From contig CM075990.1 in the NCBI GenBank assembly GCA_038087875.1, positions 3,226,001-3,290,000 of the forward strand: a stretch of DNA of 64,000 bases, in the 5' to 3' direction. The position numbers and the translations under genes are program-made. Within the stretch, counting starts at the first letter, position 1. Every line of letters begins with the position of its first letter. Positions 1 through 64,000 of the stretch are shown piece after piece. The notes beneath the pieces are model-generated. The model was not told where the DNA came from and did not search any database. It saw only the letters and a list, made by a program, of their open reading frames with translations. Source of the stretch: Malacoraja senta (lineage: Eukaryota).

Positions 1-154
1 GTATCTCTAAACTAAAAACCTTCCAACCAATTATACAGCCTAATTGTAGGATCCCAAACATCACCTTATATGATAACAAGATCATAAGACATAGGACCAG
101 AATTATATCACTCACCCCATGGAGTCTGCTCCACCATTTGATCATGGCTGATCT

Positions 155-564
155 TGAAATTGAAATTGAAATTGAAACGTATAAGATAGTTAAGGGCTTG
201 GACACGCTAGAGGCAGGAAACATGTTCCCGATGTTGGGGGAGTCCAGAACCATGGGCCACAGTTTAAGAATAAGGAGTAAGCCATTTAGAACAGAGATGA
301 GGAAACACTTTTTCTCACAGAGAGTTGTGAGTCTGTGGAATTCTCTGCCTCAGAGGGCGGTGGAGGCAGGTTCTCTGGATGCTTTCAAGAGAGAGCTAGA
401 TAGGGCTCTTAAAAATAGTGGAGTCGGGGTATATGGGGAGAAGGCAGGAACGGGGTACTGATTGGGGATGATCAGCCATGATCACATTGAATGGCGGTGC
501 TGGCTCGAAGGGCCGAATGGCCTACTCCTGCACCTATTGTCTATTGTCTATTGTCTATTGTCTA
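155..564 (+). mobile_element. CR1-type LINE 3' fragment (young subfamily with (CTATTGT)n tail), nested in an older antisense CR1 3' end (81-153 / 565-835)
   Basis: Encodes CR1 ORF2 C-terminus (ETYKIVKGLD...RTMGHSLRI...FFSQRVVSLWNSLP); 3' UTR GGCCGAATGGCCTACTCCTGCACC plus tandem tail. Confidence 0.9.
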
Positions 565-989
565 TCTATTTTCCTCTCTCAACCCCATTCTCCTGCCTTC
601 TCTCCATCACCTTTGATGGCCTTACTAATCACGATCCTAAAGATACCCAATGACTTGGCCTCCATAGCCGTCTGTGGCAATGAATCCCACAGATATGCTG
701 CCCTCTGGCTAAATAAATCCCACATCACCTCCATTCTAAAGGTACTTTTATTCTGAGGCTGTTCCCTCTGGTGCTAGATTCTCCCACCACTGGAAACATC
801 CTCTCCACGTCCACTCTATCCAGGCCTTTCATTATTAGGTAGCTCCATGGTTCCAACTGGCAACTCTATGGTGCCAATATGGTGCTTTATTGCTGATCAA
901 TGGCACCCTGCTCATCTCACATGAGAGCCATCCGCTCCTGGGTGGCATCGTTGTTGGGTCAAACCATTCCAGAAATCTGAGGACTGAAT

Positions 990-2055
990 CAGTTATAGTC
1001 ATACAGCATGGAAATAGGCCCTTCGGCCCAACCTGCCCACGCCGACCAACATGTCCCATCTAAACTAGTCCCACCTGCCTGTGTTTGTCCCATATTCCTC
1101 TAAGCCTATCCTAACCATGTACCTGTCCAAATGCTTTTTGAAAGTTGTTATAGTATCTGCTTCAACTACCTCTTCCGGCAGCTCGTTCCATATATGTACC
1201 CACCCTTTGTGGAAAAAGTTACCCCTCATCATCCCCCCCCCCCCCCCCCCCCACCCCCCTCAACTTAAACCTATGTCCTCTGGTTCTTGATTCTCCTACT
1301 CAAGGTGAAAGACTGTGCATTTACCCTATCTATTCCTCACATGATCTTATACACATAGAAACATAGAAACATAGGTGCAGGAGGAGGCAGTACCGCCATT
1401 CATTGTGATCATGGCTGATCGTCCCCTATCAATAACCCATGCCTGCCTTCTCCCCATATCCCTTGACTCCACTAGCCCCTAGAGCTCTATCTAACTCTCT
1501 CTTAAATCCATCCAGTGACTTGGCCTCCACTGCTCTCTGTGGCAGGGAATTCCATAAATTCCCAACTCTCTAGGTGAAAATCTTTTTTCTCACCTCAGTC
1601 TTAAATGACCTCCCCTTTATTCTAAGACTGTGTGGTTCTGGACTCGCCCAACATTGGTAACATTTTCCTGCATCTAGCTTGTCCAGTCCTTTTATAATTT
1701 TATATGTCTCTATAAGAAACACCTCTGTAAGATCAGTCCTCACCCCTCATCTCTGTAAGATCAGTCCTCACACCTCACCCTCCTGCGCTCGAAGCAATAC
1801 AACCCTAGTCTGCTCAACCTCTCCCTACAGCTCAGGCCCTCGAGTCCTGGCAACATCCTTGTAAATCTTCTCTGCACCCTTTTCAGCTTGACAACATCTG
1901 GTTGACCAAAACTGAACCCAATACTCTAAATGTGGCCACACCAATGTCTTCTACAATTGCGACATGACCTCCCAACTTCTGTATTCAATACTCGGACTGA
2001 TAAAGGCCAAATGTGGAAACGCTAGCTACCCGTCTTGCCACTTTCAAGGAGTTTG
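990..2055 (-). mobile_element. CR1 3' fragment interrupted by a second antisense CR1 3' end (1353-1716)
   Basis: Reverse-complement CR1 3' UTRs (cagcatggaaataggcccttcggccc; catagaaacatagaaac tail) and ORF2 C-terminal sequence. Confidence 0.85.
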
Positions 2056-2079
2056 GAAAAAGGACACTCACAGGTTGGA

Positions 2080-2345
2080 ACTGTGGGTCACAACGTCCGA
2101 ACAATGTGTTAAACAAAGGGTGTGTCCGCTTGCTCAGGAAATCGTTGTGCCTGCTGAAGGAGGGCCACTTGCCTCTTGGCATTTATATTATCCATCAGAC
2201 AACCTGGCCACTCTCTGAATTGTGGTTCTGGAGACTTGCTGTGTAAAATATTTCTGTTGTGTTTCCTCACATTTACTGCACGCCAAAGAATAATTGCTTT
2301 ACTGTGAAACGATCCAGATTGGGATTTAGAGATGCTGTATTTTTT
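2080..2345 (+). mobile_element. Highly decayed Deu-domain SINE relic (SacSINE/AmnSINE-like)
   Basis: Degenerate match to the DeuSINE 3' part (gacttgctgtgtaaaat...gtttcctcacatt...ctgtgaaacg), recognised from memory. Confidence 0.4.
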
Positions 2346-2553
2346 TTTCTTTTCTTCCATTATATTATTATTTTATATAGCAGAACAGGCTGGAAAAAAC
2401 GTCCCTGATTAATCCCATGGTGACCTCTCTTCCCTCAAATGCAACCCATTAGAGATCCTTCTCCGAGGTCAACCAACACAGACCCTTCCTTTCCACCAAA
2501 TTCACACCACAAGGGATCTCATTCCAATTCCATTCCATTGTTGACTCCATTCC

Positions 2554-2940
2554 TCAGAGCCGGATTTACCACTTGGCTTCATAGGTTGAAGCCTAGGGCC
2601 TCGAAATCTAGGAGGCCTCCGACCAAGCTATTTTTGACACTGGCATAGGCCTTTCTTACATATGCTGTCACAACGCACTGTAGTCTCTAAACAACCCTTC
2701 AGTAATTTTCCTTGCCCTCCATTTCAGAATAATAGTGTTTTAAGCCGATAACTCGACACTAGCATTGGCAATAAATAAATAAATAAATAGTGTAGCTTTC
2801 CAGCCCCTTATCTCATTGGCCACGCTCGGCTGCAAATCGGTGTCAATTTGGTGGATCATCTTCCTCTAGTCGTGGGGGTGGGGGATTGGGAGGGGCCTCA
2901 CAAGTGGAACAGCCTAGGGCCTCTCTTCACCTAAATTCAA
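2554..2940. mobile_element. Possible non-autonomous DNA transposon
   Basis: Starts CAGAGCCGGATTTA; sub-terminal AGCCTAGGGCCTC repeated near both ends; right TIR degenerate. Confidence 0.3.
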
Positions 2941-2945
2941 CAATA

Positions 2946-3260
2946 GGGTGGCACGGTGGCGCAGCGGTAGAGTTGCTGCCTTCCAGCACCAGAGATCCAG
3001 GTTCGATCTTGACCAAGGGTGCTGTCTGTACGGAGTTTGTACATTCTCCCTGTGACCACGTGGGTTTTCTCTGGGTGCTCCAGTTTCCTCCCACACTCCA
3101 AAGTCGTACAGGTTTGTAGGTTAATTGGCGTTGTATAAATGTAAATTGTCCCGAGTGTGTGTAGGAGAGTGTAAGTGTGCGGGGATCACTGGTTGGTGCG
3201 GACTTGGTGGGCCGAAGGGCCTGTTTCCGCTCTGTATCTCTAAACTAAACTAAACTAAAA
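2946..3260 (+). mobile_element. Full-length tRNA-derived V-SINE (HE1-like)
   Basis: A box TGGCGCAGCGG, B box GGTTCGATC, V-domain GTGGGTTTTCTCTGGGTGCTCCAGTTTCCTCCCACA, CR1-like 3' end GGGCCGAAGGGCCTGTTTCC, (CTAAA)n tail. Confidence 0.92.
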
Positions 3261-3949
3261 TTAGGACCATCATGCATACCCAGAGAGACTAGCCGTTGGG
3301 TGATGTTTAAGAAAGAACTGCAGATGCTGGAAAAATCGAAGGTAGACAAAAATGCTGGAGAAACTCAGCGGGTGAGGCAGCATCTATGGAGCGAAGATAG
3401 TGTGTGTTGGATAATGTTAGCATGCGGGGATCACTGGACAGCGTGGACTCGATGAGTCCAAAGACGTGCAGATTTACAGGTTAATTGAACTTCTGCAAAT
3501 CGTCCCTAGGCTGTTGGACTATGTACAGGCTCAGATTGTCGCTAATCTAAACTAAACTAAATGTGGATAGAAGATGCAGAGATGTGGATAGAAATATGGA
3601 AACATTGAAAAATAGGTGCAGGAGTAGGCCATTCGGCCCTTCGAGACAGCACCGCCATTCAATATGATCATGGCTGATCATCTAAAATCAGTACCCCATT
3701 CCTGCCTTTTCCCCCATATCCCTTGATTCCATTAGCCCTAAGAGCTAAATCTCTCTCTTGAAAACATCCAGTGAATTCCTTCTGCTCCCCGCTTGCGTCG
3801 GGCAGAAGATACAGAAGCTCGTAAGCCGGCACCACCTGACTCAGGAACAGCTTCTTCCCCTCTGTTATCGTGCTACTGACAGTCCTTCCATAAGCTAGTG
3901 TACCATCCAGTTCTCATCTGCCTCATTGGAATCTTGGAATCTTGGAAAT

Positions 3950-4603
3950 TTTATTGTCATTCAGACCTTTTGGTCTGAACGAAATTTCGTTGCCTGCAGT
4001 CATACATATAATAAAATAACAAAACACACAATAAACACAAATTTAACATCCACCACAGTGAGTTCACCAGACACGTCCTCACTGTGATGGAAGGCAAAAA
4101 TCTTAAGTCTTTGTCTCTTCCCTCCTTGTTCTCCCTCTGCGCTGAGGCGATCCAGGCCTCCGATGTTGTGACCCCCACCGGGTGATGGTAAGTCAGTCCT
4201 GCGGCTCAACCGTGCTCCGCGAACGGGCCGGTTCAATCTCCGCGGCCCGGGGCGGTCGAAGCTGCCGCCCTCCATTGGACTCGCTTGCGCGGCTTAAAAT
4301 CGGCCGCGGGATCTTCCATCGCCCGGCGGGGGCTTCAATATCGGGGGCCTCGATCGCTCGCCTCGACGCAACAGTTTGACTGCCTGGCCGCAGGAGAAGA
4401 AGCAATGAAGAGATAAGACTTTTTTTACCTTCCATCACAGTGAGGAGGTGCCTGGAGGAGCGTCACTGTGATGGATGTTTGTGTTAAATTGTGTTTAATT
4501 GTGTGTCTTGTTGCTTTTTTACTGTTATGGCTGCGTGGCGACGAAATTTCGTTCAAACTTGTTTTTGAATGACAAATGAATAAATTCAATTCAATTCAAT
4601 TCA
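3950..4603. mobile_element. Two head-to-head fragments of a GC-rich non-autonomous retroelement with Rex1/Babar-type 3' tail
   Basis: GAAATTTCGTT...AATGACAA tail on minus at 3950-3995 and on plus at 4543-4603; shared CCATCACAGTGAGG motif. Confidence 0.6.
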
Positions 4604-4822
4604 ATGTCTGGAACTGTGTAGGAGATGCTGCTTGTCCCGCTGAGTTACTCCAGCATTTGTGTGTCTATCTCCGTCTCTGGGACTTGTTACGCCACAAAGC
4701 TGAGAACTATATTCTGCGCTGATTATCCCTTCATTTTACCTATTGTGCTGAAGCTTAGCTTGATAGTATTACTGTATAATATTATCTGATTTGATTGGTG
4801 AGCGTGCAAAACCAAGCTTTTC

Positions 4823-5505
4823 TTTAGTTTAGACTTTAGAGTTTAGAGAAACAACGTGGAAACAGGCCCTTTGGCCCATCGAGTCCGTGCCGACCAGCGA
4901 TCAACCATTCACACCAAAGATCCTATATCGGAGCAAGATAGACCACTCCTGCTAAATGCAATGGGCTGACGTGTAGTACGCAACGGAGCGGAACGTGGGC
5001 CTTTTTTTCATCCATTTCCGTAACCGGACCCGACCCGACTCGCAGTGTAATCAACGTTGCGGGGGAACAGTTTGTGTTAATAAATTATAATTCTGAAAAT
5101 GAGGAGAAGATTTTTACCAAATAACTTTTATTTTTACGAGGATGTTTCCGTAACCGACTTCCGTCTCCGCACTAGTATCCTATGGGATCTTTGGTGTGGA
5201 GACGGAAGCCGGTTACGGAAATGGGGCCTTAAATTACCCATGAATCTGCCCATGACCGTACTACGTCTTTTTTGTCGAGTGGTCTATCTTGCTTCGCTAT
5301 AGGATCTTTGGTTCACACTAACCTACACACTGGGGACAACTTACGCAAGACAATGCGGACCTACAATCCTGCACATGTGGAAGGAAACCGGAGCACCGGG
5401 AGAACACCCAGGGACTCCGTAAAGACAGCACCCGAGGTCAGGATCGAACCCAGCTCTCTGGCGCTTTGAGGCAGCAGCTTTACCCGCTGCGCCACCATGC
5501 CTCCC
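4823..5505 (-). mobile_element. HE1-like V-SINE split by a TIR element
   Basis: Antisense tail at 4823 and antisense tRNA head at 5430-5505. Confidence 0.85.
4914..5311. mobile_element. Non-autonomous DNA transposon with ~35-bp TIRs and 6-bp TSD (TTCACA)
   Basis: CCAAAGATCCTATATCGGAGCAAGATAGACCACTC / GAGTGGTCTATCTTGCTTCGCTATAGGATCTTTGG; TTCACA at 4908-4913 and 5312-5317. Confidence 0.9.
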
Positions 5506-5745
5506 CTTTAACTTCATCCTCCTCGTTTCATCATCCCGCAGCCCTTGACGGAAGAGGGACATTCATTCCTGCTACCCAGAGAAGCCAACGGCTTGTGACA
5601 GCCGTCATGTAGCACTTGGCTCAACAATGCTTTACTTTGTCTTACCAAGTGCTTGTAAGTTGCCTTGGCCTTTACATACAATGGCTGAACCTCCTCAGAG
5701 CCTGCTGTCGTGCCACCTGCATGCCTCGTCTAGAGAGCTATAAGA

Positions 5746-6033
5746 AGCGGCACGGTGGCGCAGCGGTAGAGTTACTCCCACGGGTTCGATCCTGACTATG
5801 GATGCTGTCTGTATGGAGTTTGTACGATCTCCCTGTAACCACATGGGTTTTCTCCGGGATCTTCCCACACTCCAAAGACATGCAGGCATGCAGGTTAATT
5901 AGCTTTGGTAAAGATTATAAATTATCTCTAGTGTGTCGGATAGTGCTAGTGTACAGGGGGATCGCTGGTTGACGCAGACTCGGTGGGCCAAAGGGCCTGT
6001 CTCCACGCTGCATCTGTATCTCTAAAGTCTAAA
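5746..6033 (+). mobile_element. HE1-like V-SINE
   Basis: tRNA head, V-domain, CR1-like tail. Confidence 0.88.
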
Positions 6034-6890
6034 AGGACGTACCTTTAGAATGGAGACGAGGAATTTCTTTAGCCAGAGGGTGGTGAATCTGTGGGATTCA
6101 TTGTAACAGATGGCAGTGGAGGCCAAGTCAATGGGTACTTGTAAGGCCGAGATTGTCAGATTCTTGATTAGTAAGGATGCCAAAAGTTGTCAGGAGGAGG
6201 CAGGAGAATTGGGTTGAGAGTGGAAAATAGATCAAGAAATGTGTACAGTAGATGATATACAAATTGTCAGTGTACTTGGTATAGAGGAAGAAAATTAATA
6301 GCTGTGCAAAGATAAAGAGTTACATAGGTTTGAGGTGAGGGGGAAAGATTTAATTGCAGCCTGAGGAGTAACTTTTACTCACAAAGGGTGCTGGGTGCCT
6401 GGAACGAGCTGCTGGAGGAGGTAGTTGAGGCAGATTCTATCGCAACGCTTAAAAAACATTTAGACAGGTACATGGATAGGTTTAGAGGGATATGGGCCAA
6501 ACACAAGCAGGTAGGACTCAGGTAGATGCGACTTGTTGGCCGGTGTGGGCAAATTATGCCGAAGGGCCTGTTTCCACGCTGTATCTCTCTATGACTAGGG
6601 GTTGTTCAGGTGGACTAAAGTTGAAACAGTTAGCTGCTGAAATGTCTGAGGTATTGTGCTGGGTGAGGTCAGATAACACAAGTGAATATCCAATAAACAG
6701 AAGGACACTGACATTTAGAGGAATGTTGAATTGCATTGAATGACCACAGATTAATCTTAGTTTCGAGATACAGCACGGAAACAAGCCCTTCGGCCCACTG
6801 AGTCCATGCTGAGAGAGTTAGATTTAGCCCCTAGTCCTAACAGAATCAAGGGATATGGGGAGAAAGCAGGAACGGGGTACTGATTTTAGA

Positions 6891-7124
6891 CGTTTAAGAA
6901 GGAACTGCAGATGCTGGAAAATCAAAGGTAGACCAAAATGCTGGAGAAACTCAGCGGGTGAGGCAGCAACTATGGAGCGAAGGAAATAGGCAACGTTTCG
7001 GGTCTGAAGAAGAGTTTCGGCCCGAAACGTCACCTATTCCTTCGCTCCATAGATGCTGCCTCACCCGCTGAGTTTCTCCAGCATTTTTGTCTACCTTTGA
7101 TTTTCTCCAGCATTTTTGTCTACC
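6891..7124. mobile_element. Penelope-derived fold-back element with hammerhead core, inserted in a CR1 3' UTR
   Basis: Inverted arms; CTGAAGA 7004-7010, GAAACGTC 7024-7031; 13-bp TSD TACTGATTTTAGA 6878-6890 / 7125-7137. Confidence 0.85.
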
Positions 7125-7794
7125 TACTGATTTTAGATGATCGGCCATGATCATATTGAATGGCGGTGCTGGTTCGAAGGGCCGAATGGCCTACTGCAAG
7201 AATGTTTCTATGTTTCTACGTGACCATCCATGGAACTGGACAACCGGATAGGCTTTCCATTGAATCCATTCACACTAGTTCTATGCTATCCCTTTATCTC
7301 ATCCACTCCTTACACGCTAGGGCAATTTACAGAAAGCCAATTAACCTGCAAACCCGCATGAATTTGGGATGTGGGAGGAAACTGGGGCATCCCGGAGGAA
7401 ACCAACGTGGTCAGAGGAAGAAGGTAGAACACAGAACAGTACAGCGCAGGAACAGGCCCTTCGGCCCACATTGTCTGTGCTCAACATGAAGCCAAATTAA
7501 ACTAATCTTCTCTGCCTGCACATAATCCACATCCCTCCATTCCCTGCAGGAGAGGATTCACCGGGATGTTGCCTGGAATGGAGTCATTCAGTGATGGAGT
7601 CATAGCATCATACAGCATGGAAACAGGCCCTTCAGCCCAACTCGTCCATGCTACCCCAGATTTTCCATCTAAGCTAGACCCATTTGCCTACATTTAGCTC
7701 GTATCCCTGTGTGGTAAGCTACACGATGTAGGACCTCTGTAGATTCTACTCTAGACATATTCTCCGGTTCATTCCCAGCTCCAGTTCAGTTCAG

Positions 7795-8145
7795 TGAAAT
7801 AGTGAGGGAGTGGCCGGGGTGCGACTGGTCCTTGATTATACTGCTGTCCTTGCCGAGGCAGCGTGAGGTATGAATGGAGCCAATGTAAGAGGGGTTGGTT
7901 TGTGTGATGGTCTGGGCTATGTCCACAATTCGTTGCAATTCCTTGCAATCTTGGATGGAGCTCTTCCCAAACCCATGCTGTGATGCATCCCGATAAAATA
8001 CTTTCTACGCCGCTACTGTGGAAGTTGGTGAGAGTTGTTGGGGACATGCCTAAGTCTTCTAAGGAAGTCAAGGGTGTTGGTGTGCTTTCTTGGCCATTGC
8101 TTCAATATGGGCGGTCCAGGAGAAATCGTTGGTGATATTGACTAT
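7795..8145 (-). mobile_element. Rex1/Babar-type LINE ORF fragment
   Basis: Translation MSPTTLTNFHSSGVESILSGCITAW resembles the Rex1 RT C-terminal region. Confidence 0.8.
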
Positions 8146-9019
8146 AACAGCCTATTGCACTTTATCTGTTTATTTATGTCAAGTCAAGTCAAGTCAATTT
8201 TATTTCTATAGCACATTTAAAAACAACTCTCGTTGACCAAAATGCTTTACATCAGTGCAGGTACTAACATGCTACATACAGTGGTGCATAGATCAACAAT
8301 ACATGCATAAATACATACATATGTGTGTATATATATGGTCTATGCTATATATTGAACTGTTCTGTATTTATGCTTACAATATTCTGTTGTGCTGCAGCAA
8401 AGCAAGAATTTCATTGACCTATCTGGGACACATGACAATGAACTCTCTTGACTTGACTTGACTTCTAGGAATTTGACGTTTTCAGCCATCTCTACTTCGG
8501 CGCCATCAATGGCATCTCCGTCTCCAACGCTGTCTCCCATCTTGTCAGACTCCCAGCTTATCAAATACCTCACGTATTATTTGCTCCAGTGGTTCCCAAT
8601 GGATCCTGCATTTTCCCCCATCGGGAATTCGGCCTAATTTCCCTTCTTTCTCACTCCCCAGTGAGTTACGTGCAGGACTTGCATTCCTTGGTATTTGATT
8701 CAACCAAATTAACATGCTTGGACAGAAAGGACAAGTTGGAACTTGCCTCACCTTCCCTCCGAAATTAAACCTCCGTGCTCAATGTCATCCTCACTGCTCA
8801 TCCTTGACAGGAAATATTATCTTTCCCATGGTCATCGGAGCAGACCCCACACACTGCTCCACATGCCGTTCCACCACATCAAAAGCAGCATCAATATAAC
8901 CTGCCTTTTATTGGTATGAACTCCTCCCTTCAGTTCAACGTGGTCTTTCACTTGCCACGTCCTCCGGAGCCAAAGTTCTGGGTTGGATGGTCCCGGTTAA
9001 ATAACACCTTTCATCAACT

Positions 9020-9325
9020 GGGGCGGCACGGTGGCGTAGCCGGAGAGTTGCTGCCTCACAGCGCTAAAGTAAGAGACCCGGGTTCTATCCTAACCATGTA
9101 CAGAGTTTGTACGTTCTTCCCGTGACAGTGTGGGTTTTCTCCGAGATCTTCGGTTTCCTCCCTCACACCAAAGACTTACAGTTTTGTAGGTTAATTGGCT
9201 TGGTATAAATGCAAATTGTCCCTAGTGTGTGTAGGATCGTGTTAGTGTGCGGGGATCGCTGGTCGGTGCGGATTTGGTGGGCCGAAGGATCTGTTTCTAC
9301 ACTTTATCTCTGAAGTAAACTATAC
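9020..9325 (+). mobile_element. HE1-like V-SINE
   Basis: tRNA head, V-domain, tail. Confidence 0.88.
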
Positions 9326-9654
9326 TTAACGGCCTTCACTTTGCACTAAACATTATTCCCTTATCATGTACAGTATCTCTACACTGTAAATGGCTCAATT
9401 ATAATCATGTATTGTCTTTCCGCTGACTGGATAGCACGTAACAAAAGTGGTACACGTGACAATAAACTAAACTGCAACTACTAATTTCAAGCTGGAAAGG
9501 GCACAGAGAAGATCTACGAGGATGTTGCCAGGACCCGAGGGGCTGTGCTATAGGGAGAGGTTGAGTAGGCTAGGACTCCACTCCAAGGAGCTTAGGAATA
9601 TGAAGAGTGATTTTATAGAGCTGTACAAAATCATGAGAGGAATCGATTGGGTAG

Positions 9655-10060
9655 ATCCACTGTCCCATCAGTGCCTCCACTTCCTTAGAAGATTGAGGAG
9701 ATTTGGGATGTCAACAAATACGCTCTTGAACTTCTACAGTGTGCAGCAGAGAGCACATTGACTGGCTGCATCATGGCAAGGTTCGGCAACTCGAACGCCC
9801 ACGAATGAAGAAGACCACAAAAAGTGGTGGACACTGCTCCGGTCCATCATGGGTACTGACCTCCCCAACATCGAAGGGATCTACAGCAGTCGCTGCCTCA
9901 AAAAAGGCAGCCAGCATCATCAGAGACCCACACCACCCTGGCCACACTCTCATCTCACTCCTGCGATCGGGAACAAGATATACTGTAGGAAGCTGAAAAC
10001 TGTAATGTCCAGGTTCAGGAGCAGCTTCTTCCCTACAACCATCAGCCCATTAAACACTGC
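9655..10060 (+). mobile_element. Rex1/Babar LINE 3' fragment
   Basis: QCLHFLRRLRRFGMS...KAASIIRDPHHPGH...SRFRSSFFPTTI across frames. Confidence 0.85.
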
Positions 10061-10369
10061 AACCTCCGAACCACATAGACAAGGGCATTGATTTTTTTGC
10101 ACTACTATTCTGCCCTACTTTGACAAAAGGAAGCAGTTGACAGAAAGGCGTTTTCTTGTAAATGAGGAAAACGTGTTTTTCTTTCAGCTTCTCTGTGATG
10201 GAATTTCTTACTTCTCTGGTATAAATATTTTCAAATTGTACTCGAAGAAGACTTATTTTGTTCACCATTGTGTGGAGCGTATCTCAAATACCCTAAAACA
10301 AGCAGTAACTCAATGTTGACAACATTGTCAATTGCTTCCTTTTGTCAAATTAGGGCAGTATTGTCTATT

Positions 10370-10522
<153 letters not shown>

Positions 10523-11262
10523 GATATAATTTATATATACTGATATATATATTTATATGTACTGATATAACAAAAATATTCAGTATATATATATATACTG
10601 AACTTTTTTGTTGCTTATTCTGGGTTTAACAATGTGTACATATTCCATGGTGCTGCTGCAAGTAAGAATGTCATTGTCCCGTGTCGGGACAAAGGCCATT
10701 AAAACACTCTTGTCTCTTGCCACCACCTTGATTTACTTCCCAGTAATAGCTGATAGAGTAGATAAGTGGACAGTCAGGCCATTCTCAAGGTCTGAAGCTG
10801 GATATTAGATGCTGTTAAGTTTTTCCACCATGCAGAGCTATTGAAGTCTCATTTTGACTTCACAGCTCAGTGCAAGAGGGATTTGGATAAGATAAACTTA
10901 TTCAGAGCATCAAACAACCTTGGAAGCACAAGCTTTCCAAAGTTCCCCTTAAGTTATGATGTTTCGGAGATGGGTCCTTTCTTCCGACTGGACACAAAGT
11001 GCTGGAGTTACTCAGTGGGTCAGGCAGCATCTCTGGAGAAAAAAGATGGGTGGCATTTCGGGTTGGGACCCTACTTCAGACTCGACATAAAGTGCTTGAG
11101 TACATCAGAAAGTCAGGCAGCATTCACTAGGTTAAGCAGGATGGCCAAAATGTAGAAACAAAGAACTGCAGATGCTAGATCAAAATGCAGAACTGTCCTG
11201 TAGAAGGGTCCAGACCCGAAACATCGCCCATTTGATTCTCCAGGGATGCTGCCTGACCCGCT

Positions 11263-11581
11263 GAGTTTAGTTTCGAGAAACAGCGTGGAAACAGGCCCTG
11301 CAGACCACCGAGTCTGCACCGACCAGCGATCCCCGCACACGAACACTACCCCACACACACCAGGGATCATTTCACATTTATACCAAGCCAATTAACCTAC
11401 AGACCTGTATGTCTTCGGAGTGTGGGAGAAAACCGAACATCTCGGAGAAACCCATGCGGTTACGGGGTGAACATACAAACTCCGTACAGACAGCAACCGG
11501 TAGTCAGGATCGAACCCAGGTCTCTGGGCGCTGTAAGCGTTGTCAGGCAGCAACTCCACCGCTGCGCCACCTTGCCGCCCT
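11263..11581 (-). mobile_element. HE1-like V-SINE
   Basis: Antisense head, V-domain and tail. Confidence 0.88.
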
Positions 11582-11801
11582 GTTAGGCAAAAATGTAGAA
11601 GTGTCCCGAAGAAAGGTCCCGACCCAAAATGTTGCCCATCCCTTCTCTCCAGAGACACTGCCTGACCGACGCGCTGAGTTACTCCAGCATTTTGTGACTC
11701 TCAGCACTTAATAGTTTTATTTTCATTTTTAATCCCCAAATGCATCTTTAAGTTTCCTTTTATTTCCTTCTCTCTAATTTATTTTTCTGCGTTTCAATCA
11801 G

Positions 11802-11878
11802 ACGATCGGGGGCCCCCGAACATCCAAAGGAAATTACAGGAGGCCGCTCGAAGTTGGTGCGTTAAATTAATAACCCAA
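11802..11878 (+). other. Candidate 77-nt internal exon of an unidentified host transcript
   Basis: Long polypyrimidine tract, CTAAT branch-like site, TCAG acceptor (11800-11801), CAA/GTACGT donor; one open frame (x)DRGPPNIQRKLQEAARSWCVKLITQ; repeat-free context. Confidence 0.4.
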
Positions 11879-12258
11879 GTACGTTTTTTACAGAAGAATG
11901 AAAATAACAGCGAGAACATCCCGAACATTTTCTCATTAATGTTATTCTCTGGTTGAACTGACAAATGCTGACGTTGTCATATTTAGCAGCTGTACACGGA
12001 GTGTAAGACACAGAGGGTTAACTCACTGGAGCAGAAGAAAATTAATAGAAAATGTATTACCTTTTGCCATTCTTCTGGACAGTGGGGGATAGCAAATTGT
12101 GATAACAGGAAGCTAATCCAAGGTTTGTCTGTCCCATTCCCTGCATCACGCCTCGATACACTCCTACCTTCTCCCATATGCTCATAAGGTCATAAGTGAT
12201 GGGAGTAGAATTTGGCCATTCGGCCCATCAAGTCTACTCCGCCATTCAATCATGGCTG

Positions 12259-12466
12259 TTCAAGAAGGAACTGCAGATGCTGGAAAATCGAAGGTAGACA
12301 AAAATGCTGGAGAAACTCAGCGGGTGCGGCAGCATCTATGGAGCGAAGGAAATAGGCAACGTTTCGGGCCGAAACCCTTCTTCAGACTGCTACAGGGTGG
12401 GGGTGGGGGGCAGGAAGAAGAAAGGAAGAGGAGGAGCCAGAGGGCTGAGGGAGAGCTGAGAAGGGG
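12259..12466 (-). mobile_element. Penelope 3' UTR/pLTR fragment with intact hammerhead core
   Basis: Core at 12357-12385 (minus); 15-bp TSD ATTCAATCATGGCTG 12244-12258 / 12467-12481. Confidence 0.88.
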
Positions 12467-12679
12467 ATTCAATCATGGCTGATCCATCTCTCCCTCCTAA
12501 CCCCCATCCCCCCCCCCTGCCTGCTCCCCATAACCTCTGACACCCACTTAACAATGTGGCTTGGGGGACTTCATTGAAACTTATCGAATAGTTTTGGTTC
12601 GTTTCGAGATACGGCGCGGAAACAGGCACTTCGGTCCAACGAGTCGGCGCCGTCCAGCGATCACCCCATATACATAGAT

Positions 12680-14830
12680 ACATAGAAAATTAGGTGCAGG
12701 AGTAGGCCATTCAGCCCTTCGAGCCTGCACCGCCATTCAATACGATCATGGCTGATCATCCAACTCAGTATCCCGTACCTGCCTTCTCTCCATACCCCCT
12801 GATCCCTTTAGCCACAAGGGCCACATCTAATTCCCTCTTAAATATAGCCAATGAACTGGCCTCAACTACCCTCTGTGGCAGAGAGTTCCAGAGATTCACC
12901 ACTCTCTGTGTGAAAAGTTTTTCCTCATCTCGGTCTAAAGGATTTTCCCCTTATCCTTAAGCTGTGACCCCTTGTCCTGGACTTCCCCAACATCGGGAAC
13001 AATCTTCCTGCATCTAGCCTGTCCAACCCCATAAGAATCTTGTACGTTTCTATAAGATCCCCTCTCAATCTCCTAAATTCTAGCGAGTATAAGCCAAGTC
13101 TATCCAGTCTTTCTTCATATGAAAGTCCTGACATCCCAGGAATCAGTCTGGTGAACCTTCTCTGCACTCCCTCTATGGCTATAATGTCCTTCCTCAGATT
13201 TGGAGACCAAAACTGTACGCAATACTCCAGGTGTGGTCTCACCAAGACCCTGTACAACTGCAGTAGAACCTCACTGCTCCTATACTCAAATCCTCTTGCT
13301 ATGAAGGCCAACATACCATTCGCTTTCTTCACTGCCTGCTGCACCTGCATGCCTACTTTCAATGACTGGTGTACCATGACACCCAGGTCTCGCTGCATCT
13401 CCCCATTTCCTAATCGGCCACCATTTAGATAATAGTCTGCCTTCCCGTTTTTGCTACCAAAGTGGATAACCTCACATTTATCCACATTATACTGCATCTG
13501 CCAAACATTTGCCCACTCACCCAGCCTATCCAAGTCACCTTGCAGTCTCCTAGCATCCTCCTCACAGCTAACACTGCCCCCCAGCTTAGTGTCATCCGCA
13601 AACTTGGAGATGTTGCTTTCAATTCCCTCGTCCAGATCATTAATATAAATTGTAAATAGCTGGGGTCCCAGCACTGAGCCTTGTGGTACCCCACTAGTCA
13701 CTGCCTGCCATTGTGAAAAGGACCCGTTTACTCCTACTCTTTGCTTCCTGTTTGCCAGCCAGTGCTCTATCCACATCAATACTGAACCCCCAATACCGTG
13801 TGATTTAAGTTTGTATCCTAATCTCTTATGTGGTACCTTGTCGAAAGCCTTCTGAAAGTCCAGATACAACACATCCACTGGTTCTCCCCTATCCACTCTA
13901 CTAGTTACATCCTCGAAAAATTCTATAAGATTCGTCAGACACGATTTACCTTTCGTAAATCCATGCTGACTTTGTCCAATGATTTCACCACTTTCCAAAT
14001 GTGCTGCTATCCCATCTTTAATAACTGACTCTAGCAGTTTCCCCACTACCGATGTTAGACTAACTGGTCTGTAATTCCCCGTTTTCTCTCTCCCTCCCTT
14101 CTTAAAAAGTGGGGTTACGTTTGCTACCCTCCAATCCTCAGGAACTACTCCAGAATCTAAAGAGTTTTGAAAAATTATCACTAATGCATCCACTATTTCT
14201 GGAGCTACTTCCTTAAGTACTCTGGGATGCAGCCTATCTGGCCCTGGTGATTTATCGGCCTTTAATCCATTCAATTTACCCAACACCACTTCCCGACTAA
14301 CCTGGATTTCACTCAGTTCCTCCATCTCCTTTGACCCGTGGCCCCCTGCTATTTCCGGCAGATTATTTATGTCTTCCTTAGTGAAGACGGAACCAAAGTA
14401 GTTATTCAATTGGTCTGCCATATCCTTGTTCCCCATGATCAATTCACCTGTTTCTGACTGCAAAGGACCTACATTTGATTTAACTAATCTCTTTCTCTTC
14501 ACATATCTATAAAAACTTTTGCAGTCAGTTTTTATGTTCCCTGCCAGTTTCCTTTCATAATCTATTTTCCCTTTCCTAATTAAGCCCTTTGTCCTCCTCT
14601 GCTGGTCTCTGAATTTCTCCCAGTCCTCTGGTATGCTGCTTTTTCTGGCTAATTTGTACGCATCATCTTTTGCTTTGATACTATCCCTGATTTCCCTTGT
14701 TATCCACGGATGCACTACCTTCCTTGATTTATTCTTTTGCCAAACTGGAATGAACAATTTTTGTAGTTCATCCATGCAGTCTTTAAATGCCTTCCATTGC
14801 ATATCCACCGTCAACCCTTTTAGAACTAAT
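12680..14830 (-). mobile_element. 5'-truncated CR1 LINE (~2.15 kb) inserted in an antisense V-SINE (12590-12670 / 14830-15059)
   Basis: Continuous RT ORF plus complete 3' UTR. Confidence 0.97.
12925..14830 (-). pseudogene. CR1 ORF2 reverse transcriptase, endonuclease missing
   Basis: [56 protein letters not shown]; the first ~65 aa of the tracked 699-aa ORF are SINE read-through; frameshift near 12935. Confidence 0.95.
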
Positions 14831-15293
14831 TGCCAGCAGCGCTGTCCAACACACACTAGGGACAATTTATAATCTTCACCAAAGCCCGTTAACTTATTAA
14901 TCTGTACGTCTTTAGAGTGTGGGAGGAAACTGGAGATCCTGGAGAAAACCCACAGGGAGAAGGTACAAACTCCGTCCAGACAGCACCCGTAGTCAGGATC
15001 GAACCCGGGTCTCTGGTGCTGCAAGGCAACAACTCTACCCCTGCGCCACCATGTCGCCCAATAGTGAAAGGCCAGGACAGAGTGGATGTGGAAGTGGATG
15101 TGGAGAGGATGTTTCCACTAGTGGGAGAGTCTAGGACCAGAGGACACAGCCTCAGAATTAAAGGCCGTACCTTTAGAATGGAGATGAGGAGGAATTTCTT
15201 TCGACAGAAGGTGGTGAATCTGCGGAATTAATTGTGGAAGCCATGTCAATGGGTATTTTTAAAGCCAGAGATATACAGATTCTTGATGAGTAA

Positions 15294-15497
15294 AGGGCCT
15301 GTCCCACTTGGCCGCCATTTGGGCGTCACGCAGATGGCGCGCAAAGATTTTGTACATCACAAAATTCTGGGACGCCGTGCGCGGCCGCGCGTCACTGCCT
15401 GTGTCATCGCGCACCATGTGCGTATCACGCCGTGCGCGTCGTGCGTCGTGACGCGTAAATGATGTCGCGTAAATGACGGCCAAGTGGGTCAGGCCCT
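15294..15497. mobile_element. PIF/Harbinger-like MITE subtype 1, inserted in a CR1 3' end (15060-15590)
   Basis: TIR AGGGCCTGTCCCACTTGG; TAA/TTA flanks. Confidence 0.85.
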
Positions 15498-15599
15498 TTA
15501 GGATGTCAAGGATTATGGGGAGAAGGCAGGAGAATGGGATTGAGAGGGATAGATAGATCAGCCATGATTCAATGGCGGAGTAGACGCGATGGGCCGATT

Positions 15600-15833
15600 A
15601 CGCCATCGTACACACAAAGGACAATTTACAATTATACAAAACCAATTAACCTACAATCCTGTACCATATGTATTTGGAGTGTCGGAGGAAACCAGAGCAC
15701 CCGGAGAAAACCCACATGGTCACAGGGAGAACGTACAAACTCAGGACCCGTACAGACAGCAGCCGAGGCCAGGATCGAACCCGGGTCTCTGGCACTGTGA
15801 GGCAGCTGCTCCACCCGCTGCGCCACTGTGCCG
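15600..15833 (-). mobile_element. HE1-like V-SINE
   Basis: Antisense head and V-domain. Confidence 0.85.
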
Positions 15834-16237
15834 CTCTACTGAAATGGGGGACGTGGGGATGGGAGCTGAGCGTAGGGAGGAGGGGAAGATACTTGTTGTC
15901 AGGCAGGGAGAGCTGGCAGGCATTCTGCTTGTAGCAAAGCTCACTAACAGCAATCAATTAAAAGACTCAACCAAGGGCAACAAATCTGGCTCCACTTGAC
16001 CAGTTGCTTGGCCCTGCCAGTGCAATTTTTATACATCAGTGATGCTCATGTGCAGGCTGATATCATAGCTCACACTAACCAGCAAAATGGAGGGGAGGGG
16101 ACAGGTATTTAAACAGGCAGAGTGAATATGTCTAGCTGAGTTCAAATCTCACCCTGTCTCTGGCAGACTCGATGCTGACTATACACCAAATACAATATTG
16201 GGATCAGGCCCACTGTTCAGCAGTCGGTTTAAGGTGA

Positions 16238-16557
16238 TAGCCCTGTCCCACGTTACGAGTTCATTCCAAGAGTTCTCACGAGTTTGCCCTGATTCGAACT
16301 CGGAGATTTACGGTAATGGCCACTCGTCGGTACTCGGGGCTCTCGTGGACATTTTTCTTCATGTTGAAAAATCTTCTCGAGTCTTCCCGTGCTTACCTGC
16401 CATTAGCGAGTCTTCCCGAGTACCTGCCGTTAGCGCTAAGAGACGTCCCCGAGCTCCGACGTACCCGCTACGTTCATTCCCCGTGCTTACCACGAGTTTG
16501 ATTTTTTTAAAACTCGGGAGAGCTCTTGGAATGAACTCGTACCGTGGGACAGGGCTT
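16238..16557. mobile_element. PIF/Harbinger-like MITE subtype 2
   Basis: AGCCCTGTCCCACG...CGTGGGACAGGGCT TIRs; TGA TSD; same internal sequence as 19820-20151. Confidence 0.85.
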
Positions 16558-17005
16558 TGAGGCGGGAAAGATTTAATAGGAACCTGAGGGGCAACCGTGG
16601 GCACCTTCTCCCCGTGACCTGCGTGGGTTTTCTCCGAGATCTTCGGTTTCTTCCCACACTCCAAAGACGTGCAGGTTTGCAGGTTAATTGGCTTTGAAAT
16701 GTTAAAGACTGTTAAAAGCTGTCCTGACCTCCCATCTACCTCGCTGGAGACCCTCAGACTATCTTTAATCAGACTTTATCTTGCACTAAACGTTATTCCC
16801 TTTATCCTGTATGTGTGGATTGCTTGATGGTAATCATATGTGGTCCTTCCACTGACTGGATAGCACACAACAACAAAACGTTTCAATGTATCTCTTTATG
16901 TCGTAACAATAAACTAAACAAATGTAAAAAACGAACTAACTGCTATCACAACGTTTAAAAAAACATTCAGACAGATGCGTGGATAGGAAAGGTTTTGAAG
17001 GGTGA

Positions 17006-17525
17006 AGGGCCTGTCCCACTTAGGTGATTTTTTAGGTGACTACAGGCGACTAGGCTGTCGCCACATGGTCGTCGGGGTGTCACCTGTATGGTCATGAGTC
17101 GTCTCCTCAGTCGCCCAAAGAGTGGTAGCGTTTTTCTGGTCACCGCTGGATTTTGAAATGTTCAAAACTTTTCGGTGACAGTCGGCGACCGTGGGCTTAT
17201 CGTAGCTTGTCTTCTCCTGACGTAGAGTGTTGTCGTATGTTGTCGTAGGTTGTCGCCAGGATGGCGTAGGTTGTCACCAGGATGGCGTAGGTTGGCACCA
17301 GGTTGGCGTAGGTTGGCGTAGGTTGTCGTAGGTTGGCGCCAGGATGGCGTAGGTTGTCGCCAGGATGGCGTAGGTTGGTGTAGGTTGTCGTAGGTTGGCG
17401 CCAGGATGGCGTAGGTTGTCGCCAGGATGGCGTAGGTTGTTGCCGGTGCTGACTTCGGTGAATTCCATTGTCGTAGTTGCCGGCAGTGGCCAAAACCCCC
17501 CCCCCCCCCTAGTGGGACAGGCTCT
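17006..17525. mobile_element. PIF/Harbinger-like MITE subtype 3 with internal tandem repeats (17240-17442)
   Basis: AGGGCCTGTCCCACT...AGTGGGACAGGCTCT; TGA/TAA flanks; GTAGGTTGTCGCCAGGATGGC repeats. Confidence 0.85.
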
Positions 17526-17737
17526 TAAGAGGCAAATACAAGCAGGTGGGATTAGTGTAGATGGGACTTGTTGGTCGGTGTGGGCAAGATGGGCTGAAGG
17601 GCCTGTTTCCACACTGCATAAATCTATCACTCTAAAAGGCTTCCAGCATGCATGTTATTTGAAGGAATGTTCGATTACCTGCATGCTAGTTGAGGAATGA
17701 AATGTGGAAATAGTGATTGCTGCCAAATACTATCTTA

Positions 17738-18150
17738 GAGTGGTCACAGTGGCGCAGCGGTAGAGTTGCTGCCTTAAGGTGCTTGCAGTGCCGGAGACCC
17801 GGGTTGGTTCCTGACCTCCGTGCGGAGTTTGTACGATCTCCCCGTGACCTCGTGGTTTTCTCCGTGATCTTTGGTTTCCTCCCACACTCCAAAGACATAA
17901 GGTATGTAGGTTATGTGTCTGCAGAAGGCTCTCGACCCGAAACGTCACCCATTCCTTTTCTCCAGAGATGCTGCCTGTCCTGCTGAGTTACTCCAGCTTT
18001 TTGTGTCTATCTTCAGGTATGCAGATTAATTAGCTTGGTGTATGTACAAATTGTCCCTAGAGAGTGTAGGATAGTGTTAATGTGTGCGGGGATCGCTGGA
18101 CGGCACGGACTCGGAGGGCCCGTTTCCGCGCTGTATCTCCAAACTAAACT
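17738..18150 (+). mobile_element. V-SINE interrupted by a Penelope-derived mini-element (~17918-18013)
   Basis: SINE halves are collinear; insert has a decayed hammerhead core. Confidence 0.8.
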
Positions 18151-18547
18151 AAAGGACATAGTCATTAGAACAATAGAACAGAACAGGCCCTTCAGCCCAC
18201 AAATATCGGTGCCTAGCATGATGCCAAGACTTATCTACCTGCACTTAATCCATATCCCTGTATCTTTGAGTTTAGAATTCAGAGTTTAAAGATACTCATG
18301 GAAACAGGCCCTTCAGCCCACTGAGTCGACACCGACCATGAGTCACACATTCACACTAATTCCATGTTATCCCATTTTCTCATCCACTCCCTGGACACCT
18401 GTGGGCAATTTACAGAGGGCCAATTAACCCACAAACCCACTCGTCTTTGGGATGTGGGAGGAAACCGGAGCACCCGGAAAAAAACACCTGGTCGCAGAGA
18501 GAACTTTTAATCGATTCAGCCAAAGAAAGTCTCCTTGAAAGGTATAA

Positions 18548-18783
18548 AGGTCCTGTCCCACTTTCACGACCTAATTCACCACCTTTTTTACTCGTGGACA
18601 TTTTTCATCAGGCTAGAAAAACGCCCCGACCTACTTGATGCCACGAGTACCTACGACTAGCATCACGACCTACCTATGACCTACTACGACCTCCTATGAC
18701 CTCGTGACGACCATGCTGCGAGTATGAGTCAAGGGCAAACTCGGAAGAGGTCGTGAATTAGGTCGTGAAAGTGGGACAATCTC
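18548..18783. mobile_element. PIF/Harbinger-like MITE subtype 4 (short form)
   Basis: TGTCCCACTTTCACGACCTAATT / AATTAGGTCGTGAAAGTGGGACA inverted ends. Confidence 0.8.
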
Positions 18784-18819
18784 CAACTCATTCGTGGGAG
18801 CCCCTTTGAACGGGAGCCT

Positions 18820-19110
18820 TTAGAGATACAGTGCAGTAACAGGCCTTCGGCCCACTGAGTTCACACTGACCAGCGATCCCCGCACACTAACACTATCCCA
18901 CACGCCAGGGACAATTGACTATTTGCAGAAGCCAGTTCACCTACAAACCTGTACGTCTTTGGAGGGTGGGAGGAAACCTGAGCACCCGGAGAAAACCCAC
19001 GCAGTCACAGGGAGAACGTACAAACTCCGTACCGACAGCACCCGTAGCCAGGATCGAACCTGTGTCTCTGGCGCTGTGAGGCAGCAACTCTACCGCTGCA
19101 CCACCCGTGC
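18820..19110 (-). mobile_element. HE1-like V-SINE
   Basis: Antisense full copy. Confidence 0.88.
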
Positions 19111-19819
19111 TGTCTTGTTGACGTCCTCTCAAAATAGTGAAGCAATTTAGGTGCCACTGAGAACCCCAGCTGTTTCTGATCAACTCACGGAGTTTATACC
19201 CCCCCCTGTATCAATGGTGAAAGCAGGGCGTCACCTCCCAAAGTGACCACCCAGCCATCTGGGCAAGCAGAGGGTAGACACAAAATGCTGGAATAACTCA
19301 GCGGGACAGTCCTGCTGAGTTGCTCCAGCATTTTATGTCTATCTTCTGCAGTTCCTTCCGACACATCTTGTCAAGCACCGCCCCCATCCGCCTGTGGCTG
19401 AGTCTGCCATTCCAACACTAACTTCATCAGTTGTCTCAGAACAGGAGTGCGGTCACCATCAAGAGGTACTTGAGTAGTACGGGTGTCAGATGTTGAGGGG
19501 AGAAGGCAGGAGAATGGGGTTAAGATGGAAAGATCGATCAGCCACGATTGGATGGCGGGGTAGACCGGATGGGCCGAATGGCTTAATTCTGCTCCTTTGA
19601 CACGAACATCAACATAAAACCCAAGGGAAGGCACAAGGAACTGCAGATGTTGGAATCTTTAGCAAAGCACAAAGTGCTGGAGGAACTCAGTAGTGTCAGG
19701 CAGTGTCTGTGGATTCAATGGACAGGTGAGGGTTTGGTCGGGACCGTTCTTCAGATTGAAGGATTGGGAGAGAGAGAGAGAGAGAGAGAGAGACCAACAG
19801 TGGTTCAGCAGTAGAGTCA

Positions 19820-20151
19820 AACCCCTATCCCACTGTACGAGTTAATTCAAAGTGTTCTCCCGAGTTTCCCCTGATTCAAACTCAGAGATTTACGGTAATG
19901 GCCGCTCGTCGGTACTCAGGGCTCTCGTGGACATTTTTTCAACATGTTGAAAAACCTTCACGAGTCTTCCCGTGCTTACCTGCCGTTAGCTAGTCTTCCG
20001 AATACCTGCCGTTAGCGTTATGAGCCGCTAAGAGACGTCCCCGAGCTCCGACGTACCCGCTACGTTCATTCTCCGTGCTTACCACGAGTTTGATTTTTTT
20101 TTTTTAACTCGGGAGAGCTCTTGAATGAACTCGTACCGTGAGACAGGGCCA
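19820..20151. mobile_element. PIF/Harbinger-like MITE subtype 2, in a V-SINE head
   Basis: Homologous to 16238-16557; TCA TSD. Confidence 0.85.
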
Positions 20152-20380
20152 TCACAGCACCGGAGAGCCGGGTTCGTTCATGACCACGGGTGATGTCTGT
20201 ACAGAGTTTGGACATTCTCTCCGTGGCTGCGTGGGTTTTCTCCAGGTGCTCCGGTTTCCAAAGACGTGCAGGATTGTAGGTTCATTAAGTAAATTCTCCC
20301 TAAAGTGTGTAGGAAGGAGCTAGTGTACGGGGATCGCTGATCAAGGCGGACTCTGTAAATGTCTAAAGAGTCTAAGAGAG

Positions 20381-20663
20381 GAGTAGATAGAGAAACAGAG
20401 ACAGATATATAGACAAAGTGCGAGAGAGAGGGTGGGAGAGGGAGAGAGACAGACAGAGACATAGAGAGAGAGGGAGAGAGAGAGAGAGGGGCAGAGACAG
20501 AGAGAAACAGAGAGAGAGAGGCAGTCAGAGAGAAACAGACAGAGAGAGGCAGTCAGAGAGAAACAGAGAGAGAGAAAGTGAGAGAGACAGACAGAGACAT
20601 AGAGAGAGAGAGGCAGGGACAAAGAGAGCCAGAGAGAGACAAAGAAAGACAGAGAAAGAGAGA
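20381..20663. repeat. Compound (GA)n/(GACA)n low-complexity repeat
   Basis: Directly visible. Confidence 0.95.
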
Positions 20664-20689
20664 TAAAGGTCATATATTCACCTTTAAGG

Positions 20690-21045
20690 CAGTGAGTGGG
20701 TTGTGAGTTCTAACATTGGCCCAGGAGAACTAAGTCTGGGCTGTCTGAAAGGAATACTGAGGGAGCACCGCAGTGTCGGTGGCCCTTGTCTGTGGAAGGA
20801 GCTCCCAAACAAATCTAACCTTTCAGGTAAACATGGATGGTTCCCTGGCAATATTTCAACAGAGATGAGGGTCCTTGCTCAGTGTTGTGGAGTGCCTTTA
20901 CTCTGCAATCACCATCTGTAACACAAATGATCTGCACATTATTCCACTACTGCTCATGAGAGCTTGCAATGCAGAAATTGGCTGCTGCCTTTCCCGCTTT
21001 TACAAGAGTGACTACTTTTCCAAGCCATAAAGTGTCGATAAAGAG
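20690..21045 (+). mobile_element. Ancient Deu-domain SINE relic (SacSINE/AmnSINE-like)
   Basis: ATACTGAGGGAGCACCGCAGTGTCGGTGG and GAGCTTGCAATGCAGAAATTGGCTGCTGCCTTTCC...GTGACTAC resemble the DeuSINE consensus. Confidence 0.6.
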
Positions 21046-22004
21046 CGGCGGAATATCAAAGAAATAAAGCATTTCCATCACCGCGCCGCCTTCCCCTTTT
21101 AAATGACATTTCCACCTTAAGGTGGAAGGGAAGAGTGTATCATACTCAAGCAGTGCTCCCAGCTAAAGCTGCTAAGCTCTGTGCCTGACAAACAGTTAAA
21201 AAAAATAACAGCTTTGTTCTCCGAGCAGTAATTTTATGTTTTAACACCAAAGTCAATGAGCCAATCTGCAGTTTATGATATCGCTGATAGTATAACTACA
21301 TTCATAGCCAGGTCATACAGCCAATAGCCTCCTCACATCCAATCACACTGCAATCAGATTGCACTGATGGGCTGGCAGTAAGATGGTTCAATGCTAATAT
21401 CTCACATCTATCTCATCACCGCTGAATCTATTTTGTTGGTCTATGCAGGTCAGGTTTGTAAAACTGCAGAGGTCATCTGTAATATCGGGATTGCAGGATC
21501 GTCACTAATATAAATGTAACAGGTTTTGTTTCACATCATTGTCTGAATACAGAAAAACCCTTCAGGGCCCTGAGATGGAAGGAACTGCAGATGCTGGTTT
21601 AAGCTGAAGATAGACACAAAATGAGATTGACTCCAGCATTTTTGTGTCTATCTTCTGCTTGGCAAGACGGTTGGGTGGTTACTTTGGGAGGTGACGCACT
21701 TTTGCCGTTTATACCGGCCTTCCGTGAGTCTCCTCATAAACGGATGGGCTCTCAGCGGCATCCAAATTGTGTCTTCACTATTTTAAAGTAAGTAAGTAAG
21801 TAAGTAAGTTTATTGGCCAAGTATTCACATACAAGGAATTTGCCTGGTGCTCCGCCCACAAGTAACAAACAACATGACAAACAGTGACAGTTACGAATGA
21901 CTCAGAAACACTAAACATTAATAATAATAAAACATTAATGATAAAACACCATTGATCAAAGCATGTGAACAAACAAAATACCACACAAATTTTGGGAGGA
22001 CATC

Positions 22005-22832
22005 AGCAATCAGAATCAGAATCGGTTCTTGTCATTTGAACATTTAAGTTCAAACGAAATTGCGTTTCTGCAGTCATAATACAAACAAAAAACCAAAACA
22101 CTCAATTAACACAATTCCACATAAACATCCATCACAGGGAATCCCCAAACACCTCCTCGCTGTGATGGAAGGCAAAAGTTTTATCTCTTCTCTGTTCCTC
22201 TGTGCCCATTCCCCTCCCGCAGTCAGCAGCCAGACTGCTGCATCCGAGCCGATCGAGGTTCCTGATGTTAAATGTTTAGAGCCCCCCCCGGCGGGCGATG
22301 GTATGTCCCGCGGCCGTTTAAGCCGCGTCGGGCGATGTAAGGCCCCGCTCCAGGTCGATTTAAACCCTTCGAGTCGGGCGGGCAAAGTTTGCCGTTGCGG
22401 GAGCTCCGAAAAGCGGTCTCCCACCAGGGTCCCGCGAGCTCCCGATGTTACCGTCCACAGGGCCTGCAGCCGAAGCCTCCGAGCTCCGATGTCGGGTCGC
22501 AGCCGCGCGCCACCACAGCGCTCCGCACTACGAAGTCGGCCGGCTCCGCGATGGTGAGTCCGCAGCCTCCGCGACCGGAGCCACAGGTCGATTCCGGTTG
22601 GAGGCCGCCGGCTCCACGATGTTAGGCCCCCAACGACAACAGAGACTCGACAAGGAAAAAGTCGGGTCCCGTGCAGGGAAGAGATAAAAAAGTTTCCCCC
22701 CCCCGGCCCCTCCATATACACAACTAAAAATAATATAAAAACTAAAACCAAGACATCCACTTAACAGGACAAAAAGAAAAAAAAGACAGACGGACTGCAG
22801 AGGCCGCTGTCGACAGGTGCCGCCATCTTGTC
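22005..22832 (-). mobile_element. Near full-length GC-rich non-autonomous retroelement with Rex1-type tail
   Basis: 5' CAAGATGGCGGC (22819-22830, minus); CpG-rich body; 3' AATTTCGTT...AATGACAAG plus (GATTCT)n. Confidence 0.65.
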
Positions 22833-23389
22833 CAGGGTCATCGGTACACGATGCAAGGCGGCGCGGTGTTGCTGCCTCACAGCGCAGAGACCCGCTCACC
22901 ATCCTGACTACGGGTGCTGTCTGTACGGAGTTGAACAGGGTCTATGGGCTTTTGTTGGTCTCTGCAGGTCAGTTTTTAAAACTGCAGAGGTCATCTGTAA
23001 TATCAGGATTGCAGGATCGTCACTAATGTAAATATAACAGGATTTGCTTCACATCATTGGGTGAATACAGAAATATCCTTGAGGAGCCTGTGTAGGAAGA
23101 ACTGCAGATGCTGGTTTAAACCAAAGGTAGACACAAAAAGCTGGAGTAACTCAGCGGGACAGGCAGCGTCTCTGGAGAGAAGGAATGGATGACGTTTTGG
23201 TTCGAGACCCTTCTTCAGTCTCGACCCGAAACGTCACCCATTCCTTTTCTCCAGAGATGCTGCCTGTCCCGTTGAGTTACTCCAGCTTTTTGTGTCTATC
23301 TGGGGAAGGACGTGCTGGCGTTGGAGAGGGTCCAGTGGAGGTTTACGAGACTGATCCCGGGAATGATTGGGTTGACATATAACGAGCGT

Positions 23390-24470
23390 TTCATTGAGAC
23401 TGAGAGTCAGGGGAGAGGGTAACGAGAGGCGTAGATGGTGGTGTGGGGAGATGTAGGACAAATGAATGAACGATACGCAATAAAGTTACAATGATTAAAG
23501 GAAGCTAGGCCATTGGTATCTGTTTGCTAGGTAAGAACGGGATCCTGCTGTGACTTGGGTGGGGGAGGGATGGAGAGAGAGGGAATGCCGGGGTTACTTG
23601 AAGTTAGAGAAATCAACATTCATACCACTGGGCTGTAAGCTGCCCAAGCAAAATCAGAATCAGAATCACACTTTATTCGCCAAGTATGTTTTGCAACATA
23701 CGAGGAATTTCACTGGCCAGGTCAGTCATACAATTAAAAGCAACAGATCACTCAAAACACATTTTAACATGAACATCCACCACAGTGACTCCTACACATT
23801 TCTCACTGTGATGGAAGGTGAAATAAAGTTCCTTTCCCTTAGTTCTTCCTCGATCGTGGGCCTGGAGCCCTCCGTTGACGGGACGATCTTGACTCCCGTA
23901 GCCGGCGGCGTTCGGGCCCTCCGCGTCGAGGCGATCAACTCCTGCATCGGGGGGATGTCAGCTCCCCTGCGGCAGGCGATCAAACCTCACGTCGGGGCTG
24001 GACGAACCTTCCGCGGCGTTGGAGCTCCCGACTAGCCTCTCCCGAGACTGCGAGCCCTTGATGGTAAGTCCACGGTGGTCACGGTGGGAGCGATCCCAGG
24101 CAAGGGATCAGCTCTGATGTTAAGTCCGCGCCCCGCGGTGGGGCTCACGACAGTCCGAGGCGGCTTCCAGCTCCATTGATCGAAGGTCCGCAGAACCCGG
24201 AGAATGTGATCGGAAAATTGATCACATCTCCGGGAAGGTAGGAACCTGAAAAAAAAGTTTCCCGGATCCCCTCCCCCCTCCCCCCCCACAAAAAACAAAC
24301 CGAGCAACATTAAAGCACACTTTCAACAAACGCTAAAAAAAAAAAAATTAAGGTGAAAAACGAACCATGGTGTTCTTCCAATTTGTGTTTTAGGCTCACT
24401 CTGGCAACGGAGGAGGCCTAGGACAGAGAGGTGGGATGGAAAGGGAATTCAAGTGTTTGACAACCGGTTC
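23390..24470 (-). mobile_element. Penelope endonuclease/3' UTR fragment interrupted by a GC-rich non-autonomous element (23655-24360)
   Basis: Antisense GIY-YIG C-terminal sequence (LGSLQPSGMNVDFS) on either side of the insert. Confidence 0.7.
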
Positions 24471-26146
24471 GGCATTCCAGAGATGCTGCCTGTCCCGCTG
24501 AGTTTCTCCAACATTGTGTGTCTACCCTTGAGGGGTCTGCTTTGCATTGGGTGCTCTTTCATCTCACCGCTCACCTCTGATGTTCCTCCTCCCGTAGAAG
24601 TGGCTCTGTAACATCAGCACCCGAAGCCATTGGAGAATGTCAGATACACGTGCGCTGGTGGTGATCTTCAGGTCCTGGTATCTGTAGGCTTTGGACATTC
24701 GAGATACAGCCATTCGGAAACAAGCCATTCGGCCCACCGAGTCCGCACCGTCCAGCGATCACCCCCTCACTAGCACTATGCTACCCGCTAGGGAATATTT
24801 ATAATTTTACAGAAGCCAATTAACCAACAAACCTGAACATAGCCAGAAACTGCTGGAGCAACTCAGCGGGTCAGGCGGCATCTCTGGAGAGAAGCAATAG
24901 GTGATGTTTCGAGTCGAGACCCTTAAAATCACCTATTACCTTTCTCTAGAGATGCTGCCAGACCCGCTGAGTTACTGCACCAATTTGTGTCTATCTTCGG
25001 TGTAAACCAGCATCTGCAGTTCCTTCCTACTCATTTAACCTACGCGGTCACACGGAGAACGTACAAACTCTGTATCGACGGAAACCGTAGTCAGGATCGA
25101 ACCTGGGTCTCTGGCGCTGTAAGGCAGAAGCTCTACCTCTGCGCCACTCTGCCAAGCCACCAGAAGGATGGCATTAAGCTGGAAAGGGTGAAGAAGTAAT
25201 TAATGACGATGTTACCGTGATGGGAGAATGCGAGGTATAACGAGAGACATTTTCCCCAGTGTAGGTGGCTGATGGGTGACCTTATGTGTATGAAATCATG
25301 AGGGCCCCCCCGAGTAGGAGAGTCCAAAACTAGAAGGTGTAGAATTCTGAGAAGTGAAAACATTAAAAGACACCTGAGAAACAAGGTATTCACACAGACT
25401 GGTAGGTAGATGGAACAAGATACCAGAGGAAGCAACAGAGATGGAGCAGCATGGTCAGGTAGCATTAGAGTCGCTGCCTTACAACGCTGAAGACCTGGGT
25501 TTGACCTTGACAATGGGTGCTGTCTGTCCGGAGCTTGCATGTTCTCCCTGTGACTGTGTGGGCTTTCTTCGGGTGCTCCGGTTTCGTCCCACACACCAAA
25601 GACGTGCAGGTGCGTAGGCGAACTGGCTTCTGCAACTCGTAAATTGTCCCTAGTGTGAGGGATCGTGTGAGTGTACAGGGTGATCGCTGGCGTGGGTTTT
25701 CTCCCGGGTGCACTGGTTTCCTGCCAGACCCCAAAGACATTCAGGTCAAAAGGTTAATTGGCTTGGGTAAAGATTGTAAATTGTCCCTCGTGTAATTATG
25801 GTGTTAATGTTAAGGGATCGTTGGTCAGAATGGAATCCATGGGCCGATGGGCCTGTTTCACCGCTGTATCTCCAAACTAAAACTAAATGAAAGATGGGTA
25901 CCAAATGCAATATTTAAATGACATTTAAATGGGGACATGCACAGAAAAGATGTTAAGAGACATGAGCCCACAATGCAAGCAAGTGGTACTAGCTTGAATG
26001 GACGTCCAGGTTGCAATGTACAGGTTGAGTCAAAGTGCCTGCTTCCATGCTGTATAACACTATGACCATGACTCCCCTTTACTTTCATCATGACCTTGTT
26101 ATTTCTCAGATTCAAGTGCATGTCCAAATGTGGGAAAGATTTTAGA

Positions 26147-26780
26147 TTCTCCATAATGTTTTGGGACAAAGACCAATCATGTATTAATTTGCCTCTGTAC
26201 TCCACAACTTGAGACTTGCAATAGAAAAATATCACATGTGGCCAAAGTGCACACTGTCAAACCCAAATAAAGGCCTCCATACATTTTGGTTTCATCATGC
26301 AGAAACCACGGCCATTTCCACACATAGTCCCCCCATTTCAGGGCACCATAATGTTTGGGACACATGGCTTCACAGGTGTTTGTAATTGCTCAGGTGTGTT
26401 TAAATGCCTCCTTAATGCAGGTATAAGAGAGCTCTCAGCGCATAATCTTTCCTTCAGTCTTTCCATCACCTTTGGAAACTTTTATTGCTGTTTATCAACA
26501 TGAGGACCAAAGTTGTGCCAATGAAGTCAAAGAAGCCATTATGAGACTGAGAAACAAGAATAAAACTGTTTGAGACATCAGCCAAACCATAGGCTTACCA
26601 AAATCAACTGTTTGGAACATCATTAAGAAGAAAGAAAGCACTGGTGAGCTTTCTAATCACAAAGGGACTGGCAGGCCAAGGAAGACCTCCACCGCTGATG
26701 ACAGAAGAATTCTCTCTATAATGAAGAACAATCCCCAAACACCTGTCGGACAGATCAGAAACACTCTTCAGGAGTGCTTC
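26147..26780 (+). mobile_element. Tc1 transposon left arm plus decayed transposase N-terminus
   Basis: CCATAATGTTT(T)GGGACA direct repeats at ~26151 and ~26346 (IR/DR type); from ATG 26500, KEAIMRL...KSTVWNIIKK...GRPRKT...DDRRI with a frameshift and a stop. Confidence 0.88.
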
Positions 26781-27839
26781 AGGAATGAAACCTTCTATTG
26801 CAAGGTTGCCAAAACAGTAAACAAATAATACTATGAAGTCTGGAGAAGTGTCCCGACCCAAACCGTCACCTATCCACATTCTCCAGAGATGCTGCCTGGC
26901 CCTCTGAGTTACTCCAGCATCTTGCGCCTTTTTCTATGAAGCGTAACGACTAGAATCACGGGTTAGGGCATCACCCGGTGGGAGACAGACCAGTTTCGAG
27001 CCCTTATATTGCCACTCAATGCCCCCTCTGCAACTGTAATTCAATGTCTTACACGAATGAGATCATATATCATAGAGTCGTAGAGTCACGCAGCGTGGAA
27101 AAAGGCCCCTCGGCCCAACTTGCCCACACCCACCAACATGTCCCATCTACACTAGTCCCACCTGCCTGCATTTGGCCCATATCCCGCTAAACCTGTCCTA
27201 TCCATGTACCTGTCTAAATGTTTCTTAAACGTTGTGATGGTACCTGCCTCAACTATCTCCTCCGGCAACTCGTTCCATACACCCACCACCCTATGTGTAA
27301 AATAGTCACCACTCAGGTTCCTATTAATTCATTGCCCCCTTCACATTAAACCTAGGTTGTCTGGTTCTTGATTCCCCTACTCTGGGCAAGAGACTGTGCA
27401 TTTATCTGATCTATTCCTCTCATGATTTTGTACGCACTCGTGATGTTGTACATATGGAGAACATCGGACTGTTGGAAAGTGTGTACAGCGAGAGTATTGT
27501 CACTGGAATCATTACACTGAGGAATACACTTTATTTATCCTGGGATAAATAAGGTTCTATCTTATCGTATCGTATCATATCGAATGCAACTGGGCGAGTG
27601 TTGGTCATGATGTGATTGATACTGAAATGCATACGTGCAGATGGAGTGTTATCACTGGACGTCTAATACTGATGGAATGGCATGTATAAGGAGAATGTTG
27701 TCTACATAGAAGCCTGTATAATGGGGAAGACACAAAATGCTGGAGTAACTCAGCGGGACAGGCAGCATCTCTGGAGAGAAGGAATGGGTGACGTTTTCGG
27801 TCGAGACTCTTCTTCAGACTGTGTGGCAGGGCAAGTATG

Positions 27840-28143
27840 TTTAGAGATACAGCGCGGAAACAGGCCCTTCGGCCCACCGAGTCCACGCCGACCAGCGATC
27901 ACCCAGGCACGAGTTCTATGCCTACACAGGAGTGGGGAATTTACAGAAGCCATTAACCTACAAGCCTGCACATCTCTCTCTCTCTCTCGAGTGTGGGAGG
28001 AAACCAGAGCAGCTGGAGAAAACCCACCCGGTTACAGAGGAAACGTGCAAACTCCGTACAGACAGCACCTGTGGTCAGGATCGAACCCGGGTCTCTGGCG
28101 CGCTGTGAGATAGTAGTTCTACTTCTGTGCCACTGTACCACCC
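27840..28143 (-). mobile_element. HE1-like V-SINE
   Basis: Antisense full copy. Confidence 0.85.
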
Positions 28144-28811
28144 AAGGGTGGCTTAAAGTCACATAATCAGAGAGAGATACAGCATGGAAGAAGGCCCTTA
28201 AGGTGGACATTCTGGATTACTAATGGGTGTCAGGGGTTATGGGGAGAAGGCAGGAGAATGGTGTTGAGAGTGGAAGATAGATCAGCCATGATTGAATAGA
28301 CTCGATGGGCCGAATGCCTAATTCTGCCTCCTGTAACTTATGAAGTTATGATTCCAACCAGTGGATGGTTCTCCTTCTGATTCTTATCGACTCCTGTTTA
28401 ACGAGGGCCACAATTCCCCCTCCCATACGCAGAGATCCTTAAGACAATTAAGGCATCGCATGTGTGACCTCCAAGCTCCTCCACTGTCTGGACCGAACCC
28501 ATCAGAGCATTCACACATTAGTCATTCAGCCATGGAGCAAGTTAAAGAATAGGGTGGCATGGTGGCACAGCGGTAGAGTTGCTGCCTTGTAGCGTTTGCA
28601 GTGCCCAGAGATCAGGGTTCGACCCCCACTATCCAGTAGGAAAATCAAACACAAGAGGGCATACATTTAAGTGAAATGGGCAAAATTAATATGAGAAAAT
28701 TGAACGCGAAAATGTAATTACCAACCTGTCGGGCAGCTTTTTCACTGTGAGGTTGGTGTGTATATGGGACGAGCTGCCAGAGAAGTAGTTGAGGTAGCTA
28801 CTATAGCTTTG

Positions 28812-29165
28812 TTTTAAAGGTCAAAATAGACTTTATTCGAGAAATAAATATATACATACATGATCCTTACAAAACTCCATCCGATATTCTCGGAGGCTGT
28901 AAATACATTCAATAGTTTCCCCAAATCACTATTTTTACCCCACACCCTTGCCACACATGTGGGCCCACTGGCGTGAAATCCCTTCCCTTATTTTGAGGGG
29001 CGTCTCCACCACACACCCCCCCCCCCCCCGTGTCCAGCAGCGGAAGGACCCTAGACTGTGGCCCTCCCCCACAGAGCCTTGGCGTGGCTGCACCAAGCTT
29101 CAGTGCGTCCCTCAGCACGTACTCGTGCAGCCTGCAGCGGGCCAGTCGGCAACATTCCACGACTA
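28812..29165 (-). mobile_element. Tx1/L1-clade LINE 3' end inserted in a CR1 3' fragment
   Basis: ECCRLARCRLHEYVLRDALKLGAA C-terminus; AATAAA near the 3' end; flanking CTACTATA repeats. Confidence 0.75.
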
Positions 29166-29267
29166 TATTCCTACTATAACACCATTTAAAAGATCCCTGG
29201 GCGGGTGCATGGATATGAAAGATTCAGAGGAATATGTGCTAAATGCAGGGAAATGGGACTACATTTA

Positions 29268-29580
29268 GGGCGGCACGGTGGCGCTGCGGTAGAGTTGCGG
29301 CTTTATGGCGCTTAGAGTGCCAGAGACCCGGGTTCGATCACGACCATGGGTACTGTCTGTACGGAGTTTGCACGTTCTTCCCCGCGACCGCGTGGGTTTT
29401 CCTCCGAGATCTTCGGTCTCCTCCCACACTCCAAAGACGTACAGATTGTCGGCGATTTCAATGTAAAAAAAAGTGCCGGATAGTGCTAGCGTGTGGGGAT
29501 CGCTGGTCGGCGCGGACTCAGTGGGCCAAAGGGCCTCTTTATGTGCTGTACCTCTGAAACTAAACTAAACTAAACTAAAA
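29268..29580 (+). mobile_element. HE1-like V-SINE
   Basis: Full copy with (CTAAA)n tail. Confidence 0.88.
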
Positions 29581-30404
29581 ACTTCAACATTGAAGCAAAA
29601 AGTCTATTGGATTAATATCCCTGATGTATGTGTAGGGAGTTAAAAGCTGCCAACAGAACCAAGCTGGCTGCCACTATTACCATCCAGCATTAAGTATATT
29701 TCAAGTATCATTAAAATTCCTCAGCCTTTGCAAAATAGTCTAAATTGCATCTTTAAAAAGTTGATGAGAATGAACATCGCAGGCAGTTTTTACAGGACCC
29801 ATAAAAATTGGTAGCTGCATTACTTGCTGTATTCGCCTCCACGCAGAATAATGCTCCAATTAGTCGACTTCTGTTTTATTTCAAGGCAGAATATGTGCCT
29901 TTGTTGAAAATGAGTTATGACTGTTTCTGAGTTCCACAAGATGGCATGTGTATCTATTTAATTGGGAAACAGTTGTGAATAATTCTTTGTTTGAACAGTT
30001 AAAGCGCCTCTGTTAGCAAGTGATGGTAATCAGATTATCGATTGGAATTAACATAAATGAGTGCTGTGTTTTTTTTTTAGTCTTCTGCTTCTTGTACTTG
30101 CAGTGAGAATCATAACAGTTTACATGCTTCTGGTTAACCCTATTGCCCCGTTTAGCAGCGAAAAAGAAAGAATTTGCAATAATGCAATGCCGATCACAAC
30201 ATCAATATGTTCCGAAGTGCCACAGGGCCAATTAAGTATTTGTGAAGTGTTCTAATGAGGGTTATTTCGGGGAGGGAATGGTAATTTCAACACACGGCAA
30301 GATCACACAAAAACTGAATGAAGAGAATTGAATGAACTGAGGAGGTAGTTGAGACTGGGGACTATCCCAACGTTTAAGAAACAGTTAGACAGGTACATGG
30401 ATAG

Positions 30405-30903
30405 CTGATCTACATCGGTGAGACCAAGCGGAGGCTTGGCGATCGTTTCGCCGAACACCTCCGTCCGTCCGCATTAACCAACTTAACCTCCCGGTGGCTC
30501 AGCACTTCAACTCCCCCTCCCATTCCGTATCTGACCTCTCTGTCCTGGGTCTCCTCCATGGCCACAGCGAGCAACACCGTAAATTGGAGGAAATGCACCT
30601 CATATTCCGCTTGGGCAGTCTTCATCCTGGGGGCTTGAACATTGAATTCTCCCAATTCTGCTAGCCCTTGCTGTCCCCTCCCTTCATCAGCCCTCTGGTT
30701 GTCTCCTCCCTCCCCCAGCCCTCGGCTCCTCCTCCGCCTTTTTCCTTTTTTCCTTTCTTCTCCCCACCCCCTATCAGTCTGAAGAAGGGTTTCGGCCCGA
30801 AACGTTGCCTATTTCCTTCGCTCCATAGATGCTGCTGCACCCGCTGAGTTTCTCCAGCATTTTGTGTACCTTCGATTTTCAGCATCTGCAGTTCCTTCTT
30901 TAA
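30405..30903 (+). mobile_element. 5'-truncated Penelope/Poseidon element: GIY-YIG endonuclease C-terminus, 3' UTR and hammerhead
   Basis: LIYIGETKRRLGDRFAEHL/SVR...PVAQHFN...RKLEE...HPGGLNIEF* (30405-30664, one frameshift); core at 30779-30806; TSD TACATGGATAG 30394-30404 / 30904-30914. Confidence 0.93.
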
Positions 30904-31601
30904 TACATGGATAGGGCAGGTTTGGAGGGACATGGACCAAGCGCAGGCAAGTGGGACTAGTGTAGCTGGGACATGTTGGCTGGTGTGGGCAAGTTGGGCT
31001 GAAGGGCCTGTTTCCACACTGTATCGCTCTATGACTATAATAATGGTGACCCCTAACGTCATACACTATATTCCTTTTCTGCAGAGATGCTGTCTGACCC
31101 GCTGCGTTACTCCAGCTTTTGTGTCTATCTTCGAAACTATCAATCAGTCTGACTTTAGACTTTAGAGATACAGCGTGGAAACAGGCCCTTCGGCCCATCG
31201 AGCCCACGCCGACCATCGATCGTCACACACCAGTTCTATCCTACTCCCTTGGGACAATTTACAGAAGCCAATTAAGCTACAAACCGGCACGTCTTTGGAG
31301 TGTGGAAGGAAACCACACGCGTGGTCACGGGGGAGAGCATACAAACTCCATACAAACAGCACCTCTAGTCAAAATCAAACCCAGGTCTCTGGTGCTGTAA
31401 GGCAGCAACTCCAAGTTCATTCATTATAGCAGCAAAATTAGGCCATTCGGCCCATCAGGTCTACTCCGCCATTCAGTAATGTCTGATCCATCTTTCCATC
31501 TTAACCCCAGTCTCCTGCCTTCTACCCATAATCCCTGACACCCGCACTGATCAAGAATCTGTCAATCTCCACTTTAAAATTAATGATTTGGCCTCGACTG
31601 C

Positions 31602-31989
31602 GTAGTAGGCCCCTCTCGGTCATGACTGACCATGGGTGATGCATCCTAGTTTGCAGGTGATGTGTGGTCGGATGCAAGCCTGGGCGATGTCATATGGAGG
31701 ACAGGCTGTTGCCCATGCAGCACGTCCCCCCCCTCTCCACGTCGCTGATCGATCCAAAGGAACAGCAGGGCCGTTACAGTTTGGCACCAGCACCGTCGCA
31801 GGAGCTGCCAGAGCGGGGTTGTAGACAACGACGAACTGTCTCACGGGCTCCGACTCTGGATTTTCTTGAGGTTTACTCCAGGAGCCTTTTCCAAGACTGG
31901 ATACGGCCACAAGGCAGTGGAGGTTTTAAATCAGAGTTTTCCCTCTCCTAGGTGGACTGCCTTCCCCAGGCTGACGAGCCCCATCTGCC
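31602..31989 (-). mobile_element. Short non-coding RTE-related element inserted in a CR1 3' end
   Basis: 5' GGCAGATGGGGCTCGTCAGCC...CTAGGAGAGGGAAAACTCTGATTTAAAACC resembles RTE 5' UTRs; 3' stem plus (TAC)n tail. Confidence 0.6.
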
Positions 31990-32202
31990 GTCTATGGCAA
32001 TGAATTCCACAGATTCGCCACCCTCTGACTAAAGACTACTGTGCTGCCCGCACAGCTTGGTGATGTTGGTCGTGAGATGAATCTATTTTCCGGAGAGCGG
32101 GCCAAGGCTTTAAGGTGAGAGAGGAGGAAAGTTGAGAGGAGATTATCATGGCAAGTCTTTTACACAGAGAGTGGTGGGTGCCTGGAACGCACTGCCAGAG
32201 GA

Positions 32203-32503
32203 GTTTAGAGAAACAGTGCAGAAAACAGACCCTACGGCCCACCGAGTCCGCACCGACCAGCGATCCCTGCACATTAACACTATCCAACACACACTGGGGA
32301 TCATTTACCTGTACATTTACGCCAAGCCAATTAACCTACACACCTTTACATCTTTGGAGTGTGGGAGGAAGCTGAAGATCCCGGAGAAAACCCACGCAGG
32401 TCACGGGGAGAGGGTACAAACTCCGTACAGACAGCACCCGTAGTCGGGATCAAACCCGGGTCTCTGGCGCTGTAAGCGCTGCAAGGCAGCAACTCTACCG
32501 TGC
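32203..32503 (-). mobile_element. HE1-like V-SINE
   Basis: Antisense copy. Confidence 0.88.
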
Positions 32504-33234
32504 CAGATGAGGTGGAAGCAGATCCGATGTCAATGCTTAAAGACATTTCGGCAGACGCACGGGTGGATAGGAAATTGAGGGATAGTAGAACAAGGAACTG
32601 CAGGTCCGGCTTACTAAAAAAAGACACAAAGTGCCGGAGGCTCAGACAGCATCTCTGGAGAACATGGACAAGGAACAAGGAACTGCAGATATTGGCATAC
32701 AAAAGGAAAGACACCAAGTGCTGGAGTAACTTCAGGCGGCCGCATCTCTGGAGAACATGGATAGGGCAACATGGAACTTCTTCTTCTTTTCGTGTCCATT
32801 GTTACAAATGTTGGCCTCGCTGTCATCGTCCGTCCTGAAAAGGACGCAAGCTTCTGGCGACGATCAGATGAAGCCATCACTAGTCGCTATGGATGATGGT
32901 GGTAGCAGAATTAGCTCAGGATACTTCCGGTTTCCAGCCCCGCGACGTGGACGCTTCTGCTGTGGGGCCAACAAGGAACTGCAGATGTTGGTTTACAAAA
33001 AAAAAGACACAAAGTGCTGGATTAACTCAATGGGTCATGCAAGAACCAGGATCCTTTGAGGGATATAGGCCATATGTAGGCAGGCACGCAGCTTAAAATG
33101 GCATCTTGGTCAGCACAGACATTGTTGGTCGAAGGGCCTTTCCCTGTGCTGTACTCTTTCACGTTCTAGGTCCAATTGGGACAGTTTTTCCCTTCCCAGA
33201 CACAGGAGCACCTACTTCCCCTCTGTTATCAGAC

Positions 33235-33556
33235 AGCACAGCAGCTCAGCGGTAGAGTTGCTGCCTCACAGGGCCTGCGGCCCAGCTTCGATCCTGACTA
33301 CGGGCGCTGTCTGTGCGGAGTTTGTACCTTCTCCCCGTGACCACGTGCATTTTCTCCGGGTGCTCCGGTTGCCTCCCACACTCCAAAGGCGTGCGGGTTT
33401 GTAGGTTAATTGGCTTTGGTATAAATGTAAATTGTCCCTAATGTGTGAAGGGGGAGTGTTAGTATGCGGGGATCGCTGGTCCGTGCAGACTCGGTGGGCA
33501 GAAGGGCCTGTTTCCACGCTGTATCTCTAAAGTAAACTAGGCTAAACTAAACTAAA
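33235..33556 (+). mobile_element. HE1-like V-SINE
   Basis: Head, V-domain, tail. Confidence 0.88.
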
Positions 33557-34867
33557 GCCATGAAGAGATACAGCACGGAAGCACCTCCTTTGACCATCGA
33601 CTGTTAAGCTGTGCATATCTTTTTCTATGACTCTATGACTCTTTAAGTATTGTATCCACGTAAGGCCATATAGTCATAAGACCTAGGAGCAGAATGAGAC
33701 CATTCGGCCCATCGAGTCTACTCCGCCATTCAATCATGGCTGATCTATCTCTCCCTCTCAGCCCCATTCTCCTGCCTTCCCCCGTAAACTTTGATGCCCG
33801 TACTAATCAAGAACGCATCACTATCACTATCCCATTGTGAGGCAGCACATTTCATAACGGAACGCAAAGCCTTTGAGGATGGATTGGGTAAAGAACCATT
33901 GGAATGTCCAGGCTGTGGGGCTACAATAATGTGGACAAAGTTGAGTTGAGTTGAGTTTAGTTTATTGCCACATGTACCGAGGTCCAGTGAAAAGCTTTTG
34001 TTGCTAACCAGTCAGCGGAAAGGCAATACATGATTCAATCGAGCTGCCCACAGTGTACAGATACAGGATAGAGGGATTAACGTGTATAATGTTTAGTGTA
34101 AGATAAATTCCGATCAAAGATAGTCCGAGGGTCTCCAGTGAGATAGATAGTAGTTCAGGACCGATCTCTGGTTGTGGCAGGATGGTTCAGTTGCCTGGGT
34201 GGAAACTGCCCCTGAATCTGGAGGTGTGCGTTTTCACACTTCTGTACCTCTTGCCTGATGGGAGAGGGGAGAAGAGGGAGTGACCAGGGTGCGATTCATC
34301 CTTGATTATGCTGCTGGCCTTGCCGAGGTCTATTGGTTCTTGGAGTGGAACAGGCCCATCAAAGATTTGAAAATCAAACAAAAAAATACAGAAGCTGGAA
34401 ATCTGTAATAAAAAATGAAAATGCTGAAAACATTCATCGGGAAACAGAGATGATGTCTCTTCAAAGTTCGAATAAATGAGCTGTGGTCTAAGACGTTAAC
34501 GCTTGTTATCGTTCCACAGATTGACCCACTGAGTATTATTTATTTATTTTATTTATTTTTTAACTCAGAGAAAATCTGTGGTTTAACATTATAAATGGTG
34601 AAGATAGACACAAAGTGCTTGAGTAACTCAGCAGGCCTGGCAGGTCTCACTGGAGAAAAAGGTTGCAGGGCGTTTTGGGTCGAGACCCTTCTTCTGACTT
34701 GAAAAAGGTGAGGTGGGTTAACTGAGCAGAAGTTGTTGTTATGGATGATTGTAAAATTTTGGATAGCATGGCAGAATCCTATAATTCTATGGGGCATCTT
34801 GTCCGACATGGGCAAGTTGGGCTGAAGGGCCTGTTTCCATGCAGTGTGATTCTATGATCTTATGCTT

Positions 34868-35439
34868 ACGCGGCCTTGTCGGCTTCAGGTGCTGCGGACG
34901 CCTGCGGGAAATCGGCCGTTCCAGCCGTAGTTACGGCCTCCGGTGAGGGATGCGGCCGTTCCAGGTGGCCCAGCTGCTGGAGGACTCTCCCGACGCCGGG
35001 GCTACATCACCCGGCGAGAACGGCCAGGATCATCGGGCCTTCGTAGAGGCAATAGCGGGGGCTTCATTTGGCCTGACTTTTTTGGGGTGAACTGGGGCTG
35101 GGGACTGGACATTGTGCCTTCCCCCACAATGGAATCATTGTGGGGGGATGATTTTTGTATGTAATTGTTTGTAATTGTATTTGTTAGTCTGTGTTCAAGA
35201 TGGCGGTCGGAGGGGAGAGTGGACGCTGGCGTTAAATTGCCGCTGCTCTCTCCTCAAATTGTGCTTCTGATTTTCTTTTTTTGTGTTTTTGGAAGGAATT
35301 CTGTCCCTGATTTATGTATTGGTCTTTATAACCTATTTTTTTTAAATTCTGATTATATGTTTTCTATAAATCTCTGTATGGTGTCCTTGAGACCTCGGTA
35401 TAAGGCGCCCGTAAATAAAATCCATTATTATTATTATTA
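34868..35439 (+). mobile_element. 5'-truncated GC-rich non-autonomous element with L2-like tail
   Basis: Homologous to 51595-52127; tail AAGGCGCCCGTAAATAAAATCC(ATT)n. Confidence 0.75.
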
Positions 35440-35944
35440 GGTGGGACATCTTAGTCAGCATGGATGAGTTGGGCCGAAGGGCCTGTTTCCAGGCAACATG
35501 ATCCTATGACTCTACGCTTAGATGGGGGATCTTGGTTGGCATGGCCGAGTTGGGCCGAAGGGCCAGTATGAATCTATGATTCTCGAAGTGATTCAGATTG
35601 GAAATTCACTGCCTGAGAGAAGCAGAGATCTTCACAGGCAATTGAGTAAAGGGAAAAGATGAAGGGATTGCAGGGTATGAGAAAGGTGCGGGTAGACAAT
35701 AGACAATAGGTGCAGGAGTAGGCCATTTGGCCCTTCGAGCCAGCACTGCCATTCAATGTGATCATGGCTGATTACTGTATTACTGGATTACTCCACAATG
35801 AACTAAGCAACTTCATCCTAAAGAAAACCCCGACATCATTTAACTGGTCAGAATACAGTGGATTAACCACTAAATCTCTATTAGTTATTTTGTGCATTCT
35901 TCTTCATGAAGGCACTTCTGAAGTTTGAATTCTCAAGAGAGGAC

Positions 35945-36445
35945 TTTAGACTTTAGACTTTAGACTTTAGAGATACAGGCCCTTCGGCCCACTGAGTCTG
36001 CGCTGGCCAGTGATCACCCCGTACACGAACACTGTCCTATGGACTACGGACAATTTTACAACATACCAAAGCCAATTAGCCTACAAACACTGTACATCTG
36101 CCTCAGAGGGCGGTGGAGGCCGGTTCTCTGGATGCTTTCAAGAGAGAGCTAGATTGGGCTCTTAAAGATAGCGGAGTCAGGGGATATGGGGAGAAGGCAG
36201 GAACGGAGTACTGATTGGGGATGATCAGCCATGAACACATTGAATGGCGGTGCTGTCTCGAAGGGCCGAATGGCCTACTCCTGCACCTATTGTCTATTGT
36301 CTATTGTCTTTGGAGTGTGGGAGGAAACCGGGGCATTTGGAGAAAACCCACGCAGGTCACTGGGGGGACATACAAACTCCATAGTCAGGATTGAACCCGG
36401 GTCCCTGGCGCTGCAAGGTGGCAAATCTACCGCTGCACCACCTGG
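35945..36445 (-). mobile_element. V-SINE interrupted by a sense CR1 3' end (36098-36308)
   Basis: Collinear SINE halves; (CTATTGT)n CR1 tail. Confidence 0.85.
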
Positions 36446-37224
36446 AGAGGCAGAAGACGTGGCTCGACCCGAAAAGTCACCCATTCCTTCTCTCCAGAGT
36501 TGCTGCCTGTTCCGCTGAGTTACTCCACCATTCTGTGTCTACCTTCGGTGTAAACCAGCATCTGCAGTTCCTTGTTTCGACATACCAAGGGGTTACGGGG
36601 ATGAGAAAGTGGTCTCAGGTATGAATCCCTCTCCAGAACTTTGAACGGGTACTTTAGCTCTTATGCATCGCCTGCGCAGTTCTAACGGTCTCAGCCCACT
36701 GTTCACTTCCATGGCATGGCGGGTTTGATTTACACTGCTAAGTGCTCAAGCACGAAACATGTGGCACTCCATTTCCCTGTAATGTTCTGAATCAGATGGC
36801 ACTTTGGCACCATCTGTTTATTTCCTGAGATTGGAGGGAAAGTGCGCAGATTCGATTCAACTTTGTGAAGACGCAGACTCCAGTTTGAAATTTCCCAAGG
36901 AATTTTTCCGCACAAGAAAAACACAGTGGATGTGAGAAAATTGCATCGGTAGTTACCAATTTTGGACGTTATATGGTCAATATTCTGTTCAGCTTCATTC
37001 TGGCACGCAGGGCCTGAATCATAATTGCTTCAGCAATTATCTTTACACACACATATTTTTCTAATATCCTCGTGGGCAAGGCTCAAAGCCAGGGAAACAG
37101 AAGTATGAAATTATCCCCTGGTAGTCAGTGATTGCTACAGATCGTGCCTATCATTAAATGGATGCTCCTGAAGTGTTCTTCCTGACTCCTGTATAATGTA
37201 CATACAGTGTTAATCTCAAGGCTT

Positions 37225-37875
37225 GTAGAGTCTCATAGAGTCATAGAGTGATGCAGTGGGGAAACAGGCCCTTCGGCCCAACTTGCACACACCGGCTAAC
37301 ATGTCCCATCTACACTAGTCCCACCTGCCAGCATTTGGTCCATATCCCTCCAAACATGTCCTATCCATGTACCTAGTATGTAGTAAAAAAGAACTGCAGA
37401 TGCTGGTAAAATCAAAGGGAGACACAAAATGCTGGAGTAACTCAGCGGGACAGGCAGCATCTCTGGAGAGAAGGAATGGGTGACGTTTCGGGTCGAGATC
37501 CTTCTTCCGACTTCTTTGTGTCTACTCTGTCCATGTACCTGTCTAACTGCTTCTTAAATGTTGGGATAGACCCTGCCTCAACTACCTCCTCTGGCAGCTT
37601 GTTCCATACACCCACCACCCTCTGTGTGAAAAGGTTACCTATTAAATCTTTTCCCCTTCACCTTAAACCTATGTCCTCTGGTCCTCGATTCACCTACTCT
37701 GGGCAAGAGACTCTGTGCATCTACCCGATCTATTCCTCTCATCATTTTATACACCTCAATGAGATCACCCCTCATCCTCCTGCGCTGCAAGGAATAGAGT
37801 CCCAGCCGAGTCAACCTCTCCCTGTAGCTCACACCCTAAAGTCCTGCCAACATCCTCGTAAATCTTCTCTGTGCC
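37225..37875 (-). mobile_element. CR1 3' fragment containing a Penelope-derived insert (37375-37526)
   Basis: MSYRERLTRLGLYSL...RTRGHRFKV; insert TSD CT(A/G)TCCATGTACCT. Confidence 0.88.
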
Positions 37876-38063
37876 CTTTGTGTAGAAAGGAACTGCAGTT
37901 GCTGGGTTACACCAAAGGTAGATACAAAGCGCTGGAGTAACTCGCCGGGTCGGGCATCAAGAAACTCTGGAGAAAATGTATTGGTGACGTTTCGGGTTGG
38001 GACCCTTCCTCAGACTCCCATCGGATCATAGTCAGGATCGAACCCGGGTCTCTGGCGCCGTAA

Positions 38064-38589
38064 GGGGCCTGTCCCACTTGGACGACCTACTCCACGAGTT
38101 TAGAAGACCCTAGAGGAGTTGAAAAAATGTCAAGGTCGTGTTGACTCGCCAAAGTAAAAGACCTCCTACGACCTCCTACGACTATGTCTACGACCTCCTA
38201 TGACCCCCCTCGACCTCAGTCTTCCACACTTAAGACCAACTACGACTAGCTACAAGTGGAAAATGATCGCATTATAAAATGATGTCAGGTTTGCATTTTG
38301 TTTCTCAGGCCAGTTACCGACCTCCAACTATCTACGACTACCATCACGACCTACCTACGAGTAAAAAGTATCAATTTTTTCCATGCCGACCTTTACTCGT
38401 GGATTTTTTTGTCAGGCTGGAAAAAACGCCGCGACCTACTTGAGACCACGAGTACGCGGAGACCACTCACGAGCATGAGGGAGAGTTACGAAGACCTCCT
38501 ACGACCTCGTGGCGACCATGCTGCGAGTATGAGTCAAGGGCAAACTCGGCAGAGGTCGCCAATTAGGTCGTGAAAGTGGGACAGGGGCT
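38064..38589. mobile_element. PIF/Harbinger-like MITE subtype 4 (long form), in a SINE head
   Basis: GGGGCCTGTCCCACTT...AAGTGGGACAGGGGCT; TAA/TTA flanks; right half matches 18548-18783. Confidence 0.85.
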
Positions 38590-39466
38590 TTAGGCAGCAA
38601 CTCTACCACTGCGCCACCGTGCCGCCCTGTGAGTGAGATACATTTGCCCAACAAGAATGGGAAGATCCTATTGCACTTGACAGCCTTCCAATGGCCCAAA
38701 CTTTCTTGGCTTCCATGCGGAAACAAAGAAGTACAAATGCTGGTTGATACCAAAGATAGACCCAGAATGCTGGAGTAACTCAACGGGTTAGGCAGCATCT
38801 CTGGAGAACATGCAGAGGTGACGTTTAGGTTGGGACCCTTCTTCAGATTGAAAGTGGGGGGAGGGAGGGGATGGATGAAAGGCAGGAGGGGAGAAAAGAT
38901 CAGGAGTAATCCCGGCCTGACCTCGGGCAGGGTGGTGCCCTGGTAGATAGACACAAAGTGCTGGAGTAACTCAGTGAGTCTGACGGCATCTCTGGAGAAC
39001 ATGGATAGGTGACGTTCCACATTTGGACCCATCGTCAGGTAGGCCCATTGTTGGCTGGGGAAGGTGTGATCTCAAGAGGGATACCATGTGGTGAAGTGCG
39101 AAACTGGTTAAATGACTATGGTCAAACGGGTTCTATGATTGTTTCTGAGCAGGTGAGGAGAGACACCTGGAGTGTTAACTCCAGCCAGCAACTCAACATT
39201 TAATGGAAGAAGCCTTCGCTTTTCCAGCCATTGTTTCCTCAAAGCGTCTGATACAGTGCTCCGAGCCAAGCTGAAGAAGATACTGTCCATTCCTCACTGT
39301 AGAGTCATAGTCGAAACTGGCCCTTCGGCCCAACCTGCCCATACCGGCCAACACGTCCCATCCACACTAAAGATAGACACAAAATGCTGGAGTAACTCAG
39401 CGGGACAGGCAGCATCTCTGAATAGAAGGAATGGGTGACGTTTTAGGCCGAGACCCTCTTCACACG

Positions 39467-39770
39467 CCGGTCACAGTGACGCAGCGGTAGAGTTGCCGCC
39501 TTACAGCGCCGGAGACCCGAGTTCGATCCCAAATACGGTTTCTGTCTATACGGAGTTTGTACGTTCTCCCCGTGACCTGCGTGGGTTTTCTCCGAGACCT
39601 TCGGCTTCCTCCCACACTCCAAAGACGTACAGGTTTGTAGGTTATTTGGCTTGGTAAATGTAAAAATTGTCCCTAGTAGGTGTAGGATGGTGCTAATGTG
39701 CGGGGATCGCTGGTCGTTGCCGACCCGGTGGACCGAAGGGCCTGTTTCCGCGCTCTATCTCAACTAAACA
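39467..39770 (+). mobile_element. HE1-like V-SINE
   Basis: Full copy. Confidence 0.88.
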
Positions 39771-41449
39771 CACTAGTCCCAACTACTTGCATTTGCCCAT
39801 TTTCCCCTCTAATCCTGTCATATCCATGTACCTGTCTAAATGTTTCTTAAACGTTGCTATAATACCTGCCTCCTCTGGCAGCTCGTTCCATACACCCACC
39901 ACCCCCTGCATGAAAAAGTTACCCCTTGGTATAGTTTTAAAATGTATTAATAACATTTGTTACATTTTTCCCTCTCACATACCTATGTCCTCTGGTTCCT
40001 CAGATCAATCTTCCCCCCCCTCACCTGAAACCTAAGTCCTCTGGTCCACGACGCCTCTACTCTGGCCAAGAGTCTCTGTGCGTCTACCCGATCTATTCCT
40101 CTCCTGATGTTGTAGTGACTCATCTTCAGTCAATCAAGTCAAAGTGAATTGCTATCCAGTCAATGATTATTGGGACATCTGCGTGTGAGCCATAGATAAA
40201 GATACAGTATAATCTCAATGATGTTCATCATTATGGTTTACTACCACCAAAGGGGCTTAATGGAGGTCTGTGCGAGCGATATATCTCTCAGATTAGTGCC
40301 ATCAAAATCTTAATAGAGTTTTGATCCTAATAATTTTTCACACTTACCGAGCAGCAGACTTTGTAAGGGTACAACTCTTCCTAATTATCCCTGAATTAGT
40401 TTTAAAAAAGGGAACAGGATTATTTGCATATCAGCGGCAATCGAATTCACCAAAGATGAAACTTGTTAGTATTTCACTCATAAGAAGAGTTCATAATGAA
40501 ACGCATGCTTTTAATGGGCCTGCCGTGAAATCAGTAGTTTGCAAAAAGCGATTCACGGCGAAAGGATTATGGTGAATGATAGTATAATTTGGTTCAGTTC
40601 ACTTCAGAGATACCGCTAGGAAACAGGCCCTTCGGCCCCCCAAGCCTCTCTCCGCAGGGAAGCTGGCAAATAATTAAAATGGACACTTCTTTTGTCAAGC
40701 TTGAAAGGGTTCAGATAAGATTTACGAGGATGTTGCCAGGACTAGAGGGTGTGAGCTATAGGCAGAGGTTGAGTAGGCTGGGTCTCTATTCCTTGGAGCG
40801 CAGGAGGATGAGGGGTGATCTTATAGAGGTGTACAAAATCATGAGAGGAATAGATCGGGTAGATGCACAGAGTCTCTTGCCCTGAGTAGGGGAATCTAGG
40901 ACCAGAGGTTCAAGGTGAAGGGGAAAGGATTTAATAGGAATCTGAGGGGTACGGTACAGAAACAGGCCCTTCGGCACACTGAGCCCGCACCGACACAAAC
41001 ACAAGCACCATCCTACACACTAGGGACAATTTACAATTTTTACCAAGGCAATTAACCTGCACATCTTTGGCGTGTGGGAGGAAACCGGAGCACCTGGAGA
41101 AACCCCACGCAGTCACAGGGAGAATGTACAAACTCTGTACAAACGGCATCCGTAGTCAGGATCGAACCGGGGTCTCTGGCGCTGTGAGGCAGCGACTCTA
41201 CCGCTGTGCTACTGTCTCCGGCAACATGTGGTAAATGCATAGAAACATAGAAACATAGAAAATAGTTGCAGGAGTAGGCCATTCGGCCCTTCGAGCCATT
41301 CAATGTGATCATGGCTGATCATCCAAAATCAATACTGCTTTCTCACCATATCCCTTGATTCCATTAGCCCTAAGAGCTAAATCTATCTCTCTCTAAATGC
41401 AAGAGGTTGGAGAGTGCACAGATTCCCCAAACAACATTTGAAAATGACG

Positions 41450-41542
41450 TCTGAAGAAGGATCTTGACCCGAAACGTCACCTATTCCTTCGCTCCATAAA
41501 TGCTGCCTCACCTGCTGAGTTTCTCCAATATTTTTGACTACC
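41450..41542 (+). mobile_element. Hammerhead-headed Penelope-derived mini-element (93 bp)
   Basis: Starts TCTGAAGAAGG, ends CTACC; TSD TTTGA(A/T)AATGACG 41437-41449 / 41543-41555. Confidence 0.85.
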
Positions 41543-41824
41543 TTTGATAATGACGGATAGTATGCTGTTTAAATGGAGCATACAGATAATCCTCATTATA
41601 ATGGACCATAGAGGGCACAGTGACCTATTTTATTGCCAATTGTCAATGGGAACAATGTACAGTGTCACAAAGGACCATTAGGTGGTTGCGACAAAGCTTA
41701 CAGTATGATAACTCTTTAAAATATATTTACAATGTTTAAAGTATTGTGTATTTTGTGTACTTTCCTGTTTTAATGTGTATTGTGTTTAGTGCACATTTAT
41801 TGGCTGTGTTTCCAATAGTTTTTG

Positions 41825-42121
41825 TTTTAGAGATGCAGACAGGAAACAGGCCCTTCGGCCCATCCAGTCCCCACCAACCAATGATCACCCCCGTACACTA
41901 GCACTATCCTACACACACTAGGGGTCAAGTTACTGAAGCGGATTAATCTACAAACCTGGACGTCTTTGGGATGTGGGAGGAAACCGGAGCACCAGGAGAA
42001 AACCCACGTGGTCACAGGGAGAATGTACAAACTCCGTACAGACAGCACCCGTAGTGGGGATCGAACCGGGTCTCTGGCACTGTAAGGCAGAAACTCTACC
42101 GCTGCGCCACCATGCTGCCCT
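41825..42121 (-). mobile_element. HE1-like V-SINE
   Basis: Antisense full copy. Confidence 0.9.
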
Positions 42122-42176
42122 CTGATTACTCTGATTAGATAGTGTCTTAAGACCATGCCATTTATTACATCCATTA

Positions 42177-42580
42177 AAGGCCTGTCCCACTTAGGTGATT
42201 TCTTAGGCGACTACAAGCGACTTGGCTGTCGCCACATGGTCACCGGGCTGTCGCCTGTATGGTTGTGAGTAGTCTCCTCAGTCGCCCAATGAGTCGTAGT
42301 GTTTTTCTGCTCGGCGCTGAATTTTGAATTGTCTTGAGTTGTCTTCAGTTGTCGTAGCTTGTCGCGGGTGGACGTAGGTTGTCGTGGGTGGGGTCATAGG
42401 TGGACATCCTAATGGGTCGCCGGTTGTCGGTAGCTTGCCATAGCTTGACGTCGACTAGGTGGTAGGTTGTCGTAGACATTGTCGTAGGGGGGGTCCAGTC
42501 GCCGTTTTTTCGGCGACCTGCTACGACTATGACAGACGCCGACAGTCGCCGAAAAAAATCGCCTAAGTGGGACAGGCCCT
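42177..42580. mobile_element. PIF/Harbinger-like MITE subtype 3
   Basis: GGCCTGTCCCACTTAGG / CCTAAGTGGGACAGGCC; TTA TSD; matches 17006-17525. Confidence 0.88.
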
Positions 42581-43029
42581 TTACTCTACCATTCCTCTCA
42601 TACCTTCAGACATTCATTCACTAATCTCCAAATCTTTAACCGCAGATGTACAAACCTTGGCCCAGTGTAGCCACAGATGGGCGGCACAGTGGCGCAACTG
42701 TAGAGGTTCGTCCTCACAGTGCAAGGGACCCGAGTTCGATCCTAACCTTGGATGCTGTGTGTGTGGAGTTTGCAAGATCTCCCTGTGACCGCGTGGTTTT
42801 CCTCCCACATCCCAAAGACGTGCGGGTTTGCAGGTTAATTAGCCCTCTGTAAATTGCCCCGAGTCATGTAGGGAGTGGATGAGAAAGTGGGATCGCATAG
42901 AACTAGTGTGAGCTCCTCAAGGTATGCCGACTTTGAAGACTCCTCTTCTCACCGACGAGAGTTCTGCGACAATGTCTCACCTCCAATTTCCACCTCCCTC
43001 TGACCTCTACCTCTCAGTCCAAAGAACTG

Positions 43030-43480
43030 AGGAAAGATTGAAAAGACTAGGCTTGTATTCACTGGAGTTTAGAAGGATGAGGGGGCATCTTATAGAAACA
43101 TAAAATTATAAAAAGGACTGGACAAGCTAGATGCAGGAAAAATGTTCCCAATGTTGGGCGAGTCCAGAACCAAGGGCCACAGTCTTAGAATAAAGGGGAG
43201 GTCATTTAAGACTGAGGTGAGAAAAAACTTTTTCACCCAGAGAGTTGTGAATTTATGGAATTCCCTGCCACAGAGGGCAGTGGAGGCCAAGTCACTGGAT
43301 GGATTTAAGAGAGAGTTAGATAGAGCTCTAGGGGCTAGTGGAGTCAAGGGATATGGGGAGAAGGCAGGCACGAGTTATTGATAGGGGACGATCAGCCATG
43401 ATCACAATGAATGGCGGTGCTGGCTCGAAGGGCCAAATGGCCTCCTCCTGCACCTATTTTCTATGTTTCTATGTTTCTAT
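43030..43480 (+). mobile_element. CR1 3' fragment
   Basis: MFPMLGESRTKGHSLRIKG...LWNSLP plus (TTTCTATG)n tail. Confidence 0.9.
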
Positions 43481-43556
43481 GAAAGGTCCCGACCCAAAAC
43501 GTCACCTATTCCTTTTCTGTAGAGATGCTGCCTGACTCGCTGAGTTACTCCAGCAC

Positions 43557-43770
43557 TAGGGGAGTTAAAAAGTTTTGCAACCGGGAGATGGCGTAGGCCA
43601 AGACGGACTGAGCATAGGTGTTGAGCGAAACGATCGCCAAGTCTGCGCTTGGTCTCGCCAATATATAAGAGCCCACCCTGAGAACAATGGATACAGTCGA
43701 CGAGGTTGGAGGAGGTGCAAGTGAATCTCTGCCTCACCTGAAAGGACTGTCGGAGTCCCTGGATGGAACT
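43557..43770 (-). mobile_element. Penelope GIY-YIG endonuclease fragment
   Basis: FTCTSSNLVDCIHCSQGGLLYIGETKRRLGDRFAQHL. Confidence 0.88.
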
Positions 43771-43919
43771 ACTATGGAGTAAACCAGCCTCTTCTGATCC
43801 TTGCGACACAATGCGAAATGGGCGATCGATGGTTGGCGTGGACTCAATGGGCCGAACGGCCTGTGTTTTGTGCTGTAAATTTAAACTAAACCATCGAACA
43901 TCTGAGTTTGTCAGTGTTT

Positions 43920-44091
43920 AAGAAGGAACTGCAGATGCTGGAAAATCGAAGGTAGACAAAAGTGCTGGAGGAACTCAGCGGGTGCAGCAGCATCTATGCA
44001 GCGAAGGAAATAGGCAACGTTTCGGCCCGAAACGTTGCCTATTTCCTTCGCTCCATCGATGCTGCTGCACCCGCTGAGTTTCTCCAGCACT
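43920..44091. mobile_element. Penelope-derived fold-back element
   Basis: Arms inverted about CAACGTTTCGGCCCGAAACGTTG; 17-bp TSD 43903-43919 / 44092-44108. Confidence 0.88.
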
Positions 44092-44973
44092 TGAGTTTGT
44101 CAGTGTTTGGCATTAAAAACTGGGAACAAACAGGACAGTGGGTAGGTGGGGGGGGGGGGGTTGCAGAGACCACCACCAAAACTTCTAAACAAGACATGAC
44201 ACTAAAGAACAAGCTTCCCCTGGTTGCCGTTTGATAAATAGATTTTTCTGTAGCTCCTCGCGAAATCCTTGGTAACCCAACACAAAGCACGGTGGATGGG
44301 AGCCTGGGAGACACTGCATATGTAATCCTAAATAACAGACTTTTAATGATCACATAATCACTTTCTGTTGTTATGTAAAACTGTAACCTTAAGCACTTCT
44401 CAGCAATGCACATTTCCATTGCACTCTAACCACTTTCAGCCAGCGTGCCGCAGTTCCTTCTGTTCCCCATATGGCCGCTTTGTTTCGGTAATGGCTGATT
44501 ATGCGCCCCCTCTGTTGCCGCTCACCCCCCCACAGTGCAGATAAACCATTGGTTCCACTATTCCTCAAAGCTTCCTCGAAAAGGGCTGCAAGTCAATGCC
44601 AGGGGACGGGGCGCGATCTGGCTCGGGAGGTTGCCAATTCACGGGCCGATTCAATATCCTCCGGGATATTTACGGGACCGGGCATTCACCTCAGATGGGA
44701 GAAAGTACCCGGTCCTGCTGAGCCGGCTCCATCTTTTCGAAAGGGCGGTCAAATGAGCCACTAAAACCCAACCGTGTTTTTTTCCCCCACGAGTCCCCCG
44801 GTTTTATTCCCTTTATGGGGTCAAGGAAAGAGCGTTCACGTCGCGGCCCTGTTTCCACCAATCGTTCCACCACCACGCACAAGAAGCACAAGAAGCATAA
44901 GAACAACTTCTAATCTTGTGTGTGGACTCGTTAAGAAGAAGATTCCCTTTATTTCGACCCGTTACGGTAACTT

Positions 44974-45108
44974 GCGTAGGATGGAACTGCAGATGCTGGT
45001 TTAAACCGAAGATAGACACAAAATGCTGGAGTAACTCAGCGGGACGGGCAGCATCTCTGGAGAGAAGGAATGGGTGACGTTTTGGGTCGAGACCCTTCTT
45101 CAGACAAA
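44974..45108 (-). mobile_element. Hammerhead-headed mini-element, long (~130 bp) form
   Basis: TSD GTTAC(G/T)GTAACTT 44961-44973 / 45109-45121. Confidence 0.82.
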
Positions 45109-45405
45109 GTTACTGTAACTTTCTGTGTTTGCTCACAGTGAATTCTGATATGAAGCTATAATTTTTTTTTTTTGGCAGAGCTTGTGACCGGCTTCGATTA
45201 GTTCAGAGATACAGCATGGAAACAGGCCCTTCGGCCCACCGAGTCCATGACGACCAGCGATCCACACACACTAACACCATCCTACGCACTCCAGGGACAA
45301 TTTACATTTATACCGAGCCAATTAACCCACAAACCTGTACATCTTTGGAGTGTTGTGTAGAGTATTTTATGATTCATTCCATAGCGTTCAAAACTTGCCA
45401 TACAG

Positions 45406-46050
45406 TACAGTGGCAGCCCCATCCCCTCCAGTACTGTACCCCAGTGTTATACCAGACCTGCCCCACCGGTACTGTACCCCAGTGTTATACAGTGGCAGTC
45501 CCATCCCCTCCAGTACTGTACCCCAGTGTTATACTCCAGACCTGTCCCCACCGGTACTGTACCCCAGTGTTATATAGTGACCGACCCATCCCCACCGGTA
45601 CTGTACCCCAATATTATACAGCAACAGACCTGTCCCCACCAGTACTGTGCCCCAGTGTTATATAGTGACAGACCCAACCCCACCAGTACTGTACCCCAAT
45701 ATTATACAGTGGCAGTCCCATCCCCTCCAGTACTGTACCCCAGTGTTATACAGTGACCGACCCAACCCCACCAGTACTGTACCCCAATATTATACAGTGG
45801 CAGTCCCATCCCCACCAGTACTGTACCCCAGTGTTATACAGTGACCGACCCAACCCCACCAGTACAGTACCCCAATATTATACAGTGGCAGTCCCATCCC
45901 CACCAGTACTGTACCCCAGTGTTATACAGTGGCAGTCCCATCCCTACCAGTACTGTACCCCAGTGTTATACAGACAGACCCAACCCCACCGGTACTGTAC
46001 CCCAATATTATACAACTACAGATCTGTCCCCACCAGTACTGTACCCCAGC
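45406..46050. repeat. 44-bp minisatellite with alternating A/B monomers (88-bp higher-order unit)
   Basis: CAGTGGCAGTCCCATCCCCTCCAGTACTGTACCCCAGTGTTATA and CAGTGACCGACCCAACCCCACCAGTACTGTACCCCAATATTATA. Confidence 0.95.
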
Positions 46051-46579
46051 GTAAGACAGTGGGAAACCTGTAAACTGGAGTACTGTATCCCACTAATAAA
46101 AACAAAAGTTCTGAGACACACCCAAGAAGGTGTCTTACTTTTCCAGTTCAGATGAAGGGTCTTCCACCTAAAACCTACCTTCTATTTACCTAAGAATTAA
46201 ATTCTAAATTCTATGAACCACTGTTGTATAACGTTAGTACCTCCACCAATGTAAAGCACTTTGGCCAACGAGAGTTGTTTTTTAAATGTGCTATAGAAAT
46301 AAAAGTGACTTGACTATTTCTTTGTCTCCAGATGCTGCCTGACCAGCTGAGATTATCTGGAATTGTTGGTTTTCTTTCAGATTTCTAGCATCTGAATGTA
46401 ATTGATCTATATCTAATGTAGACCATCATGATGTCGGTATAAACATACGTCTGGAGTACTGTCGACCAGTGTTATTCATTGTACCCATTGGTAACTGGTA
46501 CAGGTGACAATAAACTGACCTTGAAATCTTGAAACCTTGGTACTGCACCCCAATGTTATGGAGAGTTGCACCATTCAGC

Positions 46580-47115
46580 AACTGTATTATATCCTAGAGT
46601 ACAGGTGCACAGTAGAGAGCATAGTGACTGGTTGCATCGTGGCCTGGTTCGGCAACTTGAACGTCCAGGAGCGGAAAAGGCTGCAAAAAGTTGTGACCAC
46701 TGCCCAGTCCATCACCGGCTCTGACCTCCCCACCATCAAAGGGATCTATCACAGTCACTGCCTCAAAAAGGCAGGCAACATCATCAAAGACCCACACCAT
46801 CCTGGCCACACACTCATTTCACCACTGCCATCGGGAAGAAGGTACAGGAGCCTGAAAACTGTAACGTCCAGGTTCAGGAACAGCTTCTTCCCCACAGCCA
46901 TCAGGCTATTAAACACAACAACAAATAAGCTGTGAACTACAATAGACTATTATTATTATTGCATTATTTATTGAGTATGTGTGCATGTGTATATATACGC
47001 ACTGAACCTTTTTTTTCCAGTTATATACTATGTTTACATATTGTGTTGTGCTGCAGCAAGCAAGAATTTCATTGTCCTATCTGGGACACATGACAATAAA
47101 ACACTCTTGACTCTT
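46580..47115 (+). mobile_element. Rex1/Babar LINE 3' fragment with 3' UTR
   Basis: YRCTVESIVTGCIVAWFGN...DPHHPGH...RFRNSFFPTAIRLLN; GAATTTCATTG...ATGACAATAAA tail. Confidence 0.9.
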
Positions 47116-48285
47116 GATAAATCAGTAGCAGCAATGATTTAAAGCAGAGAATGGTGTTAAGTTTTTAAGTTTAAGGATACAGAATGGAAACAGGCTTTTC
47201 AGCCCTAAGCTAAATATCGAACACCCGTTCACTGCTCTCTGCTTTGTTCTATACCTTTTCATCCCTTTCGTTTCCCTCTCCCCCTGACTCTCAGTCGGAA
47301 GAAGGGTCTCGACCCGAAACGTCACCCATTCCTTCTCTCCACTGATGCTGCCTGTCCCGCTGAGTTACTCCAGCACTTTGTGTCTATCTTCGGTGTAAAC
47401 CAGCATCTGCAGTTCCTTCCTACACCTATTCCTTTTAGTTTAGTTGGGTTTGGTTTAGAGCACGGAGACGCGCCCTTCGGCCCACCAAGTCCGCGCCAAC
47501 CGGCGATCCCCGAACACCAGCACGCCTGGGACAATTTCAAACTTTACCGAAGCCAACTAGCCTACAAACCTGTACATCTTTGGAGTACAATCTACGCAGG
47601 TCACGGGGAGAAGGTACAAACTCCATACAGACAGCACCCATGGTCAGGATCGAACACTGTAAGGTGGTAGCTCTACTGCTGCACCACCCTCTTTCCCAAG
47701 AGATGCTGCCAGACCCGCTGAGTTACTCCAGCAGTTTGTGTTCATACCCATTCACACTAGTTCTATGTTATTTCACTTTCCCATTCACTCCCTACACACG
47801 ATGGGCAAATAACAGAGGCCAATTAACATACAGACATATACTGTACGTTTTGGGATGTGGGAGGAAAGTTATCTTGGCATCATATTTGGCATAAACATAG
47901 TGGGCCGAAGGGCCTGTTGCTGTTCTATGTTCTATGTAAACTAGAGCACCCGTGGGAAACCCACACGGTCACAGGGAGAATGTGTAAACTCCACACAGAT
48001 AGCACCCGAGGTCAGGATCGAACCCGGGTCTCTGGTGCTGTGAGGCAGCAACTCTACCAGCCCCATCTGTTCTAATGGACCACTTGTGGGTGTTAGGGTG
48101 ATGACATAAGGAATAGAAGTAGAATTAGGCCATTCGGCCCATCAAGTATAGTCCACCATTCAATCATGGCTGATCTATCTCACCCTCCTAACCCCGTTCT
48201 CCTGCCTAACGGTGGTCGATCGGATTATTTTCTGGTGGGACGCAAACTGTCTCTGGTAGGCATCACAGTAGTCAATTACAGCAAA

Positions 48286-48380
48286 GGTAGACAAAAATGC
48301 TGGAGAAACTCAGCGGGTGCAGCAGCATCTATGGAGCGAAGGAAATAGGCAACGTTTCGGGCCGAAACCCTTCTTCAGAC
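48286..48380 (-). mobile_element. Hammerhead-headed mini-element (95 bp), intact core
   Basis: Perfect 15-bp TSD GTCAATTACAGCAAA 48271-48285 / 48381-48395. Confidence 0.9.
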
Positions 48381-48457
48381 GTCAATTACAGCAAATGTTT
48401 AGTTAAGTTAAGTTAAGTTTAGTTAAGTTAAGTTTAGTTTAGTTTAGTTTAGTTTAA

Positions 48458-49090
48458 AGCGGCACGGTGGCGCAGCGGTAGAGTTGCTGCCTCACAGCGC
48501 TGGGGACCCCTGTCACATCGTGACTACGGGTGCTGTCTGTACAGAGTTTGTACGTTCTCCCCGTGCCTGCAAGGGTTTTCTCTAAGAGCTTCGGTTTCCT
48601 CCAGCACACCTGACGTACATTTTGAAGGATAATTGGCTTGGTATAAGGTTCAAAGGTTCAAAGGTTCAAAGGTTCTTTATTAGTATAAATGTATAAATGT
48701 AAAAATTGCCTGTCTCTAGTGTGTGTAGGGTAGTGTTAATGTGCGGGGATCTCTGGTCGGTGTGGGCCGAAGGGCCTGTTTCCGCACTGCATCTCTCTCT
48801 CTATCTCTAGTTTAGAGATACAGTGCGGAAACAGGCCCTTCGTTCCACCGAGTCCGCGCCGATCCCGTACACAAGCGCTATCCTACACACACTGGGGACA
48901 ATTTACAATCTTTGCCGAAGCCAATTAACCTACAAACCTGCACGACTTTGGAGTGTGGGAGGAAACCGGAGCACCCGGAGAAAAGCCACGTGGTCACAGG
49001 GAGAATGTACAAACTCCGTACAGACAGCACCCGTGGTCAGGATCGAACACTGTAAGGCAGCAGCTCTACCGCTGCGCCACCGTGCCACCC
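48458..49090. mobile_element. Tail-to-tail pair of V-SINEs (+ 48458-48795; - 48810-49090)
   Basis: Heads at both outer ends. Confidence 0.85.
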
Positions 49091-49944
49091 TCTTTCCCTA
49101 GAGGTGTTGCCTGACCCACTGAGTTACTCCAGCATTTTGAGTCCATAGCCATTCACACTAGTTCTATGTTTGATAAATATCACTTTCTCATTCGATGTAG
49201 AAACTCCGTACAGACAGCACCCGTAGTCAGGATCGAACCTGGGGTCCCTGGCGCCGTGAGGCAGCAACTCTGCCGCTGCGCCACCGTGCCGCCCGGTGAT
49301 GAAGAGAGGGTCCAGACCGGCTGCACCCGTGACATCTTCTGTCAGGCGCGATGGGATGCGCCGGGGAGTTGCATTGGTGATATTAATGTGTGCGACGCGT
49401 GCCTGCCAATAATGGAGATGTAACTCAGCCCTGACAAACTTCTCGCCCTGAACCGCTTGTCCATGAAATTTAGCAATAGGACGTTAACAAGAGCAGCAAT
49501 GCTCCAGAGTGGCAGGGAGCATAAATCAATGACCTGGATGTGAAGCATTATCACAGGACACAAGCATGAGCAGACGGAATGAATGGGTTGCGGAGGAAGC
49601 AACTAACAGCAGATGCTGGTTTAAACCGAAGATAGACACAAAATGCTGGAGTAACTCGGCGGGTGAGAGAAGGAATGGGTGACGTTTCGGGACGAGACCC
49701 TTCTTCAGTCCCAAGAGGGGGTCTTGGCCCGAAAGGTCACCAATTCTTACTCACAAAAAGCTGGAGTAACTTAGCGGGACAGGCAGCATCTCTGGAGAAA
49801 AAGGAATAGGTGACGTTTTGGGTGGAGACCCTTCTCCAGACTCCTTCTGAAGTCTGAAGAAAGGGCTCGGTCCAAAACGTCACCTATTCCTCTTCGCCAG
49901 AGATGCTGCCTGTCCCGCTGAGTTACTCCAGCACTTTGTGTTCT

Positions 49945-50440
49945 TGAGTTTTGGGGCCCATATCTGAGGAAGCGTGTGGTGGTGTGGGAGAGGGTCCAGA
50001 GGAGGTTCACCAGAATGATCACTGGGATGAGTGGGTTAACGTATGAGGAGCGTTTGATGGCACTGGGCCTGTACTCGCTGGAGTTTAGAAGGATGAGGGA
50101 GGGATTTCATTGAAATTTACAGAATAATGAAACGCCTAGATTGAGTGGATGTGGAGAGGATGTTTCCACTAGTGGGAGAGTCTCGGACCGTAGGGTACGG
50201 CCCAGGAATAAAAGGACGTACCTTTGGAATGAATATGAGGAGGAATTTCTTAAGCCAGAGCGTGGTGAATCTGTGGAATTCCTTGCCACAGACGGTGGTG
50301 GAGGCTAAGTCATTGGGTATTTTTAATGAGGAGATTGATAGTTTCTTGATTAGTTCGAGTGTCAAAGGTTACGGGGAGAAGGCAGGAGAATGGGGTTGAG
50401 AGGGGAAAATGGAGCAGCCATCATCAAATGGCAGAGCAGA
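49945..50440 (+). mobile_element. CR1 3' fragment
   Basis: VDVERMFPLVGESRT...FLSQSVVNLWNSLP. Confidence 0.88.
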
Positions 50441-50858
50441 CTTTAGACTTTACGTTAGAGATACCGCACGGAAACAGGCCTTTTGGCGCACCGAGTTCAC
50501 GCCCACCAGCGATCATCCCGTACGCTAACACTATCCGACACACTAGGGACAATTTACAATTTTACTAAAGCCCTTTAACCGAGAAACCTGTATGTCTTTG
50601 TAGTGTGAGAGGAAGCCGGAGCACCCGGGTAAAGCCCACGCAGGTCATAGGGAGAACGTGCAAACTCCATACAGACAGCACCCGTAGTCAGGATCGAACC
50701 CAGGTCTCTGCCACTGTAAGGCAGCAACGTTACCGTTGCAGCACTGTGTCACCCCAAATGATGGGCCAAATGGCCCAATTCTGCTCCTATGCCTTATTGT
50801 GACCGGATGATGATAGATTTTAGCTGATGGAGGCAGAACTTGCCTGACGGTGAAGCCA

Positions 50859-50954
50859 AGGTAGACAAAAATGCTGGAGAAACTCAGCGGGTGAGGCAGG
50901 ATCTATGGAGCGAAGGAAATAGGCAACGTTTCAGGTTGAAACCCTTCTTCAGAC
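50859..50954 (-). mobile_element. Hammerhead-headed mini-element (96 bp)
   Basis: TSD TGAAGCCA 50851-50858 / 50955-50962. Confidence 0.85.
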
Positions 50955-51151
50955 TGAAGCCATGTTAAATCTTGCGTTCCCGCTTCCCACAATCGTTGGA
51001 TTGTATAAATTTACCTCATGCAGGCAGTGCTGGTGGAAGCCTGTTCATTCAGTTGATGCCCTCAGTCTTTGCCCAAATCTGTTAATTTTCCCTGGTGATG
51101 ATGGAATTTCCAAAACCACGTCACATATCAGGACACAGAACATCATGAGTG

Positions 51152-52127
51152 TCAGGGGAGGGGCAATCTTGGGGGAACGGCTGCTAACCAGCAGCTGTCT
51201 GTTCAATTCACTTTCTTTTTTAGTTTTTAGTGAGTTTTGTCCTATGTCTGTTGGGGAATTAGAATTTTTTTTGTGGGGGGGAAGGGGGAAACTATCTTCT
51301 AGGTCCCTACCTGGTCGGTGAGGCAGCTTTTTCTCCGGGCTGCACCGTCGACCCATCCTTGCGGCCTACCAGCGGGAGTGGAGCGGCGTTTTCCTGGCGG
51401 GGACTGCCCAGCACCTTTAGCTTCGGTGGCGGCACAGTGCTGGAGCGCTATCGCGGTGCGGAGCGGGCGATGCCTTGCCTGGGTCGCCGTGCTGGAGCTC
51501 CGGTATGCTGAGACCGCCGTGATCAACACCGTCGAGCTGCGGGACAACGGAGCGGTGCCGACTCTAACATCGGGAGCCTGGGAGCTCCAAATCGGCGCGG
51601 CCTTGTCGGCTTCAGGTGCCACGGACTCCGGTAGGGAATCGGCCGTTCCAGCCGTCCCAGCCGCTGCGAGGACTCTCCCGACGCCGGGGCAACGGCACCC
51701 AGCGAGAACGGCCAGGAACACCGGGCCTCCGTAGAGGCAACTGTGGAGGCCTCAATAGGCCTGACTTTGGGGAGAACTGGGGTTGGGGACTGGACATTGT
51801 GCCTTCCCCCACAGTGGTAACCATTGTGGGGGGATGATTTTGTGTGTTGTGTGTAGTGTCCATGTTAGTCTATGTCCAAGATGGCGGTCGGAAGAGAGAG
51901 TGTACGCTGGCGCGGTTTGGCTGCCGCTGCTCTCTCTTCACATTGTGTTTCTGAATTTTTTTTTTGTCTTTTTTGGATCGAACTTCTGTCTTTAATTTGT
52001 GTATTGGTGATGTCTTTATAACTTATTTTACTCTGATTATATGTTTCTTTGTTAAATTTTGTAAGGTGTCCTTGAGACTTTTGTATAGGCGCCCATAAAT
52101 AAAATCTATTATTATTATTATTATTAT
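51152..52127 (+). mobile_element. Near full-length (~1 kb) GC-rich non-autonomous retroelement with L2-like tail
   Basis: Homologous to 34868-35439 and 63209-64000; internal CAAGATGGCGG; tail AGGCGCCCATAAATAAAATCT(ATT)n. Confidence 0.75.
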
Positions 52128-52204
52128 CACTGATGGTCATTAGTCCATAAGACCATAAGATATGGAGTAGACTGATTGATCACTGGGATCTTCTGAGTGA
52201 GTTC

Positions 52205-52615
52205 ATAAGGCCATAAGGCCATGTGATAGGAATAGAATTAGGCCGCTCGGCCCATCAAGTCTACTCCGCCATTCAATCATGGCTGATCTATCTCTCCCTC
52301 TTAACCCCATTCTCATGCCTTCTCCCCATAGCCTCTGACACCTGTACTAATCAAGAATATCTCTATCGCTGCCTTAAAAATATCCACTGACTTGGCCTCC
52401 ACAGCCTTCTGTGGCAAAGAATTCTACATTCACCATACTCAGACAAGAAATTTCTCCTCATCTCCTTCCTAAAAGAACGTCCTTAAATTCTGAGGCTATG
52501 ACTTCTGGTCCTAGACTCTCCCACTAGTGGAAACATCCTCTCCACATCCACTCTATACAAGCCTTTCACTATTCTGTATGTTTCAATGAGGTCCCCCCTC
52601 ATTCTTCTGAACTCA
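52205..52615 (-). mobile_element. CR1 3' fragment
   Basis: Antisense 3' UTR and ORF2 end. Confidence 0.85.
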
Positions 52616-54129
52616 AGTTCAATGGTTCAAAGGCTCAATGGTTCTTTGGAATCACAGGTACAGAAGTACGGTGTCTGAAGAAGGGCCTCGACCTGAAACG
52701 TCACCCATTCCTTCTCTCCAGAGATGCTTCCCGTCCCGCTGAGTTACTCCAGCTTTTTGTGTCTATCTTCGGTGTAAACCAGCATCTTTCCGACAGTGAA
52801 ATTCTTTCCGCTGAAAGACTTGTGTAGAGTAGTGCAGGCTGGGCATATCTGGGATTGCAAAGGGACTTGAGAGTGCTGGTGCAGGATTCCCAAAAGGTTC
52901 ATTTGCAGGTTGAGTCAGTAGTAAAGAAGATAAATGAAATGACCGAAGAGGACTAGAAAATAAATTAAAGGAAGTAATTAATGCTGAGGCTTTATTTGGT
53001 GTTGGTCAGACCACATTTGCAATATTGTGAGCAGTTTTGAGCCCCGTATCTGAGGAAGGATGTGCTGGCGTTGTAGAGGGTTGAGCAGAGGCTTACAAGA
53101 ATGATCCTGGGGATGATGAGGTTAACGTATCAGGGGTGTTTAATGGTTCTGGGCCTGTACTCGCTGGAGGGCATGGAGGGACTTGCTGGAGGGAAGATCT
53201 CATTGAACCCTACCAAACAATGAAAGGCCTAATAAAATAAAGTATGGCCATTACTAAGCACAATCTCCGATTAGTACAAAGTGCGGAGAAATAGTCCACT
53301 GACACGGCGTGCAAGAGTCGCCAGGTTTTGCGCCATTTTCCGAAGTCCAGTTCGGCCCGCACGCCCGGTCTCCTTGAGCGGGTCCCGATCCAGGCGAGCC
53401 CCAGGCTGCTGCAGGGCCTCCAGCCGTCGCCTCTGTCTGGATCGTCCAGTGAACTGTTGTCCCTCTCCGCGCCCGGCCGCCTGCAGCCCATTGTGCCCCA
53501 GGGAGGGAGGGGAGCCTCCCGCAGCCCACCCTGAGGCCGCAGAAGGAAAATAAGACCCCGGTTCACTCTCCCACGAAGTTAAAGTTCACAAGCAACTTTA
53601 AAGAAGATAGACACTAAGAGCCGTAGTCACTCAGCGGGTCAGTCGGCATCTCTGGAGAAGAGGATTCGTAGACATTTCGGGTCGAGACCTTCCTTCAGAC
53701 TGAGAGTCACGGGAAAGGGAAACGAGAGATATAGATGGTGATGTAGAGAGATATAGAACAAACAAATGAAAGATATGCAAAAAAGTAACGATAATAAAGG
53801 AAACAGGCCATTGGTAGCTGTGGGCTAGGTGAGAACTAGTTACAGACAATGAAACTCACCAGGACAACATTGAGACTCGTGCAACGGCTAAGGTGGGGGT
53901 GGGACGGAGATAGAGGGGATGCAAGGGGATGCCTGAAATTAGAAAAATCAATATTTATACCGCTGGTGGGAATTTAGGGAGTTAGGCTGAGGATCTCCGC
54001 CCCCATCTCCGTGGAGAGGTTAGTCTTCTTGTGTATTGAATTAAATTCCATCTGTTACCCGGTGACTGACAATGAGCAGGGTCTCGCTGCCAGAGTCCAG
54101 GACAAACTAGACGCTCAATTTAATCACCA

Positions 54130-54490
54130 TTCGGTATGTCAGTTAATACTCTCTTGAACATCTACAGGTGAACAGTAGAGAGCATATTGACTGGTTGCAT
54201 CACTAGTTGCCTGGTTCGGCAACTCGAACTCCCAGGAACGAAGATGACGGTGAAAAGTGGTGAACACTACCCGGTCCATCCGGTACTGACCTCCCCACCA
54301 TCAAAGGGATCTACAGGAGTCGCTGCCTCAAAAAGGCAGCCAGCAGCATCAGAGACCCACACCACCCTGGCCACGCTCTCATCTCCCCCCTGCCATCGGG
54401 AAGAAGGTACAGGAGCCTGAAAACTGTAACGTCCAGGTTCACGAGCAGGTTCTTACCTACAACCATCAGGCTATTAAACACTTCAACCTC
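54130..54490 (+). mobile_element. Rex1/Babar LINE 3' fragment
   Basis: Homologous to 9655-10060 and 46580-46935. Confidence 0.85.
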
Positions 54491-55108
54491 CAAATAAGCC
54501 CCGAACTACATAGACCTAGGGCAGTGTTTTTAGCTTTTGCACTATTAATGTTTAATTTTTTATATACATATGAACCTTTTTTTGTTTAGACTTTAGACTT
54601 AAGAGATACAGCGTGGAAACAGACCCTTTGGCACATATAGTCCGCGCCAACTAGTGATCACCATGTACAGTGTCACACACACACTAGAGACAATTTATTT
54701 ACAACTTACCAAAGCCAATTAACCTACAAACCTGTACGTCTTTGGAGTGTGGGAGGAAACCGGAGAACCCATGCAGGTCATGGGGAGAAAATATAAACTC
54801 CGTACAGACAGCACCCGTAGCCAGGATCGAACCGGGGTCTCTGGCGCTATAAGGCAGTGACTCTACTGGTGTCCCACCCTGCCGCCTAATAGATGTTTAT
54901 TATGGTATCTAGAGAATAATATGTTCAGTCTGAAGAAGGGTCTCGACCCCAAACGTCACCTATTCCTTCGCTCCATAGAAGTTGCCTCACCCACTGAGTT
55001 TCTCCAGCATTTTTGTCTACCTTCGATTTTTCCAGCATCTGCACTTCCTTCTTAAACACTACCATGTTTACACATCTAGTTGGGCTGCTGCAAGTAAGAA
55101 TCTCTGCA

Positions 55109-55142
55109 GGTCTGAAGAAGGGTCTCGACCCGAAACGTCACC
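55109..55142 (+). ncRNA. Minimal type I hammerhead ribozyme motif (best-preserved copy)
   Basis: GGU-CUGAAGA-A-GGGUCUCGACCC-GAAAC-GUC-ACC: conserved core, helix II, palindromic ACGU helix III, GUC cleavage triplet, 3-bp helix I; activity untested. Confidence 0.7.
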
Positions 55143-56245
55143 CATTCCTTCCCTCCAGAGGTGCTGCCCGTCCCGCTGAGTTACTCCAGCTGTTTGCGTC
55201 TGTCTAAGAATTTAATTGTTCTGTTTTGTGAAATGTGATGATAATATACTTGACTCACTCCCTGTGACCCTTGGTTAGTTCTCTGGTTCCTGCTGGCCTT
55301 TCCCCGCTTTCACTACACTCAATCAGATCATTAATCCTGGACTGGATTCATTGGAATTGCCCTTCTAGCTATGTAAACGTAGTCTGGAGTTGTTTCCTCC
55401 CCAACTCTCAGGTACCCTTGGCTTAATTAATGGCTGTGCCTCACTCTTAATGCTGGACCGGGGTGTGAGGCTCATTATCAGGCATGATACCATCAGTACT
55501 TCATCTCCTGCACTAGTAATTCAGTTCCTTCATCCACTTCCCAATCAGGATCTCTCTCCCTGTTTCTCTGCCTTATCACAGATTGTCACTCAGATTAACT
55601 CCTTTGATTAGTGGAGCGCACCCTTCACCCCGCAGCCCCAGGCAGCCACTTCCGCTCAAGAGACCACAGGCCAAAACACACACACAGGCCAAAACCTTTT
55701 CATTCAACTGCACAGAGCTGCCGCTGGGAACTTTGGGCCTGCTCTAAAATAGAGTCAGCGTGAAAACTGGCCCGTCGGCCAACCTGCCCACGCCGACCGA
55801 CATGCCCCATCTACACTAGTCCCACCTGCCAGCGTTTGGCCCATCACCCTCCAAACCTGTCCTATCCAGGTACCTGCCTTAAATGTTGCGATAGGACCTG
55901 CCTCAATTACCTCCTCTGGCAGCTCGTTCCAGACACCTACCAATACTTTGTGTACAATTGTTGCCCCTCAGGTTCCTATTACATCTTCCCCCCCCCCCCC
56001 CCCCCACCTTAAAATCTTGTGCTTCCCTTTAATATTAATTTTAGATTTTGAGATACAGTGTGGAAACAGGCCCTTCAGCCCACTGAGACCGCACTGACCT
56101 GCGATTACCCGTACACTAGTTCTATCCTACACACTGGGGACAATTTACATAAGTCAATTAACCTACAAACCTGTACGTAACATCAGCAGGTCATAAGAGA
56201 TAGGAATAGAATTAGGCCATTTGGCCCATCAAGTCTACTCCGCCG

Positions 56246-56339
56246 GTACACAAAAATGCTGGAGAAACTCAGCGGGTGCAGCAGCATCTATGGAGCGAAG
56301 GAAATAGGCAACGTTTCGGGCCGAAACCCTTCTTCAGAC
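56246..56339 (-). mobile_element. Hammerhead-headed mini-element (94 bp), intact core
   Basis: TSD AAGTCTACTCCGCCG 56231-56245 / 56340-56354. Confidence 0.9.
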
Positions 56340-56437
56340 AAGTCTACTCCGCCGTTCAATCATGCCTGATCTATCTCTCCCTCCTAACCCCATTCTCCTG
56401 CCTTCTCCCCATAGCCTCTGATACCCGTACTAATCAA

Positions 56438-57405
56438 GAATAAGGAGTAAGCCATTTAGAACAGAGACGAGGAAACACTTTTTCTCACAGAGAGTTGTGA
56501 GTCTGTGGAATTCTCTGCCTCAGAGGGCGGTGGAGGCAGGTTCTCTGGATGCTTTCAAGAGAGAGCTAGATAGGGCTCTTAAACATAGCGGAATCAGGGG
56601 ATATGGGGAGAAGGCAGGAACGGGGTACTGATTGGAGTTGATCAGCCATGATCACGTTGAATGGCGGTGCTGGCTCGAAGGGCCAAATGGCCTACTCCTG
56701 CACATATTGTCTATTGTCTATTGTCAAGTATCTATCTATTTCTACCTTAAATATTGACTTGGCCTCCACAGTCTTCTGTGGCAAACATTTCCACAGATTC
56801 ACCACCATCCGATCAGTAAATAAATTCCTCATCGTCTACTTCCTTTCCTCCACATCCTTACGTCTTTGGGAGGTGGGTAGAAACCGGAGTACCCGGAGAA
56901 AACCCACGTGGTCACAGGGAGAAGGTGCAAACTCCATACAGACAGCATCCGTAGTCAGGATCGAACCGGGGTCTCGAGCAGGGGAGGGATCCTGAAATCA
57001 TTGCTGTGGGGAGGATGGAGGAGAACAATCGACCATAGACAATAAGTGCAGGAGTAGGCCATTCGGCCCTTCGATCATCCCCAATCAGTACCCCGTTCCT
57101 GCCTTTTCCCCATATCCCCTGACTCCACTATCTTTAAGAGCCCTATCTAGCTCTCTCTTGAAAGCATCCAGAGAACCTGCCTCCACCGCCCTCTGAGGCA
57201 GAGAATTCCACACTCACAACTCTCTGTGAGAAAAAGTGTTTCCTCGTCTCTGTTCTAAATGGCTTACTCCTTATTCTTAAACTGTGGCCCCTGGTTCTGG
57301 ACAACCCCAACATCGGGAACATGTTTCCTGCCTCTAGTGTGTCCAAACCCTTAACAATCTTATATGCTTCAATAAGATTCCCTCTCATCCTTCTAAACTC
57401 CAGAG
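56438..57405. mobile_element. Two young CR1 3' ends in inverted orientation (+ 56438-56725; - 57034-57405)
   Basis: Near-identical to each other and to 155-564. Confidence 0.88.
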
Positions 57406-57554
57406 TATATGGAAGTGTGGATGGAATCATAGTCATAGAGAGATACAGCACAGAAACAGGCCTTCAGCCCATCGAGTCCATACTGCCCATCACTGACGCA
57501 TTCACACTAATCCTCATGAATCCCATTTTTTATTCTCCCCAAATATTCATCAAT

Positions 57555-57865
57555 TGGGCGGTGCAGTGGCACAACCGGTAGTGCTGCCACCTCACAGGTT
57601 CGATCCTGACGTCAGGTGCTGCCTGTGTGGAGTTTGCAGGTTCTCCATGTGACTGCTTTTTTTCTCCGGGTGCTCCGGTTTCCTCCCACATCCCACAAGG
57701 CGTGCAGGTTTGTAGGTTAATCGGCCCTCTGTAAATTGCCCCCCCCCCCCCCCCACTAGTGTGTAGGGAGTGGATGAGAAAGTGGGATCACTTGGAACTA
57801 CTGTGAACGGATGATTGGTGGTCGGCGTGGACTCGGTGGTTCGAAGGGCCTATTTCCTTGCTGTA
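57555..57865 (+). mobile_element. V-SINE (older subfamily)
   Basis: Head, V-domain, tail. Confidence 0.8.
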
Positions 57866-58215
57866 TAAGGTCGTAGGTGATAGGAGCAGAATTAGGCCAT
57901 TCGGCCCATCAAGTCTACTCCGTCATTCAATCGTGGCTGATCTATCTCTCCCTCCTCACCCTATTCACCTGCCTTCACCCCATAATCCCTGACAATTAAT
58001 CAGTCAAGTCCCCATACCCCCCTCCCCAATTCTAACGCACACCAACACATGAGTGACAATTAACCAACAATGGTGTTCGCTGGTTGATATTGTGGTTTCT
58101 AGTTTATTGCCACTACAGACATACATTGATTTATTTATCACAGCAATGATGTGCAGCATTTTAATCTGCGTTTCACTTTGAGCTGGTGATAAATGTTCCT
58201 GCAAATCCTTTGAAA

Positions 58216-59132
58216 AGATAACCATATAACCATATAACCATATAACCATTACAGCACGGAAACAGGCCATCTCGGCCCTTCAAGTCCGTGCCGAACATTT
58301 TTTTTTGTTTTATTTTTTTTGTTTTAAATAAATACTTCCCCCTAGTCCCATCTACCTGCACTCAGACCATAACCCTCCATTCCTTTCCCGTCCATATACC
58401 CATCCAATCTATTTTTAAACCCAGGCAACATTCTAGTAAATCTCCTCTGTACTCTCTCTATTTTGTTGACATCCTTCCTATAATTAGGCGACCAAAATTG
58501 TACTCCATACTCAAGAATTGGCCTCACCAATGCCTTGTACAATTTTAACATTACATCCCAACTTCTATATTCAATGCTCTGATTTATAAAGGCCAGCACC
58601 CCAAAAGCTTTCTTTACCACCCTATCTACATGAGATTCCACCTTCAGGGAACTATGTACAGTTATTCCTAGATCCCTCTGTTCAACTGCATTCCTCAATT
58701 CTCTACCATTTACCATGTACGTCCTATTTTGATTTGTCCTGCCGAGATGTAGTACCTCACATTTATCAGCATTAAACTCCATCTGCCATCTTTCAGCCCA
58801 CTCTTCCAAATGGCCTAAATCTCTCTGTAGACTTCTACTTCATTATCCACCACACCACCTATCTTAGTATCATCTTAGTATCATCTGCATACTTACTAAT
58901 CCAATTTTCCACACCATCATCCAGATCATTGATGTACATGACAAACAACAGTGGACCCAACACAGACCCCTGAGGCACCCCACTAGTCACCGGCCTCCAA
59001 CCTGACAAACAGCCATCCACCATTACTCTCTGGCATCTCCCATTCAGCCACTGTTGAATCCATCTTGCTACTCCACCATTAATACCCAACAATTGAATCT
59101 TCTTAACCAACCTTCCATGAGGAACCTTGTCA
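58216..59132 (-). mobile_element. CR1 RT fragment with internal deletion
   Basis: [37 protein letters not shown] joined directly to KNRLDGYMD; (TATATGGT)n tail. Confidence 0.92.
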
Positions 59133-59946
59133 ATGATGGAATCTCCAAGAAAATAAAGGCTTGCTTTTATTTATGGGTGATCCCGATGCGCTGGTCAACA
59201 TCTTTTTAGTTTATGTAGGAGTTTAGTTTGGAGTTACAGTGTGGCAACAGGCCCTTCGGCCCAACGAGTCCACGCCGACCAGCAATCCCCCCGTACACTA
59301 GCACCATCCTACACACACTAGGGAACCGAAGATCTCGGAAAAAACCCACGCAGGTCACGGGGAGAACGTACAAACTCCGTACAGACAGCACCCGTGGTCA
59401 GGATCGAACCCGGGCCTCTGGCACAGTAAGGCAGCAACTCTACCGCTGCACCACCCCACCACTCTTTAAACATCTCCCTAAACAGATTATGTAGTCTTGA
59501 TCATTTGATCTTGATGGGAGCATGCTGTTTACAAAATGGCTGCCAGATTTCCTAGATGACAACAAGATCAGGATTTCAAATAGCTTCATGTACTGTAATC
59601 CTCAGGCTGTGTGTTGAGCCATGGCAGGGTAAACTTTGCCTTCTTTAAGGCGGCACAGGTTAAAGCTGCTGCCTCACAGCACCAGAGACCCAGGTTCAAT
59701 CCTGACCTTGGGTAATGTCTGCCTGGCGTTTGCACGTTCTCCTTGTGGGGTTCCTCCGGGTGCTCCGGTTTCCTCTCACTTCCCAAATACACGCGGGTTT
59801 GAAGCTGAATTGGCCCTCTGTAAATTCCCTTAGTATGGAAAGTGGGACAACATAGACTTGGTGTAAACATCGATGGTCAGCATGGACTCAGTGGGCCGAA
59901 GGGACAGGTTCCATACTGTATCCCAAATCTAAACCAAACTTCGTGG

Positions 59947-60038
59947 CTGAAGAAGGGTTTCGGCCCGAAACGTTGTCTATTTCCTTCGCTCCATAGATGC
60001 TGCCACACCCGCTGAGTTTCTCCAGTACTTTTGTCTAC
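59947..60038 (+). mobile_element. Hammerhead-headed mini-element (92 bp), intact core
   Basis: CTGAAGAAGGGTTTCGGCCCGAAACGTT...GTCTAC; CGTGG repeated on both sides. Confidence 0.85.
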
Positions 60039-60144
60039 CGTGGTGAAGGTAGCTATAGTTTGAAGTGTAGCTCCTACGGAAGGCAAAGGAACAATCTCCA
60101 AGCTGGAAAGCAGTAATATTCTGTGCACTGAACTGTACGTATTT

Positions 60145-60498
60145 TTGAAGATAGACTCGAAAAGCTGGAGTAACTCAGCGGGCCAGGCAGCATCTCTGGA
60201 GAGAAGGAATGGGTGACGTTTCGGGAAGTTTCAGCTCTTTGAAATCCTGATCTTGTTGTCATCTAGGAAATCCAGCAGCCATTTTGTGAACAGCATGCTC
60301 CCATCAAGGTCAAGTGATCAGGACTACATAATCTGTTTAGGGAGATATTTAAAAGGTGGTAGGGTGGCGCAGCGGTAGAGTAATTACTGCCTCACTGCGC
60401 CAGAGGCCCGGCTTCGATGCTGCCTGTCCCACTGAGTTACTCCAGCTTTTGTGTCTATCTTCGGTTTAAACCAGCATCTGCAGTTCCTTCAGACACAT
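60145..60498. mobile_element. Penelope-derived fold-back element carrying captured local DNA (60233-60418)
   Basis: Inverted arms 60147-60225 and 60416-60495; TSD TGTAC(G/C)TATTT 60134-60144 / 60499-60509. Confidence 0.8.
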
Positions 60499-60954
60499 TG
60501 TACCTATTTGTGAGTTTAATGCTAATGCCCAAATGGGACTTCTGAAGCAGTCTTCAAAGTAGGTCAAAATTCAATTTTATACACTTAAAATAAACATCGT
60601 AAAGAGACGTCACATTCCTGGTGGAACGTTCTTGGTTAAACACATCTGCTGACTCTTTGAAGTACACATTGTACAAAGGCAGAGCCATAGTCATGCTCAT
60701 AGAGTCGAACAGCACAGAAACAGGCCTTCAGTCCAACTTGCCCACACTGACCACATGCCCCATCTACACTAGCCCCACCTGCCTGTGTTTGGCCCATATC
60801 CCTGTAAACCTGTCCTATCCATGTACCTGTCTAAATGTTTTTTAAACATTGTGATAGTACCAGCCTCAACTTCCACCTCTGGCAGCCTGTTCCATACACC
60901 CACCATCCTCTGTGTGAAAAAGCTGCCCCTCAGGTTCCTATTAAATTCCTATTT

Positions 60955-61245
60955 AGCAGTGGTGCAGCGGTAGAGTTGCTGCCTTACAGCGCCAGAGACC
61001 CAGGTTCGATCCTGACTACGGGTGCTGTCTGTACAGAGTTTGTACGTTCTCCCCGTGACCTGCGTGGGTTTCCTCCCACACTCCAAAGATGTGCAGGTTT
61101 GTAGGTCAATTGCCTTGGTAAAATTGTAAATTATCCCTAGTGTGTGTAGGATAGTGTTAGTGTGTGTGGGGATCGCTGGTAGGCGCAGACTCGGGGGGCC
61201 TAAGGTCCTGTGTCTGCACTGGATGTGTAAACTAAACTAAACTAA
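60955..61245 (+). mobile_element. HE1-like V-SINE
   Basis: Head, V-domain, tail. Confidence 0.88.
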
Positions 61246-61446
61246 AGGGCCTGTGCCACGTGGGCGTCATTTGCGCGGCATTTACGCGACATCATTTACG
61301 TGTCATGACGCACAATACGCGCATGGTACGTGGTGACGTAGGCAGTGACGCGCGGTCGCGCACGGCGTCCCAGGATTTTGGGATGTACAAAATCTTTGCG
61401 CGCCATCTACGTGACGCGCAAATGACGCCCAAGTGGGACAGGCCCT
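61246..61446. mobile_element. PIF/Harbinger-like MITE subtype 1
   Basis: AGGGCCTGTGCCAC / GTGGGACAGGCCCT; TAA TSD; reverse orientation of 15294-15497. Confidence 0.88.
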
Positions 61447-61842
61447 TAAATCTTTTCCCCTCCTCACTTTAAACCCATGCCCTCTGGTACTTGATTCCCC
61501 TACTCTGGTTAAGGTCTTTGAAGTAAAGCACAGTACAGCTACTATGGTGGATCGAGATGTTGCAGAGAATGGGGGGATAACATGGACACCAGGTCTAAGA
61601 TCCCTCATCCTGCAGAACAGGGACATTTTCTTACAAGAGGCATACAGGTAAGTAACAATGGCACCCATGCACCTTGTTCCCTGGCCTAGACACAAAATGC
61701 TGGAGTAACTCAGTGGGACAGGCAGCATCTCTGGAGAGAAGGAATAGATGACGTTTCGGTCGAGACCCTTCTTCAGACTGAGAATCAGGGGGAAGGGAAG
61801 CGAGAGAAATAAACGGTGATGTGGAGAGATATAGAACACTCT

Positions 61843-62135
61843 ATGGTAGAGTTGCTGCCTTACAGCGAATGTAGCGCCATAGACCCGGGTTTGATCCCGA
61901 CTACGGGCGCAGTCTGTACGGAGTATGTACGTCCTCCCCGTGACCTGCGTGGGTTTTCTCAGAGATCTTCGGTTTCCAAAGACGTACAGGTTTGTAGTTT
62001 AATTGGCTTGGTAAATGTGAAAATTGTCCCTGGTGTGTGTAGGACAGTGTTAATGTGCGGGGATCGCTGGTCGGCGCGGACCCGGTGGGCTGAAGGGCCC
62101 AGTTTCCGTGCTGTATCTCTAAACTAAACTAAATT
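61843..62135 (+). mobile_element. HE1-like V-SINE
   Basis: Head (5'-clipped), V-domain, tail. Confidence 0.85.
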
Positions 62136-63208
62136 AAATGAATGAAAGATAAGCACAAATAGTAACGATGGTAAAGGAAACAGGCCCTTGTTAGATGTGT
62201 GTCTATCTTCAGTTTCAACCAGCATCTGCAGTTCCTTCCTGCACACTTGTCCCCAGGCATGTCAGGTAGCACCTTCACCTAGAACATAGGACATTACAGC
62301 AAAAGAACAGGCCGTTCGGCCCACAATGTCCATGCCGTACTCTATGCCAATATCATCTTGTATCTACCTTCGCATAACCTCCATTCCCTGCATATCCATG
62401 TGCCTATCCAAAAGTCACCTCAATGCCACAATCGTATCTTCCTCAACCCCCACGCAGGTCTCCCCGTGACCCGCGTGGGTTTTCTCCGAGATCTTCGGTT
62501 TCCTCCCACACTCCAAAGACGTACAGATATGTAGTTGCATTGGCTTGTGGTAAATGTAAAAATTGTCCCTAGTGTGCGTGTAGGATAGTGTTAATATGCA
62601 GGGATCGCTGGTCGGCGCGGACCTGGTGGGCTGAAGGGCCTGTTTCCGCGCTGTGTCTCTAAGCTCAACTAAACTAAAATACGGCAGGATATAGATCAGG
62701 CACACATACAATCGGCAAAATTGCAGATGGTGCTGTATTTTGCAAGGTCAAGTGTAAGTGGAGAGTATACAGTGAATGGGCCGAAGAGCCTGTTCTCGCT
62801 CTGTATCTCTAAAGTAAACTAAACCTGTCTGTAATGGGGCAACCAGAAATGCCACCATCGTATCTGCCTCAACCACCACCATTGGGACAGGTGCATAGCC
62901 AGGACCAGTTTTGAGGGATATGGGTCAAATGCAGGTGGGACTGGTGGAGATGGGATATGTTGGCCAATGTGGGCAAGTTGGGCCAAAGGGCCTATTTCTA
63001 CACTCTATGACTCTAATCTCCACACAACTCACCTTGATCTACACTGGCACCTGCTTCCACGTATTGTCTTTCCGCTGACTGGAGAGCACGCAACAAAATC
63101 TATTCACTGTACCTCGGTACACGTGACAATAAACTAAACTGAACTGAACAACGTCACACTCTGTAGTGCTAACCAGTCAGCGGAAAGACAATAATATACG
63201 ATACACGA

Positions 63209-64000
63209 AAGGGAGGAGGCGCTGTCCAGAACGGCTGCCTGTCCTGCAGCTGTCCGTTTTTTTTCCCTTCTTTTTTTATTATTCTTAGTACGTTGAGTGT
63301 GCAGTCAGGGGGCCTAATCTTTTTATGTGTGGGGGGTGGTGGGGGGGAAGGGGGAAACTGCTTTTCGAGTCCCTACCTGGTCGGAGGGGTTGCCTTCCTC
63401 CGAGCAGCGCCTTCGACCTGTCCTTGCAGCCTACCAGCGGGTCCTGGAGCAACGTTTCCCTGAGGGGACCTGGCCAGAACATCGGCTTTGGCGGCGGCAC
63501 AGAACATCGGCTTTGGCGGCGGTGCAGCGCTGGAGCGCTGTCGTGGAGCGGGCGATGCCTTTCCTGGGTCGCCGCGCTGGAACTCCAGTATACTGGGACC
63601 GCCGATGGGAACATCGTGGAGACGCGGTTCTGTGGAGCGGCCCAGCTGCGACGCTGAACGTTACATCCCGGAGCCTGGGATCTCTCGCTGAGATCGCCAG
63701 TGTGTGGAGCTCCGTCCGGCGCGGTCTGTTGGCTTGGAAGCCGCGGTCTCCAGTGGGAAGGTGGTCGTTCCTGGCACCCCAAGCCGCTGGGGGTTCTCCC
63801 GATGCCGGAGCACCATCACCCGGCGAGAACATCGGGCGCCGTGGCGGCGACTGTGGAGGCCTCAATAGGCCCGACTCTGGGTGGACAAGAGGATGGGGAC
63901 TGGACTTTGTGCCTTCCCCCACAGTGGGAACCACTGTGGGGGGATGTTTTTGTGTTTTGGTGTTGAACTTCTTTTTAATACTATGTTGTATTTTATTAGT
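63209..64000 (+). mobile_element. GC-rich non-autonomous retroelement (runs off the window end)
   Basis: Homologous to 51152-51840 (GAACGGCTGC...GCAGCTGTC; GGACTGGAC..TGTGCCTTCCCCCACAGTGG). Confidence 0.75.

Follow-up and report, generated by a model that had tools for sequence, protein, structure and literature searches.

The window, by which we mean the whole 64-kb stretch of DNA that was analyzed, holds many copies of a short unit headed by a hammerhead motif. The focal copy is a 95-nt insertion (48286..48380, minus strand) with an exact 15-nt target-site duplication (TSD), found at 48271..48285 on its 3' side and at 48381..48395 on its 5' side. When position 0 is set at the G two bases 5' of the CTGAAGA core, and unit coordinates are counted from there, this insertion extends from position 0 to the first of two 3' sites. 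Insertions of similar length lie at 56246..56339 (94 nt, minus strand, exact 16-nt TSD sharing the first G), 50859..50954 (96 nt, minus strand, 8-nt TSD with microhomology at the 5' junction), 41450..41542 (93 nt, plus strand, 13-nt TSD with one mismatch) and 59947..60038 (92 nt, plus strand, a 5-nt repeat only). The preliminary description had reported these five as insertions with flanking direct repeats: all five are present and four have TSDs of 8-16 nt, but the repeat at 59947-60038 is within the chance range. It had also described a ~130-nt form with the same 5' end, and this too is present, carrying a tail that reaches 3' site 2, as a ~132-nt subfamily B copy at about 44974..45108 (minus strand, 13-nt TSD with one mismatch, three additional T at the 5' junction) and a ~130-nt copy at about 54928..55057 (plus strand), although the TSD of the latter is weak. 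All seven stretches were recovered at the coordinates first reported for them. Flank repeats scoring at least 8 were seen in 7 of 15 tested copies and in none of 210 mismatched flank pairs; those of 59947 and ~54929 score 5, as do 20 of the 210 mismatched pairs.

The family amounts to 59 BLAST clusters, or 60 profile matches, in the 64-kb window, ~9% of which is occupied by Penelope-related module copies. The hammerhead head is reached by 34 of the 59 copies; the remaining 25 start within the unit, many as head-to-head partners. Eight head-to-head pairs of the module are found (7002/7004, 19309, 21623/21630, 23218/23221, 24918/24924, 44019/44033, 49705/49708 and 49842/49852), and position -1/0 or the stem II palindrome is used at several head-to-head junctions. 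The Rfam miRNA matches in the window are fold-backs of these pairs and were rejected. A 130-nt copy at 37380-37530 (minus strand) has an 18-nt inverted piece of the element between its TSD and position 0.

The origin of the unit is apparent from a 499-nt, 5'-truncated, ORF-bearing copy with an 11-nt TSD at 30405-30903 (plus strand). This copy consists of the 3' end of a Neptune-type ORF (30405..30664; the C-terminal part of a GIY-YIG domain, frameshifted, with 82% identity to a Leucoraja erinacea protein), a 112-nt pyrimidine-rich UTR with CA at its end just before position 0 (30665..30776; a candidate pseudo-LTR (pLTR) intron end and initiator-like site), the unit from position 0 to 3' site 1 (30777..30870), and a 33-nt tail up to 3' site 2 that holds the 3' arm of an outer stem (30871..30903). 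The UTR is also kept in a subfamily A copy with a 15-nt TSD (12259..12461, minus strand) and, in full, in a subfamily B copy (53597..53960, minus strand) that has a donor-like GTGAGT at 53859, 160 nt 5' of position 0. The focal copy differs from the copy at 12259 by one substitution, and the copy at 56246 differs from the unit of the ORF-bearing copy by no substitution and one additional T in a T run. The short units are the pLTR, or terminal module, of a Neptune-type Penelope-like element (PLE), consisting of hammerhead, unit and tail, and the earlier attribution to a Penelope RT/GIY-YIG element is supported.

The peptide of 30405-30664 shows matches of 45-85% to the C-terminal ends of RT-EN proteins. 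Its identity to the Leucoraja erinacea protein points to a host that is probably a skate. A piece at 43477-43914 gives a Pfam GIY-YIG match with an E value of 0.0014, below the curated cut-off, and a 65-aa piece gives no match. The nearest longer relatives have a PLE-type RT and a CX2-5CxxC linker, which is present in the nearest homologues P0002, P0003 and P0004; the pieces in the window begin downstream of it. A linker of this kind between RT and EN marks Neptune or Nematis, according to the available text of PMC8557442. By homology the parent may be called Neptune-type, the linker and RT being absent from the window. A search of the window returned no RT piece, and scans of related loci returned no full-length Neptune DNA. 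A second Neptune linker-endonuclease fragment, with 61% identity to a whale shark protein, adjoins an inverted unit at 43555-43779 (minus strand). The ATG frame within the unit is open in subfamily A and closed in subfamily B, and no likeness of the N-termini of long Neptune proteins to any frame in the unit was seen by eye. Pattern scans for the unit gave no match in viral contigs or in prokaryote genome contigs; seven pattern matches in metagenome contigs had unrelated flanks and were discarded as chance matches.

The 34 head-reaching copies divide into 7 in which the upstream pyrimidine-rich UTR is retained, 22 whose start was curated to -1..+2, and 5 ambiguous ones. Even without curation, 17 of the 34 starts fall in a 4-nt window where truncation at the rate found deeper in the unit would place ~1 (P about 5e-18). 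The boundary recurs in at least three subfamilies, and the claim of one shared 5' end, as opposed to random truncation, is upheld by the curated and the uncurated counts alike. The 22 sharp copies all carry G(0), which is partly fixed by the anchoring; A(-1) is carried by 11 of them (P 0.014) and C(-2) by 4, the chance level. Of the 11 A(-1)-bearing copies, 4 have a G at -2, examined as a possible cap-derived additional G. The first base of a sharp copy is therefore either the A or the G of a polypyrimidine-CAG site that lies immediately 5' of the hammerhead.

We considered whether ordinary 5' truncation could give such a peak, either through fast divergence of the UTR, which would hide longer copies, or through microhomology at the junctions. 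Microhomology of 1-4 nt does occur at several junctions, loose ends rich in pyrimidines precede 30773 in 443 reads, and read depth dips across the UTR. Set against this, the TSDs abut the boundary in the 7 of 15 tested copies with scores unmatched in the controls, and the upstream pyrimidine fraction is 0.29-0.69 in the 22 sharp copies versus 0.77-0.94 in the UTR copies. Given TSDs that abut the boundary and flanks without pyrimidine enrichment, missed upstream homology is not the cause, and ordinary truncation is largely refuted at the scale of the window; we regard it as very unlikely.

The boundary was also sought in four public runs mapped onto 30361-30960 (X21, X1, X15 and X8, of which X1, possibly the source of the window itself, is not treated as independent). 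Among the loose ends listed, those with diverse flanks at 30777 comprise 353 reads in X21 (agreement 0.33) and 114 contigs in X1 (0.34), and X15 has 23 at 30776 and 22 at 30778; none of the 6 loose ends listed for X8 lies at 30776-30778. Flank-diverse boundary junctions are found in three public runs of three organisms. Loose ends at 30813, 30863 and 30880 continue in element sequence and were dismissed as alignment effects of subfamily differences. Strand-changing joints of the head-to-head type may be among the joints in this mapping.

The hammerhead of the focal copy (48349..48380, minus strand) is a minimal type-I motif with a CUGAAGA core, an extra A, a 4-bp stem II, a GAAA, a palindromic CG and a 2-bp helix I, and its predicted cut falls between 48351 and 48350. 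It shares its core, the extra base before stem II, G10.1-C11.1 and the palindromic 15.2-16.2 with the minimal type-I hammerheads of metazoan PLEs described in the accessible part of PMC4209133. That text places most metazoan motifs among dispersed single copies "probably related to truncated PLEs"; it differs from the present case in that here helix I has 2 bp and stem II 4 bp, and the ends of the insertions are not mapped in the part available. Across the stems 90.5% of cells are paired, and the covariation score was reached by 87 of 500 shuffles. The forced hammerhead fold lies ~6 kcal/mol above the minimum-energy fold, and none of the 18 Rfam matches in the window is to a hammerhead.

Self-cleavage, or a circular RNA, could in principle set the ends of the unit, and the complete minimal core (core, extra base before stem II, G10.1-C11.1 and palindromic stem III) is indeed exact in 13 of 34 heads. 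The positions of the ends argue against it. The copies start at -1/0, the predicted cut lies at +29/+30, ~30 nt inside the unit, and only 3 of 59 5' ends fall within +26..+34, in agreement with the earlier statement that the 5' end is not at the predicted cleavage site. Helix I, at 2 bp, is short of the 4-5 bp expected for a minimal type-I hammerhead, and reads ending at the cut site are absent in Anolis (PMC11167929). We consider this explanation extremely improbable.

At the other end of the unit, the 3' ends of the 59 copies fall near +89..+106 in 30 cases, at +124..+131 in 22 and at other positions in 7, giving two 3' sites ~35 nt apart; the two preferred 3' initiation points proposed earlier correspond to these. 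In vitro, cDNA synthesis on the Poseidon element of Anolis (PAc) starts at two internal sites that bound a 30-40-nt tail, and its RT requires RNA downstream of these start sites, hammerhead cleavage being dispensable (PMC11167929). The two 3' ends found here match this known Penelope "tail", which corresponds to two internal RT start sites. The likeness to Poseidon extends to the arrangement of two start sites 3' of the hammerhead with the tail between them. Poseidon belongs to a different clade, however; its ORF starts in stem II, whereas the core here has no ATG, and the main text of that study gives 3' ends only and no fixed 5' end (PMC11167929). The tail is a published feature of PLEs (PMC11167929; PMC8557442, in excerpt), and tails and inverted partner copies are standard in them (PMC8557442 and PMC3846280, both in excerpt). 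In 14 aligned copies the middle of the unit is paired with the tail as an outer stem, and since one arm of this stem sits in the tail, the 95-nt copies lack it; covariation is no higher than in shuffles.

All 8 UTR pieces in the window are pyrimidine-rich (0.77-0.97). A YAG ends at position 0 in 6 of them, two old UTR copies reading CAA, and an initiator consensus is likewise fitted by 6 of the 8. Because 6 of 8 fit each, the acceptor and the initiator are inseparable by sequence. The preliminary description overlooked that the boundary is a polypyrimidine tract plus CAG in the same place as the end of the D. virilis Penelope intron: there the pLTR intron extends as far as the 5' side of helix I, as reported in the accessible section of PMC4209133. 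From this sequence context, splicing of the pLTR is predicted in the present element. In D. virilis the transcription start site lies 46 nt upstream of a 75-nt intron, 121 nt before the intron end (PMC2377424, in excerpt). At the AG acceptor of a first intron, capped RNA 5' ends on one or the other of the two bases have been described in barley and are said there to be known in mammals (PMC10762323, in excerpt).

Several expectations for this site were checked. None of the 22 sharp copies shows, by eye, subfamily B exon-1-like letters or an ORF end 5' of position 0, and a spliced template including exon 1 was rejected. A downstream promoter element at its usual spacing was not seen by eye. No splice joint onto 30778 appears among the 15 joints listed. 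A raw RNA run from another organism, consisting of fragmented poly(A) RNA with both strands about equal and of which ~6% was read, has no place where many molecules begin, and its signal looks like read-through. A subfamily B piece at 23398-23653 (minus strand) contains the ORF end and UTR and stops a few bases past the CAG, without a hammerhead; its next five letters match those after a similar motif upstream in the UTR copy at 53597, and a head-to-head pair lies ~100 nt away.

Our main reading, to which we assign a probability of roughly 0.55, is that the 92-96-nt and ~130-nt units are by-products, namely run-off cDNA from template RNA that begins at the AG. Judging by the literature on a related clade, the RT-endonuclease would nick its target and prime cDNA at two internal sites of the module; the biochemistry cited for this step comes from Poseidon, a clade other than Neptune. 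Many template RNAs would begin at the AG of the polypyrimidine-CAG site, an RT started ~95 or ~130 nt downstream would run off the RNA end, and the short, strong-stop-like cDNA would be integrated. Templates beginning further upstream would yield ordinary longer truncated copies. The short copies are probably dead ends, being without sequence downstream of the RT start site. Retroviral minus-strand strong-stop DNA is a short cDNA that is begun internally on a terminally repeated template and continues as far as the RNA 5' end; in the analogy suggested here, synthesis would instead be primed by nicked target DNA and the product integrated directly.

It is possible that cleavage and recapping at the pLTR intron's splice acceptor produce the RNA end; that it arises by initiation at the overlapping initiator-like site seems a little more doubtful, and the position of the D. 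virilis start site, 46 nt 5' of the intron, would by analogy count against initiation at the head (PMC2377424, in excerpt). A mini tandem at 10992..11123 (minus strand), in which one piece stops at 3' site 1 and is fused there to an A(-1) start, with a further head downstream, has the structure expected from a template jump; it is one old, degenerate locus. We tentatively suggest a wider scheme in which Neptune is copied mainly from RNA beginning at the acceptor AG of the pLTR intron, and in which the strong-stop cDNA is usually integrated unchanged and sometimes jumps from the RNA 5' end to another start site or template, giving the head-to-tail and head-to-head joins that are typical of PLEs. 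Against the run-off reading stands the absence of RNA 5' ends at the boundary from the raw RNA run.

The same absence of a start peak would suit a different account of the by-products, in which the template extends further upstream and the RT is arrested at the AG by acceptor-bound splicing factors or by the base of the folded module, or, in a variant, exonucleases trim read-through RNA to a protein-protected module. Both the AG and the first base of helix I fall on the boundary, the site is passed by 7 of 34 copies, and the 130-nt module folds better than expected (z -2.5), the purine run at its 5' side pairing with the tail. This pairing is missing from the consensus fold, however, and the 95-mer folds no better than its shuffles (z 0.15). 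That at least three subfamilies stop within 2-3 nt would also seem to fit the end of a template better than a roadblock. On balance, arrest or trimming strikes us as rather unlikely.

The preliminary description had interpreted the short copies as a discrete retrozyme-like lineage, and had named beforehand a phylogeny in which short copies nesting with long ones would mark them as by-products. The tree was built from 21 short and 7 long copies (28 rows, 93 columns; six of the 34 aligned rows, in which the head is missing, were left out). The short/long label requires 7 changes on it, the maximum for 7 long rows, with a shuffled mean of 6.4 and 500 of 500 shuffles as low. Short and UTR-bearing copies interleave, and the copy at 56246 is without substitution relative to the ORF-bearing copy, which contradicts the discrete lineage within the window. 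A separate short-copy lineage is not supported by this window-scale tree, itself weakly supported (stars on 4 of its 25 inner branches), and a genome-wide short-only subfamily may exist. The earlier statement that Pol III boxes are absent holds for the A box, missing from 9 of 9 copies, and, at one mismatch, for the B box in 8 of 9, one copy having a B box at that stringency. No unit-length array occurs among 31 tandem-repeat rows. The short form is neither a retrozyme nor a SINE.

The non-LTR retrozymes of animals are likewise non-coding, pLTR-derived and hammerhead-bearing, and monomers of them occur, according to the available part of bioRxiv 10.64898/2026.07.22.740005. As defined in that text, however, retrozymes are tandem units each with a hammerhead, whereas the copies here are dispersed and TSD-flanked; the retrozyme unit is bounded by cleavage sites, whereas the present one starts ~30 nt 5' of the predicted cut.

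The same text proposes non-autonomous elements derived from pLTRs, and the short unit might accordingly be imagined as a self-propagating mini-element, one that is transcribed, whether by read-through or from an internal Pol II promoter, and then recopied in trans. In RNA and in three contig sets, the unit is covered several-fold more deeply than the ORF end, a comparison confounded by subfamily mixing, and long copies of an intermediate subtype (41449, 54926, 7002) are absent from the window. Positions +18..+27 from A(-1) in subfamily B fit 8 of 10 letters of a downstream promoter motif (P 0.004), a fit made post hoc to letters that are also fixed by the hammerhead. Against a mini-element, the short copies do not cluster on the tree, one of them shows no substitution relative to the ORF-bearing copy, the tail arm is missing from the 95-nt copies, a related RT requires RNA downstream of its start sites (PMC11167929), and Pol III boxes and, among the 31 rows, unit-length tandem arrays were not found. 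We judge such propagation distinctly unlikely.

In its general features the element resembles the Neptune-clade EN+ PLEs, which have a C-terminal GIY-YIG, a pLTR hammerhead, an optional 30-40-nt tail, head-to-head copies and TSDs of variable length, and whose 5' truncation is described as variable (PMC8557442 and PMC3846280, both in excerpt). Here, in contrast, about two thirds of the hammerhead-reaching copies stop within a few bases at the AG. Its pLTR is also like that of D. virilis Penelope in an intron whose 3' end lies at the 5' side of helix I, and in a helix I of 2 bp (PMC2377424 and PMC4209133, both in excerpt), although splicing is predicted from sequence here and the D. virilis start site lies 121 nt upstream of the intron end (PMC2377424). 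In the literature covered, partly as excerpts and with subscription papers and Repbase/Dfam outside the coverage, we found no description of a 5' boundary fixed at the head of the hammerhead, and the available portions of PMC7561263 and PMC8969392 add nothing on 5' ends. The element class, hammerhead, tail and inversions are already known; within the literature found, the fixed 5' boundary would be the new part.

The 3' start of the RT was mapped in 2024 and the 5' terminus of the template was not (PMC11167929); for the regeneration of the pseudo-LTR and the retention of the intron, the accessible text of PMC2377424 sees no obvious mechanism. Young, TSD-flanked copies with two defined ends make the question of the template 5' end tractable. 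If the RNA does begin at the AG, the mini-copies would map its 5' end in genomic form and would record the first step of pLTR formation. Many "solo hammerhead" or SINE-like consensus entries in cartilaginous fishes may be dead-end products and not independent families.

Other features of the window include an HDV-like (CPEB3 family) ribozyme match at 32904-32980 (minus strand; 34.8 bits, the gathering score being 35) and, at 44817-44850 (plus strand), a partial match to the same family with 26.9 bits. The sole tRNA in the window, a tRNA-Arg called by ARAGORN at 34897-34979 (plus strand), lies apart from the unit copies and is possibly a SINE head. A 730-aa open frame at 12925-15117 (minus strand) resembles a CR1-type LINE reverse transcriptase, and a 44-nt minisatellite of 15 copies occupies 45406-46061.
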